A stretch of 64,000 nucleotides of DNA from assembly GCA_937138415.1 (NCBI GenBank), contig CAKZPA010000040.1, forward strand, positions 9 to 64,008, written 5' to 3'. Below the pieces are notes generated by a model, which saw only the letters and a list, made by a program, of their open reading frames with translations, made no database searches and was not told the origin of the DNA. The position numbers were made by a program, and so were the translations under genes. Within the stretch, counting starts at the first letter, position 1. Every line of letters starts with the position of its first letter. Source of the DNA: an uncultured Nitrospiraceae bacterium. GTDB lineage: Bacteria; Nitrospirota; Thermodesulfovibrionia; Thermodesulfovibrionales; SM23-35. Below, one piece after another: positions 1 to 64,000 of the stretch.

Positions 1-83
1 CCAAGCACATTGTCCGTCGTCCCTTCCTTCAGCAGGTCATCAATCCCCTTGCGTATTCTCTTACTTGGTAGTATCCTTTTCAT
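1..83 (-). CDS. Transposase N-terminus, IS256-family-like (partial)
   Basis: Manual translation from ATG 83: MKRILPSKRIRKGIDDLLKEGTTDNVL..., similar to recalled IS256 transposase N-termini. GAAAGGAG lies upstream. Confidence 0.55.
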   Translation of the reverse strand, partial: MKRILPSKRIRKGIDDLLKEGTTDNVL

Positions 84-171
84 GGGCTTCGGTCTAATCT
101 CCTTTCTAAATGTGGTGATTTATTAAGGATAACCGAAGCCTCCTCCTTTTACAGGTAGTTTAGGACATCAC
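1..171 (-). mobile_element. Left end of an IS256-family insertion sequence, truncated by the window edge
   Basis: Minus strand from 171 reads GTGATGTCCTAAACTACCTGTAAAAGG, resembling IS256 terminal inverted repeats (G.G.TGTC..AAA....TGTAAA). It is followed by an SD and an ORF running off the window. Confidence 0.6.
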
Positions 172-332
172 ATTCGTAGGTGACCGCTATTCGGTATTAC
201 CCGGAGCGGGGGTTTTTCTATAATCGCTCTTGGTTAGATGTGAAAAGGAGGATAATCCTACCGTCGTTGAGGCGGGATGATAGCGATGATGCTGACGTAA
301 AGATGCAAAAAACTGTGGGCAGGAGATGAATA

Positions 333-788
333 ATGGATACGACGAATCGGTATGTGATGATGTGTCTGAAAGCAGAAGAGATTCAGAGTATGTGGCAGCC
401 GCGACAGTGCGACTTTTTCATCGAACGGACGGATGCCGAAGAGGGAGTGAGTTTCTGCAATCCCGCCAAGGGCATGATTCAGGTCGTTACCCTTTATTAC
501 GACGAAACGGCTGGAGAACGTTACGAAGAGGAATGCAGGGAAGTGAAAGATCAGGCCGTCTGGCTGCCCCGCCAGGACCAGTTGCAGGATTTCATCGAAC
601 CGGATATCGAAAAAGTTCACGACCTTATGCGGCAGGTGATCACAGCACAGTATGTCGATTATGGTACGCATACCACCGTCGACGCACCGGCGCTCTTTTA
701 TTCCATGGAGCAGCTTTGGTTCGCGTTTGTCATGGAGAAACGGTTCGGCAAGGTGTGGAACGAGTCAGCGTGGATTCCTGAAGGGTGA
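333..788 (+). CDS. Hypothetical protein (151 aa)
   Basis: SD AGGAG upstream; protein-like composition; WLPRQDQLQ and SMEQLWFAFVMEK..K.W motifs recalled from uncharacterised proteins. Confidence 0.75.
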   Translation: MDTTNRYVMMCLKAEEIQSMWQPRQCDFFIERTDAEEGVSFCNPAKGMIQVVTLYYDETAGERYEEECREVKDQAVWLPRQDQLQDFIEPDIEKVHDLMRQVITAQYVDYGTHTTVDAPALFYSMEQLWFAFVMEKRFGKVWNESAWIPEG

Positions 789-883
789 AAGAGGGTAACG
801 ACGCTCCGCCGTCAAGTAACCCAGCGACAACCGCGACCGAGAAGAGCGGTGTGTGCGTGATCAGCCAAAATAACATAACGAGT

Positions 884-2761
884 TCATTTCAGCACAGTTT
901 TTTTCAATTCATCGGCTACACGATTTATGACCGATTCCCAGTCACCGGGGGATGTCTGCCGGAAGAGTCTCATCGTCGGATACCAGGGAGTGTCTTCGCG
1001 ATTCAGCATCCATCGCCAATCAGGGACAAAGGGAAGCAGTGTCCACACGGGTTTCCCCATAGCACCGGCCAGATGAGCAATAGAGGTGTCAACCGAGATG
1101 ACCAGGTCGAGGTGTTGGATGCACGCCGCAGCATCGGCGAAGTCCTGTATGAATGGTGTGTAGTCGACAATCCCGGTCCCCGAGCAATGAGACGCTCCCG
1201 ATTCTGTGTTTTTATGAAGTTTAAAGAAAACGGTGCCTGTCGTCCCTAACAGAGGGCTGACTTGTTCCGGCCTCAACGATCGGATGCGATCGTTCCGGTA
1301 CGCGGGATCACCTGACCAGGCGAGCCCGATCCTGTAAGAACCTTGCTCTTTGCTTACGAGCTGTCTCCATCGCTCTACGGCGGATGGTTCGGCCGAGATG
1401 TATGGGACATGCGACGGGATCTCGTTCAGATCGGTTGTCATTAGACGGGGCAGACTGAGGAGATGACACTGAAGATCGCTTGCGGGCAATGGGAGTTGGA
1501 GGTCGAATACTCGGCTGATCCCCTTAAGTTTTTCGAACAATGTGATCAGTTCTCTTTGACACGCAACAAAGACGGTGCCCCCTCTCTCCGCGAGGAGAGG
1601 TGCGTAACGAATGAACTGGATGGTGTCGCCGAATCCCTGCTCCGCGAGGAGCAGGATCGACTTCCCGGAGACATCCTCACCCTTCCATGGTTTTGTGAGG
1701 TGCCTTGAGGGCGAATCAGGCAATTGGAGCCGCCATTCGTATTCTTCCCATCCCTCGCTAAAATTACCAGATAAAAGGAGTACCGTAGCGAGATTGAAAT
1801 GAGCCTCGGCAAGATTCGATTGGACAACGACCGCTTTTCGAAACGCTTCCTCTGCCTCCGCGAAGTGTGCTTTTTCCCGGAGTGCCACGCCAAGATTATT
1901 CAGAGCTTCGGCGAACTGCGGGTCCATGTCTATGGCTTTTCGATACCATGCAATGGCCGTGTCAAGGTCATCCCGGTCTTTATAAACGGCGCCGAGCGTA
2001 TTGTACGTTGAGGCATGATCGGGCCTTGCCTCAGCCGCACGTTTTAAAAGAGCCAACGCTTCGTCGTGCTCGCCCTTTACGCGGAGGATGTTTCCGAGGT
2101 TTATCATTGCTTCGACGTGGTCGCTTCTCAGCGAGAGGGCACGCCGGTAACATTTGATCGATTCATCTGCGTTGCCTCTGACCTGCTCGAGAACCCCCAG
2201 TCTGAACCACGCCTCGGTGAAATCGGGATCGATCTCGGTTGCGTCATGGTAGTGATCGCGTGCTTCGTCGAGGAATCCTTGTTCCTGGAGCGTTGCCCCC
2301 AACGCAAAATAGGCATCTGAGCTCGGCCCCGGCTTTATAATGTCGACGAGCGTCACATCGAACGTGAGATCCTTGCCCGCGAATTCATGATTGGCATCGA
2401 GCGTCACGGTCGCTTCGGTCACTTCGACTACTCTAAAAACCTTCTCTTCATTCTCCTGTTTTATTCTGATCTGCATGCCGACTTCTGGCTCGATATGAGC
2501 AGGAAATGATTCCCGACTCACGATGTGCTTGAGTTCCTCCTGATAGGGTCCAAATGCCTCTTCTGCCCGCAGGACGACAGTTTTGTGCTCGCCGGGCGAC
2601 ATACCGATACATGCTCTCTCGAAACCCCTGATCAATCCGCTTTTCCCAATAGTCAACTGGAGAGGAGGCCTTCCATCCGAGCTATCCACAATCATTCCGT
2701 CCTCGCTCCGGCATACAAAATGCACAGCTATCATATCGCCGAACTTCGCGCGCGTGTTCAT
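884..2761 (-). CDS. FKBP/SlyD-type PPIase domain + TPR repeats + glycosyltransferase (GT9/GT-B-like) fusion
   Basis: N-terminal AFGPY...LDANHEFAGKDLTFDV (SlyD-like); about six TPR repeats; C-terminal EQGFGDTIQF, IGLAWSG and LDLVISVDTSIAHLAGAMG...WYPTMRLFRQ. Confidence 0.85.
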   Translation of the reverse strand: MNTRAKFGDMIAVHFVCRSEDGMIVDSSDGRPPLQLTIGKSGLIRGFERACIGMSPGEHKTVVLRAEEAFGPYQEELKHIVSRESFPAHIEPEVGMQIRIKQENEEKVFRVVEVTEATVTLDANHEFAGKDLTFDVTLVDIIKPGPSSDAYFALGATLQEQGFLDEARDHYHDATEIDPDFTEAWFRLGVLEQVRGNADESIKCYRRALSLRSDHVEAMINLGNILRVKGEHDEALALLKRAAEARPDHASTYNTLGAVYKDRDDLDTAIAWYRKAIDMDPQFAEALNNLGVALREKAHFAEAEEAFRKAVVVQSNLAEAHFNLATVLLLSGNFSEGWEEYEWRLQLPDSPSRHLTKPWKGEDVSGKSILLLAEQGFGDTIQFIRYAPLLAERGGTVFVACQRELITLFEKLKGISRVFDLQLPLPASDLQCHLLSLPRLMTTDLNEIPSHVPYISAEPSAVERWRQLVSKEQGSYRIGLAWSGDPAYRNDRIRSLRPEQVSPLLGTTGTVFFKLHKNTESGASHCSGTGIVDYTPFIQDFADAAACIQHLDLVISVDTSIAHLAGAMGKPVWTLLPFVPDWRWMLNREDTPWYPTMRLFRQTSPGDWESVINRVADELKKTVLK

Positions 2762-2787
2762 TGATTCATAATCCTTTCTTTATTCAC

Positions 2788-3498
2788 CTATTTCCCTATA
2801 TTGAAGTGATCATAGACCACTGATTCGAGATTGCTTCGGGGCGGCGGTATCGACACGGGTTTCTCCTTCGAAGGTGTCGATTCGGCTTGAGCAGCCTGTT
2901 GCGCTTTCTGAATGGGGACGCTGCGCCGAGGAGCATCTGCACCCACGGGCTGCTGAGGTTCAGCAGGCTGAGCAGAGTCGCGCATTTTCGATTTCCGTTT
3001 GTCGATCACGTGCACGAAAAGGTATTCTTCACCGCGCGTCATGAAAATTTTATCTGGCCCGACCTCCTTGAGCGTGAATCCGCTCAACGTATCGCCTTTC
3101 TTTAACGCGATCTGCCGTTTGCCGCGTCCCGGCGTGGTCCGGGGAGCTTTCAGATCCTCCAGATACGCTACTTGCTGCTCGTCGGAGACCATCGTCCCAT
3201 AAAGCACAAAGTCGGGCCTCGGCAGTTCCGGCTCACCCTTCTTCTCGGGCGGAATTATTCGGTCAGGATGAAAAACATTGTCGTCTCCTATGCTCGCGTA
3301 ATCTGAAGCAGAGGGTGGAGAGAATTCGCGGTAAGATAGAGCTCCAGCAGCGTCGACTTTCTTTTGTTCGGGAAGGATAAAGGCGACGTCCGTCGAGATG
3401 ACCGGTGCTAGAACATATCTTACTATCAGCATGACAAGACACAAAAGAATGACATTCAGTACGGTAATGTGTCTGAAAAGATGTTTAGTCTTCGTCAT
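2788..3498 (-). CDS. Membrane-anchored type II secretion GspC/N-like protein
   Basis: N-terminal TM helix, NVFHPDR, FVLYGTM...AYLED, GDTLSGFTLKEV pattern, Pro/Gln-rich tail. Confidence 0.55.
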   Translation of the reverse strand: MTKTKHLFRHITVLNVILLCLVMLIVRYVLAPVISTDVAFILPEQKKVDAAGALSYREFSPPSASDYASIGDDNVFHPDRIIPPEKKGEPELPRPDFVLYGTMVSDEQQVAYLEDLKAPRTTPGRGKRQIALKKGDTLSGFTLKEVGPDKIFMTRGEEYLFVHVIDKRKSKMRDSAQPAEPQQPVGADAPRRSVPIQKAQQAAQAESTPSKEKPVSIPPPRSNLESVVYDHFNIGK

Positions 3499-3534
3499 AT
3501 CAGGATAGAATACACAATCGCTGCGAACGCCCGG

Positions 3535-4335
3535 CTATTTGAAACTCTGATCCTCGGTCGGGAAGAGACCACCTTCGACCTCTTCTCTGTAACGCGAAAT
3601 CGCTTCGAGGGCGAGGCTCCTCAGATTGACATACTGCTTCGCGAACTTCGGCAAGAACCGCTCGAACAGGCCGACGACGTCGTGGAGGACGAGCACCTGC
3701 CCGTCGCAGTAGGGACCTGCGCCGATGCCGATCGTGGGGATCGAGATCTCGTCCGTTATCTGTTTCGCGAGACCCATCGGAATGGCTTCGAGGAGAAGGA
3801 ACGCCGCTCCGGCATCCTCCACGACGCGGGCGTGTTCGAGAAGCCGCTTGGCTGACTCCTCGGTCTTTCCCTGCACTTTGTAGCCACCCATGCGGTGGAT
3901 CGACTGCGGTGTGAGGCCAATGTGTGCCATCACCGGGATATCCGCTTTCGCCATCGCTCTGATACGGTCCGCGACCTCCGCTCCGCCTTCGATCTTGACC
4001 GCCGACGCGCCGGCTTCCTTGAGGAATCTTCCCGCATTCCGAACTGCGTCTTCGATGCTCGCCTGGTAGGACATGAAGGGCAGATCGCCGATGACGATGG
4101 CGTTCCGCACAGCGCGTGAAACGATCCTCGTATGGTAGACCATCTCGTCCATTGTCACCGGGAGCGTATTCTCGAGACCCTGCACGACCATCCCGACGGA
4201 ATCCCCGACGATGATGCCGTCGATCCCGGCTTCGTCGACGATTTTCGCAAAAGGGTAGTCGTACGCCGTGAGCATCGAGATTTTCTTTTTCTCTCTCTTC
4301 TTTTTCAGAAGGTCATGAATGGTTATCTTTGGCAT
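3535..4335 (-). CDS. panB: 3-methyl-2-oxobutanoate hydroxymethyltransferase
   Basis: [26 protein letters not shown] and GIGAG..CDGQVLV motifs. Confidence 0.97.
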
Positions 4336-4399
4336 TTTTATTTCTTCCTCTCAACAGCCATCATAGCGATTTTTACCACAAAGCGCGCACCGTCTCGCA

Positions 4400-4647
4400 T
4401 CATTTGCATCGCTCTTCGTGTTCTTCGGTCGGGATGAAGTCTTCATCTCCGTGAAAGGCGAGCTCGCGCTCGTTCCTCAATTTGTTCGAGATGCGGGCGA
4501 TCTTCCCAATGTCGCAGTCAGATTCCGGCGTTGCCGTCCCGCGGGCGAACGAACCGAAGAGGACGAGACTGACGAGACGGTCCCGTAGTAGTTGCGTATC
4601 CTCTTTTTCAAGGCCCGAACGAGTTTCTTTTCCCTTCGTTTAGTCAC
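4400..4647 (-). pseudogene. Degenerate MNT-HEPN remnant (frameshift plus internal deletion fusing the two genes)
   Basis: Manual translation: VTKRREKKLVRALKKRIRNYYG, frameshift, DRLVSLVLFGSFARGTATPESDCDI (MNT motif), then directly KIARISNKLRNERELAFHGDEDFIPTEEH (HEPN-like C-terminus), stop at 4400-4402. Confidence 0.75.
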
Positions 4648-4650
4648 ATC

Positions 4651-4986
4651 TCATACAAGTCGCACGGCGGTTCTCAGCACTTCGACGATAAAGGGGTTTT
4701 TCGAACGCTTCATGTCTTCGAACTCGTCGACCGTGTAAACGAGCGGTTGGATCGGGAGATCGGTCAGATCGAGAATTTTACCGATGCGGTCAAAAAAGCG
4801 CTCTCTGAAGTCCCCGACGATCAGAAGGTCGATATCGCTCCCCTCGTGGATTTCTTTTTTCGCGAAGGAGCCGTAGAGGTACACTTCACGGACAGGGAGA
4901 GTGTCTTTCAGCGTCGAAAGAAACTCTCTCAATCGCGCAAAGATTTTTTCGTATTCTCCAATATTGATTCTGCGGAGCGTATGCAC
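4651..4986 (-). CDS. Minimal nucleotidyltransferase (MNT) domain protein
   Basis: VYLYGSFAK...GSDIDLLIV motif; overlaps the HEPN gene. Confidence 0.9.
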   Translation of the reverse strand: MHTLRRINIGEYEKIFARLREFLSTLKDTLPVREVYLYGSFAKKEIHEGSDIDLLIVGDFRERFFDRIGKILDLTDLPIQPLVYTVDEFEDMKRSKNPFIVEVLRTAVRLV

Positions 4987-5327
4987 CGTGCGGCATCCTC
5001 ACTTTCGTAGAACTCGGCAGGGGCAAGGTCTCCCCCTAAACCGTTCGGATATCTTGTCGGTATATAATACATGTCGAGCGTCCTCGCATCAGTCGAAAGA
5101 CTCATGAACGAGGCTTCAAGCTTTGCGCATTCCGTCAACAGTTCTTTGAGCGAGTGCGTCATGATGGAGGCGAACCCCTTTTCGTACAGGTACGCTTTCA
5201 GCGCTTTCTCGCCGCTCTGCTGTGCCTGGAAACAGCTCCACTCGTAATTGCCGGCCTGAAAACTATCCCTGGAAGCCTTAAGGTCGGCTTCGGCTTGCCT
5301 CATCCATTTGCGCGTTATCCTTCTCAT
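4929..5327 (-). CDS. HEPN domain protein
   Basis: W..QAEADL, CFQAQQSGEKALKAYL, THSL and YYIPTRYP motifs; start set at ATG 5327. Confidence 0.9.
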   Translation of the reverse strand: MRRITRKWMRQAEADLKASRDSFQAGNYEWSCFQAQQSGEKALKAYLYEKGFASIMTHSLKELLTECAKLEASFMSLSTDARTLDMYYIPTRYPNGLGGDLAPAEFYESEDAARCIRSAESILENTKKSLRD

Positions 5328-5516
5328 CGTCGCATCGGGAGGTGACACGATCGCTAAGCATATTATACCGGAACTCGGCCTGATAGGCGCACCGTCGGTA
5401 CACGGTTTTTAAAGGACGAGAATGGTTAAACGGTAAAATCCATGCTCGGCACCGCAGCCCCATCGAATGCGCGGGCTGTTGACACGGAGAATGAAAGATA
5501 TGGTATGGTATGGATC

Positions 5517-5595
<79 letters not shown>

Positions 5596-5952
5596 ATTCT
5601 TATGAATGGAAGGAGCACGACAGGCGAACCGTCGTGTCCCGCAGTGTGAGGCTTCCATGAACACTATCGCGAAGGGAGTGCGTTCAGCGGTAACGAGCAT
5701 CTTCGCTCGTTCCGTGCAATGAAACGCACCTCCATCGTTCGTTTCTCGTAATTGTTACGCATCTTTCCGTTCCGCAGTGCGCTCGCACGTCTTGCAACCA
5801 ATGAGCGCTGAGCGCTCGACTTCGCGCGTTTCCTCTATGAACGTCCTTTTCACACGGATGACTCTGCGCCACCTGCCGATGTGGCAAGGCAAAGCACGGC
5901 GGGTACCGCGAAGCAGGAGAAAAAAAGCGGCGCCGTGAGCTATAATGATACC

Positions 5953-6303
5953 ATGCTGAGGAGTTTTCTCAGAGCGAAGATCCATAACGCGACGGTCACC
6001 GAATCGAACCTTTCGTACGAGGGGAGCATTACGATCGATGCGGCGATCATAGAGGAGGCTGGGATCCTCCCATACGAGCAGGTCATGATCAGCAACCTCA
6101 ACAATGGGGAGCGCTTCGAGACGTACGTCATCCCTGGCAAAAGCGGGGAGATCTGTCTCAACGGTCCGACCGCCCGAAAAGGGGTCGTCGGCGACAAAAT
6201 CATTATTTTCAGTTACGGGTATCTCGACGACGCGAGAACCGAAGGCTTTCGACCGAAGATCGTCCGCCTGGACGAAAAGAATCGCATTGTAAAAACGACG
6301 TGA
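5953..6303 (+). CDS. panD: Aspartate 1-decarboxylase proenzyme
   Basis: MLRSFLRAKIH, YEGSITID self-cleavage site, NGERFETY, CLNG..AR. Confidence 0.96.
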   Translation: MLRSFLRAKIHNATVTESNLSYEGSITIDAAIIEEAGILPYEQVMISNLNNGERFETYVIPGKSGEICLNGPTARKGVVGDKIIIFSYGYLDDARTEGFRPKIVRLDEKNRIVKTT

Positions 6304-6551
6304 TGCCCCTTCGGCGTCGGACGCGGGAGATATCCTGCGATCTGTCTTCGGCTGGCACCGCGACACAGTCCGCGCTGCAGGAGACCTTTCGCCATCTGGG
6401 ACGTTCTCTCCTTTTTGTTCCGACCCTCTGCCGTCTGGCCCGGAGTATTCAGACGCTCAGTGTTCGGAGATCGGCACAATAAACCCGCCCGTACGCTCTG
6501 TCCCGTCAGTATCCCCATGAATTCATGAATGTCACAGGCTAAACATTTTTC

Positions 6552-6580
6552 TTGACATCGCGATCCACCCGTCGTAAACT
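6552..6580 (+). promoter_or_regulatory. Sigma-70 promoter of the tetR-efflux operon
   Basis: TTGACA (6552-6557), 17-bp spacer, TAAACT (6575-6580). Confidence 0.8.
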
Positions 6581-6609
6581 GAACGTACGTTCACATGAAC
6601 AAACGTTCA
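6580..6609. promoter_or_regulatory. Tandem palindromic operators, probably TetR sites
   Basis: Perfect palindrome TGAACGTACGTTCA (6580-6593) and a near copy TGAACAAACGTTCA (6596-6609), covering the -10 edge and start codon. Confidence 0.75.
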
Positions 6610-7182
6610 GGTATGAAATCGAGGGAGCGGATCATGAGAGCCGCCATGGATGTTTTTCTCCGGAAGGGGTATGCGAAGGCGAGCATCCGCGAGATCGCGC
6701 GGTCGGCCGGCCTCAGCGTCGGGGCCGTCTACCTCTATTTCCGGAACAAGGAGGAACTGTACAAGAACCTGATCCTCGAGAAGATGAGAGATCTGGAGAG
6801 CAGGACGGCACGGCTGTTCGAGACGATAGGATCGGCGCCGGAGGCGCTGTCCGGGATACTCGGTATGCACCTCGAACATGCGATTAAGCACCGGGAGTTC
6901 ATTCTCCTCCACATCAGGGAGCACGGCTTTACGTTCGGTGCTCAAGAGAAGAGGAAATTTTTCGAGCACCAGAAGGAAATGGTCGAGAACATTATCCGGC
7001 GGGGAATCCTCTCGGGAGAATTCAGGAAGTGCAATCCCGGGGATATGGCGACGATGATCATGGGGTCCTTGAGAGGGATCATCCTGACCGTTGCCCTCGA
7101 CGACACGCGCATCAGTGCGAAGATGCTGAATGACTACGTGTTGAGCGGCCTCCTGAAGACTTCGAAGGAGGGATCACTATGA
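6595..7182 (+). CDS. TetR/AcrR family transcriptional regulator
   Basis: N-terminal HTH: RIMRAA..VF.RKGY..ASIREIA..AGLSVGAVYLYFRNKEEL. Confidence 0.93.
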   Translation: MNKRSGMKSRERIMRAAMDVFLRKGYAKASIREIARSAGLSVGAVYLYFRNKEELYKNLILEKMRDLESRTARLFETIGSAPEALSGILGMHLEHAIKHREFILLHIREHGFTFGAQEKRKFFEHQKEMVENIIRRGILSGEFRKCNPGDMATMIMGSLRGIILTVALDDTRISAKMLNDYVLSGLLKTSKEGSL

Positions 7183-8534
7183 AGTGCATCGTCTCTTTTC
7201 TCCTTGTCGTCCTTGCGGGCGCTACGCATGCGTACGCAGAACCATCCGCTCCGCTTTGGTCGGACCCGGAGGAGAGCGTCCCTCTTTACGGACTCGTCGA
7301 TTTGTGCCGCATCGGGCTCCGGAGTGCGGAACCGGTGAGGATTTCGGAAGAAGAAGTATTCATCGCGGAAAGGGAAAAAGAGAAATCGAGGGCGGCGTTG
7401 CTGCCTGCGCTCACGGCGTTCGGGCAGTACACACGCTACAGCGAGGAAAAGAGCGCGGCCTCTTCTTTCGGAAGCATGGCAATACAACCGGAAAGCGCGT
7501 TGTCGTGGGGAATGCGTCTCAGCCAATCCTTCTCTTTGGGGGGCAAGGAAGTGACGGCTCTCAAGATCGCGAAGAAGGGAATCGAGTTTCGCAGGTACGA
7601 TCTCTACGCAATTCGGGAAGAATACGTCCTCAAGATAGCGGAATCGTTTTACGGGGTCTTGAAGGCGAAGAAGGGCGTCGATATCGCGAAAGCGAACGTC
7701 GCGCGGCTTGAAAAATACAGAGATGAAGCGAATCTGCGGCTTCGCGTCGGCGAGGTATCGAAGACCGCGGTTCTCAGGGCGGAAGGAGAGCTCTCGGGAG
7801 CCCGAGCGGAATTGATCAGGGCCGAGAATATCCTCAGTCTCGCAAAAGCGACGCTCGCGCGGGTGGCCGGAATCGAAGGACCGTACGATGTTGAGGAGAC
7901 GGGTGCCGAAGGCGCACTTGCCGCTCCCGCTATCCCGGACTCGCTCGAATCCCTGAAGCAGAGGGCTTTTTCGGAGAGGGCGGATCTCGTGTCGGCCGGT
8001 ATTCAGAAGAGCGCCGCGGAGGACCGGATCAGAGGTGCGAGGAGCGCGTACTGGCCTGCGCTGTCGTTCGAGGGAGTCTTCCTGAAGCGTGACGAAGAAC
8101 CCTCCTCTTCTTTCTTTGTCGGAGAGAGCATATACGGATTGTTCCGCATCGATGTTCCTCTGTTCGAAGGGGGGTTGCGGCAGGCAGAGGTAAGGGTATC
8201 GGAAGCGCGGAAGCGGCAGGCGGAGTGGTTGTATGACGATCTGAAGAAGACGATATCGGTGGAGGTGGATGCCGCGTACCTCGACCTGCGAACACAGGCG
8301 GGCATCCTCGCGTCTCTCGAAGATCAACTGCGCTTTGCGCGGGAAAATTTCGACGCGGTGAGCAAACAGTTTGCGGCGGGTCTCGCGAGCAGTATCGACG
8401 TGATCGATGCGAATACGCTTCTGGTTGATTCCGAGAGGCAACTCTCGCGGGCGCAGTATGATTACCGGATTGCGGTGCTCCGTTTGAAACGCGCGACGGG
8501 AACCCTGCTGAAGATGGTGGACGGGATGAGGTGA
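7179..8534 (+). CDS. TolC family outer membrane efflux protein
   Basis: Signal peptide and two OEP repeats (ARSAYWPALS, VPLFEGG, GLASSIDVIDA). Confidence 0.92.
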   Translation: MKCIVSFLLVVLAGATHAYAEPSAPLWSDPEESVPLYGLVDLCRIGLRSAEPVRISEEEVFIAEREKEKSRAALLPALTAFGQYTRYSEEKSAASSFGSMAIQPESALSWGMRLSQSFSLGGKEVTALKIAKKGIEFRRYDLYAIREEYVLKIAESFYGVLKAKKGVDIAKANVARLEKYRDEANLRLRVGEVSKTAVLRAEGELSGARAELIRAENILSLAKATLARVAGIEGPYDVEETGAEGALAAPAIPDSLESLKQRAFSERADLVSAGIQKSAAEDRIRGARSAYWPALSFEGVFLKRDEEPSSSFFVGESIYGLFRIDVPLFEGGLRQAEVRVSEARKRQAEWLYDDLKKTISVEVDAAYLDLRTQAGILASLEDQLRFARENFDAVSKQFAAGLASSIDVIDANTLLVDSERQLSRAQYDYRIAVLRLKRATGTLLKMVDGMR

Positions 8535-8648
8535 ACGCTGCCGCGCACGTGAGAGACGTGACCGGGATGCACGAATAGTCGGGGAAAGGCCGGGGACGGG
8601 AGGCGGGATCCGATAATTCCTTATGGGACGAAGACGAGGTGTGAGACG

Positions 8649-9845
8649 ATGAAAAGGACTATTGTTTTTATCTGTGGAATGCTCTCCGCTCTGTGCTGTC
8701 TGCCCTTCTTGACGGGCTGCGGGAAAAAGGAAGCACAGACCGTTGTCGAGCGCGTCGTCGCCGTGGCGGTACACCCGGTCGAGAAGCGGTTGCTCCGGCC
8801 GTTCGTGCAGTCCGTCGGCACGCTCCTCCCGAATGAAGAGGTGGTGTTGAGCGCGGAACTCGACGGTATCCTGAAAGAGCTTCGCGTCAAAGAGGGTTCC
8901 CTTGTCTCGAAGGGGCAGCTCCTCGCCATCATCGACGATGCCGACTACGTTCTGGAGGTGAAACGCGCAGAATCTGCCGTACGACAAGCGGAGGCGACGC
9001 TCGCACATGCGAAGGCGGAGTTTCAGAGGAAAGAGGCTCTCTACAAGGAGCAGCTGGTGACCCAGCAACAATTCGACGACATTTCGACGAGGGTCTCGCT
9101 CGCAGAGGCGGAGCTCGAGCGGGCGAAAGCGTCCCTCGCCCTCGCCCGGCAAAAGCTTTCGAAGACGAGAATCCTTGCGCCGCTGTCAGGCGCGGTGAAG
9201 GAAAAGAAGGTGGAGCGCGGTAATTTTGTGAAGAACGGCACCCCTCTCCTGACGGTCATCAACAGCGATCCGATCAAGCTCACCTTCACGGTGACGGAGC
9301 GTGACCTGAGCAGACTGAAGAAGAATCAGGAGGTCATCTTTACGGTCGCCGCCTATCCGGCGAAAGAATTCACGGGAAAGGTGAGGACGATTTACCCGAG
9401 TCTCGCCGAGGATACCCGCTCGCTCCAGGTGGAAGCGCTCGCGCCGAACCGGGACGGGCTCCTCAGACCTGGGCTTTTCGCGCAGGTTGTCGTGTACACC
9501 GGTGAGGAACGGGAGACGATTGTCGTGCCCGCGACATCGCTGCTGTACGAAGGCGAGAGCGTGCGCGTGTTCGTCGCGGATGGCGAGCGCGCGCGAGAGC
9601 GAGTCGTGCGGATAGGACAGCAGTACAAATTGCAGGTCACGGATTCCGCATCCGGGACGCGGAGCGCTGGAGAAAGGAGCGCGGACGGTCGTCACGCGGC
9701 CGGGCCGGGGAAGGAAACGCGGGAGTTTACGGAAGTGACGGAGGGAGTGTCGCCCGGTGAACAGGTCATCACGGTAGGACAACAACATCTTTTCGATGGC
9801 GCAAAGATCGGGATCGTGAGCGGCGCGGCGGTCGGGAACTTATAG
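8649..9845 (+). CDS. RND efflux membrane fusion (periplasmic adaptor) lipoprotein
   Basis: Lipobox LTGC, lipoyl halves VKEGSLVSKGQLL and ILAPLSG, LRPGLF. Confidence 0.92.
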   Translation: MKRTIVFICGMLSALCCLPFLTGCGKKEAQTVVERVVAVAVHPVEKRLLRPFVQSVGTLLPNEEVVLSAELDGILKELRVKEGSLVSKGQLLAIIDDADYVLEVKRAESAVRQAEATLAHAKAEFQRKEALYKEQLVTQQQFDDISTRVSLAEAELERAKASLALARQKLSKTRILAPLSGAVKEKKVERGNFVKNGTPLLTVINSDPIKLTFTVTERDLSRLKKNQEVIFTVAAYPAKEFTGKVRTIYPSLAEDTRSLQVEALAPNRDGLLRPGLFAQVVVYTGEERETIVVPATSLLYEGESVRVFVADGERARERVVRIGQQYKLQVTDSASGTRSAGERSADGRHAAGPGKETREFTEVTEGVSPGEQVITVGQQHLFDGAKIGIVSGAAVGNL

Positions 9846-9846
9846 A

Positions 9847-12800
9847 ATGTGGCTCGCTGATACGTCCATACGGAGACCCGTTTTTGCCACGATGGTGATC
9901 CTCGCTCTGGTGGTTCTCGGCGCCGTGAGTTATCCGAGGATCGGCGTCGATTTATTCCCGAAAGTCGAATTCCCGATCGTGAACATCACGACGGTTCTCA
10001 GAGGAGCGAGCCCCGAGATCATGGATATCGACGTGACGGAACAGATCGAAGGCGCGGTCAATACGATCAACGGCGTGAAGAGCATTGTCTCGTCGAGCAC
10101 CGAGGGCGTCTCCGTCGTTTCCGTCGAATTCGTGCTGGAACGCGATATCGAGCAGGCGGTTCAGGACGTTCGTGAGAAAGTAGCCGTCATACGCGGAAAG
10201 TTGCCGAAAGATATCGACGATCCGATCATCGAAAAGGTTGACCCGGATGCGACGCCGATCATGTGGTTCGGGCTTTCCGGCGAGAGATCCATCAGGGAAA
10301 TTTCGACGTACGCGGACGAGGTCTTGAAAGAGCAGTTCCAGAAAATAACCGGCGTCGGCGCGGTCCGCACGGGAGGACTGAGGTTGCGGCAGGTGAGGGT
10401 CTGGCTCGACCGTGATCGTCTGAAGGCCTACGGCATCTCTCCTTCCGATGTGATGCGCGCCCTCGAACGACAGAACATCGAACTCCCCGGGGGGCGGATC
10501 GAGAGCGATACGAAAGAGTACACGGTGAAGATCAAGGGAGAGTTTCCCACGGTCCGCGACTTCAACAGTCTTATCGTTGCCTATTCGGGAGGCGTCCCGG
10601 TCAGAGTGAGCGACATCGGCAGGGCCGAGGACTCGATGCAGGAGAAGCGCTCCATCGTGCGGTTCAACGGTATGCCCGCGGTAGGCCTCGGAATTCAGAA
10701 GCAGTCGGGCACGAATACGGTGGAGGTCATCGACCGCATCAAGAGGGAGCTACCGTCCATCCGCGAATCGCTGCCTCCCGGCATGCACCTCGAGATATCG
10801 TTCGATCAGTCCGATTTCATCCGCCGTTCGATACGGGAAGTGCAGCACCACATGATTTACGGCGGACTGTTGGCGATCTTCATTGTCTTCATATTTCTGA
10901 AGGACGTGCGGACGACGCTCATCAGTGCGCTCGCTATTCCGACGTCGGTCGTCGCGACGTTCACGCTCATGAATGTGTTCGACTTCACCTTCAATAACAT
11001 GACCATGCTCGCGCTCTCTCTTTCGATCGGCATCCTCATCGATGATGCGATCATCGTCATCGAGAACATTCGCAGGCACATCGACAGGGGGATGGCGCCG
11101 AGAGAGGCGGCTTCTTTTGCCACGCGCGAGATCGGCCTCGCGGTCATGGCGACCACGCTTGCGATCGTCGCGATATTTCTGCCGGTCGCGTTCATGAAAG
11201 GGATCGTCGGGAGATTCTTTCTCCAGTTTGCCTTGACCGTCGTTTTTTCGGTTATGGTGTCTCTCTTCGTTTCGTTCACATTGACGCCGATGATGGCGTC
11301 ACGTTACCTCAAAGCCGGCGCGGGCAGCGAACGATCACCGCACTCGAACGCGGATGGCCTCTCCGGCTCCGGAGCGTCAGGCAATCCAGGCGGCGCGAGA
11401 AGGCTCCTCTCCGCCGTCTCCGCCTCGCTCGAACGGTGGTACCACAAACTTGAGGTTTCGTACGCCGCTGTGCTCGCGATTGCGCTGCAACACCGGGCAC
11501 TCACGGTCAGCCTCGCGGGTGCCGTCTTTCTCGCGAGCATGGCGCTGACGTTTTTCCTCGGAAAGGAATTCGTTCCCCAGGAGGATCAGTCACGATTTCT
11601 CGTGCGGTTGAAAGCTCCGGTCGACTATTCGGTCGATGAGATCGACAGGCTCTTCAGGAAGGCCGAGGATATCGTCCGGTCAACCCCGGAGGTGAAAACC
11701 TGCTTTTACGCACAGGGGCTCACGTCAGGCCAGGTGAACAGGGGCGTCATGTTCATCTCGCTGAAACCCAAGTCGGAGCGCCAGAAAACGCAGCAGGAAA
11801 TCATGGCGGAAGTGCGAAAGAAGATGCGAAACATCGCGGGGCTCGACGCAACGGCTGAAGATGTCTCTCTCATCGGCGGCGGAATCAGGAATGTGCCGAT
11901 CCAGTATTCCGTGAGGGGGAGCGACCTGAAAGCGGTTCAGGAGTATTCCCAGCGGATTGTATCCGAATTTGCGAAACTGCCGGGCATCGTGGACGTGGAC
12001 ACCTCGCTCGAGTCCGGGAAGCCGGAAATCCGTGTCTTCATCGACAGGGATAAGGCTGCGGATTTGGGAGTCGATATCGCAACTGTGGCGGAGGCGGTGA
12101 ATTTTCTGATCGGCGGCGAAGTGGACGTGACCAAATACAAAGATGAGGCAAAAGGTCGGCGGTACGACGTCAGAGCCAGATTGACGGCGGAGAACAGGGC
12201 TAACCCCGAGGACATCCGAAGACTGTACGTCCGGTCGCGCGACGGGAAACTGGTGGAACTCTCCAATATCGTCTCGATCCAGGAGGCTGGGGGGCCGAGC
12301 GTGATCAACAGGGTTGATCGGCTCAGGGCGGTGACCGTTTTCGCGAATCTCGAAGGGAAGCCGCTCGGTCAGGCGAAAGCGGAACTCGATGCGCTCGCAC
12401 AGAAGGTGTTGCCGCCCGGCTATTCCGGTGTTTACAAGGGGGCGGCCGACGTCATGGGGGAGACGTTCTCCTATCTCATGTTCGCGATCGTGCTCGGAGC
12501 CGTACTGGCGTACATGATCCTCGCGGCGCAGTTCGAAAGTTTCGTCCACCCGGTGACGGTTCTCGTGTCGATGCCGCTTTCTTTCATCGGGGCTTTTGGG
12601 GCGCTCCTTCTCACGGGCAATACCATCAACCTCTTCAGTTTCATCGGCCTCATCCTCCTCATGGGGCTCGTGAAGAAGAACGCGATCCTCCTTATCGATT
12701 ACACGAATACCTTACGCACCCGCGGAATGGGCAGGAGGGAGGCGATACTGGCAGCGGGACCGGTCCGGCTGCGGCCTATCCTCATGACGACGTTTGCGAT

Positions 12801-12987
12801 CGTCTTCGGCATGTTGCCGATCGCGCTGGGCATCGGGGAGGGTGCGGAGACGAGGGCGCCGATGGCGATCGCGACGACCGGCGGTCTCATCACGTCCCTC
12901 CTTCTGACCCTCGTCGTCGTGCCGGCGATGTACGACATCTTCGATGAATGGCAGGAGAAGTTGACGAGGCGGACATCGGTAACGTGA
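9847..12987 (+). CDS. RND efflux permease (AcrB/MdtBC family)
   Basis: 1046 aa; IRRPVFA, GILIDDAIIVIENI, GLVKKNAILL and RLRPILMTT motifs. Confidence 0.96.
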   Translation: MWLADTSIRRPVFATMVILALVVLGAVSYPRIGVDLFPKVEFPIVNITTVLRGASPEIMDIDVTEQIEGAVNTINGVKSIVSSSTEGVSVVSVEFVLERDIEQAVQDVREKVAVIRGKLPKDIDDPIIEKVDPDATPIMWFGLSGERSIREISTYADEVLKEQFQKITGVGAVRTGGLRLRQVRVWLDRDRLKAYGISPSDVMRALERQNIELPGGRIESDTKEYTVKIKGEFPTVRDFNSLIVAYSGGVPVRVSDIGRAEDSMQEKRSIVRFNGMPAVGLGIQKQSGTNTVEVIDRIKRELPSIRESLPPGMHLEISFDQSDFIRRSIREVQHHMIYGGLLAIFIVFIFLKDVRTTLISALAIPTSVVATFTLMNVFDFTFNNMTMLALSLSIGILIDDAIIVIENIRRHIDRGMAPREAASFATREIGLAVMATTLAIVAIFLPVAFMKGIVGRFFLQFALTVVFSVMVSLFVSFTLTPMMASRYLKAGAGSERSPHSNADGLSGSGASGNPGGARRLLSAVSASLERWYHKLEVSYAAVLAIALQHRALTVSLAGAVFLASMALTFFLGKEFVPQEDQSRFLVRLKAPVDYSVDEIDRLFRKAEDIVRSTPEVKTCFYAQGLTSGQVNRGVMFISLKPKSERQKTQQEIMAEVRKKMRNIAGLDATAEDVSLIGGGIRNVPIQYSVRGSDLKAVQEYSQRIVSEFAKLPGIVDVDTSLESGKPEIRVFIDRDKAADLGVDIATVAEAVNFLIGGEVDVTKYKDEAKGRRYDVRARLTAENRANPEDIRRLYVRSRDGKLVELSNIVSIQEAGGPSVINRVDRLRAVTVFANLEGKPLGQAKAELDALAQKVLPPGYSGVYKGAADVMGETFSYLMFAIVLGAVLAYMILAAQFESFVHPVTVLVSMPLSFIGAFGALLLTGNTINLFSFIGLILLMGLVKKNAILLIDYTNTLRTRGMGRREAILAAGPVRLRPILMTTFAIVFGMLPIALGIGEGAETRAPMAIATTGGLITSLLLTLVVVPAMYDIFDEWQEKLTRRTSVT

Positions 12988-13443
12988 GGGAGGGCAGCGC
13001 GTGGAATTTACGGTCGACGCTTATCCGGAGCAGGCTTTCACCGGCGCCGTCAGTCAGGTGAGGAACGCTCCGATGACGTCCAGAATGTCGTGACCTACGA
13101 TGTGGTGATCCGGGTATCGAATCCGGAACTGAAGCTGAAGCCCGGGATGACCGCAAATGTATCCATTATCATCGCGACGAAAAGAGACGTCCTCAAGATC
13201 CCGAGTGCGGCGCTCCGTTTCAAACCTTCCGAAAGGACGGCAGTCCTCCCGGACAGGAAAGGGCCGGGCGTGTGGGCGCTCGACGGTGGCGCGCTGAAGA
13301 GGGTTCCCATCTCCCTCGGAATAAGCGATGAGAATTCGACGGACTCGTCGCGGGAAACGTGCGCGAGGGCGAAGAACTGATCGTCGAGTCGCTCGCGAAG
13401 AAGAAAACGCAGACAACCGCAGGCCCGCCGAGAACGTTCTGAT
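12988..13443 (+). pseudogene. C-terminal remnant of a MacA-type membrane fusion protein
   Basis: QRVEFTVDAYPEQAFTGAVSQVRNAP, frameshift, VQNVVTYDVVI...KLKPGMTANV...KIPSAALRF. The N-terminal two thirds are absent. Confidence 0.8.
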
Positions 13444-14135
13444 ATGGATGTGATCGTCGTGCGCGAGGTGACAAAGGTCTACCAGATCGGCGACATTCGG
13501 GTCAAAGCGCTCGACGCGGTCTCCCTGTCGATCGCGAGGGGAGAGTTCGTCGCGGTCATGGGACCTTCCGGTTCCGGGAAATCTTCCTTTATGAATATTT
13601 TCGGCTGTCTCGACACGCCAACACAGGGGGACTATTTTCTCGACGGTGTCAAGGTCAGCGGTCTTGACCGTGACGAGAGGGCCGAGATCAGGAACAAGAA
13701 AATCGGGTTTGTGTTCCAGAGGTTCAACCTCCTCCCGAGGGCCTCCGCACTTGAAAATGTCGAACTCCCCTTACTCTATAACGGGCAGCCGTCGGAGGAG
13801 AGGAGAAACGGGCGAGGGAAGCGCTCGCTGTCGTCGGCCTCGCGGGGAGAGAAGACCATCGTCCGACGCAGCTTTCGGGAGGGGAACAACAGAGGGTGGC
13901 GATCGCTCGCGCGCTCGTCAACAGGGCACCGATTCTCCTCGCGGACGAGCCGACCGGGAATCTCGACACGAAAGCGAGCGCCGGTATCATGGAACTCTTT
14001 ACCGCGTTGAACGAGGAGGGGAAGATCACGATCGTGCTGGTGACGCACGAGGTCGACATCGCCGCATACAGCCGTCGGATTATCCGTTTCCTGGATGGCC
14101 GGATCATAAGCGACGAGGCGAGGGCGACGCAATGA
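13444..14135 (+). pseudogene. Frameshifted MacB/LolD-type ABC ATPase
   Basis: Walker [10 protein letters not shown] is in ORF 13444-14010, while AIARAL, Walker [13 protein letters not shown] and VTHE are in another frame (13896-14135). Confidence 0.88.
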
Positions 14136-15186
14136 CGACCTGTCTTCGACCGTACGGATATCCCTGAGAGCGCTGCGTGCCAACACGATGCGGTCAGCGC
14201 TCACGATGCTCGGTATCATAATCAGGGTGGGGGCCGTCATCACGATGCTCGCCGTGGGAAGCGGTGCGAGCAGGAGGATTGCCGAACAGATGTCGACGAT
14301 CGGCAGCAATCTCGTCATGGTTCTTCCGGGGGCGACGCCCGGCATGCTCATCGTGCGGGACTGGCCCCTCTCCTCCGGCAGGCCCTTCACGGAGCAGGAC
14401 GTGAAGAGCGCGTCGAAGGTCTGCCTCCTCGGGCAGACCGTTGCGGACAATCTGTTCAGCGATATGAATCCCATCGGGGAGGTCGTCCGCATCAAGAGGG
14501 TGCCGTTCACGATCGTCGGGATCCTTTCGGTGAAGGGGCAGTCGCCTCAGGGACAGGATCAGGACGATACGATTTACGTCCCCGTGACGACGGCCCAGAA
14601 AAAGCTCTTCGGGACGCCCTTGCCGGGCATGGTGCGGACGATCATGGCGAAGGCGAGAAGCACCGACGATCTTCCCGCGGCCGAGAGGCAGGTGGCGGAT
14701 TTGCTGAAGCAGAGGCACCATATCGGTCCGAAACAGGAGAACGACTTTACGGTGCGAAACCTGACGTCGATAATGCAAACCGCGGAGCAATCGACGAGGA
14801 TCATGACGATCCTGCTCGGTGCGATCGCTTCGATATCGCTCGTCGTGGGCGGGATCGGCATCATGAATATCATGCTCGTCTCGGTGACGGAGCGGACGAG
14901 GGAGATCGGCATCCGCATGGCTACCGGCGCGAAGACGTGGAACATCAGACTGCAGTTTCTCATCGAGTCGGTTCTGCTCTCGTTCATCGGAGGGGTTGCG
15001 GGGATCGCCCTCGGTATCCTCGCGTCCCGCGTCATTTCGGCCATTGTCGGCTGGCCGACCGTCGTGTCGCTCTTCTCGGTCGTTCTCGCCTTCGGGTTCT
15101 CAGGGCTCGTCGGCATCTTCTTCGGGTTTTACCCGGCGTACAAGGCGTCGCTCCTCGATCCGATCGAGGCGCTCCGCTATGAATAG
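14132..15186 (+). pseudogene. MacB/FtsX-family ABC permease, damaged
   Basis: ATG 14132 is out of frame with the body (LRALRANTMRSALTMLG). The conserved IIIGV reads IIIRV, and the periplasmic domain appears shortened at LPGATPGMLIVRDW. The C-terminal GGIGIMNIM...ERTREIGIR...PIEALRYE is intact. Confidence 0.75.
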
Positions 15187-15309
15187 GGACATGGCTCTTT
15201 CGTATGCGCGTATTGGGGCATGCGGCGTGAACGACGGGTATGCCGGCCTTCGTTCGCTCGTCCGCCGATGTAGTAACATATAACACCGATAACACCGAAG
15301 GCAGGAACT

Positions 15310-16416
15310 ATGGAAGAGGCGAAGACAGACGCAAGACCGTCGCATAACGCGAGGAGGAAGAGGGTAGGCCTCCTCATCCTCGGCGTCACTGTTCTGATCG
15401 GTATCGTGGCACTCCTCGTGTATCTCCGGTACAAAGCGACCCATATCACGACCGATAACGCGTTTATCGAGGGTCGCGTCCATACGATATCCGCAAAGAT
15501 CAGGGGGTCTGTCATCGGTGTACACGTCCAGGATAATGAGGGGGTAAAGAAGGGCGACCTCCTCATCGAAATCGACCCTGCTGATTACGCCGTGAGAGTG
15601 AGCGAGGCGCGCGCAGGCGTAACCGCCGAGCAGTCGAAGCTGAGCGAGGTGGAGGCGCGCATCCGGGTGGTGTCCGTGCAGAGGGAAGAGCTGAAGGCCT
15701 CGGTGGAAGCGGCACGTGCGCAGCTTGCCCTTCAGGAAGCGAACCTGGAGCAGGCGAAGAAGGACGCGGCGCGCGCGGAAAATCTCTTCGCGCGCGGGAC
15801 GATTTCCAAAGACCGGTACGAGAAAGCGCAGACGGCGTACTCGGTCGCCGCGGCACAGGCGAAGGCGGCTCGAGAGCAGTTAACGCAGGCCGAGAAGGCG
15901 CTCGAGACCCAGATGGAGGTCCTGAAGCAGACGGAGGCGCTTCGCAATGCCCAGCGCGCGGCGATCAAGGAGAAAGAGGCGAAGCTCGCTGCCGCTGAGC
16001 TCAACTACGGATATACCAAAATCTTCGCTCCCTCGGACGGTTACGTCACGAAGAAAGCCGTCGAGCTCGGGAACCACGTGGAAGTCGGTCAACCCCTCAT
16101 GGCGATCGTGGATCTCGACGACATCTGGGTCGTCGCGAATTACAAGGAGACACAGCTCGAAAAGGTTCGTCCGGGGCAGAAGGTACGTTTCACGGTCGAT
16201 TCGTACCCGGGAAGGACGTTTACAGGAAGGGTGGAGAGCATCATGTCGGGAACCGGGGCTGTTTTTTCCCTTTTCCCCCCGGAGAACGCAACGGGCAATT
16301 ATGTCAAGGTGGTGCAGCGGATACCGGTGAAGATCGTTCTCGACCAAGGAGCAGACCGGGATTGCGTCCTCAGAATCGGCATGTCGGTCATTCCGACGAT
16401 CCTCGTCAACGAATGA
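15310..16416 (+). CDS. EmrA/HlyD family secretion adaptor
   Basis: TTDNAFIEG, ANYKETQL and FSLFPPENATGNYVKVVQRIPV motifs. Confidence 0.93.
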   Translation: MEEAKTDARPSHNARRKRVGLLILGVTVLIGIVALLVYLRYKATHITTDNAFIEGRVHTISAKIRGSVIGVHVQDNEGVKKGDLLIEIDPADYAVRVSEARAGVTAEQSKLSEVEARIRVVSVQREELKASVEAARAQLALQEANLEQAKKDAARAENLFARGTISKDRYEKAQTAYSVAAAQAKAAREQLTQAEKALETQMEVLKQTEALRNAQRAAIKEKEAKLAAAELNYGYTKIFAPSDGYVTKKAVELGNHVEVGQPLMAIVDLDDIWVVANYKETQLEKVRPGQKVRFTVDSYPGRTFTGRVESIMSGTGAVFSLFPPENATGNYVKVVQRIPVKIVLDQGADRDCVLRIGMSVIPTILVNE

Positions 16417-16590
16417 GGGTACCGAGGGGATGGGGCCTCGATGATTCGGGCGGAGAAGCACCGGATAGGGAAGGCTGTCCGCTCCGATACGTTCTCTCGA
16501 TCCACTCGGATGTCGTGCGACGTTCACATCCTGCACGCCGTTCGCCCATGGTAACGTGAATCCTCCGAGCCCCGAATTCTGCCTCTCTCC

Positions 16591-18120
16591 ATGAATAAAT
16601 GGGTCATCGCTTTTACCGTCATGCTCCCGACCCTCATCGAGATTGTCGACACCTCTGTTGTCAACGTCGCACTCGATCACATTCGGGGCAGTCTCTCCGC
16701 GGGCGTCGACGAGTCGACGTGGACGATCACATCGTATCTCGTTTCGAATGCGATCGTCATCCCCATGACGGGGTGGCTGAGCAGACTCTTCGGCAGAAAG
16801 CGCTACCTCATTTTCTCGATCGCGATGTTCACGGTCAGTTCGTTTCTGTGCGGATCGGCCTGGAATCTCCAGAGCCTCGTTTTCTTCAGGGTGCTTCAAG
16901 GACTCGGAGGAGGCGCTTTGCAGCCGATCTCGCAGGCGATCCTCCTCGAGACATTTCCGCCCCATCAGCACGGCATTGCGATGGCGATCTTCGGCGTCGG
17001 GATCATGTTCGGACCGATCATCGGTCCCCTCCTCGGTGGATGGATCACGGATAATTGGTCCTGGCACTGGATATTCTTTATTAATGTCCCGATCGGCATC
17101 ATCTCGATTCTCCTCACAATTCTCTTCATTTCGGATCCACCCTACCTGAAGAGAGTGAAGATGAAAATAGACTACTGGGGACTCATGCTCCTCGCACTCG
17201 GTCTGGGCTGTCTCCAGATTGTTCTCGATAAGGGGCAGCAGGAAAATTGGTTCGATTCGAGCTTCATCGTCTGGCTGACCATTATTTCGGCGATCTCCCT
17301 CATTTTGTTCGTCTTCGTGGAGCTTGTAGCTGAATATCCGATCGTGAACTTGAAGGTCTTCAGAAATCGCACCTTCGCCGCGGGCAATGTCGTCATGTTC
17401 CTCGGTTTTTTCAATCTCTTCGCGAGCATTGTCCTCCTTCCCATTTACCTCCAGACGCTCATGGGCTACTCGGCGTTTCTCGCGGGGCTGGTCCTCGGAC
17501 CGGGCGGCATCGCGACCATGATGGCGCTCCCCATCGCCGGGAATCTCGTGAACCGGATCAACCCGAAGTATCTCCTCGTGTTCGGTATCATGGTGAATGC
17601 CTATGCGACGTATCTCATGTCACATTTCAATTTGTATGCAGACTTCCGTACCGTGATATGGCCGCGAATCGTCCTTGGCATCGGGATGGGTTTTTTCTTC
17701 ATTCCGCTCACGACGATGACGATGGCCGGCGTCCGGAGGGAGGATATGGGCAATGCCTCCGCCATTTACAATCTGCTCAGAAATCTCGGGGGGAGTGTCG
17801 GCGTCGCGTTCGTGACGACCATGCTCTCGCGGCGGGCCCAGTTCCACCAGAATCACCTCGTGGAACATCTCACGCCGTTCGATACTGCCTATCGGTTGTT
17901 CTCTGAACAGGCCGCCGGGTTCCTGCAGTATCGGGGCTTGCCGGATGCGATCTCCGAGCAGGGCGGGCTCTCGATGATTTACAGGGAACTTCTCCGCCAG
18001 GCTTCCATGAGGGCGTTCAATGACGCGTTCTTTATGACGTGTATAATAATGATATGCGTCCTGCCGCTCGTCTTCTTGATGAAACGGGGCACATCCGGCA
18101 CAGCCCCGGGGATGCACTGA
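16591..18120 (+). CDS. DHA2 family MFS efflux permease (EmrB-like)
   Basis: DTSVVNVAL, WTITSYL, RVLQGLGGG, GPIIGPLLGGWI...WIFFINVPIG; about 14 TM helices. Confidence 0.95.
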   Translation: MNKWVIAFTVMLPTLIEIVDTSVVNVALDHIRGSLSAGVDESTWTITSYLVSNAIVIPMTGWLSRLFGRKRYLIFSIAMFTVSSFLCGSAWNLQSLVFFRVLQGLGGGALQPISQAILLETFPPHQHGIAMAIFGVGIMFGPIIGPLLGGWITDNWSWHWIFFINVPIGIISILLTILFISDPPYLKRVKMKIDYWGLMLLALGLGCLQIVLDKGQQENWFDSSFIVWLTIISAISLILFVFVELVAEYPIVNLKVFRNRTFAAGNVVMFLGFFNLFASIVLLPIYLQTLMGYSAFLAGLVLGPGGIATMMALPIAGNLVNRINPKYLLVFGIMVNAYATYLMSHFNLYADFRTVIWPRIVLGIGMGFFFIPLTTMTMAGVRREDMGNASAIYNLLRNLGGSVGVAFVTTMLSRRAQFHQNHLVEHLTPFDTAYRLFSEQAAGFLQYRGLPDAISEQGGLSMIYRELLRQASMRAFNDAFFMTCIIMICVLPLVFLMKRGTSGTAPGMH

Positions 18121-18121
18121 G

Positions 18122-19282
18122 GTGACGCTCTTTCTCCTCGCGTTCTTTTTCCTCTACGGCCTCCTCCATGCGTACGCATTCCTGAAGCTGCGCGCGGCTT
18201 TTCCACTCGGCGTCGCGACGTCGCTCGGTATCGCAGCGTTCATGTTCGCAATGGTCACGGCACCAGGTATCGTACGGTTGGCGGAGAAGACGGGCTTTGA
18301 ACTTATCGCGCGCATGCTTTCCTGGGTCGGCTATTCGTGGATGGGGATCCTCTTTCTCTTCGTGGTGTGTTCCATCCTCGTGGGCCTCTATCGCCTCTGC
18401 ATCGTCGGGGTTGAGCTCTTCGTACGAAGGGACCTGACTCCCCTTCTCGTCTCGAGCCGGCGGGCATTCCTCCTGGCCGGAGTCGCTTCTCTCGCGATCG
18501 CCCTCTACGGCGCCTTTGAGGCGATGAATGTCCGCCTGGAGAAAATTACGGTCCGAACCCCGAAGATAACTCTCGAGACGGGGCCGGTGAGAATCGCCCA
18601 GATTTCTGATGTCCACCTCGGTCTGATCGTGAGAGAAGATCGGTTGAGGCGTATACTCGATGAGGTCGCGAAGGCGGAGCCGGACGTTCTCGTCTCGACA
18701 GGAGATCTCGTGGACGGACAGATCGACAATCTCTCTCTGCTTGCAGAGATGCTGCGGGCGATCGATCCGCCGTACGGCAAATACGCGATCACGGGGAACC
18801 ACGAATTCTACGCGGGGATCGAGCAAGCGACGCGGTTCGCCGAACAGGCGGGATTCAGGCTGCTCAGGGGCGAATGGGTGGATGTGGGCGGCGTGCTCGC
18901 GATCGCGGGTATCGACGATGTGCAGGCACGCGCGTTCGGGTTGTATCGCGGGAAGCCGGAGGAAGAGCTGCTCGCAGAGGTGCCTCGGGAGAGGTTCATC
19001 GTTCTCCTTAAGCACAGACCGATCGTCGAGGGAAGATCGCACGGCCGGTTCGATCTCCAGCTCTCTGGCCACACACACAAGGGACAGATCTTCCCTTTCA
19101 GCATCATCACAGGATTGTACTTCGTGAGGCAGGCTGGATTCGTTCCCTTGCCGAACGGTTCCGCTCTCTATGTGAGCAGAGGTTCGGGGACGTGGGGGCC
19201 CCCGATTCGGTTTCTCTCACCTCCCGAGGTGACGCTGATCGAACTCGTGCCGGAGGACGTGCGGGAAGAACGACCCTCGTGA
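18122..19282 (+). CDS. Membrane-anchored metallophosphoesterase
   Basis: DVH, TGDLVD, GNHE and SGHTH motifs after N-terminal TM helices. Confidence 0.92.
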   Translation: MTLFLLAFFFLYGLLHAYAFLKLRAAFPLGVATSLGIAAFMFAMVTAPGIVRLAEKTGFELIARMLSWVGYSWMGILFLFVVCSILVGLYRLCIVGVELFVRRDLTPLLVSSRRAFLLAGVASLAIALYGAFEAMNVRLEKITVRTPKITLETGPVRIAQISDVHLGLIVREDRLRRILDEVAKAEPDVLVSTGDLVDGQIDNLSLLAEMLRAIDPPYGKYAITGNHEFYAGIEQATRFAEQAGFRLLRGEWVDVGGVLAIAGIDDVQARAFGLYRGKPEEELLAEVPRERFIVLLKHRPIVEGRSHGRFDLQLSGHTHKGQIFPFSIITGLYFVRQAGFVPLPNGSALYVSRGSGTWGPPIRFLSPPEVTLIELVPEDVREERPS

Positions 19283-19298
19283 GGCATTTCGGAGGACG

Positions 19299-19322
19299 TT
19301 CGATATAAAATTCGATATAAAA
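19299..19322 (+). repeat. 12-bp perfect tandem duplication
   Basis: TTCGATATAAAA twice, immediately before the SD of the sigma-54 activator gene. Confidence 0.85.
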
Positions 19323-19329
19323 TAGGAGC

Positions 19330-20637
19330 ATGCGCAGCATTCTCCTTTTGGCACAGCACGCCAAAGAAATCGCTCCTCTCTTCAGGTCGATTAGGATTAA
19401 GCCCGAGGCGAGCGATCCGAAAGAGAAGCAGAAGGGCATCTTTGTCGGGACCGATCCGCTGAATCTGCTCCAGTACGACATCGCTTTTCTCGATTTGGAT
19501 AGCACCGACTGGCAGAAGTGGCTGCTCGATCTGCGCCATCGCATGCCGGTCATCGCCTTCGGCGATGCGGACATCCAGAGGGCGGTCGAGGCGATGAAGC
19601 TGGGAGCGAGTGATTTTCTGGAGAAGCCACTCAGGGCTGACGCGATCGGTTCCCTTCTTGCTCGGTACAAGAAGAAAGAACATGACTCCGAGTGGGGGTT
19701 CGATGAGACGATCGGCACGAGCGTCCTCATGCAGGAGGTGTTCGGTCTGATCAAGAAGGCTGCGGCCAGCGAGAGCAACGTCTTGATAACCGGTGAAAGC
19801 GGTACCGGCAAGGAGCTCGTCGCGCGCGCCATTCACAAATTCAGCCCGAGGAAAGAGAAGCCTTTTGTGGTCATCAACTGCAGTGCGATTCCGGATACCC
19901 TCCTCGAGTCGGAACTCTTCGGATTCGAGAAAGGCGCCTTCACGGGAGCGAATTATACGAAGAAAGGCCTCCTCGAGATGGCTCACAAGGGAACGGTCTT
20001 TTTCGACGAGATCGGCGATGTCTCTCCTCTCTTCCAGACGAAGATATTGCGGGTCATCCAGGAGGGCGAGATTTTGCGTATCGGCGGCATGCAGCCGATA
20101 CGGATCCACGTTCGTTTTATCGCTGCCACGAACAAGGATCTCCGCCATGCGAAGATCAGGGGGGTCTTCCGCGACGATCTCTACTACCGGCTCAACGTCA
20201 TCAATATCGATCTTCCGCCTCTCCGGAACAGGATGGAGGACGTGCCGCGGCTGATTGAACACTTTATCAGCAAACACGCGGCGAAGAGAAAGGATATCCT
20301 CATTAAGGACATTAGTGAAGAAGCCCTGCTGATTCTGAAAGACTATTCCTATCCTGGCAATGTGCGCGAACTCGAAAACATTATCGAGCGGGCGATTTCG
20401 TTCAGCAACAGTCCGATCATACTCCCGACCGACCTCCCGTCATACCTCCTTCAGGCAACGTCGCGGAAAGTAGCGCCGAACGTGAAGCTCAAAAGTGCTC
20501 TCGCGGATCTCGAAAAGGAGCTTATCTGGACGGCACTCCAGCGATCCGGAGGGAATATCTCGAGGGCTGCGGACACACTCGGAATCTACCGCCAGCAGCT
20601 CCAGAGAAAACTGAAAAAGATCAATAGCAACAAATAA
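19330..20637 (+). CDS. Sigma-54-dependent activator (divergent REC + AAA+ + Fis HTH)
   Basis: GESGTGKE, ESELFG..KGAFTGA, FFDEIG, FRDDLYYRLNV, YPGNVREL, C-terminal HTH. Confidence 0.94.
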   Translation: MRSILLLAQHAKEIAPLFRSIRIKPEASDPKEKQKGIFVGTDPLNLLQYDIAFLDLDSTDWQKWLLDLRHRMPVIAFGDADIQRAVEAMKLGASDFLEKPLRADAIGSLLARYKKKEHDSEWGFDETIGTSVLMQEVFGLIKKAAASESNVLITGESGTGKELVARAIHKFSPRKEKPFVVINCSAIPDTLLESELFGFEKGAFTGANYTKKGLLEMAHKGTVFFDEIGDVSPLFQTKILRVIQEGEILRIGGMQPIRIHVRFIAATNKDLRHAKIRGVFRDDLYYRLNVINIDLPPLRNRMEDVPRLIEHFISKHAAKRKDILIKDISEEALLILKDYSYPGNVRELENIIERAISFSNSPIILPTDLPSYLLQATSRKVAPNVKLKSALADLEKELIWTALQRSGGNISRAADTLGIYRQQLQRKLKKINSNK

Positions 20638-20644
20638 TGTTTCC

Positions 20645-20786
20645 GCATCATTGTGTTGCATCTTTACTAATCTTCCTTATTAACAAGGATGGGTGTTTTT
20701 GCTCGCAGCAGAGGTATGCATTCTGTGCGAAAAAAATTGAAATACTCTTAAATAGTGCTGCCTTACTAAGCTGCCACGTGCGCTGC
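20645..20786 (+). promoter_or_regulatory. Enhancer-like palindrome plus degenerate sigma-54 promoter
   Basis: GCATCA-TTG-TGTTGC (20645-20659) resembles NtrC-type UAS; AT-rich spacer; TGCCACGTGCGCTGC (20772-20786) matches TGGCACG-N4-TTGC except for GG>GC at -24 and CTGC at -12. Confidence 0.5.
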
Positions 20787-20825
20787 GAAATAATTAAGGT
20801 TATAAAGACATGAACTAATAAGCAT

Positions 20826-21647
20826 ATGATGATTGAGAAAACGGTCGATAGGGGGAGCAAGGAAAAGCTGTACGTGCAGGTGTACGCTATTTTCCTCGAG
20901 AAGATCGAGAGTGGCGAGTGGCCGGACGGTTCACAAATTCCTCCCGAAGCCGAGCTGTGCAGAATGTACGACGTGAGCAAAGTGACGGTCAGGGAAGCCA
21001 TCCAGCAGCTAATGAGGGAGGGGTATCTGAGGCATCAGCGAGGTCGTGGCACCTTCGTCACGTACACGGCGCCACGTGCTGGTATCATGATGAAGGTATG
21101 GCTTTCCGAGTACGATCTATTAGGGGAGAGGGTGAAAATCAGCAAAAAAGTTATCGAAAGAGGGGTTCGCGCATCACCGGACGAGCTGAAGGGCATATTG
21201 AAGAGGGGGGAACTCTACTTCATGATGATCGCTATGGCGGTGCAAAGCGACCGGTTCGCAGAAGAGTTCTCTCTGCCGGTTTTTCTCGTTTCGGGTCTGC
21301 AGGCTCAGCGATTGTCGAATGCATCGACCTACGATCTGATTGAAGCGAAGGGAACGAAAAAAGTCTTCCGAGTCATGCAGACGACCGAGATCGGAGCATT
21401 GGACGAGAAAGTGGCGTCAATTGTGGGGGCGACGGTGGGCGCTCCTGCGCTCATTGCGACCGTCCACAAGAAGCTCGAAAACGTGGCGGTCAATCTGACG
21501 ATCGCATTCCTCGTCGGATCCGCAGGGGGGACGTTCATCGGTGGCTGGATCAACAAAACGCTCTATAACAAAGACCCACTTCTCAGTGAAGCGTTTATCA
21601 GTACCGTGTACGCCGTCCTTCTCGGTTTCTCGGTTTTTACGCATTAG
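20826..21647 (+). pseudogene. GntR (HutC-like) regulator truncated and fused to an internal TauE/SafE fragment
   Basis: GntR wHTH (IPPEAELC..YDVSKVTVREAI..L..EGYL...RGRGTFV). After GAPALIA the sequence switches to TauE-like VHKKLENVAVNL..AFLVGSAGG. Confidence 0.75.
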
Positions 21648-22330
21648 GCGATTTCATAAAATCGACGAGGAAGACCGTCGCGGCGGGCAAGGGCGGTGAA
21701 CACGGCGCGCACGCGGCGGCCCCGCGGGAATGACAAAGCTTGCCATCAATATCCAGAAGATCCATAGCCCGCCGATGCTCACCTTTGACGAAGACTTCGG
21801 CGGCCGGAAGATTTCATGGTTGTTTCTCGCGTTCAGGAGACTTATTGTCGGCATGCTCGCGTCGATCATGGGCGTCGGCGGCGGCGATATCACCTTCCCG
21901 ATGTTTGTGTATATCTTCGGCGTCTCGACGACCACGACCGTCGGCACCGACATTCTCCAGATCATCTTAACGGCGGGACTCGCGTCGATTGCCCAGTACG
22001 CGATTTATGGATACGTCTTCTACACCCTCGCGATGGGCATGCTCATCGGGTCGCTCATCGGTATTCAGGTCGGCGTGCTCACGACGAAGGTGGTCAAAGG
22101 CATCCACATCAGGGGGTTCAACACGGTGTCCATTATCGCCGGATTCATCAATAGAGCGACGACACTTCCAAAAAATGACGGAGGTGGAATACCTCCATCT
22201 GTCAAAATCGACCTATACGCTCATCGAGACGATCGGCAACTACGTCTTCTGGATCGTCATCACATTCTTCGGATTCTGGGTCTTGAGCAAGTTCTTCGCA
22301 AATATCCGCACTTTGAGAGAGGAGGGGTAA
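21456..22330 (+). pseudogene. Sulfite exporter TauE/SafE (TSUP) family permease, fragmented
   Basis: ASIMGVGGG..TFPMFVYIFGVS..TTVGTDILQI motif. Pieces lie in three frames with an internal stop at 21647, and the N-terminus is missing. Confidence 0.8.
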
Positions 22331-22333
22331 GAG

Positions 22334-23100
22334 ATGGCACAGGCAAAGAAACATATGGGACTCGGAATCGTGCTCGCTGTTTCCTTTTTCGTGATCCTGT
22401 TCCTGATGGTTTCGCCGATTTTCCCGAAGACAGCCGACGGGGAACCGCTGAACGGACTCCAGTGGGCTGATGAACTGTTCAATGAACTCGCGAAGGGATT
22501 GTCCTACTTCATCCCCAAGGTGCAGAAGAATGCAGAAAAATTTAAGGGCAGGGAGTTTGCCGTCACGATCAACGTCAGCAAAGAGGGCGACAAGCCTGGA
22601 GATGCGGAAGCGAGGGCAGAGCGCGCATCGAAGCTCTTCATTGTCAACCCCGGCGCTCAGGTCGAAGTCAATGGTGCAGATTTGAAGGTAAGCGGCGACC
22701 TCGGGATAATCTTGATGGCTGCCCTTGACGACGCGCATGTCATGTTCAGGAACGACGGCGAGACGATTAAACAGAAGTATGCGGAAGCGATGGGGACGAC
22801 TGACGAGAAGCAGATACTGAGGCAGTGGTACAATGTGCTGCCGAAAATCGACAAGATCTTCAAGAGGGAGAAGTTGATCGAGGAATCGAAGATCGTCTCC
22901 GATGTGACGAAGAAAGCGATAGAAGCCGCGTACAATTTCTACAAGGTCAACCCGAAAAAGGTGAAGGAAGAGGTAGGGTTGATGACGTTCCTGCTGGTTT
23001 TCTACGTGGCGTACACGATGTGGAGGGGCTGTGCGATCTTCTTTATCTTCGAGGGACTGGGCTCAGCATGAAGAAGGCGAAAGTGAAGAAGGACGTGTAA
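22334..23100 (+). pseudogene. Conserved hypothetical membrane protein downstream of TauE, with a C-terminal frameshift
   Basis: SD GGAGG, TM helices at both ends. The ORF stops at 23071, while the probable native end (GLSMKKAKVKKDV, stop 23100) lies in another frame. Confidence 0.6.
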
Positions 23101-23110
23101 GGAGGGGAAA

Positions 23111-23544
23111 ATGAAAATACTTGTTCCTGTCGACGGGTCGGACTTTTCGATGGGAGCCGTCAAAGTAGCGCTGAAGTTCGCGAAGGCGACGAAGACGGAC
23201 ATCCACCTCATGACGGTGACGCCTTTATATCAGGACTCGACCTCGAGATCTCCGCGGGTGCGATTCATAGACTGAAGGAGAAGATGGACGCCTGTGGGGA
23301 AGAGGTGCTTGCGAGGGCGGCTGCGATTTTAAAAGCTGAAGATGTGCCCGCAAAGAAGGTCGTCGCCTCTTCCATCTCTGCTGCCGATGAGATCCTCGAT
23401 TTTGCGGAGAAGGAAAAAATCGACCTCATCATCATAGGGAGCAAAGGGCTCGGCGGAAAAGCGACACGCGTTGTCATGGGGAGCGTCGCCCTGAAAGTCG
23501 TGAGCAACGCGCCGTGCAATGTGTACGTGGTGAAGAAGGCGTAA
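23111..23544 (+). pseudogene. Universal stress protein (USP), frameshifted
   Basis: MKILVPVDGSDFS from ATG 23111 is out of frame with IDLIIIGSKG...VMGSVALKVV..APCNVYVVK (23284-23544). Confidence 0.82.
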
Positions 23545-23581
23545 GGACTGTGTGAAAGCTGGCGGAGCTTTTATGCAGACG

Positions 23582-23610
23582 GGGCCTCTCCGAGGAGAGG
23601 CCCTTTTTTT
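23582..23610 (+). terminator. Rho-independent terminator
   Basis: GGGCCTCTC-CGAG-GAGAGGCCC followed by T7. Confidence 0.9.
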
Positions 23611-23791
23611 GCCGAGTCGGCGTGCCCGGCTGTATTCTTTCTGATCCCTATCGGGATGAAACGTTGGCGATACTGGCGGGTCGAGGTATGCGGCGGTGCC
23701 GGAGAACACTGTCTCTTCTGCCTCGTCTGATCGGACGCTTCCGACACACCGTCTGCTCTTTCGCAGCGTACTTTTTGGGTATACTAATCCG

Positions 23792-24625
23792 ATGAAAAGA
23801 ATCCCTCTCCTGCACATCCTCCTCTTTTGCCTCACGGTGCTTTCCACGTTGGTGGTTGGCGCCCTCCAGACAGGTGCGGATATCCTGAAGGAGCCCTCGC
23901 ACATTTCCCGTGGGGTGCCGTTTGCCCTGTCGCTCATGGCGATACTCCTGACCCATGAGCTGTCGCACTACTTCGCGTCGAAGCGCCACGGCGTAACGGC
24001 GACGCTCCCGTACTTTATCCCCGCTCCGACGATCATAGGAACCTTCGGCGCCTTCATTAAAATGAAATCGCCGATCGTGACGCGGAGTGCCCTGATCGAC
24101 ATCGGCGCATCGGGGCCGATCGCGGGATTCATCGTGTCGGTCGCCGCCGCTACCATAGGCCTCGGGATGTCGGAAATCGTGCCGTCGGCAGAGGCCAAAG
24201 GCGTTCTCAAGCTCGGGGATTCCCTTATGTTCTCTTTTCTCTCGAAGGCGGTTTTCGGCCCGGTGCCGGCAGATTCTGACGTTCTCCTGAACCCGATCGC
24301 ATTCGCCGGGTGGATCGGGCTCTTTGTCACTTCGATCAATCTGATCCCCGTCGGACAGCTCGACGGCGGCCACATCGCCTATGCTTTTTTGGGGGAAAAG
24401 CACGCGAGGCTTTCATTTTTCCTCGTGATCGGCATGAGCGTGCTCGGCGTGTTCCTATGGGAGGGCTGGCTCGTGTGGGCCCTCCTCTTATCCGTGCTCG
24501 GGTTCCGGCACCCTCCCGTCCTTTATTGGGAGCCGGTGATCGGCAAAATGCGGAAAACAGTCGGCGCGGTGTCCTTCTTCATTCTCGTGCTCACGTTCAT
24601 CCCCGTACCGTTCGCTATCATATAG
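23792..24625 (+). CDS. Site-2 protease (M50) family protein
   Basis: HELSH zinc motif, GASGP and NLIPVGQLDGGH; start placed at ATG 23792. Confidence 0.92.
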   Translation: MKRIPLLHILLFCLTVLSTLVVGALQTGADILKEPSHISRGVPFALSLMAILLTHELSHYFASKRHGVTATLPYFIPAPTIIGTFGAFIKMKSPIVTRSALIDIGASGPIAGFIVSVAAATIGLGMSEIVPSAEAKGVLKLGDSLMFSFLSKAVFGPVPADSDVLLNPIAFAGWIGLFVTSINLIPVGQLDGGHIAYAFLGEKHARLSFFLVIGMSVLGVFLWEGWLVWALLLSVLGFRHPPVLYWEPVIGKMRKTVGAVSFFILVLTFIPVPFAII

Positions 24626-24800
24626 GGCAGGAAGCTGCACGCGGACTCTCATGCGATGTCATCCCGTGGTTCTCCTGCGTCTCGGCGTGCTTCCAAGCAT
24701 TTCGGGTTGCGATCTGTGCTATACTAATGTGTCACCGTCCCCCGGGAATTTCTGCGAGACTCTCATTGGGATAACATATTGATAATAAAGGAGATATCAG

Positions 24801-25244
24801 ATGAAAGTTATTTTGAAGGAAGACGTGAAAAAGCTGGGTGCCATGGGGCAGATCGTGACCGTGGCGGACGGTTTCGCTCGGAATTTTCTCCTGCCGAGAG
24901 GCCTCGCGATCGAGGCGAGCGGAAAGAACCTTAAAGCGCTCGAGCACGAGCGGAGAGTTATCCAGGAGAGGGCGAAGAAACTGAAACAATCGGTGCAGGA
25001 GTTCGGGGAGAAGCTGTCGACGATGACGATCGTGGTGAAGGCGAAGGCAGGGGAAGAGGGCAAGCTATTCGGATCGGTCACGAGCATGGACATCGCCGAA
25101 CACTTGAAGAGTGAAGGAATCGAGATCGACAAGAAAAAGATATCGATAGACGAGCCGATCAAGCGGCTTGGGACGTACACGGTCACGGTCCATCTGCACC
25201 CGGAAGTGAATGCGAAGATGACGGTGCAGGTGGTCGAAGAGTAG
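24801..25244 (+). CDS. rplI: 50S ribosomal protein L9
   Basis: [24 protein letters not shown] and GKLFGSVT. Confidence 0.98.
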
Positions 25245-25268
25245 GAATCGCCGAGGAGCGAGGCAGGG

Positions 25269-26636
25269 ATGCCGGAGACCGATCTCCAGATCAATAAATT
25301 GCCGCCGCAGAATCTCGAAGCGGAACAGTCGGTCCTCGGGGCTGTTCTCATCGACAACAATGCGCTCACGAGGGCGCTCGAAATCCTCGACCCCGAGGAT
25401 TTCTACAAACTTGCCCACCGGAAGATTTTCTACGCGATGACGGAACTCTTCGAAAAGAACGAACCGATCGACTTCATCACGCTGACGGATCAGCTCAAGA
25501 AGAACGACGATCTCGAAGCGGTCGGCGGCATAGCGTACCTCTCTCTGATCGTCAATATGGTCCCGACCGCTGCCAACGTGAAGTACCACTCGCACATCGT
25601 CCGGGAGAAGGCGCTCCTGAGAGGTCTCCTCCGGTCGGCGAACGAAATCGCGAGCAAGGTGTACGAGGATAGCCATGACGCGGAAGATCTCGTCGATTTC
25701 GCCGAGAGGTCGATCTTCAAAATTTCGGACAAGCGGATCAAGGCATCCTTCGTAACGCTCAGAGAGGTGATTCGCGACAGTTTCGAAATGATCGAGCACC
25801 TCTACGACAAGAAGGAAACGGTCACGGGGGTGCCCTCCGGCTTCCGGGATCTCGATGACCTGACGACCGGCTTTCAGAAAGGGGATCTCATCATCGTCGG
25901 GGGGAGACCGTCGATGGGGAAGACCGCTTTCGCGCTCAATATCGCGCAGCATGTCGGGCTGGAATTGAGGGAACCGGTCGCTATCTTCAGCCTTGAGATG
26001 GCGCGCGAACAGCTCGCCATCAGGATGCTCTGCGCGGAGGCCATGGTGAACTCCAACAGCATCAGGAAAGGATTCATCAAGAAGGAAGACTGGCACAAAC
26101 TCACGAGCGCGGCGAGCAATCTCACGAGCGCGCCGATCTTCATCGACGACACGTCGGGGATCACCGTTCTCGAACTGCGTGCGAAGGCGAGGCGCCTCAA
26201 GGTCGAGCACGGGCTGAGCCTCATTATCGTCGACTACCTCCAGCTTATGAGGGGAAAGGGCTCCTTCGAGCGGCGCGAGCAGGAGATTTCGGATATCTCC
26301 CGTTCGCTCAAAGCGCTCGCGAAGGAATTGAGCGTGCCGGTCATTGCCGTGAGCCAGCTCAACAGGAGCGTCGAGCAGCGCCGCCCGCCGAAGCCGATCC
26401 TGGCGGACCTTCGCGAGTCCGGCGCCATCGAGCAGGACGCGGACGTCATCCTGTTCCTCTACCGTGACGAAGTGTACAACAAGGATGCGAAGAAAGGGCT
26501 TGCGGAAGTGATCATCGCGAAACAGAGGAACGGTCCCACGGGGTCCGTGAACCTCACGTTCCTGTCGAACTGCACGCGGTTTCTGAATACGTTCGACAGG
26601 CCCACGGACGAGATAGGCGAGGAGGACGTGTTTTGA
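25269..26636 (+). CDS. dnaB: Replicative DNA helicase
   Basis: PPQNLEAEQSVLG, GRPSMGKT, IVDYLQLM, DLRESGAIEQDAD, KQRNGP; no intein. Confidence 0.98.
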   Translation: MPETDLQINKLPPQNLEAEQSVLGAVLIDNNALTRALEILDPEDFYKLAHRKIFYAMTELFEKNEPIDFITLTDQLKKNDDLEAVGGIAYLSLIVNMVPTAANVKYHSHIVREKALLRGLLRSANEIASKVYEDSHDAEDLVDFAERSIFKISDKRIKASFVTLREVIRDSFEMIEHLYDKKETVTGVPSGFRDLDDLTTGFQKGDLIIVGGRPSMGKTAFALNIAQHVGLELREPVAIFSLEMAREQLAIRMLCAEAMVNSNSIRKGFIKKEDWHKLTSAASNLTSAPIFIDDTSGITVLELRAKARRLKVEHGLSLIIVDYLQLMRGKGSFERREQEISDISRSLKALAKELSVPVIAVSQLNRSVEQRRPPKPILADLRESGAIEQDADVILFLYRDEVYNKDAKKGLAEVIIAKQRNGPTGSVNLTFLSNCTRFLNTFDRPTDEIGEEDVF

Positions 26637-27436
26637 AGAGAAGCCCGTCCGTTGCCGGGCAGTTTTACTATGGAACGGCACCGAAGTTGACCCAGCAGGT
26701 GACGTCGTACATCGATCTTTCCGCGAGAAAAGAGAAGGTCATCGGCGCTGTCTGTCCCCATGCGGGATTGATGTATTCGGGCGCCGTCGCCGGCGCCGTC
26801 TACTCGGTCATCGACATGCCCGAGACATTCGTCCTCATCGGTCCGAACCATACCGGGCTGGGAGCGCGTATTTCGCTCATGGAATCGGGCGAGTGGGAAA
26901 TTCCGACTGGTACGTTCGGCATCGACGAGCGGTTGGCCCAGAAGATCGCGATGAACGTGCCGGGAGTCACAAAAGATGCGAAGGCCCACATGTTCGAGCA
27001 TTCCCTTGAGGTGCAACTGCCTTTTATCGCGTACTTCTCGCGGCACGCGAAGATCGTTCCGATCTCGATTCTGTCGGCGTCCGTCGACGAGTGCCGTTTG
27101 CTGGGCGAAGGGATCGCGGGTGTAGTGGCGTCGTCCGGATACTCGATCGTCCTGATCGCGAGTTCCGATATGAGCCACTATGTGCCCGATACCGCTGCGC
27201 GGCAGAAGGACAGGAAGGCGATCGACAAGATTCTCGCGCTCGACGCGGCCGGATTGTACGATGTCGTGGTGAGAGAGAGAATCTCGATGTGCGGCTACCT
27301 CCCTGTGACGACGCTCCTCTTCGCGGCAAAGGCTCTTGGCGCCGTTTCCGCGCGACTTGTCAAGTACGCTACCTCTGCGGAAGTGAGTGGCGACTATGAC
27401 CATGTTGTCGGCTATGCCGGCATCATCGTGAAGTGA
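26633..27436 (+). CDS. AmmeMemoRadiSam system protein B (MEMO1 family)
   Basis: VAGQFY, PHAGLMYSG, GPNH, EHSLEVQLPF, SSDMSHY, SMCG and VVGYA motifs. Confidence 0.92.
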   Translation: MKRSPSVAGQFYYGTAPKLTQQVTSYIDLSARKEKVIGAVCPHAGLMYSGAVAGAVYSVIDMPETFVLIGPNHTGLGARISLMESGEWEIPTGTFGIDERLAQKIAMNVPGVTKDAKAHMFEHSLEVQLPFIAYFSRHAKIVPISILSASVDECRLLGEGIAGVVASSGYSIVLIASSDMSHYVPDTAARQKDRKAIDKILALDAAGLYDVVVRERISMCGYLPVTTLLFAAKALGAVSARLVKYATSAEVSGDYDHVVGYAGIIVK

Positions 27437-27474
27437 GCGGTCGTCCGCGGGGGTCGATCGGCGAGGCAGAGGGC

Positions 27475-27861
27475 ATGGTCCACGTCAATGATCGCAGGCG
27501 ATGCCCGCGGAGTGCGGGGGACGGAATCGAAGGGGGCATTCTCAATTCGAACGATCTGAGAGTCCTCAATATCAGCGTCGAGGGGGCCGCGATCGAGACG
27601 ACGAGGAGAGTCGAGTTGAACAGGGAATATGTCATTCGGCTCCGTCGCGAAGGCGCCTCCTGCAGGGTGAGGGCGGTTATCGTGTGGGCGTCTCTCGTGT
27701 CGCGCGAACGCGAAGACGGATCGCTCGTCCCGACGTACCGTGCCGGAATCAGGTTTCGGGATATCTCACCGAACGAGGAGCGGCTCATACGCGATTGGTC
27801 AGGGATGGCGGGCGACGGCGGGCATTCGGAGAGTGAGTCGAGAATAACCTATTGTTTTTAA
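27475..27861 (+). CDS. PilZ domain protein
   Basis: RxxxR (RRCPR) and NxSxxG (NISVEG) c-di-GMP motifs; AGIRF. Confidence 0.8.
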   Translation: MVHVNDRRRCPRSAGDGIEGGILNSNDLRVLNISVEGAAIETTRRVELNREYVIRLRREGASCRVRAVIVWASLVSREREDGSLVPTYRAGIRFRDISPNEERLIRDWSGMAGDGGHSESESRITYCF

Positions 27862-27899
27862 TATGGTTTCTATGATATAGTATCCGAGCGGAGGTGAGC

Positions 27900-28217
27900 A
27901 TGAACGCGATTGTCGAAAGTGGCGGTAAACAATACAGGGTCGCACCCGGCGACGTGATACGGGTGGAAAAGCTATCGTTCGAGGCCGGGACGGACGTGAC
28001 GTTGGATCGCGTCCTCCTGGTCACGAAGGACGGGACGGTAACAGTCGGTTCTCCCTATGTGGAGGGCGCGAAGGTCCTGGCGTCGGTCGAGAAGACGGGA
28101 AAGCTGCCGAAGGTTGTGATCCACAAGCAGAAACCTCGTAAGGTCTACCGGAAGACCAACGGCCACAGGCAACCGTTTACGTCGCTCAGAATCAAAGAAA
28201 TACTTTTTGGAGGATAG
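27900..28217 (+). CDS. rplU: 50S ribosomal protein L21
   Basis: [12 protein letters not shown] and GHRQPFT; SD GGAGGT. Confidence 0.98.
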
Positions 28218-28219
28218 GA

Positions 28220-28480
28220 ATGGCACATAAAAAAGGCGTCGGAAGTTCGAGAAATGGACGGGACAGCGAGTCGAAGCGACTCGGCGTCAAGAGATTCGGG
28301 GGGCAGATCGTGCGCGCGGGGAACATCCTCGTGAGGCAGCGGGGAACGAAATTTCACCCCGGCGCGAACGTCGGGAAGGGAGCCGACGACACCCTGTTCG
28401 CGCTCGTCGACGGGGTCGTCAATTTCGAGCGCAAGGACAGGGCACGTCTTCAGGTGAGCGTCTACCCGGTTTCGCAGTAG
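28220..28480 (+). CDS. rpmA: 50S ribosomal protein L27
   Basis: [16 protein letters not shown]. Confidence 0.99.
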
Positions 28481-28503
28481 GGAGCAGTTTTTCGAGATTC
28501 CAC

Positions 28504-28536
28504 AGAGGCGGGCGCCTGCCCGCCTCTTTTTGTTTT
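28504..28536 (+). terminator. Rho-independent terminator between rpmA and obgE
   Basis: AGAGGCGGGC-GCCT-GCCCGCCTCT followed by a T-rich tail. Confidence 0.85.
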
Positions 28537-28570
28537 CAGGAGCGTCGGACGCGATCCGAGGCGGTGAGCG

Positions 28571-29590
28571 ATGCATTTCGCTGACTATGTGACAATACGG
28601 GTTAAAGCCGGCGATGGCGGGAGAGGGTGTGTCAGTTTCCGGAGGGAAAAATACGTCCCGAGAGGCGGTCCCGACGGGGGCGACGGCGGGCGGGGCGGAC
28701 ACATTGTCATTAGGGCGACCAAAGAGCTCAATACGCTCATCGACCTTCGGTATCGGCGTGAGTATCGCGCGCTGAGAGGCGGGCACGGAAAGGGGAAGAA
28801 GATGCACGGCAGGGACGGCGAAGACCTTGTGATCGCGGTCCCTGTCGGGACGATCGTCAAAGACGCGGATTCGCAGGAAGTCCTCGCCGATCTCGATACG
28901 GACGGGAAAGAAGCTCTCATCGCGAGGGGTGGACGGGGCGGGCTCGGTAACGCTCACTTCACGACATCGGTGAAACAGGCGCCTCGGTTCGCTCAGCCGG
29001 GGGAGAAGGGGGAACAGCGGCGTCTCGTGCTCGAACTCAAACTTCTCGCCGATGTGGGGCTGATCGGCTTGCCGAACGCTGGCAAGTCCACGTTGTTGTC
29101 CGTCATTTCCGCCGCACGGCCGAAAACCGCCGCGTATCCGTTTACGACGCTTACGCCGGTCCTCGGCGTCGTAAAGGTGTCCGACTACAGGAGCTTCGTC
29201 GTTGCCGATATCCCGGGTCTCATCGAGGGGGCACACAGGGGGGCTGGTCTCGGATTTCAGTTCCTCCGCCACGTCGAGAGGACGGCGTTGCTCCTCCACC
29301 TCGTCGACGTTTCGGAATCGGCGCCGGGAGACCCTGTCGCTGACTTCGAGACGGTTCGCAGGGAGCTCGAACTCTACAGCGTCGAGCTCGCACGTAAACC
29401 CCATGTCGTGGCCTGCACGAAGATCGATATCGCCGGTACGGGCGAGAAGCGCGGGAGAATGGAGCGATATTGCCGGGAACGAGGCCTCGAGTGCTTTCCG
29501 GTGTCGTCGATAACCGGTGCAGGGATCCCCGAGCTGCTCGCGCACCTTGCGCGGAGGCTGAAGACGGCCACCCGGCTTCTGCCCCCGTGA
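28571..29590 (+). CDS. obgE: GTPase ObgE/CgtA
   Basis: Gly-rich Obg fold (GGPDGGDGG), GLPNAGKS, YPFTT, DIPGLIEGA, TKID. Confidence 0.98.
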   Translation: MHFADYVTIRVKAGDGGRGCVSFRREKYVPRGGPDGGDGGRGGHIVIRATKELNTLIDLRYRREYRALRGGHGKGKKMHGRDGEDLVIAVPVGTIVKDADSQEVLADLDTDGKEALIARGGRGGLGNAHFTTSVKQAPRFAQPGEKGEQRRLVLELKLLADVGLIGLPNAGKSTLLSVISAARPKTAAYPFTTLTPVLGVVKVSDYRSFVVADIPGLIEGAHRGAGLGFQFLRHVERTALLLHLVDVSESAPGDPVADFETVRRELELYSVELARKPHVVACTKIDIAGTGEKRGRMERYCRERGLECFPVSSITGAGIPELLAHLARRLKTATRLLPP

Positions 29591-29656
29591 AGCGTTCGCG
29601 CGCATACCGCTGAGGGGAGAATTTTTTTCCCTTGAGCTTCTGTGGTAATTTATATC

Positions 29657-31798
29657 GTGGCTGAGAACGCCGACAGAATTCCGCTCGATGCCCGATTGCT
29701 CGGTGATGCCATTATCGAGCTGAATATCTCGCGACGCAACGTCTCGATCTACCCCCGTGATCATCCTTCGGTCGACAAATCGCTCGGTCGCGCCTTCGCC
29801 TTCATGGAGAAGCTTTTTGAGTTGAGACCCGAAATAACGCTCGCTGTCGCGAAGGACACGCTCATCATCGATGATTACTATCTCGACAAGAAGAACCCGG
29901 TCTACCGCGAGTTCGCTCTCCATCTGAGCGACATGAGCATTTCTCACGTCACCTTCGTCACGGGTCTCGGCAAAGAAGAACTCTACGCATTCCACCGCTT
30001 CATTTCGGAAAAGAGAGACAGTGCCTCGGTCGCGGATCTCGAGAATTCTTTCAGGGAACTCAACCTCCTGCACATCAGGGCCGGTTTCATCGACTACGGT
30101 GCCTTTCGGTTCGTCGAGGGGGCATCCGAGACCGCTGCGAAGGACCCGTCTCTGTGGGAGCGGTACGTTTACGGGCTCCTCGAAGGGACCCTGCAGACGA
30201 ATGATATCGCGGACGGGATCGTTGAAATCCCCCCCGATATGCTCGCCCGGTTTGTCAACAGGATGGTCGTTGCGGAGCACAAAGAGGAGACCTACGATAG
30301 CGTCATCACGTCCTATGTGAGACGTTCGACCGAGAGCGCGTTTACGAGCAGGGATCTGCGGCGGCTCCTCGATTTCATCAACGGACTGAGACCGGAGTTG
30401 AAGAAGCAGTTCCTCACGTCGACGGTGAGGGTCGTTTCGAAAGACCTCGATGCAGCGTACAAGTCTCTTCGCGGGGTTTCCGTCGATGAGATCATCGAAC
30501 TGCTCGGTGTCATCAATGAGCAGAAGGTGGTCATCCCGGACGCGTTGAAAAACCTCCTCGACAAATTCTCTCTCCTCCCGTGGGAAGGCGTCGCGACTCC
30601 TCTCTTCGGCGGCGGTCTCCTCGTCGATGACATATTCCTGTCGCCCGATATCGTGAATCTTCTCAGGGAGGATCAGTTCGGCGCCTTCATCGACTCGACC
30701 TATCACAAGGAGATACAGAAGGTGATGGCGTTCAAGGCACCGAGGGTCGGTTCCGATACCGCCGCATGGGAGCAAGAATTCAGTGAAGAGGCGATAGAAA
30801 GGGATTTCAATCGGGCGGTTCTCGAAGTCCTCCGCTCGGATGTGATCAGCTCGGAAGAGTATCAGGAATTCGTCGATTTGATGAGGGAGCAGACCGAGCA
30901 GTTCGTGTGGACCGGGCAGTACGGCCGACTTATCGATATTGTCCGCCTCCTTTCAGAACACGAGAAGGACGAGCGGTTTTCCGAAAAAGCGAGCGAGGCA
31001 CTGGCGGAGTACTACTCGGATGCGTTCGTCGGCGGTCTAATCGAGTCGTTCAGGGTCGTGGGGAGGCAGGTACGGGAAGAGGCCTGGAAGCTCTGCGATT
31101 TCTACGGAGAACGGATCATCCCCAAGCTCATCGATGCGCTCATCGACGATTCATCGCAGGTCAACCGGCGTTTCTTCATCGGCATCCTCAAAGAGTTCGG
31201 AGACAGGATCATACCCGAGGTGCTGAGAAAGCTCGGTGACAGCAGGTGGTATGTGAAGAGGAACATGCTCTACATCCTCGGTGATTGCCAGACGCCCGAC
31301 ATCGTGCCCCACATCCGGCCGTACTGTCGGCATGAGAACCGCAAGGTGAGCATCGAAGCGATAAAGTGTCTCCTGAATGTCGGCGACAGGTATGGGATCG
31401 ACGCCCTCAAGGATTACATCCGTTCAGAATCTGGCGAAGCGGCCCGGGAATGGATTGCGCTCGCGGGGGCTTACCGCGTGAGGGAACTGGTCCCCGATCT
31501 CCTTGCCGTCCTGAGGAAGCGAGCGTTGACCGGCAGCGATCTCTACGAGAAGATTCCCGTGGTGAAGGCACTCGGGGAAATCGGCGACCCGCGCGCGCTC
31601 GATGCGCTTCGGGATCTCGTCCTCGGAAAGAGTATTTTGTTCCGGAACGTCGCCGAGAGAGTGCGGGAGGAGTTCTACCGCACGCTGAAACAGTATCCGC
31701 TCCCCTCCGTGAAAGATTTTATCGAGGCCGGCTTGAAATCGAAGAACAAGCTGATACGAGAAGAATCCGAGCGGCTGAGCACGAAGGATCAGGGGTAG
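29657..31798 (+). CDS. HEAT-repeat domain protein
   Basis: C-terminal HEAT/PBS-like repeats (LGDSRWYVKRNMLYILG, ALGEIGDPRAL); N-terminal YPRDHP domain. Start uncertain (GTG 29642 or 29657). Confidence 0.8.
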   Translation: MAENADRIPLDARLLGDAIIELNISRRNVSIYPRDHPSVDKSLGRAFAFMEKLFELRPEITLAVAKDTLIIDDYYLDKKNPVYREFALHLSDMSISHVTFVTGLGKEELYAFHRFISEKRDSASVADLENSFRELNLLHIRAGFIDYGAFRFVEGASETAAKDPSLWERYVYGLLEGTLQTNDIADGIVEIPPDMLARFVNRMVVAEHKEETYDSVITSYVRRSTESAFTSRDLRRLLDFINGLRPELKKQFLTSTVRVVSKDLDAAYKSLRGVSVDEIIELLGVINEQKVVIPDALKNLLDKFSLLPWEGVATPLFGGGLLVDDIFLSPDIVNLLREDQFGAFIDSTYHKEIQKVMAFKAPRVGSDTAAWEQEFSEEAIERDFNRAVLEVLRSDVISSEEYQEFVDLMREQTEQFVWTGQYGRLIDIVRLLSEHEKDERFSEKASEALAEYYSDAFVGGLIESFRVVGRQVREEAWKLCDFYGERIIPKLIDALIDDSSQVNRRFFIGILKEFGDRIIPEVLRKLGDSRWYVKRNMLYILGDCQTPDIVPHIRPYCRHENRKVSIEAIKCLLNVGDRYGIDALKDYIRSESGEAAREWIALAGAYRVRELVPDLLAVLRKRALTGSDLYEKIPVVKALGEIGDPRALDALRDLVLGKSILFRNVAERVREEFYRTLKQYPLPSVKDFIEAGLKSKNKLIREESERLSTKDQG

Positions 31799-31804
31799 CG
31801 GACG

Positions 31805-32914
31805 ATGGTCAGGTCGTTTCTGTCGATAGCGATGTCAGCGGTGTCGAACTGCTCGCTCTATTCGAAGGATCACGCGTCAGTTGAGGAACTCGGACGGAAG
31901 GCGTTCTCGATCCTGAACACGCTCCTCGAGGAATCGGAACGGCTCGAACTGATGATCGTCGGTGAAGATCTTATCGTCAACAAATCTCCGCTCAAGGATA
32001 TCGGCATTCAGGGGAAGAATTTGCTGAAACGTTTGCGCAAGAAGGGCATCACACGCGTCGATATCCTGCGCGGGGTATCCTATGCAGAAATGAAACAGTG
32101 GATCGCGGGCATCGCGTCCGTCCACGAGGAGATCAAAGGGTCCGCTCATATCAAGGTGGGTACCGTCGATGTGCGCATCGGCGGATTGAGGGTTGACGGC
32201 GAGTTTGTGGCCGATATGGCGGTACCCCCGGGACTCCCGTCGGTCCAGGTCGAAAAAGTGAAAGACCTCTACCAGGGCGTGTCGCCTTTCAAGAAATTGA
32301 ACATGACAGGGCTCGAAGACATTGTCGTGAACTTTATCCTCACGTTCAAGAGGGAAGTCAATATCCTGAAGCTCATCAGCCCCGTGAAGTCGTACAGTGA
32401 GTACACGTACACGCACGCAACGAACGTGACCGTGCTCTCCCTGTTCCAGGCCGAGTCGCTCGGCTTCAAGGACGATCTCTTGCGGGATATCGGGATCGCC
32501 GCTCTCCTGCACGATGTGGGGAAGCTCTTCATGTCGAAAGAACTCCTCGAAAAGAAGGTCGCGCTGGACGAGTGGGAACGGAGCGAAATACGGCTGCATC
32601 CCGTTTACGGTGCTAAATTCCTCGCGAAGATGGACGGCGTGCCCCGACTCGCGACGATCGTCGCGATGGAGCACCATCTCAGATACGACGGCACGGGGTA
32701 CCCCGTCTACGCGATGGGGAAGAAGCAGCACCTGTGCAGTCAGATTGTTGCCATCGCTGACTTTTTCGATGCGTTGCGGAGCCAGAGGCCGTATCGGAAA
32801 GCGCTCGAGGTCAAGGAGGTTCTCGCCCTCATCAAGAAGGATGCGGGGAGCGCGTTCAACCCGTTTCTCGTCGATAATTTTCTGCGTTCGATGCAGGCGG
32901 CCCTATCGGAGTGA
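31805..32914 (+). CDS. HD-GYP domain phosphodiesterase
   Basis: HATNV, LLHDVGK, HPVYG, HHLRYDGTGYP and IADFFDAL..RPYRK motifs. Confidence 0.92.
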   Translation: MVRSFLSIAMSAVSNCSLYSKDHASVEELGRKAFSILNTLLEESERLELMIVGEDLIVNKSPLKDIGIQGKNLLKRLRKKGITRVDILRGVSYAEMKQWIAGIASVHEEIKGSAHIKVGTVDVRIGGLRVDGEFVADMAVPPGLPSVQVEKVKDLYQGVSPFKKLNMTGLEDIVVNFILTFKREVNILKLISPVKSYSEYTYTHATNVTVLSLFQAESLGFKDDLLRDIGIAALLHDVGKLFMSKELLEKKVALDEWERSEIRLHPVYGAKFLAKMDGVPRLATIVAMEHHLRYDGTGYPVYAMGKKQHLCSQIVAIADFFDALRSQRPYRKALEVKEVLALIKKDAGSAFNPFLVDNFLRSMQAALSE

Positions 32915-33246
32915 AGGGAATGGCGAAGAAATGCGGTGATTCCGCCGTTCCCATTCCGAGCAGGGAAACGGTGAGACAGAAGATCGTATCCCTCCTCGAG
33001 GGAGGACGCCTCACCGCTCTTGAACTCTCTCTCGAATGCGGTATCCCGGAACGTGATGTGTTCGACCACCTCGGACATATCCAGAAGAGCATCGGCAGAT
33101 CCGGTCAGTCTCTCGTGGTAACTCCTGCGGCGTGCAGGAGGTGCCATTTCGTTTTTCGGAAGCGGGAACGGCTGAAGAAACCGGGACGATGCCCTGTCTG
33201 CCGGAGCGAAACGATCCGCGACCCCGTCTTTTCGATCAAAAAATAA
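32911..33246 (+). CDS. Small HTH + zinc-ribbon protein (predicted regulator)
   Basis: TVRQKI...LTALELS...HLGHI, then CRRC and CPVC. Start may be a few codons downstream. Confidence 0.8.
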   Translation: MKGMAKKCGDSAVPIPSRETVRQKIVSLLEGGRLTALELSLECGIPERDVFDHLGHIQKSIGRSGQSLVVTPAACRRCHFVFRKRERLKKPGRCPVCRSETIRDPVFSIKK

Positions 33247-34450
33247 CCTGCAGAACCTCGTCTATCTCTCTGAGTGCGTTGATGATGCTGCGCGCTTCGT
33301 GAGGGTGAAGAGACGCCGCGTTCACCGAGGAAATGACGTTCACGACGCCGTCGAATCCGTCGCGGACGCGGAGATCGTTGTCCATGTGTCGGGCGAAGGC
33401 ATGCCGGATGGCATCTGCCATGCCGTGCTCCCGTGTGTACCGTTTCCCTGCCCGACGGCGGATGCGACCGACCAGTCTCCTGCAGTTCCTCAGTCTCTGT
33501 ACCGCGAGATCCATCAGAGCGTCATCGTAGTCCATCTTTTCCCGGTAGTGGCCGTCGATGAGGAAGAAACGCACGTCCCGGTTATCGTACCCCTTCGCGC
33601 AGAGAGTGTCCGTGTAGATCACGTTCCCCTCGCTCTTCGACATCTTTTCCCCGCGGACGAAGAGGTGGTTGCAGTGCAGCCAGTATTTCGCCATAGGAGC
33701 CCCCCGAACGGACTCGAGGATCGCTTTCGTATAGTCGTGGTGCCGGTAGAGATTGTCGATGCCCCCGCAGTAGATCGAGAGCGTTTCATCGAAGAAGTGA
33801 CTGATCATGCTCGCATCCTGGATATTCCACGCCGGTCGTCCTCTCCCGATCTCGGTGTCCCAGAAACAGGGATCGCCAGGCTTGTAGCCGTGCCAGAGGA
33901 TAAAGTCTCCCCGATTCCACTGAACGCCCGGGTATGTGTCGCGGTGGAAACGCCTCTTCTTGCGCGGCCAGCGCGACATGTCGAGTCCGAAGAGCCTGCC
34001 GAAATCCGGAAACGTGAGAGGATCGAAATAGGCGTTTCCGCCGTGCCAATAGGCATAGCCTTTTTGAACGAGCGCGCGCGTGAGGCGCGCCGCGTCTTCG
34101 ACGTGTTCCGACGCCCGCGGCAAAAAATCCGGCTCCTTCATTCTGAGGAAGTTCATCTCCCGGAGGAAGTCTTCGATGTTCCTCGACGTGAGTTGAAGGA
34201 GGGTCATCTTCTTCCTCTCGGCTTCGGCAATCGCCTTGTCTTCCACATCGGTGAGACTCATTCCCCTCTGAACGCGGTAACCCGCATACATGAGGTAGCG
34301 CACGAGGATATCCTCGAACAGGAACGTTCTGAAATTGCCGATATGGGCTCTTTGATACACGGAGGGACCGCACGTGAATACGGTGACCATGTCTCTCCGC
34401 ACGGGAGAGAACGGTTCCATGTGTCTGCCGAGGGTGTTGAACAGGTGCAT
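33236..34450 (-). CDS. Cysteinyl-tRNA synthetase-like class I ligase (atypical paralog)
   Basis: FTCGPSVY, HIGN, DFILW, GRPAW and KMSKS are present. WHIEC reads WNIQD and HHENE reads HHDYT; only 404 aa. Confidence 0.88.
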   Translation of the reverse strand: MHLFNTLGRHMEPFSPVRRDMVTVFTCGPSVYQRAHIGNFRTFLFEDILVRYLMYAGYRVQRGMSLTDVEDKAIAEAERKKMTLLQLTSRNIEDFLREMNFLRMKEPDFLPRASEHVEDAARLTRALVQKGYAYWHGGNAYFDPLTFPDFGRLFGLDMSRWPRKKRRFHRDTYPGVQWNRGDFILWHGYKPGDPCFWDTEIGRGRPAWNIQDASMISHFFDETLSIYCGGIDNLYRHHDYTKAILESVRGAPMAKYWLHCNHLFVRGEKMSKSEGNVIYTDTLCAKGYDNRDVRFFLIDGHYREKMDYDDALMDLAVQRLRNCRRLVGRIRRRAGKRYTREHGMADAIRHAFARHMDNDLRVRDGFDGVVNVISSVNAASLHPHEARSIINALREIDEVLQVIF

Positions 34451-34573
34451 CGGTTAAGGATGCCCGGGACTGCGCAGTGCGGCCGCAAACCTGGCGGCAT
34501 TCATTTTATCACAATCGAGGGGGTTGGGGGTTCTCCTGTTTCGCTTCTGTTTTCTGTATCATATACGTGACCG

Positions 34574-35032
34574 ATGGCGACCGACAAAGTGAAGAGTCTC
34601 GTCGACGAGGGAAAAAGCGCGCTCGGTCGGGGAGACACGCTGACGGCGCTCTCCCTCTTTGAAAAAGCGGCAGAGACCCCGGGTGATCTCTCGGCGCGCT
34701 CCTTTCTCGCGTATTGCATGGCGAAGGAGCGCGGACTCGCGGCGCGCGGGATCGCAGTGTGCAGGGAATGTCTCGAGAGGGAACCCGATAATGCTCTTCA
34801 CTACCTCAACCTCGGAAGGATTTATCTGATCATGAGGAAGCGCGGAGAGGCGATCGCGGTCTTCAGGGAAGGTTTGAAGCGCGAACGAAATGAGGATATC
34901 GTTGCCGAACTGAACCGGCTCGGCGTGAGGAGCGCACCTGTTCTCCGCTTTCTGAGCAGGAACAATCCGATCAACAAATATCTCGGCATTCTCCTCACGA
35001 TGCTGAAGATTCGCTCGTCGTCCTGCCGTTGA
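34574..35032 (+). CDS. Tetratricopeptide repeat protein
   Basis: TPR-like helices (EPDNALHYLNLGRIY). Confidence 0.82.
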   Translation: MATDKVKSLVDEGKSALGRGDTLTALSLFEKAAETPGDLSARSFLAYCMAKERGLAARGIAVCRECLEREPDNALHYLNLGRIYLIMRKRGEAIAVFREGLKRERNEDIVAELNRLGVRSAPVLRFLSRNNPINKYLGILLTMLKIRSSSCR

Positions 35033-35065
35033 CGCGCGTCGGCTCCGCATTTTAGTATAAATGTT

Positions 35066-36277
35066 ATGGTGAAGCCGGAAGAACAGCTTGCAATCATCAA
35101 GCGGGGTGCCGTGGAGATCATCGTCGAGGAAGATCTCCTCGGAAAGATCGAGAAGTCGTATCGCGACGGCAGACCGCTCAGGATCAAAGCGGGATTCGAT
35201 CCGACCGCGCCCGACATCCATCTCGGCCACACCGTGCTCCTCGAGAAGATGCGGCAATTCCAGGAACTCGGACACGAGGTGATCTTCCTCATCGGTGATT
35301 TTACGGGTATGATCGGCGATCCGAGCGGGAAGAGCGAGATGCGGAAACCGCTCACGCGCGAGGAAGTGATCGAGAACGCGAAGACGTACCGTGTGCAGAT
35401 CGCGAAGATTCTCGATCCCGAGAGGACGAGGGTTGCGTTCAACTCGGAGTGGATGGAGACGATGACCGCATCGGAGATGATCCGGCTCGCGAGCAGGTAC
35501 ACCGTCGCGCGCATGTTGGAACGCGAGGATTTCAGAACGCGTTGGGTGAACCAAAACCCTATCGGTATCCACGAATTCCTCTATCCATTGATACAGGGGT
35601 ACGACTCCGTGGCGTTGCATGCCGATGTCGAATTGGGCGGGACAGATCAGAAATTCAACCTTATGGTCGGTCGGGAACTCCAGAGAGAGTACGGACAGGA
35701 AGCGCAGTGCATCGTCCTCATGCCTCTCCTCGAGGGTCTGGACGGCGTCAAGAAGATGAGCAAGAGCCTCGGCAATTACATAGGCATCACCGAGCCCCCG
35801 TCCGAAATGTTCGGAAAGATCATGTCGATCAACGATGACCTGATGCTCAGGTACTACGAACTGCTGAGCCACATTTCGCTCGAGGAGTTCGAGACGCTCA
35901 AAAAGGGGCTGGGCGACGGGACGGTCCATCCTAAAGCGGCGAAGGAGACCCTCGCGTTCGAGATCGTGGAGCGATACTGGGGGAGGGACGAGGCGGTGCG
36001 TGCCAGAAACGAGTTCGAGCACGTCTTCCGCGGAAAAGGGCTCCCCGATCACGTCCCGACGGTCTCGCTCCGATGGGAAGAAAAGGAAATGTGGGTACCG
36101 AAGATCATGAAGCTCTCCGGTCTCACGGCGAGCACAGGTGAAGCCCTCAGATTGATCAGACAGGGCGGGGTGACGGTGAACGAGAAGAAGATCGAGGACC
36201 CGGACACCGCGCTGCCGGCGGGCCGCTACCTCTTCAAGGTCGGAAAGAGAAAATTTCTCTCGGTGCAGGCGGTCTAG
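35066..36277 (+). CDS. tyrS: Tyrosine--tRNA ligase
   Basis: [35 protein letters not shown]-terminal S4-like domain. Confidence 0.98.
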
Positions 36278-36280
36278 CGA

Positions 36281-36829
36281 TCACGCATTCATTTTCCTCG
36301 CCGCGAGCGCGAGGAACCCGAAGATTTTCACGTCAACCAGATTTCCCTCGGACTGCATGGCCGAGAGGAATTCGAAGACGGCAGGGAGCGGCACCCTCAT
36401 CACCTCGATCTCCTCGGACTCGTCTGGCTCCGGAGGACCCGTGTAACGAAGGTCCTGAGCGAGGTAGACCGTGAGAATTTCTCCTGACGCTCCCGAGGAC
36501 AGAGGTCCTTCCGCGAGAAACGTCAGTCGTCCGGCGGAGTAGCCTGTTTCCTCACGGAGTTCCCGTCTCGCCGCGTCCTCGAGGGACCCTCCTTTGTCGT
36601 TCAGGCCGGCGGGGAACTCCACCACGTAGCCGTCTACCGCAGGACGAAACTGGCGGACCAGGATGACCTCATGGTCATCGGTGATCGGAACGAGCGCGAC
36701 GATGCCTTCGCAGTTGATCCGTTCCACGTATTCCCAGTCACGGAGGAAGCCGTTTTTGTCTGCATAGCGTGCCGTTACGAGCCTCAGGAACGAACCCTCG
36801 TGGACGATGCGTCTCTCGACGACTCTCAT
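36281..36829 (-). CDS. NUDIX hydrolase (ADP-ribose pyrophosphatase-like)
   Basis: VRQFRP, EFPAG and Nudix box G...AARRELREETGY. Confidence 0.92.
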   Translation of the reverse strand: MRVVERRIVHEGSFLRLVTARYADKNGFLRDWEYVERINCEGIVALVPITDDHEVILVRQFRPAVDGYVVEFPAGLNDKGGSLEDAARRELREETGYSAGRLTFLAEGPLSSGASGEILTVYLAQDLRYTGPPEPDESEEIEVMRVPLPAVFEFLSAMQSEGNLVDVKIFGFLALAARKMNA

Positions 36830-38676
36830 GACTCCTGTGAGGGGGACCGATGGAGGGGCAGCAGTATGCGAAAAGTGGTCGTCGAATCGTCCGTGGAGAC
36901 TTCCAGTTTTCCACGGTTGGCCTGGATGAAACGATAGATGATATTCAGACCGCGACCTTTCACGTCGCCTCTCTTTATCTGTTCCACGTTCTCCGCAGAT
37001 ATCTTCCCGGAATTGCGGATTTCGCAGACCGCCATGTTTCCTTCGCGGTAACTCGCGACCGCGAGTTCGCCGCCTTCTTCGGGGATCGCCTTCGTCGCGT
37101 TGTCGAGCAGGTTATCGAGGACCCTTTCGAGGCCGATAGGCGAACAGTAGACGATGAGACCCGGCTCGCGTGTCTCGTCGATGAGACGGATATTGCGGCG
37201 TTGCTGCTCCCTGATCGCCTCCTCATTGATCCGGAACCGCCGTTCCACGACTTCCGAGAAGTTGACCTCCCGCTCTCTCCCCTCGACCGTGGAGTAAATC
37301 GCCAGTTCCTGGAGCCGCGAGCTCTCCTGAACGACGATGTCGAGGTATTCGGACAGCCGCGCTCTCGCGTTCTCGAGATCCCCACCGTCGAGGAGCTTCT
37401 TCGTCCTCTTTGCAAAGCCGGCGATCGCGATCGCGGGATTCTTGAAATCGTGGAGGACGTCATCCAGTTTCTCGATCCTCAGCGCTTTCATGATTTCCTT
37501 GCCGAAAAACGTGAGGAGTTCGATTTCGTGTCCCGAGAATTGCTGGCGCCGATCTTTCGCATAGAACACGAGTATGTAATTGATCTGTTCGTCTGCTCTC
37601 AATGGAATGACGAGGACGGAGTTGACATTTTGACGAACAGCGTAACGTTTCAGTTCGTCGTTCGATAGCCTGCTTCTGAGGGGATCTTTGATGAGGAGGT
37701 ATGAGTAGGTGATTCGCTCGTGCTCGTAATCGCCCATCTTCTCGGTGTCGTAGAGGAGAGCGCGGAGATACGGGTACTCGTTCACGGGTAAGACGCAACA
37801 GATTTCGTAAATCGCCTGATCTTGCGGATACTCGAGTTCGATCCATACCGACTGCCGATCCTCCGAGACCGACAGAAGGGTGCAGCTCTGCACCTGAATG
37901 ATCGGAACGAGTTCCGGTATCATCATTCCGAAAACGTCTTTCATCTTGATGCCTTCGCGGTGGCTCAGTTTGACGAAGATCTTTTCCACGATCTTTTCTT
38001 TTTGGATATTCAGCTTTTGAAGATCGATGATGCGTTTCCGCGCCAGCACGTAACTCACTCGCCTCGCCATCAGTTCCGCATTCGAGACCTCGAGCGGATC
38101 GAACCGCCGGTCTGTTTCCCGGTAGTAGATTTGGATACTTCCGTGGATATCGTGCTCGCCGTCGACGAAGGCAGGAATAAGGAGCGGAACCGCCAAGAGG
38201 GAGTTGAAACCGAGATCTCTCACGACGTCCTTGTTTGTGTAATCCGGCTCGAGGAGGATATTCGGAACGAGATAACTCTTGCCGCTCTTTATGACTTTGC
38301 CGGCGACCGACTTATCGACCGGAATGCTCCTCTCTCGCCCGGCCTCCGCATAGTACTGGAAGGAACCGAACGCAACGAGACCATCAGCATCCCGATCGAA
38401 GATACGAATCGACGCCCCCGCCGCGTGCAGAAAAGAGACAATCTTTCGGGCAGCTTGTTCGAGAATCTCCCTCCATTCGAGGTGGGGATCGATACGGATG
38501 ACATCTTCGACCATCTGGACAACCTGCTCCACGTGGGGTGAGATGCACTCTTTTCTGAGGAGGTCCGCGAGGTGTTCCATCTCCTGCGCGGAGAGGCGGC
38601 ACCGTCCGATAATCGGATTCGTTCGAAGGAATTGTATAACGGCGTCATCCATGAAGTGTTCCGTATTCCTCTTCAT
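36826..38676 (-). CDS. Soluble GAF-GAF sensor histidine kinase
   Basis: Two GAF-like domains, H-box HDFKNP, N-box NLLDNATK, GRGL; no TM segments. Confidence 0.85.
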   Translation of the reverse strand: MKRNTEHFMDDAVIQFLRTNPIIGRCRLSAQEMEHLADLLRKECISPHVEQVVQMVEDVIRIDPHLEWREILEQAARKIVSFLHAAGASIRIFDRDADGLVAFGSFQYYAEAGRERSIPVDKSVAGKVIKSGKSYLVPNILLEPDYTNKDVVRDLGFNSLLAVPLLIPAFVDGEHDIHGSIQIYYRETDRRFDPLEVSNAELMARRVSYVLARKRIIDLQKLNIQKEKIVEKIFVKLSHREGIKMKDVFGMMIPELVPIIQVQSCTLLSVSEDRQSVWIELEYPQDQAIYEICCVLPVNEYPYLRALLYDTEKMGDYEHERITYSYLLIKDPLRSRLSNDELKRYAVRQNVNSVLVIPLRADEQINYILVFYAKDRRQQFSGHEIELLTFFGKEIMKALRIEKLDDVLHDFKNPAIAIAGFAKRTKKLLDGGDLENARARLSEYLDIVVQESSRLQELAIYSTVEGREREVNFSEVVERRFRINEEAIREQQRRNIRLIDETREPGLIVYCSPIGLERVLDNLLDNATKAIPEEGGELAVASYREGNMAVCEIRNSGKISAENVEQIKRGDVKGRGLNIIYRFIQANRGKLEVSTDDSTTTFRILLPLHRSPSQES

Positions 38677-38789
38677 AATATCAGAGCGGCGTACCGGGCA
38701 TCAACGGAAGGCGGGGACCGGATCGTCGCAAAAAGGGAGAAAGCGGGCCTCTGCACGCCGGTAGAGACCCTCTTCCGGAAAAGACCTGG

Positions 38790-39446
38790 TCAGTGCGCGG
38801 GATGACTTTCTCCTGTCTTCGGAAGGTCGATCAAGCGGACGGTGCCTTTTTCGATGTCGTACTCTCCCGCGACGATCTTCAACGTGCCTTCTCGAGCGAG
38901 ATGGCTGACGATCGTGCTTCTCTTCATGATGTCTGCGTAGACGTTCTTGATGTTTTCGTGGATGGCCGTCTCGAGCATTTCATCCTCGGTCCCGCCTTTT
39001 TTCTTTGCGGCTTCAGCGGCAGGCGCGATCTTCTTCACGATTGCGCCGATATTCCCTTCGGGTTCCTTCTCAGCCTCGAGTGTCGCTTTCACGGCACCGC
39101 ACTTCGTGTGGCCGAGGATGAAGAGGAGCGGTGACTGCAGGTGCTCCGCAGCATATTCGATGCTCCCGAGTGCGATAGGATCGACGACATTGCCGGCGAC
39201 CCGTATCACGAATATGTCACCGATCCCTTGATCGAAGAGGATTTCGGGCGGTATCCTCGAATCGGAACAGGTGACGACTATTGCGAAAGGTTGCTGGCCT
39301 TTTCCGAGTTCCATCCTCTTTGAAGGGCCGATATCCTTGCCCGCGATTTTCCCTTCTACGTACCGCTTGTTGCCGTCCATCAGCTTCTGCAGGGACTCGT
39401 CCCCGGCGCTCCCGGCAAGTGCGACCAACAACCTCATCTTCTTCAT
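38790..39446 (-). CDS. Beta-class carbonic anhydrase
   Basis: CSDSR, RVAGN, SIEYA, GHTKCGAV; SD GGAGG before ATG 39446. Confidence 0.93.
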   Translation of the reverse strand: MKKMRLLVALAGSAGDESLQKLMDGNKRYVEGKIAGKDIGPSKRMELGKGQQPFAIVVTCSDSRIPPEILFDQGIGDIFVIRVAGNVVDPIALGSIEYAAEHLQSPLLFILGHTKCGAVKATLEAEKEPEGNIGAIVKKIAPAAEAAKKKGGTEDEMLETAIHENIKNVYADIMKRSTIVSHLAREGTLKIVAGEYDIEKGTVRLIDLPKTGESHPAH

Positions 39447-39512
39447 ACATATACCTCCTGACATTTAGAGGGTGAGATGTGACAGCCCTCGAAGAGGGCA
39501 TGGAATGCGATG

Positions 39513-40637
39513 TCAGCCTGTTCTGTTCGTATCGGCCGAAACACCGAGAGCATTGAACGTACCGCTTATTGCGCTGACTGGACATTGAACAGCACACAGT
39601 CCGCAGCCGATGCAGCGCGAGGGATCGACGGTATGCGTCCTGCCTCGTTCGCATGAGACGGCGTTGACAGGACATACCATACCACAGATTCCACATCCGG
39701 TGCAATGGTCAAGGACGGTCGCCGGGGGGCGGAGCGGCAGAAAGTCTTTGATCGCATTCGTGGGGCAGCGGCGGACGCAGAGCCCGCAGCGTGTGCACTT
39801 CCGCGGATCGATTCGGGAGAGATTCTCGCTGATAGACGCCGCATCGAAGGGACAGATCTTTACGCAGACGGTACAGGCAATGCAGCCAACGCGGCAATGC
39901 TTCCTCGTTTCACCGCCTTTGTCCCGCGAGTGGCAGGCGACGAGCACGAGCGCCGACGCAGGCACCACTTCGATGACTTTGACCGGGCACGCCGCTTCGC
40001 ACTTTCTGCATCCAGTGCACGCCTCGGCATCGACGAGGGGCAAATGATCGTCGGACATCCTGATCGCGCCGAAGGGGCATACGCGCGCGCAGGTTCCGTA
40101 GCCGAGGCATCCGTAGCGACATGCCTTGTCGCCGCCGGCAAGCATCACGGCTCTGCAGTCATGCACGCCCTCGTACATGCATTTCTTCTCGGATGCACTC
40201 AAGCCGCCTTGACACACGATGCGGGCGACGAGTTGTTCGCGCGCCTCGGCTTTTTTCCCCATCAGTGTGGCGATTAAGTCGGCAGCGCGGGAGCCGGCTG
40301 GTATGCAGAGGTTCGGCGGAACGTTCGGATCCCTCACGACGGCTTCGGCGTATTGCTCGCACCCGGCGAACCCGCATGCGCCACAGTGCGCGTGCGCGAG
40401 GACCGCTTTCACCTGTTCCACACGCGGATCGATCGTGACCGTGAACTTCTTTGCCGCCACGGCGAGCCCGAGCCCGAAGAGCGCCCCGATGCCCGCGAGG
40501 AAGAGGAGAGTCGCGACGAGTAAGGGGCCGAACGCAATGTGCTCCCGGGCTTCGATCCCACCGCCGACACCGACGTGCGGGGTGAGCGCCTGAAAGAGAT
40601 CGGGCAGCTGCAGGAGCTGGGTGAGATCTGTCAGCAT
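39513..40637 (-). CDS. rnfB: Rnf electron transport complex subunit B (polyferredoxin)
   Basis: TM helix, CGACGFAGC...C cluster, six further ferredoxin-type Cys motifs. Confidence 0.92.
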   Translation of the reverse strand: MLTDLTQLLQLPDLFQALTPHVGVGGGIEAREHIAFGPLLVATLLFLAGIGALFGLGLAVAAKKFTVTIDPRVEQVKAVLAHAHCGACGFAGCEQYAEAVVRDPNVPPNLCIPAGSRAADLIATLMGKKAEAREQLVARIVCQGGLSASEKKCMYEGVHDCRAVMLAGGDKACRYGCLGYGTCARVCPFGAIRMSDDHLPLVDAEACTGCRKCEAACPVKVIEVVPASALVLVACHSRDKGGETRKHCRVGCIACTVCVKICPFDAASISENLSRIDPRKCTRCGLCVRRCPTNAIKDFLPLRPPATVLDHCTGCGICGMVCPVNAVSCERGRTHTVDPSRCIGCGLCAVQCPVSAISGTFNALGVSADTNRTG

Positions 40638-40652
40638 AGGTGACCTCTCATG

Positions 40653-41240
40653 TCACATCCTGAGGAGTCCCGTGAACCCGGAGAAGGCGAGTGCGAGCAG
40701 GCCGGTGACGATAAACGCGATCGGGGTGCCCCGGAACGGTCCGGGGACGTCCGCAAGTTCGAGTTTCTCGCGAATGCTCGCCATGATGACGAGCGCGAGC
40801 GCGAACCCGAGTCCGGAACCGAGGGCGAAGGCGAGGCTCTCGGGAAGACTGTACCGTTCCCCTGCGTTGATGAGGGGAACGGCGAGAATGATGCAGTTGG
40901 TGGATATGAGGGCAAGGTAAATCCCCAGCTTGTGGTAGAGGCTCGGAGCGACTTTTCTCATTATCGTATCGGAGGCCTGGACGAATCCTGCGACGATCCC
41001 GATGAAGACAATGATCTTGAGAAAGGTGATGTCGAGCGGTACCATGACGTAACGGAACACGAGCCAGCTCAGCGCGGCACTGATCATCATAACCGCGGTG
41101 AACGTGATGCTCATGCCGACAGCCGTCTCCATCCGCTTCGAAACCCCGAAGAAAATACAGAGGCCGAGGAAGCGGGTGAAGACGAAGTTGTTGATCAGAG
41201 AGGCCGAGACGATGAGTTCGAAAAGTTTCGAAAATTCCAT
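40653..41240 (-). CDS. rnfA: Rnf complex subunit A
   Basis: NNFVFTRFLGLC, LGIYLALISTNC, IREKL...VP.PFRG.PIAF. Confidence 0.95.
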   Translation of the reverse strand: MEFSKLFELIVSASLINNFVFTRFLGLCIFFGVSKRMETAVGMSITFTAVMMISAALSWLVFRYVMVPLDITFLKIIVFIGIVAGFVQASDTIMRKVAPSLYHKLGIYLALISTNCIILAVPLINAGERYSLPESLAFALGSGLGFALALVIMASIREKLELADVPGPFRGTPIAFIVTGLLALAFSGFTGLLRM

Positions 41241-41244
41241 TATC

Positions 41245-41865
41245 CTATCGACTCCGTGCCTTTTTCCTCATCCTCGCGCCCAAGCAATTGAAGAATCCCA
41301 TCAGTATGCCTACCGCGAAAAACCCCCCCGCAGGCAGGATCATGATGAGGAGTGGTTTTGCGTGGAGGACCGGAACACCCCATACGGACCCCTTGCCGAG
41401 GAATTCCCTGAAAAGGCTGATGACCGTGAGCGAGAAGAGAAATCCGAGACCCATGCCGATTCCGTCGAAGAGGGAAGGCATGACCGGCTGTTTACTCGCG
41501 AACATCTCGGCCCGCGCGAGGATCGACGCGAACGCGACGATGAGCTGAATGTAGAGGCCCATCTGCTTGTACGCGTCCTGCGCATAGGCAGCCATCACGA
41601 GATCGGTGACGGTCACCCACCCTGAAATGACGAGCATGAAAATGGGCAGACGGATCCTCGGGTGGATGATTCCTCTCATGAGAGAAATGGTCACGTTGAC
41701 CATTACCTGGACAAAGAGGACGGCGGTTCCCATCAGAACGCCGTTCCGGACGTTATTCGTCACCGCAATCGAAGGGCAGAGGCTGAGGGCGAGCTTGAAG
41801 ATCGCGTTGTCCTTGAAAATACCGTCTTTGATCAGCCCGAGAGAGGAATTCATGCGTTCAGCCAT
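41245..41865 (-). CDS. rnfE: Rnf complex subunit E
   Basis: LSLCPSIAVT, IRLP, RAEMFASK, FREFLG, ILPAGGF. Confidence 0.93.
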   Translation of the reverse strand: MAERMNSSLGLIKDGIFKDNAIFKLALSLCPSIAVTNNVRNGVLMGTAVLFVQVMVNVTISLMRGIIHPRIRLPIFMLVISGWVTVTDLVMAAYAQDAYKQMGLYIQLIVAFASILARAEMFASKQPVMPSLFDGIGMGLGFLFSLTVISLFREFLGKGSVWGVPVLHAKPLLIMILPAGGFFAVGILMGFFNCLGARMRKKARSR

Positions 41866-41987
41866 GGTAATGGAGACCCGGATTTACGTGCAGCGTCGAC
41901 GCGTCGGAGCCCGGAAGGCGCCGAGAGAGCCGGCGGCTGCCGGCGCGCCGTGAATGAGAAGGCAACAGCGCGGCCCCGTCAATGCCC

Positions 41988-42623
41988 TTATTGCATTTCA
42001 CCATCGAGGACACGTTGTCCTTTCTCATCGTCCCCCTTGCGGACGGACGTTTGCGTCTCATCCTGCGCCTTTATCGCTTGGATCAGAAACTCCACGCCGG
42101 ACCTGACCGCGTCCTCCGCGACGGCGCGTGACGAAATCGTCGCCCCCGAAATAGCCTGAATCTCTTCGGTCGTCTCCGTCGTGACGACGTTCAGAGACCG
42201 CGCCCCTTTCCCGACAAACTGTCTTCGAAACGCTTCGGTCTCGATCTCGTCCCCGAGCCCGGGTGTCTCTGCGTGCCCGAGGATGTCGATCTCGCGGACC
42301 GTGAAGTCAGGGTTCACCGCGATCAGCGTGTCAATGTAGCTGGAATAGCCTTTCCCGAACGACCGGATAATGTATCCGATGACCCGGTCTCCCTGGTACG
42401 CGACGTAGTACTCTGCCCGTTTCTCGTGCACGGACCAGTCACCAAGGGCGCGAATGTGGTCCGCTTCCGGTATGAGCTTCCGCACAGCTCTCTCTTTTTC
42501 CGCCTGCGCATTGTGGTACATGATCGGCGACGTCTTGGCATAGACCACCGCGAGGATGAGTCCTCCCGCGACGTAAATCGCAACGAGGGTGAGAGCAATC
42601 TTGAATACCTCTTTCGCGGTCAC
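41988..42623 (-). CDS. rnfG: Rnf complex subunit G
   Basis: N-terminal TM, HAETPGLG, FMN attachment ISGATISS; GTG start overlaps the rnfD stop. Confidence 0.93.
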   Translation of the reverse strand: MTAKEVFKIALTLVAIYVAGGLILAVVYAKTSPIMYHNAQAEKERAVRKLIPEADHIRALGDWSVHEKRAEYYVAYQGDRVIGYIIRSFGKGYSSYIDTLIAVNPDFTVREIDILGHAETPGLGDEIETEAFRRQFVGKGARSLNVVTTETTEEIQAISGATISSRAVAEDAVRSGVEFLIQAIKAQDETQTSVRKGDDEKGQRVLDGEMQ

Positions 42624-43624
42624 GGGACCCCGCCGCTCTTCTGTTTCTTGGCGCCGAACGTCCTCGGGTGGAACTTTCTGTCGATGAGGGGTGCAAAGGC
42701 ATTCATAATCAGAATTGCGAACATTACGCCTTCGGGATACCCCCCTTTGAGACGAATGAGCATCGTGAGAAAACCGCATCCGCAACCGAAGACGATCTGT
42801 CCGCTCTTGAGCGATGGGCTCGTCACATAGTCCGTCGCCATGAACCAGGCGCCGATGAGCATGCCGCCGCTGAGGAGATGGAGGAGCGGATCTCCCGAAA
42901 ACAGAGCGCCTTTCCCGCCGAAAACCCACGCCATGAAGGCAGCAGTGCCGAGGAACGACAGAGGGATGTGCCAGGTGATGTACCTCCGGCAGAGAAGGAA
43001 GGCGGCACCGATGAGGAGGGCGATCCCCGACGTTTCACCGATCGAACCTCCACGATGACCTATGAGGAGTTCGGAGTAGAGGGTGAGCCGGTCCCCGAAT
43101 ACCTCGACGAGTTTCTCGTACCCCTGTTCTTTCAGGATGCCGAGCGGCGTCGCTGTCGTCCGCGCGTCGAAGAGGAGAAACGCGGAAGCCGGTTCCCTCC
43201 ACGAGGTCATGAGTTTCGGAAACGAAACGAGGAGAAAAGCTCTCCCGATGAGGGCGGGATTGAAGATGTTGAAGCCCAGTCCGCCGAACAGCTGTTTCGT
43301 GACAATGATCGCGACGAATGAGCCGATGACCGGCACGTAGAAAGGAACAACCGGGGGAAGAGTGAGCCCGAGGAGGAGTCCGGTGAGGAATGCGCTGCCG
43401 TCGCCCACGGTCGAGCGTCTCTTCAGGGCCTTCTGATAGAGATGCTCGCATAAGACCGCGGACAGAATGGAGAGGGCGACGGTGATCACCGCACGGGGTC
43501 CGAAGAAGTACGCTCCCATGAGGGTCGCCGGAAAGAGCGACGCGGAGACCGACCACATGATCCTCGCCGTCGTCACGTCGCTTCTTATGTGGGGACTGAC
43601 CGATACGATGAGGGGATCGTTCAC
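42620..43624 (-). CDS. rnfD: Rnf complex subunit D
   Basis: SPHIR, KQLFGGLGFNIFNPA, TTATPL FMN site, GSIGETS, FMATDYVTSP. Confidence 0.95.
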   Translation of the reverse strand: MNDPLIVSVSPHIRSDVTTARIMWSVSASLFPATLMGAYFFGPRAVITVALSILSAVLCEHLYQKALKRRSTVGDGSAFLTGLLLGLTLPPVVPFYVPVIGSFVAIIVTKQLFGGLGFNIFNPALIGRAFLLVSFPKLMTSWREPASAFLLFDARTTATPLGILKEQGYEKLVEVFGDRLTLYSELLIGHRGGSIGETSGIALLIGAAFLLCRRYITWHIPLSFLGTAAFMAWVFGGKGALFSGDPLLHLLSGGMLIGAWFMATDYVTSPSLKSGQIVFGCGCGFLTMLIRLKGGYPEGVMFAILIMNAFAPLIDRKFHPRTFGAKKQKSGGVP

Positions 43625-44928
43625 GGTTTCACCTGCGATTTTGCGAGCCTGATGAGCTGGACGATGGGCCGCTTCGAGGGGCAGGCGAACGTGCAGCATC
43701 CGCACTCGAAACAGTCGAACAGTCCGTAATCCTTTGCCCCCTCGTAGAAGCCTTTTTCCGCGTAGATGCTCAGCATCGATGGCATCAATCCCATGGGGCA
43801 GCGATCGATGCAGCGGCCGCACCGTATGCACGGTTCAAAAGACTCCGCGTGGGCGATGGATCCGGCGGTCATCGCCACGATGCCGGATGTCCCCTTCGTC
43901 ACGGGCACGTCGAGCGAAGGGAGGGCGAATCCCATCATGGGGCCGCCGGCGATCACCTTCGCGGTATCTTCTCTCAGTCCGCCGCAGTCTGCGATCAACT
44001 GAGAAATGAGCGTTCCCACCTTTGCCAGAAGATTCTTCGGTTCACGGACACCCTCTCCGGTGACCGTCACGACCCGCTCGATGAGCGGCTTTCCGAAACG
44101 CACGGCTTCGAAGATGGCGCAGGCGGTGCCGACGTTGTGCACGACGACCCTGACATCCATGGGGAGGGCGCGTGGCGGCACCTCCCGGCCCGTGATCGTT
44201 TTGATGAGCATTTTTTCGGCACCCTGAGGATATTTCGTGGGAAGAGTGCACACTCTTATCGACGGGAGTCCTTCGACGGCCTTCGCTATGGCATGGATTG
44301 CCCGCGGTTTGTTGTCCTCTATTCCCACGAATCCGCGTTCGACTCCCAGGACCTTCATGATGATCCGGAGACCGGAAATAACGTCGACCGCTCGTTCCAG
44401 CATAAGCCGGTAATCGGCGGTCAGGTACGGCTCGCACTCCGCGCCGTTGATGATGACCGTGTCGATCGGTTTTTCCTTCGGCGGGGAAAGTTTCACTATG
44501 GACGGGAAGGCGGCACCGCCGAGTCCGACGATGCCCGCGGCTCTGATTTTCTCTCGCATTTCATCGGGAGAAAGGCTCATGTAATCAGGATTGTCGCTCA
44601 GGATGGCCCACTCTTCTTTGAAATCGTTCTCGACGGTGACCGATGGGACGAGTTTCCCCGTCGCAGTCGGAAACTCTCCTATGGCGACCACCGTGCCGGA
44701 GACCGAAGAATGGACCGGCGCCGAGACGAACCCCGTCGGCGCGCCGATCACGTCGCCTTTCTTCACGGACTCTCTCACCTTGACGACCGGTTTGCACGGC
44801 GCCCCGATGTGCTGGATGAGCGGAATGACGAGGCGGGCCGGGGGCGACGCTCCGGTGATCGGTTTGTGCGCGGAGAGTTCTTTCTTCTCCGGAGGGTGTA
44901 TGCCGCCTTTAAACGACGTGACCGTCAT
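43621..44928 (-). CDS. rnfC: Rnf complex subunit C
   Basis: FKGGIHP, GIVGLGGAAFP, NGAECEPYLT, YPQGAEK, GGPMMG, two 4Fe-4S motifs. Confidence 0.96.
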   Translation of the reverse strand: MTVTSFKGGIHPPEKKELSAHKPITGASPPARLVIPLIQHIGAPCKPVVKVRESVKKGDVIGAPTGFVSAPVHSSVSGTVVAIGEFPTATGKLVPSVTVENDFKEEWAILSDNPDYMSLSPDEMREKIRAAGIVGLGGAAFPSIVKLSPPKEKPIDTVIINGAECEPYLTADYRLMLERAVDVISGLRIIMKVLGVERGFVGIEDNKPRAIHAIAKAVEGLPSIRVCTLPTKYPQGAEKMLIKTITGREVPPRALPMDVRVVVHNVGTACAIFEAVRFGKPLIERVVTVTGEGVREPKNLLAKVGTLISQLIADCGGLREDTAKVIAGGPMMGFALPSLDVPVTKGTSGIVAMTAGSIAHAESFEPCIRCGRCIDRCPMGLMPSMLSIYAEKGFYEGAKDYGLFDCFECGCCTFACPSKRPIVQLIRLAKSQVKP

Positions 44929-44964
44929 GTGGCCGGTTCATCCTCTTTGAGCGGAGCGGGATCA

Positions 44965-46029
44965 TCAACCCCACCGTGCGTCCCGGAGTGCTTTCAGCAC
45001 GAGATCGCGCAAAGCCGCGATGAAGAGGGGGTGCGTGTTGAGCGATTCCGTCCTTTTCATGTTGATGCCGAGTTTACCTGCAAAGTTCATGTAGAGAATG
45101 TCTATCTCGTAGAGCGTTTCGACGTGATCGGAGACGAAACTGATGGGGACGATGAGGACCTTTCGGATGCCGTCGCGGGCCAGATCCTCGAGTTTCTCCT
45201 CGGTCGACGGCTCGAGCCACGCGACCGGCCCGCTCTTCGATTGGTAGCTGAGGTGCCACGTGATGGGGATATTCTTCTCGACTTCCTTGATCGTCCCTAT
45301 CGTGTGTTCGACGTACGGGTCGCCTTCCTCGACGACCTTTTTAGGGAGGCTGTGGGCGCTGAAGAGGATGTGGACATCCCCGGAAACGAGTGCGTCAGAC
45401 GATGCGGCGGAACGATTGTCCGCGGCAAGGCCGTCGCGGAAAGAACGAAACGCTTTTTCTATGACGTCGACGAGCGCCGCAATGTAGAGGGGGTGGGTAT
45501 GCCATGATGGAATCATGGTCGTCTCTATCCCGTACCGGCGCGCGCTTTCTTCGAGGTTCGCTATCGACGAGCCTGAGGTCGTGACCGAGTACTGCGGGTA
45601 CAGGCTCAGTCCGATGATCTTCCGAATGCCTTGCTTCGCGATCCGGTCCACGACGTCCTCGATGAACGGGTGCCAGTATCGCATGCCGACGTATACCTTG
45701 AAGAGAGGGGAGCGACTGGGCTGACGTGCGCACCCTCCGCGGGTAATGGTATCGAGCCATTCACGCGGCGCTTCGTTGAGTGCTGTTTCGAGGGCCTGGG
45801 CCTGTGCGGCCGTGATCTCCAGTATGGGCGATTTGCCCCCGATCTGACGATAAATCTCTTTCGTTTTCGCCGAGCGGAGGGTCGCGATGAGACGCGCCAA
45901 CGGCTTTTGGAGAAAAGGGGGTCCGAGGCGAATGATCTTTCTGTCCGAAAAGAGATTGTAGAGAAAAGGGCGAATAGCCTGCAGGGAATCCGGGCCGCCC
46001 AGATTGAGGAGAACGACCGCGATCGCCAT
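44965..46029 (-). CDS. hemH: Ferrochelatase
   Basis: LLNLGGP, IGGKSP, GMRYWHP, LYPQYS, FSAHSLP, SFVSDHVETLYEID. Confidence 0.95.
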   Translation of the reverse strand: MAIAVVLLNLGGPDSLQAIRPFLYNLFSDRKIIRLGPPFLQKPLARLIATLRSAKTKEIYRQIGGKSPILEITAAQAQALETALNEAPREWLDTITRGGCARQPSRSPLFKVYVGMRYWHPFIEDVVDRIAKQGIRKIIGLSLYPQYSVTTSGSSIANLEESARRYGIETTMIPSWHTHPLYIAALVDVIEKAFRSFRDGLAADNRSAASSDALVSGDVHILFSAHSLPKKVVEEGDPYVEHTIGTIKEVEKNIPITWHLSYQSKSGPVAWLEPSTEEKLEDLARDGIRKVLIVPISFVSDHVETLYEIDILYMNFAGKLGINMKRTESLNTHPLFIAALRDLVLKALRDARWG

Positions 46030-46040
46030 CGAAGAAGCGA

Positions 46041-47072
46041 TTACCCTCTTTTCCCGAATGTGTGGACGGTATCGACGAGGGCGATGACCTGCTCCACAGG
46101 CGTCTGGGGAAGGACCCCGTGCCCGAGGTTGAAGATATGGCTTTTTGCGGCTTCGCCCTTCCAGAGGATCTCCTTGACTTTCTCCTCCAGTTTCTCCCTC
46201 GGGAGGAACAGGGCGCACGGATCGAGGTTTCCCTGAATCGTCACTTTTTTCCCGAGCTTCTTGATCGCGTCCGCAATGTCGATTCTCCAGTCGACACTGA
46301 CGACGTCCGCACCTGCGTTCTTCACTTCTTTCAGGATCCCGGCACAGTCGTTCACGAAATAGATGACGGGCACTTTTTCCTTCTTTACCTCGTGGATTAC
46401 TCTCCGGACCGAGGGGAGGGCGAATTTTTTGTAGTCAGCCGGCGCAAGGATGCCGGCCCAGGAATCGAAGATTTGCACAGCCTGCGCACCCGCGCGAATC
46501 TGGCCGATGAGGTACGGAACCAGCATGTCCGTCACCTTTTCCATCAGATAGTGGAAGACGGCGGTATTCTGGAACATCATCCTCTTCGTATTCACGAACG
46601 TTCTCGACGTCCCGCCTTCTATCATGTACGTCGCGAGGGTGAACGGCGCACCCGCGAAACCGATGAGGGGAACTCTCTGCTGCAGTTCTTTCCGGAGAAT
46701 CCGGATCGTCTCGAAGACGAAAGGGAGGTCATCTTCGACGTCGGGGATGACGAGCTTCTCCACGGCTCCCCTGTTCCGAATCGGTTCACTCAGAACGGGA
46801 CCGTCTTTTTCGGAGAATTCGAGACGCATCCCCATGGCTTCGACCGGGATGAGGATGTCCGAAAAAAGAATCGCCGCATCGACGCCGAGGATATCGACGG
46901 GCTGCAATGTCACCTCCGCCGCGAGTTTGGGATTCTTGCAGAGGGTGAGAAAATCGACGTGGGAACGCACGGACTGATATTCAGGCAGATACCTGCCGGC
47001 CTGACGCATGAGCCACACCGGCGTATAGTCCACCGCTTCACCGCGGCACGCTCTAAGAAACGTATCGTTCAT
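46041..47072 (-). CDS. hemE: Uroporphyrinogen decarboxylase
   Basis: PVWLMRQAGRYLPEY, AAILFSDIL, QIFDSW, IFNLGHG. Confidence 0.98.
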   Translation of the reverse strand: MNDTFLRACRGEAVDYTPVWLMRQAGRYLPEYQSVRSHVDFLTLCKNPKLAAEVTLQPVDILGVDAAILFSDILIPVEAMGMRLEFSEKDGPVLSEPIRNRGAVEKLVIPDVEDDLPFVFETIRILRKELQQRVPLIGFAGAPFTLATYMIEGGTSRTFVNTKRMMFQNTAVFHYLMEKVTDMLVPYLIGQIRAGAQAVQIFDSWAGILAPADYKKFALPSVRRVIHEVKKEKVPVIYFVNDCAGILKEVKNAGADVVSVDWRIDIADAIKKLGKKVTIQGNLDPCALFLPREKLEEKVKEILWKGEAAKSHIFNLGHGVLPQTPVEQVIALVDTVHTFGKRG

Positions 47073-47146
47073 GGAACCCCCAATAGGAACTGCATGTATG
47101 TGACAGTATACAGCAAACGGGCCGAATTTTTTGCGCCCTCGGTTTA

Positions 47147-48241
47147 CTATTTCTGCGCGGCTGATCTAGGGCCATCGCGTCCCTTTCTTCTCGGGATATA
47201 ACTGCAGAAGGGTTCTTCGGCAAGGTAGTCGCCGTGCACAGCGTAGGCCCTTGCCCGACACCCCCCGCAGAGGGATACAAATTCGCACGAACCGCATTTG
47301 CCCTTGTACTGTTTGAAGTCCCGGAGTTCCCTGAAAAGCGTCGAATGTTCCCAGATGTCCTTGAAGGATTGGGTGCGAATGTTGCCCGCAGGCATCGGGA
47401 AGTAGCTGCAGGGGAGCACGTTGCCGTCGACGTCGATGAGCGCGATCACCTGTCCGGCGATGCACCCCTTCGACCCGCCGGTCGAGAATTTGAGCGTTCT
47501 CCTCTCGAAATGCGCACCCTCTTCTTTCGACTTCTGGAGCACGATGCGGTAGTAGTGGGGCGCACACGTGGGCCTGACGAGGATATCCTTCTCGTTCTTC
47601 TCCATGTGGTAATGCCAGTCGAGAATTTCTTCGTAATCCTCCTTCGAGATCAGTTCGTTCATGATCTCTTCGCCCCTGCCGGTCGGCACGATCATGAACA
47701 TATACCATGCGGTCGCGCCGAGTTCCTTTGCGAGCGCGTATACCTTCGGAATCTCCTCCTGGTTTCTCTTCGTGAAGGAGGAGTTGATGATGAATTCGAT
47801 GCCGTGCGTTCGGAACAATCGGGCGGCGCGGATCGATCCATCGAATGCGCCGGCCTGCCCCCTAAAATTATCGTGCACCTTCTCTTCCGAACCGTCGAGG
47901 CTGAGAGACACGATCCTGATTCCCGACTCCTTGATCTTTGTGCAGGTCTTATCGTCGACGAGCGTGCCGTTTGTTGCAAGGCACATCCTCAGTCCCTTGT
48001 CCGTTCCGTACCGCGCGATCCGGAAAACGTCCTCCCGCAGGAGAGGCTCTCCGCCGGAGAGGACCATGACGGGATGCGCGTAGCTCGTGATATCGTCGAT
48101 GATCCGAAACGCTTCATCTGTGGAGAAGTCGGGATGCGCCTTCACTTCCACGTCGGACGACGAGCGACAGTGAACGCACCGGAGGTTGCACCTCCTCGTG
48201 ATTTCCCACGCGATCCATTTGGGGACGAATTCCGTAATCAC
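47147..48241 (-). CDS. Radical SAM/SPASM protein, AhbD/NirJ-like (putative coproheme decarboxylase)
   Basis: [39 protein letters not shown] cysteines; adjacent to hemE-hemH. Confidence 0.78.
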
Positions 48242-49873
48242 TCAGACCTCCGCGCCGACGAGGGTTTCACTCCACATATGGTCTTCGATCGCCTTAAGGA
48301 GAGGGCCGAAGGTCGAGGGATCGAGGGCGCAGATTGCAACGGCGTGGTAGCGGGAGAGCAGGTGTTCTTTCTCCTCTTCGTCGATCTTGTCGATCTTGTT
48401 GAGCACGAGGATCCTCGGCTTGTCGCCGAGGTGGAGTTCCCGGAGAATCGCTTCGACCGATTCCCGCTGCTGTTCGAGACGGGGACTGGAGGCGTCGACG
48501 AGATGGACGAGGAGGTCCGCGTCCTCGAGTTCTTCGAGCGTCGCCCTGAACGCGGCGAAGAGATCTTTCGGGAGATCGCGGATGAAACCGACCGTATCGG
48601 TCACGATAACGTCGCGTTCACGGGGGAATCGCAACCGGCGGCTCGCCGTATCGAGGGTCGCAAAGAACCTGTCTTCGACGAATACCGAACTCTGCGTGAG
48701 CGAATTGAGGAGCGTCGATTTCCCTGCATTCGTATATCCGATAATGGAAACGATCGGGAGGCCGGCCGCGATCCGGCGCCGCTTTCTCTGCTTGCGGGCT
48801 TCCCCGAGCGATCGCAGTTCGCGTTCGAGGAGGGCGATGCGGTCTCGTACCCGGCGCCTGTCGATTTCGAGCTTCATCTCACCGGGGCCCCTGCCGCCGA
48901 TCCCTCCCATGAGGCGCGACATCGCGCTCCCTTTTCCCGTCAAACGGGGGAGCCGATACTTCAGTTGAGCGAGTTCGACCTGCACTTTCCCGTCCCTGCT
49001 GTGGGCGCGACGCGCGAAGATGTCGAGGATGAGCTGGGAACGGTCGATGACTTTCAATTCGGTCATCTCGCTGATGGATTTGACCTGCGAAGGAGTGAGT
49101 TCCTGATCGAAGACGAGGATCGTCGCTCCTCTGCTGAGGGCGTTGATAACGAGTTCTTTGACTTTGCCCTCTCCCATGAGATATCGAGGGTTGATCTCTT
49201 TGGGCCTCTGAATCACGGTATCGAGGACGAGTAGGTCGCTCGAACGCGCGAGTTCTTCCAGTTCGGCAATCGACTCCTCCTGTTCGTATTTGGGCAGCTT
49301 CGAAACGCTGACGAGGATCGCCCGCTCTCTCCGGTCGCCGGGATGGAAATGCCTCCCCCGTTCCATCTGTTCTTCGAGAGATTCGATAAAGGGGATGAAG
49401 TCGAGTTCGAAGCGATGAAACTGCGGGCTTTCCAGGAGTTCGAACTGTTTGGCGCCATCCGGGAGGAGGTGCGCCGCGAAGAGAGTACCCGGGAGGCCGT
49501 CCCTGACGCCGATCGCTGCGACAATGTCCAGGCGGAGCAACGCGAGGTCCGTGAGGTCATCCTGGGTGAGGGGCTCCTCATGGAGATGCGTGTGAATCAG
49601 GCGCAGGCCCCGCAGCGCCTTTCTCCCGAGGGGATAGTCTTCGAGCGGCGGTATCACTATTGCTTTCGCATCCCCGACGATCACATGGGTGACCGTGCCT
49701 GCACGGCTCACGAGAATACCGATCTGACGATTGATCTCCTGCGAAAGCGAGACCAGATAGCGTGCAAGCTCGCTGCTGATCAACTCGTCGTGGAGCTTCC
49801 TCCGGTAGATCCGCTCGAGTGCGTGGAGATAACTGGTCTTGAGACCGGTCAGATTACCGTGGAGCGCTGGGAT
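48242..49873 (-). CDS. hflX: GTPase HflX (long form with N-terminal extension)
   Basis: LILDIFA, QVELAQL, GPGE, GYTNAGKS, DTVGFI, NKID. The open frame extends to 49873 (ATC) behind SD AGGAGG. Confidence 0.93.
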   Translation of the reverse strand: MPALHGNLTGLKTSYLHALERIYRRKLHDELISSELARYLVSLSQEINRQIGILVSRAGTVTHVIVGDAKAIVIPPLEDYPLGRKALRGLRLIHTHLHEEPLTQDDLTDLALLRLDIVAAIGVRDGLPGTLFAAHLLPDGAKQFELLESPQFHRFELDFIPFIESLEEQMERGRHFHPGDRRERAILVSVSKLPKYEQEESIAELEELARSSDLLVLDTVIQRPKEINPRYLMGEGKVKELVINALSRGATILVFDQELTPSQVKSISEMTELKVIDRSQLILDIFARRAHSRDGKVQVELAQLKYRLPRLTGKGSAMSRLMGGIGGRGPGEMKLEIDRRRVRDRIALLERELRSLGEARKQRKRRRIAAGLPIVSIIGYTNAGKSTLLNSLTQSSVFVEDRFFATLDTASRRLRFPRERDVIVTDTVGFIRDLPKDLFAAFRATLEELEDADLLVHLVDASSPRLEQQRESVEAILRELHLGDKPRILVLNKIDKIDEEEKEHLLSRYHAVAICALDPSTFGPLLKAIEDHMWSETLVGAEV

Positions 49874-50204
49874 GAAGTCCTCCTAACATCTTTTCCATCT
49901 TTGTTTTATTCTATCATAGGAAGCTCGCGAAGGTTCAGGGAGAGCGTCGGCAGGCGCATACGTGCCCACAATAGGAGAACCGGTATCGTCGAATACCTCA
50001 TCGACGCCACGGCGCGACGGGAGGCTTTTATGGCGCGACTCGTTTTGATGACGAGCGGATTCCTGTTGACGTTCATGATCCGTATCGTGGAAGGAGTCGT
50101 CGGTTAGCAGCTTATTTCATATATCCGGGTGAGTCGTCATGGTGTTTCTTCGGCATCCAGCCGTATCCTGACGTGTTGCGGACAACAGTGAGAAGGAGGA
50201 CCGT

Positions 50205-50753
50205 ATGAAAACCGTGAAGGAATGCGTGGTCGGCGAGACGACATTTCGCCTCGTGCAGGGCGACATAACCGAACGGGATGTGGACGCCATCGTCAATGCT
50301 GCCAATTCCCGCCTGCAGCACGGCGGTGGAGTCGCGGGCGCGATCGTCCGGAAAGGGGGACAGGTTATTCAGGAGGAGAGCGATGCGATCGGGTTCGTGC
50401 CTGTCGGTCAAGCGGCGATTACGGGAGCGGGAAGGCTCAGGGCAAGATTCGTCATCCACGCCGTCGGACCGAGAATGGGGGAAGGGGACGAAGATCGCAA
50501 GCTGAAGAGCGCCGTGCGAAGCAGTCTTCAGCTCGCTTCCGAGAAGGGTCTCACGAGCATCTCCCTCCCCGCCATCAGCGCGGGTATCTTCGGGTTTCCG
50601 AAGGACCGGTGTGCGGCGATCCTCGTTGCGGAAGCGGTGAGCTACGCGAGGGAGCATCCCGGTTCGAGTCTCGCTGTCGTCGAGTTCTGCGTTGTCGACG
50701 ACGAGACGGCCGGCTTTTTCGAGCGGGAGTTCGAAGGGATATGCGCACCGTGA
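50205..50753 (+). CDS. Macro domain protein (ADP-ribose binding/hydrolase)
   Basis: GDIT...DAIVNAAN..L.HGGGVAGAI, VIHAVGP, PAISAGIFGFP. Confidence 0.94.
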   Translation: MKTVKECVVGETTFRLVQGDITERDVDAIVNAANSRLQHGGGVAGAIVRKGGQVIQEESDAIGFVPVGQAAITGAGRLRARFVIHAVGPRMGEGDEDRKLKSAVRSSLQLASEKGLTSISLPAISAGIFGFPKDRCAAILVAEAVSYAREHPGSSLAVVEFCVVDDETAGFFEREFEGICAP

Positions 50754-50803
50754 CGGTTGGTGGGGCATGCGTGCCCGGTGCTCGGGCGTCGCGTGCGCAC
50801 GAT

Positions 50804-50835
50804 AAAAAAGGGGCAGGAACTTCCCGCCCCTTTTT
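50804..50835. terminator. Bidirectional terminator between convergent macro-domain gene and atpE
   Basis: A6-GGGGC...GCCCC-T5 hairpin. Confidence 0.8.
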
Positions 50836-50853
50836 CTTCGAAGAGAGATCGTC

Positions 50854-51210
50854 CTACTGGAGGAGTTTTCCGAACGGGTTCACGAAGATCAGGATGAGGA
50901 CGACGACGAGGGCGTAAATCGCGAGGGACTCGATCATCGCGAGACCGATGATGAGGGTCGTCGTGATCTTTCCGGATGCTCCCGGATTCCTTGCCACGCC
51001 TTCGCACGCGCCACCCAGACCGGTACCCATACCGATACCCGTCCCGAGAGCGGCGAGCCCCATGCCAACAGCGCATCCGAGGGCTGCCAGTGCGTAGTAG
51101 AGAATGTTCGATGTCGCTTTCGGAGCTGCTGCTTCCTCCGCGAAGCATACGGGCGCGAGGACGACGATGAGTGCGACTGCCAGAAGAACAGCGGTCACAG
51201 ACTTCTTCAT
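50854..51210 (-). CDS. atpE: ATP synthase F0 subunit c
   Basis: GxGxG helix, ARNP loop, IESLAIY; N-terminal extension. Confidence 0.96.
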
Positions 51211-51243
51211 TCCTCTCTTCCTCCTTTCATAGAAGTATGGTAA

Positions 51244-51936
51244 TTAATGTGCCTCTTCAACGGCACCAGCGAAATAGCATGTCGTGAGCAGGGTGAAAAC
51301 GAGCGCTTGGACGACGCTCACCAGGAGACCGAGGCCGAGAATGACCGATGGAATGACTGCAGGAGCGATAATACCGAGAACGAGGAGGAGGATGTGTTTT
51401 CCCGTCATGTTCCCGAAGAGCCGGACGGTCAGCGTGAGCGGACGGACAAAATGACCGATGATTTCGATAAAGAACATCATGATCATGAGGGGCAGGCCGG
51501 CGAGGGAGCGGATCGGCCCGAGGAAGTGATTGATGTAGTGCACGCCGTGAACTTTCATCCCGTAGTAATGGTAGGTCAGGAAAACAGGGACCGCCATGGC
51601 GGCGTTCGTGTTGACGTTAGCCGTCGCCGCGGTGAAGCCCGGCACAAGTCCGAGGAGATTCGCAACGAGGATGAAGAGGAATATCGTGCAGATGAACGGA
51701 AAGAGCGATCGGCTCCACTTGTGTCCGATCGTATCGTCGACCAGTTTGAGGATCTGTTCGATGATCAGCTCCATGAAATTCTGGAACCCTCGCGGCACAA
51801 GGCGCAGGGATCCCTTCACGACGAGGGCAGCGATGATGAGCAGGATGGAGACGAGAAATGCATGGGTGACGTTATGGGGGATGTCGTCCGGATTCACGAT
51901 GACATCCATCAGCAGTACTTCGTGCAAACCTTCCAT
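51244..51936 (-). CDS. atpB: ATP synthase F0 subunit a
   Basis: ANLLGLVPG and RPLTLTVRLFGNM...QALVF..LT..Y motifs. Confidence 0.96.
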   Translation of the reverse strand: MEGLHEVLLMDVIVNPDDIPHNVTHAFLVSILLIIAALVVKGSLRLVPRGFQNFMELIIEQILKLVDDTIGHKWSRSLFPFICTIFLFILVANLLGLVPGFTAATANVNTNAAMAVPVFLTYHYYGMKVHGVHYINHFLGPIRSLAGLPLMIMMFFIEIIGHFVRPLTLTVRLFGNMTGKHILLLVLGIIAPAVIPSVILGLGLLVSVVQALVFTLLTTCYFAGAVEEAH

Positions 51937-51965
51937 GGGGGCCTCCTGATCAAAAAAGTGTCGTT

Positions 51966-51994
51966 ATAATACATGACCCCAAACGAAATGTCAA
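51966..51994 (-). promoter_or_regulatory. Sigma-70 promoter of atpBE
   Basis: Minus strand TTGACA, 17-bp spacer ending in TG, TATTAT. Confidence 0.75.
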
Positions 51995-52026
51995 CAGGCG
52001 ATAAGGGCGCAAAGAAATTGGATTTT

Positions 52027-52341
52027 TTACCTCTCCATCGCAGGGGAAATACCCGGATCAAGCATGTAGGCCGCCTGAAAGTATCTCAATGCTTCGGCGT
52101 GCCTTTTCTGCTTGTAAAGCGCGTAACCGAGAAGATAGTACGCCGAAGGATCGGGTTTCTTCTCCACGTGTTCCTTGAGCAGGTGGACAGCGGTCTTGAA
52201 ATCTCCTTTCTTGTACGACGCGACGGCCATACTGAAGGACGCGTCGTCTGCGAGGAGGAAGGCCGGGGTGAGCAGGATGCAGATGACGATAGCCGGTATC
52301 CCATATCGCGTGCTCCTCTTTACGATCCCCATAGTCATCAC
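52027..52341 (-). CDS. Small exported TPR protein
   Basis: Signal-peptide-like N-terminus; AYYLLGYALYK TPR repeat. Confidence 0.78.
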   Translation of the reverse strand: MMTMGIVKRSTRYGIPAIVICILLTPAFLLADDASFSMAVASYKKGDFKTAVHLLKEHVEKKPDPSAYYLLGYALYKQKRHAEALRYFQAAYMLDPGISPAMER

Positions 52342-52344
52342 CTC

Positions 52345-54654
52345 CTAATCGAAGTTGAGATTGGTTTCTGTTTCCTTCGCTCGTGGTGCGGAAAGCGATG
52401 GCGAATACTGATTCGGTGCGGTTCCTTCCCTGAAATATTCACGAACGCCTGATACCTCATCGTGCGCGAGGAGGCCCGTCGACGGATCGATCGTGCAGGC
52501 GACGATGCCGTCCGGAACGGCGAATTCCTCCGGCGGTCCGCTGACGACATCTTTCATAAAGCGCACCCAGATCGGCGACGCGGCCCGCGCTCCTGTCTCG
52601 AGGGAACCGAGAGATCGCGTATCGTCGAAGCCCACCCATACCGCAGCGGTCAGATGCGCCGTATAGCCCACGAACCAGGCGTCACGGTATTCATTGGTTG
52701 TTCCCGTTTTGCCCGCGACCGGTCTCCCGAGTGCCTTGGCCCTCCACCCCGTTCCGCGCCGCACGACATCTTCCATCATTGACGTTATGAGGAATGCCGT
52801 CGCGGAGCTGATGACCTGTTCCGCCTCGGGTTCGTTATCCTCGATCACCGTTCCCTGCGCGTCCAGAACGTATTTCACGGCGATCGGCTTGACTTTGAGG
52901 CCGCCGTTCGCGAACACGCAGTACGTGAGAGCGAGTTCGAGCGGCGTGACGCTCAGCGATCCGAGCGCGAGGGTCAGGTTTCTCGGCAATTCTCCCTGAA
53001 TGCCGACCGTCCGCGCGAAATCTAAAACCTTCTGAACGCCGACGGCATCCACCAGCTTGACGGTGACGACGTTCCGCGAATATGCCAGCGCATCGCGCAG
53101 TGTCGTCGGCCCGTAGTATGTGCGGTCCGCGTTCTCCGGCGACCAGGTGCCGCCGCCGGCGCCGGGATACGTGACCGGTTCGTCGACGATGATGGTCGCG
53201 GGGGTGAAGCCGCTGTCGATCGCTGCCGCGTAGATGATCGGTTTGAATGCGGAACCCGGCTGGCGCCGCGCGTAGAGGACTCTATTGTAATCGCTCTTGA
53301 CGAAGTCGTATCCGCCGATCATTGCACGAATGTAACCGGTATCGTGGTCGATTGCGACGAGCGACGCTTCCGCTTCCGGTTCCTGTTCGAGAGCGAGCCG
53401 CACCGCTGACCCCTTAATGCTCTTAATGCTCACTTTGACAACGTCGCCCGGCTTCAGGATCTGCGCCAGCGTGAACGGCTTTAGCGTGCGTGTCGCACCG
53501 CTGCGGGGGTCTATCACCTTCGAGGCCCACTGCGCGTCGTCGATGCTGAGTTTCCCGGTGATTCCTTTGACCTTGACGATTGCTTCCCGTTCCTGCACTT
53601 TCAGTACGATACCGCTCGAGAGATCGCCGGGGTTCGTGACGACGATGGATGACGATTCAGGATTCTTGAGTTCGCGCGCGACATCGATGTCCTTTTTGTG
53701 GTCGATCGGACCGCGCCAACCCCTTCGTTTGTCGAGATCGCGGAGACCCTCCTGCACTGCTCGTGCCGCTGCAATCTGTGCCTGACGATCGAGCGTCGTA
53801 TAGACGCGGAGGCCCCCCTTATAGACTGTCTCGACGCCGTACTTGTCCTCGAGATATTTGCGGACGTACTCGACGAAGTAATTGTGCGCCTCGAGACCCT
53901 TTCTCTTGCTCGAGAGGTAGACGGGCTGTTTGAGCGCATGGTCTCGCTCCGCCGGAGTGAGATACCCTTCCTCGACCATGCGGCTGAGGACGATCTTCTG
54001 GCGGTCGCGGGCCCTCGAGAGGTTATTGAACGGCGAGTAGAGGGTGGGGGCCTTAATGAGGCCGGCGATAATGGCAGCTTCCGAGAGAGACAGTTCTCTG
54101 ACCGTCTTCCCGAAGTACGTTCGGGCTGCCATTTCGACACCGTAGGCGCCGTGCCCGAAATAGATTTTGTTGAGGTAGAGTTCCAGAATTTCTCCCTTGG
54201 TGAGGTTCTTCTCCATCTTGACGGCGAGAGCCGCCTCGCGTATCTTCCTCTGAAGCGTCTTCTCGGGAGTGAGGAAGACCACTTTAGCGAGCTGCTGGGT
54301 GATCGTGCTGCCGCCCTCTTTCAGTTCGACATGGATGATATCTTTGATGAGGGCCCTCGCGATGGCGACGTAGTCGATTCCCTTGTGCTTCCAGAAACGC
54401 GCGTCTTCGACCGCGATGACGGCGTCGATCATGTGCCGTGGAATGCTCTGGAGAGGCACGAAGATCCCCTTGTCGACCTTGAGTTCGCCGATGAGCACGT
54501 CGTCGTCTGCGTAAATCTGCGTGCCGGCCGTCGGTTTCCGCTGTTTGATGTCCTCGATGGAAGGGATTCCCATGCTGTACGCGGCGAGACCGCCGGCGGA
54601 TATGCCGGCGAGGATGGCGGCGAGAGCGATGACGAGAATGATGCGGCGGCTCAT
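52345..54654 (-). CDS. Penicillin-binding protein 1A (class A PBP)
   Basis: EDARF..H.G, GGSTITQQ, RQPGSAFKP (SxxK), SRN and KTGT motifs. Confidence 0.96.
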   Translation of the reverse strand: MSRRIILVIALAAILAGISAGGLAAYSMGIPSIEDIKQRKPTAGTQIYADDDVLIGELKVDKGIFVPLQSIPRHMIDAVIAVEDARFWKHKGIDYVAIARALIKDIIHVELKEGGSTITQQLAKVVFLTPEKTLQRKIREAALAVKMEKNLTKGEILELYLNKIYFGHGAYGVEMAARTYFGKTVRELSLSEAAIIAGLIKAPTLYSPFNNLSRARDRQKIVLSRMVEEGYLTPAERDHALKQPVYLSSKRKGLEAHNYFVEYVRKYLEDKYGVETVYKGGLRVYTTLDRQAQIAAARAVQEGLRDLDKRRGWRGPIDHKKDIDVARELKNPESSSIVVTNPGDLSSGIVLKVQEREAIVKVKGITGKLSIDDAQWASKVIDPRSGATRTLKPFTLAQILKPGDVVKVSIKSIKGSAVRLALEQEPEAEASLVAIDHDTGYIRAMIGGYDFVKSDYNRVLYARRQPGSAFKPIIYAAAIDSGFTPATIIVDEPVTYPGAGGGTWSPENADRTYYGPTTLRDALAYSRNVVTVKLVDAVGVQKVLDFARTVGIQGELPRNLTLALGSLSVTPLELALTYCVFANGGLKVKPIAVKYVLDAQGTVIEDNEPEAEQVISSATAFLITSMMEDVVRRGTGWRAKALGRPVAGKTGTTNEYRDAWFVGYTAHLTAAVWVGFDDTRSLGSLETGARAASPIWVRFMKDVVSGPPEEFAVPDGIVACTIDPSTGLLAHDEVSGVREYFREGTAPNQYSPSLSAPRAKETETNLNFD

Positions 54655-54779
54655 ACTGTTACCAATTATACTCTCGCGGAAAAAGGACTGTCAAAGGATC
54701 GGGAGCGGGATATGTGCGTGTCGTTTCGCGTTTTTCCGGCGATTGACTAAAAAAGAAGCGTGGGGGTAATATCTCTATT

Positions 54780-57700
54780 ATGTTCCAACACGCGGACTAC
54801 GTTCCCCTCCACCTCCATTCAGAGTACAGCCTTCTTGACGGTGCGATTCGGCTCAGGGAACTCGTCGACGAGGCGGCCGCGCACAAAATGCCCGCGGTGG
54901 CCGTGACGGATCATGGGAACCTCTTCGGTGCGATCGAATTCTACCGACTGGCGACGAAGGCGGGAATAAAGCCGATCATCGGCTGCGAGGTGTACGTGGC
55001 GCCGGGGAGCCGTTTCGAGAAGCGGCACGGCCACGAGGATACGTCCTACCATCTCGTTCTCCTCGCGCAGGATAACCGGGGCTACCGGAATCTCGTGACG
55101 CTCGTCACGAAGGCCTATACCGAAGGGTTCTACTACAAGCCGAGAATTGACGACGACCTGCTCGAGCAGTACTCGGGCGGGCTCATCGGACTCACATCGT
55201 GCTTGAAGGGTGAAATCCCGGTGTTCCTGCAGCGGGGAATGGTCGAGCGGGCGCGGGAGAAAGCGCTTAAGTACAAGCATATCCTCGGACCGGAGAATTT
55301 TTACATCGAACTGCAGGACAACGGGTTGGCGGAGCAAGAGTTGCTAAACCGTCAGCTCTATGATCTTGCGAATGACCTCCACATAGGCATCGTCGCGACG
55401 AACGACTGTCACTACATGAAGCGGGAGGACGCACGCGCACACGACATTTTGCTGTGCATTCAAACCGGAAAGACGATCAACGAAAAAGAACGCATGCGAA
55501 TGGGGTCGGATGGGTTTTACTTCAAGTCGCCCGATGAGATGAAACGCGCGTTCCAGGAACTCCCGGAGGCGATTCGCGCGACGAGGGCGATTGCCGAACG
55601 GTGCAGCGTCGAGTTTACGCTCGGGGCGAATCTCCTGCCGAAATATCCGCTCGAGGGAAAGTCGCCCGACGCGTTCCTCGAGGAGCTGGCGCGCGCCGGC
55701 TTGGAGCGCAGACTCGGCGGCGCGGCGAATGAGCTCTACCGGAAGCGACTCGACAGTGAGATCGACATTATCAGGAAGATGGACTACGCGTCGTACTTCC
55801 TCATCGTGTGGGATTTCATCCGCTTCGCGAAGGAACAGGGCATTCCCGTCGGCCCCGGCAGGGGGTCGGCAGCGGGCAGTCTGGTATCCTACTGTCTTGG
55901 CATAACGGACCTTGATCCGGTGAAGTACAATCTCCTCTTCGAGCGGTTTCTGAATCCGGAGAGGATCAGCATGCCCGATATCGATGTGGACTTTTGCAAG
56001 GACAGACGGTCGGAAGTGATCGCGTATGTCGCGGACAAATACGGAAAGGACCGTGTCGCGCAAATCATCACATTCGGGACGATGGCGGCGAAGGCGGCGA
56101 TACGGGACGTCGGGAGGGCGTTGGACATGCCTTACGCGGAGGTCGACCGGATCGCGAAGCTGATTCCGGGCACGCTGCACATCACGCTCGCGGAGGCGGT
56201 CCAGTCGGACGCGCAGCTCAAGGCACTCTACGAGAGCAGTCCGCGGATTCGGGATCTCGTCGACACGGCGATGCGCCTGGAAGGGCTCTGCCGGCACGCA
56301 TCGACGCACGCCGCGGGGGTGGTCATCTCTCCGGTGCCGTTGACGGAGTACACGCCGCTCTACCGAAATCCGGCGGACGGTTCGATCATGACGCAATTCG
56401 ACATGGTATCGATCGAACGGATCGGCCTTCTGAAATTCGACTTTCTCGGATTGAAGACGCTCACCGTGATCAATAAGACGCTCACGTACATCAAGGAGAA
56501 CGGAGGCGACTGCTCCCTCCACGATATGTCGTTCGATGACGCGAAAACGTATGAGCTGCTCAGTTCCGGCAACACGACGGGCATATTCCAGCTCGAGAGC
56601 GCGGGGATGCGCGACCTCCTCGTCAAGATATCGCCGAGCAGATTCGAGGATCTCATCGCGATCGTCGCTCTGTACAGGCCCGGTCCCATGGGGAGCGGCA
56701 TGATCGATGAGTTTATCAAGCGGAAGAAGGGGAAAATACCCGTCAAGTATGCGCTTCCGCAACTTAAGGACATTCTCGACGAAACGTATGGCGTCATCCT
56801 CTACCAGGAACAGGTGATGAGAATCGCGAACACCCTCGCCAACTTTACGATGGGACAGGCCGACATTCTCAGGAAAGCGATGGGAAAGAAGAAACCGGAA
56901 GAGATGGAGAAACAGAAGGAGACGTTCATACAGGGAGCCGTTGCCAACGGCATTCCCGAACGGAAAGCGCTGCGCATCTTCGATCTCATGGCCTATTTCG
57001 CGGAATACGGGTTCAACAAATCCCACTCCGCAGCCTATGCGTACGTCGCCTACCAGACCGCGTATCTCAAGGCGCATTACCCTGTGGAGTTCATGGCGGC
57101 AACGCTGAGCGCCGATATGGACAACACGGACAAGATCGTCAAGGGGATCGCCGGATGCCGGGAGATGGGAATAGAGATTTTGCCGCCTGACATAAATCTT
57201 TCGGGGAAGGAGTTCACGGTCGTCGGCGGATCGATTCGTTTCGGCCTCGAGGCGGTGAAGGGCGTCGGTTCGGCTGCCATCGAGTCGATCATCGAGACGC
57301 GCGAAGCGACCGGACCGTTTCGTTCGGTTGACGATTTCCTGGGACGCATTGACCAGCGCAAGGTGAACAGGAAGGTCGTCGAAGGTCTCATTAAGGCGGG
57401 TGCATTCGACTCGATCGCCGCATCGCGTGCACGGGCGATGGAAGACGCGACGGCGGTCCTCGGGGACGGACCCAGGGGTCACGCGGGGAGGATCCCGGGA
57501 CAGCCGAGCATTTTTGGGGATATGGACGGACCGGATGCGCAGGGCATCACCGAGTGGTGCGAGGACGAACTGCTCAAATATGAAAAGGAGTCCCTCGGAT
57601 TCTATATCACCGGTCATCCGCTGACGAAGTACGCGGCTCTATTGAGCAAGGTCGGGACGAAGAGAATTCCGGAACTCGAAGAAATGGATGACGGCGCGGA

Positions 57701-58190
57701 GGTGAAGATCGCGGGCATTCTCACGGCCGTTCGAAAGCTGCAGACGAAGTCGAAATCGGGGATCATGGCGTACTGTACGCTCGAAGATCCCGAGGCGAAC
57801 ATCGAGGTCCTCGTTTTTCCCGAACTGTACACATCGAGCATCGCGATCCTCCAGAAGGATTTCCCGCTGCTCGTGCGCGGCACGATTGACCGGACCGAAA
57901 AGGGTGTCAAGATCGTCGCGAACGAGATTTCGCGGGTGACCGATCTCGAGGCGGCCCAGGCGAGAAAGGCGGAGTTGATTCTCCGTCTGCCGCTGCCGGA
58001 CGCCATGCACCTGAGGACGCTCTGTTCTCTCGTAAAATCCGATACCTCGGGTCTCTATCCGCTCTACCTGCGCGTCAGGCTGCGGGACACGGAGACGTTA
58101 ATCGAGACGAGCATGAAGATATCGAGCAACGCAGATCTCATCACGCGGATCGAAGCGATTGCCGGCAAAGGGGCGGTCGTTTTCCAATGA
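54780..58190 (+). CDS. dnaE: DNA polymerase III subunit alpha
   Basis: [42 protein letters not shown]; no intein. Confidence 0.98.
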
Positions 58191-59167
58191 TACGGTATTA
58201 CCTCGAATTCGAGAAACCCATCGAAGAGCTGGAACTCAAGATCGAGGAGCTGAAACGGGTCTCCGACGGCAAGGATATTGACATATCGGGGGAGATCAGG
58301 AAGCTCGAGAAGAAGGTCAGAGACCTCCGCACGGAGATCTTCACTTCTCTCACCCCGTGGCAGAAGACCCTCCTCGCGCGGCATCCCGACAGGCCGTACA
58401 CGCTGGATTACGTGAGCATGATGATGACGGACTTCGTCCAACTGCACGGGGACAGACGGTTCGGGGACGACCCCGCCATCGTCGCGGGTCTTGCGAAGTT
58501 CCGCGAGACGCCGATTGCCGTGGCCGGACATCAGAAGGGACGCGGTACGAAAGAGCGGATCTTTCGCAACTTCGGGCAGCCTCAGCCAGAAGGATACCGG
58601 AAGGCGCTCAGGGTGATGAAGCTCGCGGAGCGCTTCGGGCGATCCGTGGTGACGTTCATCGATACGCCGGGTGCGTTTCCGGGAATCGGTGCCGAGGAGA
58701 GAGGGCAGGGGGAGGCAATCGCGGTGAACCTCATGGAGATGTCGCGCCTGAAGACGCCGATTGTCTCGTTCGTGATCGGCGAAGGCGGGAGCGGCGGCGC
58801 GCTGGCGCTCGGTGTTGCGGATCGGATCTATATGCTGGAGCACGCCTGCTATTCGGTCATCTCGCCGGAAGGGTGCGCCGCGATCCTTTGGAAGAAAGAG
58901 GGTGATCTCGGTGCCCCCGATTTTTCGAAGGCGGCGGATGCCCTGAAACTGACGGCACAGGACTTGTTGAACTTCAAGATCATCGACGGCATCATCCCCG
59001 AGCCGCACGGCGGGGCGCACCGCGATCCGGAGGAGACCGCGAGGAGTGTCGCCGAATATCTCGCGTCTGCGCTCGACGAGTTGAAGGGCAAGACGGCGGC
59101 GAAGCTTCTCGAGGAGCGTTACAGGAGATTCCGGCGGATCGGGAGCTTCATGGAAGAGGTGGAATAG
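58187..59167 (+). CDS. accA: Acetyl-CoA carboxylase carboxyltransferase alpha subunit
   Basis: [32 protein letters not shown]. Confidence 0.98.
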
Positions 59168-59190
59168 GAGCGCGGCCTCCGGCATCTCCA

Positions 59191-60975
59191 GTGAACACGT
59201 CTCGATCATTCTCAGCGATTCCCCCGAAGCCCGGCGTCTATCTGTTCAAGGACTCGCGAGAGAAGGTCCTCTACGTCGGAAAAGCAAAAAACCTCCGAAG
59301 TCGCGTCCGGTCTTATTTCGCGGAGCGCTCGGCGCTCGACCCACGAAAGTCCTCGATGATGAAGCACGTCGCCGATTTCTCCTATGTGGTCACGGCGAAC
59401 GAACTCGAGGCCTACGTCCTCGAGGCGAACCTGATCAAGCAACACAGGCCGCGGTTCAACATCGTCCTGCGGGACGACAAGAATTACCCCTACCTGAAAC
59501 TCACCGTGCGGGATGAATGGCCGTATATCGACGTCGTGCGGAAAATCAAGGACGATGGCGCGCTCTATTTCGGGCCGTATGTGCCCGCGGGCGCCATGCG
59601 TGACATTCTCGACTTCGTGAGGAGGAACTTCCAGATACGCCATTGCCGCTTTTCACTCGAGAAGGCGATGAAGCCGTGCATCCAATTTCAGATGGGGCGA
59701 TGCTGTGCGCCGTGCACGGGGCGGGTGCGCCGAGAAGAGTACGCGAGAGTAGTCGAGGAAGTGCGGCTCTTCCTGAAAGGAGCGAAGCGAGATCTGCTCA
59801 GGGCCCTCGAAGAGAAGATGACGGGGCTCTCGGAAGAGATGCGCTACGAGGAAGCGGCAAAGGTGCGCGACAAGATACGTGCGATCGAGAGAGCGATGGA
59901 ATCCCAGAAGATCGTCGCGCCGGAACTGCGGGACAGCGACGTGATCGGCTTTTACCGGGGGGAGCGCGTCGCGGCCTTTACGGTCTTCTTCGTCCGCCAT
60001 GGCGCGATGGTGGGATCCGCAGACTTCCGGGTGCACGTCTCGCCCGCTTTCACGGACGGGGAAGCGCTCCGCATGTTCATGCAGCAGTTCTATTCAAGGG
60101 ATGTGGTGCCTCCTGCCGAAGTGCTCGCGCCTCTTGTCCCGGAGGATGTTCGCGGACTGGAGCGCTGGCTTTCCGGGCGGGCGGGAAGGAACGTGATCAT
60201 TGCGAGGCCGCAGAAGGGAAAGAAGAGAGAATTGGTCGAAATGGCGGGAGAGAATGCATTCTTTGTCCACGTGCGCACCGTCCCCTCGCCCGAAGAGGTT
60301 CTGAATGAGGTACGGCATCGTCTCCGTCTCACGCGCAGTCCTCGCAGTATCGGCGCCCTCGATATCTCGAACATAGCGGGCAGCGAGGCGGTCGGTGCGT
60401 TCGTCCGCTGGGAGGACGGCGCATTCACGAGAGACCGGTACCGGAGGGTGCGGATCAGAACAGTGAAAGGGATCGACGACTATGCCATGATGCGCGAGGT
60501 GACGGAACGCATGATCGCACACCTCGGTGGCAACCTTCCCGATGTGCTTGTCATAGACGGCGGGGCAGGACACCTCGATGTGGTGGAGAAGGTGATCGCG
60601 GCGCATCGGAGCGCACTGGAGAGCATCCCTGATCTCGTCGCGATCGCGAAAGGGCCTGATCGCGCCTTCGTTCCGGGATCCAATGAGGCGATCGATCTCG
60701 AAGACCGGAGCGCCTCGTCGCTCCTCCTCAAGAGTATTCGTGACGAAGCGCACCGCGCGGCTGTCGGCTACCACAGAAAAGTGCGGGGTAAGGCGCTCCT
60801 GACGTCGCGCCTCGAGGGGATCAAAGGCATCGGGAAAAGGAGGAGGCTGGAACTCCTGCGGGCGTTCGGTAGCATCGGGGAGATCAAAAATGCTACCATC
60901 GAAGCCATCGCCGGTCTCAAAGGATTCAACAGACGTCTTGCGGAACATCTCATGAAAGAATTGGAGAGTGGATGA
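59191..60975 (+). CDS. uvrC: Excinuclease ABC subunit C
   Basis: GIY-YIG PGVY...YVGKAKNL, UVR motif, DISN, IDGG, IRDEAHR, HhH. Confidence 0.97.
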   Translation: MNTSRSFSAIPPKPGVYLFKDSREKVLYVGKAKNLRSRVRSYFAERSALDPRKSSMMKHVADFSYVVTANELEAYVLEANLIKQHRPRFNIVLRDDKNYPYLKLTVRDEWPYIDVVRKIKDDGALYFGPYVPAGAMRDILDFVRRNFQIRHCRFSLEKAMKPCIQFQMGRCCAPCTGRVRREEYARVVEEVRLFLKGAKRDLLRALEEKMTGLSEEMRYEEAAKVRDKIRAIERAMESQKIVAPELRDSDVIGFYRGERVAAFTVFFVRHGAMVGSADFRVHVSPAFTDGEALRMFMQQFYSRDVVPPAEVLAPLVPEDVRGLERWLSGRAGRNVIIARPQKGKKRELVEMAGENAFFVHVRTVPSPEEVLNEVRHRLRLTRSPRSIGALDISNIAGSEAVGAFVRWEDGAFTRDRYRRVRIRTVKGIDDYAMMREVTERMIAHLGGNLPDVLVIDGGAGHLDVVEKVIAAHRSALESIPDLVAIAKGPDRAFVPGSNEAIDLEDRSASSLLLKSIRDEAHRAAVGYHRKVRGKALLTSRLEGIKGIGKRRRLELLRAFGSIGEIKNATIEAIAGLKGFNRRLAEHLMKELESG

Positions 60976-61907
60976 TGGATGTGTACGTTTCGGGCTCGCT
61001 GGCCTATGACAGGATCATGGATTTTCCGGGTAAGTTTTCCGATTACATCCTCCCGGACAAGATACACATTCTCAACGTCTGTTTCAATGTGAATGGAATC
61101 GCGGAAAAATTCGGCGGCACGGCGGGCAACATCGCGTACACACTTAGTCTCCTCGGTGTGACGCCGCTTATTCTCGCGACGATCGGCAGGGACTACGAAC
61201 AGTATTTCTCGTGGCTCCGTCGACACGAGATACCGGTCGACACGATTCGGGTGATACCGAACGAACTGACCGCCGGAGCGTACATTACCACGGACATGGC
61301 GGACAACCAAATTACGGGGTTCAATCCGGGAGCGATGAGACATCCTTCAGGCTTTCGGTTCGACGGGGAGGACCCCACACAATCCATCGTCTTGATCGCG
61401 CCCGGCAATCTCGATGACATGGCTGATTACGCGGCGCAATGCAGGTCGCGCGGGATCCCGTACATCTGCGACCCCGGCCAGTCTCTCACGAAATGGGACG
61501 GTGACTCGCTGAAAAACTGGCTCGGCGGCTCCATGGTGCTCATCACGAATGATTACGAACTCGAAATTATCATGAAATTAAGCGGTTTGGGCAAAGTTGA
61601 ACTCCTCGGACTGACGGGCTGCGTGATTACGACGGTGGGGGAAAAGGGGGCGATCGTCACGACGCGTTCGGAAGAAATACGTATTCCCGCGGTTCCCGCG
61701 GAGCGCGTCGTCGACCCGACAGGTGCCGGCGACGCATTTCGCGCTGGCTTACTGAAGGGGATCGTCAGCGGTAAGGATATCCAGGCGTCTGCCCGCATTG
61801 GCGCCGTCGCTGCGGCCTACGCTGTCGAACAGTACGGTACGCAGGAGCATTACTTCCTGTACGAAGAGTTTCTCGAACGGTACAGGAGACACTTTGGTAA
61901 GTTGTGA
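60972..61907 (+). CDS. PfkB family carbohydrate/nucleoside kinase
   Basis: GSLAYD, GGTAGNIAY, DPGQ, NDYE and DPTGAGDAFRAG motifs. Confidence 0.92.
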   Translation: MMDVYVSGSLAYDRIMDFPGKFSDYILPDKIHILNVCFNVNGIAEKFGGTAGNIAYTLSLLGVTPLILATIGRDYEQYFSWLRRHEIPVDTIRVIPNELTAGAYITTDMADNQITGFNPGAMRHPSGFRFDGEDPTQSIVLIAPGNLDDMADYAAQCRSRGIPYICDPGQSLTKWDGDSLKNWLGGSMVLITNDYELEIIMKLSGLGKVELLGLTGCVITTVGEKGAIVTTRSEEIRIPAVPAERVVDPTGAGDAFRAGLLKGIVSGKDIQASARIGAVAAAYAVEQYGTQEHYFLYEEFLERYRRHFGKL

Positions 61908-62974
61908 TCAACGAGAATGCGATAAAATCGTACCTGCTCCGCGCTTTTCCGCAAGCGCGCTCGATCGATATCAGAAGGCTCGGGTCCGGTGTCCAGGGCT
62001 CCGGGTTCCTCGTGGAGGTGGAGACTCCTGAAGGCATCGTGCCGTATGTCGTCAAAACGTTGCTCTCCGAAGGACTCGGGCATGACTATCCCTCCGACAG
62101 AGCGGCCGTATTCCTCCTCGATCTCGATGAATTCAAGAATTTACCGAGGCACGTGAAGGCGATCGACGTTTTTTCCGAAATGGAGGATGGCTCCATTCGC
62201 TCGATTGGCGGCGGTCGAGAATACTACTTGCTGATGGAGCGAGGGGAGGGCATTTCGTATTTCGAGGACTTGAAATCGTTTGCGCAGAAAGACCGCCTTG
62301 GCGTGCTCGACAGAGAGAGGATTGTTGCGATGGCCGCCTACCTTGCCGGCATCCATAGCGTCAAAAAAGATTCACCGACGCTCTACAGGAGGAAGCTGCG
62401 GGATACGGTCGGCCACGGAGAGTGCCTGATGGGTGTCTTCGACACATATCCTGACGGGGTGCTCGACGACGGAACAATGTCACTTATTATAACAAAATCA
62501 ATTGAGTGGATAATAAGACTTAAACCAAAATATAATCGTTTATCCCAGATCCATGGGGATTTTCATCCCGGCAATATCTGGTTCAAAGACGCAACAACTG
62601 ATTCGGGTTCCACGGATGCGGTGGACTTTATCCTCCTCGATAGGAGTCGCGGCCCGTGGGGAGAGCCTGCCGATGACGTCACCGCGCTCGCCATCAATTA
62701 TATTTTCTTCTCCCTCCTCAACCATGGGGACGTGAGAGGCGCCTATGGCGAAGGCTTCCGTCTCTTCTTCGATGAGTATATCACGCGAACCGGCGACCGA
62801 GAGATTACGTCCGTAGTGGCGCCCTTCTTCGCGTTTCGAGGTGCAGTTATCGCAAATCCCATATTTTATCCCGAAGTATCGCCATCCCAGAGGGAGTCCA
62901 TTTTTCGCTTTGTGCTGAATGTGCTCGATGACGAGGCGTTCCGGTACGAATCGGTGGATGCGTATTTACGGTGA
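61904..62974 (+). CDS. Aminoglycoside phosphotransferase (APH)-like kinase
   Basis: Brenner motif HGDFHPGNI and LLDRSRG.WGEPADD. Confidence 0.85.
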   Translation: MINENAIKSYLLRAFPQARSIDIRRLGSGVQGSGFLVEVETPEGIVPYVVKTLLSEGLGHDYPSDRAAVFLLDLDEFKNLPRHVKAIDVFSEMEDGSIRSIGGGREYYLLMERGEGISYFEDLKSFAQKDRLGVLDRERIVAMAAYLAGIHSVKKDSPTLYRRKLRDTVGHGECLMGVFDTYPDGVLDDGTMSLIITKSIEWIIRLKPKYNRLSQIHGDFHPGNIWFKDATTDSGSTDAVDFILLDRSRGPWGEPADDVTALAINYIFFSLLNHGDVRGAYGEGFRLFFDEYITRTGDREITSVVAPFFAFRGAVIANPIFYPEVSPSQRESIFRFVLNVLDDEAFRYESVDAYLR

Positions 62975-63640
62975 GAAGCGGATATAGTTTTCCCAGTAGG
63001 ACAGGAGTTCGCCCGTCGCTCTGAGATCGCGAACACAGTATCGCGCGATATCGAGGCATCTCCCGGACTTAAACAAGTCCTTTACCTCAAGACCCGTAAC
63101 ACCTTCTGATTTTGGGCTTTTTATTCCGAAAGCCTTGCACCACATGTCGAGGCTGAACTTTCGCCGAGAAGCACCGTAAAAAGTCAACTGATCCAACAGA
63201 TCTATGTGTATGTCCGCGTACCGGTTGGGCATCAGGTCGCGCGTGGGTTTTATCTTATTGATGGCACTCCGAACGAGGATAAAGGGGCAGTCAAAACTCC
63301 TGCCGTTGAATGTAATGAATTGTTTGTATCGGGGTATGATATCCCAGAATTTTCCGATGATCTCCGCTTCCGTTCCGGTTTCGAACACGATACCGTCTTC
63401 CTCGAAGGGGAGCAAGGGCTCGCCAGTGGTTTGGAAAAAGACGAAACCTTTTTGCGAGTCGGGTTCGAGGAGACCGATCGCCACGATTTGGGCGGTGAGG
63501 GGATAAAAGGATAAGCGATCTTTCATTTCCTCTTTTTCGTCGTCCGTTTCCGCGTATTTGAGGAAGTATTCCTGTGTTCGCCTATCGAGGGATTCGAAAT
63601 CTTGAGCGTAGGTCTCGATGTCAACGATAACTTTCGACAT
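62966..63640 (-). CDS. DEDD 3'-5' exonuclease (PolB-exo/RNase H-like)
   Basis: DIET, ITFNGRSFD, HIDL and YCVRD motifs; start at ATG 63640. Confidence 0.88.
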   Translation of the reverse strand: MSKVIVDIETYAQDFESLDRRTQEYFLKYAETDDEKEEMKDRLSFYPLTAQIVAIGLLEPDSQKGFVFFQTTGEPLLPFEEDGIVFETGTEAEIIGKFWDIIPRYKQFITFNGRSFDCPFILVRSAINKIKPTRDLMPNRYADIHIDLLDQLTFYGASRRKFSLDMWCKAFGIKSPKSEGVTGLEVKDLFKSGRCLDIARYCVRDLRATGELLSYWENYIRFSP

Positions 63641-63761
63641 GCAATTGATATTATATAGGGAATGCGCTGCGGTTTTCCAAAAAAGGGAGTCTATCCCGAA
63701 AAGAGGAGCGGAGTGAAGCGACATTGCGCTCAATGCATTGAAATATCATCAAAATATGGTA

Positions 63762-63777
63762 TGGCATGGAAACTGCT
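63762..63777 (+). promoter_or_regulatory. Sigma-54 (-24/-12) promoter
   Basis: TGGCATGGAAACTGCT has GG-N10-GC spacing and an AT-rich upstream tract. Confidence 0.65.
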
Positions 63778-63849
63778 TATGTGGTGACGACGCATAGCAG
63801 AACGGAGAATGGAAACGGTGACCAAAAGAACGCGATGGGGAGGTCGGAT

Positions 63850-64000
63850 ATGAAAAAGTGGAAATGGATAGGAATCGGTCTCGTCTTTTTGATTCTCGCC
63901 GCGTCGTTCCCGGCCGCTGCGGAGGAAGTCGGGACCGCGCGTCTCAGTCTGATCGAAGGAGACGTTGTCGTCCTTACCCCGGATACCGACGATGAATGGG
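63850..64000 (+). CDS. Exported FecR-like domain protein (partial, N-terminus)
   Basis: SD GGAGG; MKKWKWIGIGLVFLILAASFPAAA signal peptide, then ARLSLIEGDV...DDEW. Confidence 0.65.
   Translation, partial: MKKWKWIGIGLVFLILAASFPAAAEEVGTARLSLIEGDVVVLTPDTDDEW

Follow-up and report, generated by a model that had tools for sequence, protein, structure and literature searches.

Synthetase paralogs that work outside translation (MshC, Glu-Q-RS, HisZ and the cyclodipeptide synthases) have each opened new biochemistry. Glu-Q-RS is a truncated paralog of GluRS that modifies tRNA-Asp; it belongs to class I, keeps adenylation and is missing the anticodon domain. Table 1 of PMC9437257, the part of that source used here, names it as Glu-Q-RS (YadB). 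MshC is described in the available text of PMC9736012 as the L-cysteine:GlcN-Ins ligase of mycothiol synthesis, specific for cysteine, with a zinc ion held by three protein ligands (Cys43, Cys231 and His256) and the substrate thiol; residue roles for MshC Y259 and S260 were not found in that text. The available sections of PMC5389517 (Mukai et al. 2017) treat the CP1 segment of CysRS as an acceptor-stem motif and describe CysRS* of Desulfobacterales, encoded in a selC*-selB*-cysS* operon with a tRNA-Cys(UCA) that has an A1:U72 pair recognised by the CP1 motif PTVS; they also report that CysRS* devoid of an anticodon-binding domain (ABD) as well as an engineered delta-ABD/PTVS CysRS act on a tRNA. 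Zur-regulated CysRS paralogs of beta- and gamma-proteobacteria, which in the accessible part of Haas et al. 2009 (PMC2770081) keep their zinc ligands, occur in clusters with Zur, COG0523 and Znu. Here we examined a CysRS-related gene in a 64,000-nucleotide stretch of DNA from an uncultured Nitrospiraceae bacterium (the window). As judged from sequence, its product belongs to a monophyletic family that descends from CysRS and, in the literature searched, has not been described.

Domains, fold and pocket residues of the paralog

The gene and its motifs are given below, with residues compared to those of E. coli CysRS (1li5). Conservation was scored over the best 120 database matches, which are 58-65% identical and include the window's own protein.

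33236..34450, minus strand: CysRS-derived paralog gene, 404 aa (ORF list, ATG to stop checked; PF01406, TIGR00435, AlphaFold2, Foldseek)
34370..34372, minus strand: Cys27, equivalent to the E. coli CysRS zinc ligand C28 and to MshC C43 (1li5 alignment; 120/120 homologues; MshC ligands from the available text of PMC9736012)
34334..34345, minus strand: HIGN, the class I 'HIGH' ATP motif, residues 36-39 (H36, G38 and N39 kept in 120/120)
33926..33970, minus strand: basic, aromatic, family-specific CP1 insert WPRKKRRFHRDTYPG, residues 161-175 (1li5 alignment, homologue set, translation)
33815..33829, minus strand: WNIQD, residues 208-212, versus canonical WHIEC, with Asp212 at the C209 position (W208, N209 and D212 in 120/120; Q211 in 116/120)
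33728..33745, minus strand: RHHDYT, residues 236-241, versus canonical PHHENE, with H237 at the place of zinc ligand H234 (alignment)
33632..33646, minus strand: KMSKS, the ATP/transition-state loop, residues 269-273 (kept in 120/120)

Homologues aligned from residue 1 onward, which supports the start of the 404-aa protein. A promoter scan of the locus gave one sigma-70-like site (34587-34558, minus strand) that was not above shuffle expectation. The protein matched the CysRS catalytic domain (Pfam PF01406) with 244.8 bits over residues 14-316. It scored 298.1 bits with the NCBIfam cysS model TIGR00435, below the curated whole-protein cut-off of 340 bits, and 167 bits with the MshC model TIGR03447, far below its cut-off of 485.1 bits; being under both curated cut-offs, it is neither cysS nor MshC, in keeping with the first-pass annotation. 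The TIGR00435 match stopped at model position 401 of 466 (positions 1-401), indicating that the C-terminal anticodon-binding part is missing, and in the 1li5 alignment residues 2-400 paired with chain residues 3-391 of 461. These two alignments agree with the earlier observation that the protein ends at 404 aa, before the anticodon-binding domain. The parts that remain are the Rossmann catalytic domain, the CP1 domain, the stem-contact fold and the helical bundle. The AlphaFold2 model had a mean pLDDT of 92.2 and a pTM of 0.92, and a Foldseek search with it returned CysRS 8qhp as the top match (TM 0.89), with the tRNA complex 1u0b at TM 0.88; CysRS structures ranged from 0.86 to 0.89 and the MshC structures (3c8z, 8hfm) from 0.83 to 0.85. 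Only CysRS-type and MshC-type clusters came back from the ESM Atlas. Overall, the paralog resembles CysRS more closely than MshC, both in model score (298 versus 167 bits) and in fold (TM 0.89 versus 0.85).

The 1li5 alignment upheld the pocket changes that had been described from the sequence: C28 and H234 of E. coli CysRS are retained, C209 is Asp and E238 is Thr. Further replacements were H206 to Asn, E208 to Gln, P233 to Arg and N237 to Tyr. HIGN and KMSKS, previously listed as intact, were found so in the translation and in 120/120 homologues; HxGN is not special to the paralog, since most of the canonical CysRS representatives compared have the same reading. Residues C27, H36, G38, N39, W208, N209, D212, R236, H237, H238, D239, Y240 and the KMSKS loop were fixed in all 120 sequences, a degree of conservation well past what chance would give; at position 241, 113 sequences have T, 6 have S and 1 has I. 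Throughout an 18-sequence family alignment, the alpha-amino contacts G28, S30 and T67 were unchanged. The adenylate-forming machinery (HIGN, GGxD, KMSKS), the alpha-amino contacts and a putative three-residue metal site (Cys27, Asp212, His237) are shown by these alignments to be retained. Compared with the canonical zinc site, defined as Cys28, Cys (or Asp) 209, His234 and Glu238, the paralog keeps C27 and H237, has a D212 that is tolerated elsewhere, and departs at E238, a position occupied by Glu in 128/133 non-family rows and by Thr or Asn in the paralog family. In L196, a divergent member from a metagenome, the motif is WNTRI and the Asp is missing.

The basic insert, also noted earlier, was located at residues 161-175. 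It stands in place of the CP1 segment that canonical enzymes have and is 4-5 residues longer than that segment, with W161, P162, R167, H169, D171, T172, Y173 and G175 unchanged in 120/120 homologues; the CP1 segment of the family reads WPxKKxRFHKDTYPG. The tip of the insert (residues 174-177) was the sole stretch of the AlphaFold2 model with pLDDT < 50.

These data bear on the idea that the gene is a decaying, functionless duplicate of cysS. The score below the cysS cut-off and the missing domain would fit such a duplicate, but the ORF is intact, the structural model is confident, the catalytic and family residues are invariant in 120/120 sequences at about 60% identity, and, among the matches listed, at least 592 of 599 stretches picked by pattern from species-representative genomes proved to be relatives. 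This pattern of conservation effectively refutes decay, and the chance that we assign to it is negligible. The substitutions are conserved across the close homologues, and decay had been named in the first-pass annotation as the condition under which its reading would fall.

Family, genome copies and substrate

The family is large and widespread and is defined by a length of about 405 aa, C27, W-N-x-Q-D, R-H-H-D-Y-[T/N/S], a WP..K.RF.KDTYPG insert and a missing anticodon domain, and the window's protein has every one of these WNxQD / RHHDY[T/N] features. A phylogeny of WNIQD-type homologues, which the first-pass annotation had called for together with a neighbourhood survey, placed the family in a single clade with 100% SH-aLRT in a tree built without MshC. 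The clade nests among short CysRS-type forms that have canonical ligands and are named cysteine--tRNA ligase at source, the nearest of which pass the cysS cut-off (P0136, 369.5 bits; P0139, 392.8 bits; P0148, 354 bits). Neither of our two trees contained MshC, and how it relates to the family was judged from model scores and one printed alignment; the short actinobacterial matches sought as MshC were CysRS, and no match above the MshC cut-off was found in 5 actinobacterial genomes. Within those bounds, an origin separate from that of MshC, among short CysRS forms, is suggested. We found no description of this CysRS-derived family in the literature searched, and in databases its members go only under 'class I tRNA ligase family protein' or are mislabelled as cysteinyl-tRNA synthetase. 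A search for fusions, which is a weak test, gave none specific to the family and only cysteine-synthase-CysRS fusions at 30-32% identity. When divergent members were used to scan metagenomes, most of the matches were generic class I proteins and 6/80 loci belonged to the family.

As had been supposed, the paralog is not the only cysS-like gene of its genome. A canonical cysS with intact WHIEC and PHHENE is present there (PF01406, 463.6 bits compared with 245.4 bits for the paralog), as it is in all 7 paralog carriers from a search of 201 genomes of the phylum and in 5/5 Thermodesulfobacteriota carriers. The canonical copy of the window's genome and all the controls scored far above the paralog. 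The paralog was never the sole CysRS in the carrier genomes checked. Its distribution was patchy: 14/121 genomes of the order carried it, and it was not found in the single same-genus genome sampled. Carriers belong to the Nitrospirota and Thermodesulfobacteriota, with a relative in a 1.2-Mb Micrarchaeota genome, and according to MAG labels the hosts are sulfur-cycling and syntrophic anaerobes.

The first-pass annotation had proposed a different substrate or a non-tRNA acceptor. The acceptor part has become the best-supported reading (see below) and the substrate part has been weakened. In the latter, the remodelled pocket would select a compound other than cysteine (cysteine sulfinate, cysteate, S-sulfocysteine, Asp, phosphoserine or selenocysteine) and ligate it to a non-tRNA acceptor. 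The six pocket changes fixed in the family (H206N, E208Q, C209D, P233R, N237Y and E238T) are what make it attractive: they amount to a net loss of two acidic side chains and the gain of an Arg (R236, 120/120), which suggests a preference for a more anionic substrate, and the hosts, by their MAG labels, cycle sulfur and live syntrophically. However, an Asp at the C209 position is also found in full-length enzymes that pass the cysS cut-off and were the only strong CysRS match in 5/5 genomes tested, so Asp209 is compatible with cysteine specificity. MshC, which reads HHEYS in the one printed alignment where the paralog has the similar HHDYT, has Tyr and Ser at the 237/238 positions and is nevertheless cysteine-specific in the available text. 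The paralog retains the Cys and His ligands together with Trp208 and the alpha-amino contacts, and no pathway gene for a substrate other than cysteine was linked to the paralog loci. The occurrence of Asp209 in sole-copy CysRS, the three protein ligands and the Ser at the E238 position of MshC, and the unchanged G28, S30 and T67 weaken the case for a non-cysteine substrate, and we regard it as distinctly unlikely. Cysteine would be the most economical substrate.

Tyr240 or Ser/Thr241 was seen in 0/130 non-family CysRS-type rows, once the extended-family sequences P0130, P0173 and P0174 were set aside, and in 0/80 loci of a further set. The HH[D/E]Y[S/T] pattern common to the paralog and MshC may be convergence.

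Gene neighbourhood and proposed reaction

The neighbourhood survey covered 92 paralog loci. A MATE efflux gene (TIGR00797, 235 bits) lay immediately upstream on the same strand in 57/92, with a median gap of 64 nt; by phylum label, this arrangement was found in 38/48 Nitrospirota and 12/28 Thermodesulfobacteriota loci, and 34/92 loci had no upstream MATE gene. In the order sample, 10 genomes had both the paralog and MATE, 4 the paralog alone, 3 MATE alone and 104 neither; the two genes were on separate contigs in two of the co-occurring genomes, and no homologue of the MATE partner was found in the window's own genome. The Micrarchaeota paralog (P0173) sits directly behind a DrrAB-like ABC-2 exporter, and a divergent family member behind a CNNM/CorC efflux protein.

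Self-resistance through extra copies of an aaRS is known. In a reading of this type the paralog and pump would form a resistance or immunity module, with the paralog binding or modifying a toxic cysteine analogue or an anti-CysRS antibiotic that mimics the adenylate and the pump expelling it. The pairing with three unrelated efflux families (MATE, DrrAB-like ABC-2, CNNM/CorC), a patchy spread that suggests horizontal transfer, and presence in a Micrarchaeota genome of 1.2 Mb, which seems less likely to afford a biosynthetic luxury, would all suit such a module. To our knowledge, however, the resistance aaRS copies described are all full, functional synthetases, whereas the paralog has no anticodon domain and an altered pocket, and we know of no CysRS inhibitor of the aminoacyl-adenylate-mimicking kind. 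The window's genome, moreover, has the paralog without the pump partner. We consider a resistance module very improbable.

Genes for thiol and oxidative-stress proteins recurred as neighbours. A Bcp peroxiredoxin gene was directly upstream of the paralog in 2 metagenome loci, and raw counts over the 92 loci, for which no background set was compared, were 8 for thioredoxin-2, 5 for Fe/Mn-SOD and 2 for rubrerythrin. In the window itself the paralog has a convergent neighbour:

32911..33246, plus strand: PF0610-like protein with winged helix and zinc ribbon, 111 aa (ORF list; matches of a cluster member)

This gene overlaps the 3' end of the paralog by 11 nt. A member of its cluster (L014:8942-9274) matched PF21476 and PF23470, and the cluster was downstream and convergent in 13/92 loci, which is probably lineage synteny. 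No conserved biosynthetic partner of the paralog was found near the 92 loci, and 10 operon loci gave 0 matches to Rfam leaders (riboswitch, T-box) at the gathering score. A mycothiol- or bacillithiol-like route through a PIG-L deacetylase was considered and rejected for lack of co-occurrence with the paralog: PIG-L/LmbE (PF02585) was over the cut-off in 9/14 carriers versus 39/107 non-carriers and was absent from the window's genome.

No Cys or Sec tRNA was found in any of the 92 loci. Searches of the window's genome gave a single tRNA-Cys(GCA), of the ordinary kind, a single true tRNA-Sec (G73) and, above cut-off, a single selB; a second tRNA-Cys, selC* and selB* were not found there. Identity with CysRS* was rejected on these grounds, namely that selC*/selB* partners are missing from this genome and that no Cys or Sec tRNA is linked in the 92 loci. 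For a link to the selenocysteine trait, selB does not discriminate, since it is present in 117/121 genomes of the order. The absent anticodon domain, the replaced CP1 motif, the lack of a linked tRNA and the sharing of HH[D/E]Y[S/T] only with MshC make a non-tRNA acceptor the best-supported reading.

Loss of the anticodon domain is not proof of tRNA independence, given the short relatives with canonical ligands and the charging of tRNA by an engineered ABD-less CysRS in the accessible text of Mukai 2017, and the basic insert might just as well grip an acceptor stem. The paralog would then be a minimalist CysRS, blind to the anticodon, that uses contacts between insert and acceptor stem to charge tRNA-Cys, tRNA-Sec or some other tRNA and serves as a stress-resistant or zinc-sparing backup in which an oxidisable Cys ligand has become Asp. 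Its catalytic core is complete, its fold is closest to CysRS (1u0b, TM 0.88), its nearest relatives are short, have canonical ligands and score above the cysS cut-off, and genes for oxidative stress and metal transport are frequent neighbours; the ABD-less CysRS* and delta-ABD/PTVS variant act on tRNA and Zur-regulated CysRS paralogs are known, as far as PMC5389517 and PMC2770081 were available. In contrast, the paralog itself falls short of the cysS cut-off (298 < 340), neither the tRNA-Cys, selC* and selB* search of the window's genome nor the 92 loci offered a dedicated tRNA partner, and its CP1 insert is wholly unlike PTVS. The Zur-linked paralogs in the printed material available keep their zinc ligands, and no COG0523, Znu or Zur protein was found among the annotated recurrent neighbour clusters here. 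Tight coupling to MATE would have no obvious role for a backup synthetase, and HH[D/E]Y[S/T] was present in no tRNA-charging CysRS row examined. We view a backup synthetase as a serious candidate, though a rather unlikely one.

The reading that we prefer, tentatively and with slightly less than even confidence, is that the paralog is an MshC-like, tRNA-independent, ATP-dependent ligase that feeds an exported or stress-related small molecule. With ATP, the paralog would activate L-cysteine, or an analogue very close to it, to an aminoacyl-adenylate, and the aminoacyl moiety would then pass to a small, probably anionic, non-tRNA nucleophile, by analogy with MshC in mycothiol synthesis. The acceptor might be held by the basic CP1 insert together with the MshC-like HHDY[T/N] patch. 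The function would be accessory and horizontally mobile, its gene usually following directly that of an efflux pump (a MATE protein in bacteria, an ABC-2 exporter in the Micrarchaeota relative), a position that suggests that the product, or conjugates formed with it, probably either leaves the cell or takes part in handling thiol, oxidative or metal stress.

A more specific proposal is possible but doubtful: that a CysRS descendant and an efflux pump, spread horizontally among Nitrospirota, Thermodesulfobacteriota and DPANN archaea, make and export an unknown cysteinyl (or thio- or seleno-amino-acyl) conjugate, with a tRNA-independent amide or ester bond formed at a Cys/Asp/His metal centre. 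Candidates for such a conjugate are a low-molecular-weight thiol of a new kind, a metallophore and a conjugate made for detoxification. Should a cysteine conjugate indeed be made, an unknown metabolite for thiol or metal handling would be indicated in uncultured sulfur-cycling and syntrophic anaerobes. The ligase would also be the second natural small-molecule ligase descended from CysRS after MshC, independently reached, and a case of convergent evolution of the MshC solution. For annotation pipelines, these genes should no longer be named cysS, a name that could mask true loss of cysS or inflate aaRS counts in MAG reconstructions.

Comparison with known systems

Among the systems compared, canonical CysRS shares with the paralog the fold, the HxGN and KMSKS motifs, the metal-site residues Cys27 and His237, Trp208, the alpha-amino contacts and the helical bundle. 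The paralog differs in having no anticodon-binding domain, in the swap of the CP1 acceptor-stem segment for a basic insert, in the changes of WHxEC to WNxQD and of PHHENE to RHHDY[T/N], and in always being a second copy. Glu-Q-RS descends from a different family of synthetases and has kept a tRNA as its target, whereas nothing points to a tRNA target for the paralog. The Zur-linked CysRS paralogs, in the part of the source available, are likewise extra CysRS copies, there tied to zinc stress; the family described here has altered ligands and no such genes among its annotated recurrent clusters. CysRS*, like the paralog, is without the anticodon-binding domain, but the paralog has a long basic insert in CP1 instead of PTVS; this comparison is with the published description of CysRS*, as far as available, and covers features other than the metal ligands.

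MshC resembles the paralog in length (about 400-415 aa), in fold, in Tyr and Ser/Thr replacing CysRS Asn237 and Glu238, and in the logic of a metal site with three protein ligands; the anticodon domain is missing in the paralog and, according to the first-pass annotation, in MshC. MshC works alongside a PIG-L deacetylase of the MshB type in a GlcNAc-Ins pathway, while the paralog also occurs where no PIG-L deacetylase scores over the cut-off. By the zinc-ligand criterion of MshC, the paralog keeps 2/3 (C27 and H237). In contrast to MshC, its third ligand would be Asp212 in place of Cys231, the H206 and E208 positions are changed, and the paralog has its own CP1 insert, Arg236 and hosts other than Actinomycetota.

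Sequence, fold and conservation of the paralog

The paralog, its divergent upstream neighbours and two antisense frames lie in the window as follows.

33236-34450, minus strand: paralog, intact 404-aa ORF, start and stop codons verified
34574-35032, plus strand: TPR-like protein, 152 aa, divergent, upstream of the paralog
35066-36277, plus strand: putative tyrosyl-tRNA synthetase (tyrS), 403 aa, read from translation alone, divergent, upstream of the paralog
33299-34570, plus strand: antisense shadow ORF, 423 aa, opposite the paralog and longer than the real gene
28145-30775, minus strand: antisense shadow ORF, 876 aa, opposite obg and the next gene

Such long antisense shadows are a usual feature of GC-rich coding sequence. 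The other neighbours are a convergent PF0610-like regulator and an HD-domain protein; adjacency of the two class-I synthetase-type genes was not conserved in other family loci.

The paralog is a class-I synthetase catalytic core of the CysRS type. PF01406 matched residues 14-316 (244.8 bits, Pfam), the NCBIfam cysS model, whose cut-off is 340 bits, gave 298.1 and matched over positions 1-401 of 466 only, and the model for MshC, the mycothiol-pathway ligase, scored 167 bits (cut-off 485). The closest solved structures by sequence were CysRS 8qhp (E 7.6e-67), E. coli CysRS 1li5 (E 1.5e-56; query 2-400 against chain 3-391 of 461) and MshC (E 1e-40). An AlphaFold2 model built from an 18-sequence family alignment had a mean pLDDT of 92.2 and a pTM of 0.92, falling below 50 only at the insert tip (residues 174-177); the predicted fold superposed on CysRS, including the tRNA complex 1u0b (TM 0.86-0.89), slightly better than on MshC (0.83-0.85).

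The first-pass annotation had described intact ATP motifs, a changed zinc site, a basic insert and a missing anticodon domain, and alignment to E. coli CysRS bore this out. HIGN and KMSKS are intact; C27 lies opposite C28, WNIQD opposite WHIEC and RHHDYT opposite PHHENE; a basic segment of 15 residues (161-175) replaces the shorter CP1 stretch of canonical enzymes; and the protein stops short of the anticodon-binding domain. The observation proved stronger than first stated. In the 120 best database homologues (~405 aa, 58-65% identity, the window's own protein included), C27, H36, G38, N39, W208, H237, H238 and KMSKS were invariant, as were insert residues W161, P162, R167, H169, D171, T172, Y173 and G175. 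Q211 was retained in 116/120, and residue 241 was mostly T (113), otherwise S (6) or I (1). The substituted residues N209, D212, R236, D239 and Y240 were likewise kept in 120/120, so that a reading as decay fails: the paralog is a member of a conserved family.

The family signature is WNxQD with RHHDY[T/N] and the CP1 insert; HxGN is also common in canonical CysRS and is therefore not diagnostic. An exhaustive search of 50% representatives soon passed into canonical CysRS. Family-type peptide patterns matched at least 599 stretches in species-representative genomes, at least 592 of them confirmed as relatives; the best 80 of these were all from MAGs, mostly labelled Nitrospirota or Thermodesulfobacteriota. 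Most of database entries P0002-P0120 bear the JGI name 'cysteinyl-tRNA synthetase' or the NCBI name 'class I tRNA ligase family protein'; for family members the JGI name is probably wrong. We found no family-specific domain fusion.

A single branch set the family apart in a FastTree of 138 rows (rows <380 or >620 aa left out). In a quick IQ-TREE of 50 rows, keeping 22 canonical rows and omitting the degenerate P0130 and P0174, the family clade had 100% SH-aLRT and its sister (96%) was P0136, a short protein with canonical ligands. Short forms lacking the anticodon domain, including Micrarchaeota P0139, P0148 and P0173, grouped at 98%, separate from full-length enzymes. Read cautiously, since the trees are unrooted and do not include MshC, this suggests that the domain was lost before the pocket was remodelled. 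P0173 is an intermediate paralog (WNxQC, NHHENT, 405 aa). A divergent metagenome member (L196:6001-7218, plus strand) reads PCWNTRI...RHHEYT, with the insert kept and Asp212 and Gln211 gone; it may represent either a sub-branch without metal or a copy in decay.

Canonical CysRS genes and tRNA partners

The paralog is not the only CysRS gene of its genome, a 2.11-Mb assembly that markers put at 100% completeness. A different contig carries a canonical cysS that retains both WHIEC and PHHENE; against PF01406 it scored 463.6 bits, versus 245.4 for the paralog. Family-profile scores above 600 bits occurred in 7/201 sampled genomes of the phylum, all in the window's order; each carrier also had a canonical match, and next-best scores were ~294 bits. 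All five Thermodesulfobacteriota carriers examined had a cysS (561-577 bits) and a paralog (278-323 bits), and the 1.2-Mb Micrarchaeota genome encoding P0173 also has a canonical CysRS (413 versus 228 bits). In the carrier genomes checked, the paralog was never the cell's CysRS. It occurred in 14/121 sampled genomes of the order and was not seen in the sole same-genus genome sampled (100% complete).

Separately, a PLP-dependent cysteine synthase (PALP domain) was found fused N-terminally to CysRS in L024:5095-7377 (plus strand), P0133, P0170, P0276 and P0277 (760-789 aa). The fusions have canonical WHIQC/PHHENE ligands, and the KMSKS loop in L024 looks degenerate. Many canonical CysRS matches in the window's order lie within ~705-750-aa open frames, which may be the same fusion.

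An anticodon-blind backup enzyme that charges tRNA is unlikely: no Cys or Sec tRNA was found in 92 non-redundant family loci, where any tRNA occurred in only 9, and the window's genome (46 tRNAs plus tmRNA) has a single, ordinary tRNA-Cys(GCA) with U73, one tRNA-Sec with G73 and one selB over cut-off. Ten operon loci contained no Rfam families. According to the available text of Mukai et al. 2017 (PMC5389517), CysRS*, the Desulfobacterales enzyme without an anticodon domain, is encoded after selC* and selB* and serves tRNA-Cys(UCA) with A1:U72. As selB is near-universal in the order (117/121 genomes), the Sec trait is useless as a test. Three genomes of the window's family (G230, G239, G247) each gave two selB-type matches over cut-off, possibly selB* of that study; the paralog, unaccompanied by MATE, is present in two of them and missing from the third.

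The amino-acid pocket

It had also been proposed that the enzyme takes a different substrate or a non-tRNA acceptor. The tRNA-independent half is favoured here, and the non-cysteine half is weakened by three comparisons. First, PGWHIED, with Asp at E. coli position C209, occurred in 17/80 relatives of P0210, a full-length CysRS clearing the cysS cut-off (457.7 bits), from Thermoplasmata, Bathyarchaeia, Nitrososphaerales, Saccharibacteria and other lineages.

Loci with full-length Asp209 CysRS (PGWHIED...PHHE[A/S]E)
L108, L109, L112-L115, L117, L118, L120, L123, L124, L127, L128, L139, L140, L144, L155

In 5/5 genomes tested, the Asp209 enzyme scored 379-416 bits against PF01406 and every other match stayed below 40, leaving it as the sole strong one; a Cys/Asp/His/Glu site hence serves housekeeping CysRS. 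Second, M. smegmatis MshC aligns as GWHVEC...FPHHEYS, so Tyr in place of Asn237 and Ser/Thr in place of Glu238 are traits in common with MshC. Within the 133 non-family rows Tyr240 occurred only in P0130 and Ser/Thr241 only in P0173 and P0174, all extended-family members; neither was found in the 80 loci of the P0210-relative set. Third, concerning the E238 position, the available part of PMC9736012 gives the MshC zinc ligands as C43, C231 and H256 together with the thiol of the substrate, with the alpha-amino group held by the G44 carbonyl, T46 and T83; the paralog retains C27, G28, S30, T67 and H237.

From these comparisons at C209, E238 and HHxYx, the pocket has the look of a modified cysteine site whose second-substrate side is of the MshC type, rather than of one that takes an unrelated amino acid. 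A non-cysteine substrate, against which the housekeeping Asp209 enzymes and the Tyr/Ser of HHEYS in MshC argue, is unlikely too; in its favour, N209, Q211 and R236 are family-specific, which leaves room for an anionic cysteine analogue. A PIG-L deacetylase link was tried and rejected: it did not track with the paralog, and the window's genome has none.

Genomic neighbours and known CysRS paralogs

A ~457-aa MATE transporter (PF01554; TIGR00797 235 bits, above cut-off) lay upstream on the same strand in 58/92 non-redundant loci, immediately so in 57. The median gap was 64 nt, with 44/60 gaps <100 nt. The best specific model for this neighbour was YeeO-type, scoring far under its cut-off.

MATE upstream of the paralog, by NCBI phylum label of the MAG
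Nitrospirota: 38/48 loci
Thermodesulfobacteriota: 12/28 loci
Myxococcota: 3/5 loci
Phylum label unknown: 4/5 loci
Pseudomonadota: 0/4 loci
Chloroflexota: 1/1 locus
Window itself: 0/1

Co-occurrence in 121 genomes of the order (bare counts, no statistic, because kin are not independent)
Paralog and MATE: 10 genomes (separate contigs in 2)
Paralog only: 4 genomes, the window's included
MATE only: 3 genomes, 89-91% complete
Neither gene: 104 genomes

The window's genome contained no MATE homologue (tblastn, E <= 1e-5), making the pump a frequent but dispensable companion. The export theme recurs with unrelated exporters. Immediately upstream of P0173, without a gap, come a DrrA-like ABC ATPase and an ABC-2 permease, and downstream of it lies a P-type cation ATPase; one divergent metagenome member comes after a CNNM/CorC protein, another 250 nt after NhaA. 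The DrrAB-like exporter, P0173 and the ATPase form a same-strand string in the Micrarchaeota MAG (L193:4248-9840, plus strand). Thiol and oxidative-stress genes were frequent neighbours, as raw counts without background control: thioredoxin-2 in 8 of the 92 loci, a CoA-binding protein in 7, Fe/Mn-SOD in 5 and rubrerythrin in 2, with a Bcp-type peroxiredoxin immediately upstream in two metagenome loci. Of the first 20 loci, 7 had a heavy-metal P-type ATPase with HMA and E1-E2 domains.

A resistance or decoy module is very improbable. Our preferred reading, held tentatively, is that the paralog may be an MshC-like, tRNA-independent and probably cysteine-activating ligase whose product would be tied to efflux or stress handling. 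We found no description of the family in the literature searched; in their available text, the CysRS paralogs named in one review are MshC and CysRS* alone (PMC9437257), and another discusses only MshC (PMC2922099). CysRS* has selC*, selB* and tRNA-Cys(UCA) as partners; the window's genome showed no selC*, second tRNA-Cys or second selB, and the 92 loci no Cys or Sec tRNA. The Zur-regulated CysRS paralogs, as far as the accessible portion of PMC2770081 describes them, retain their zinc ligands, whereas those of the present family are altered and its genomic contexts are different.
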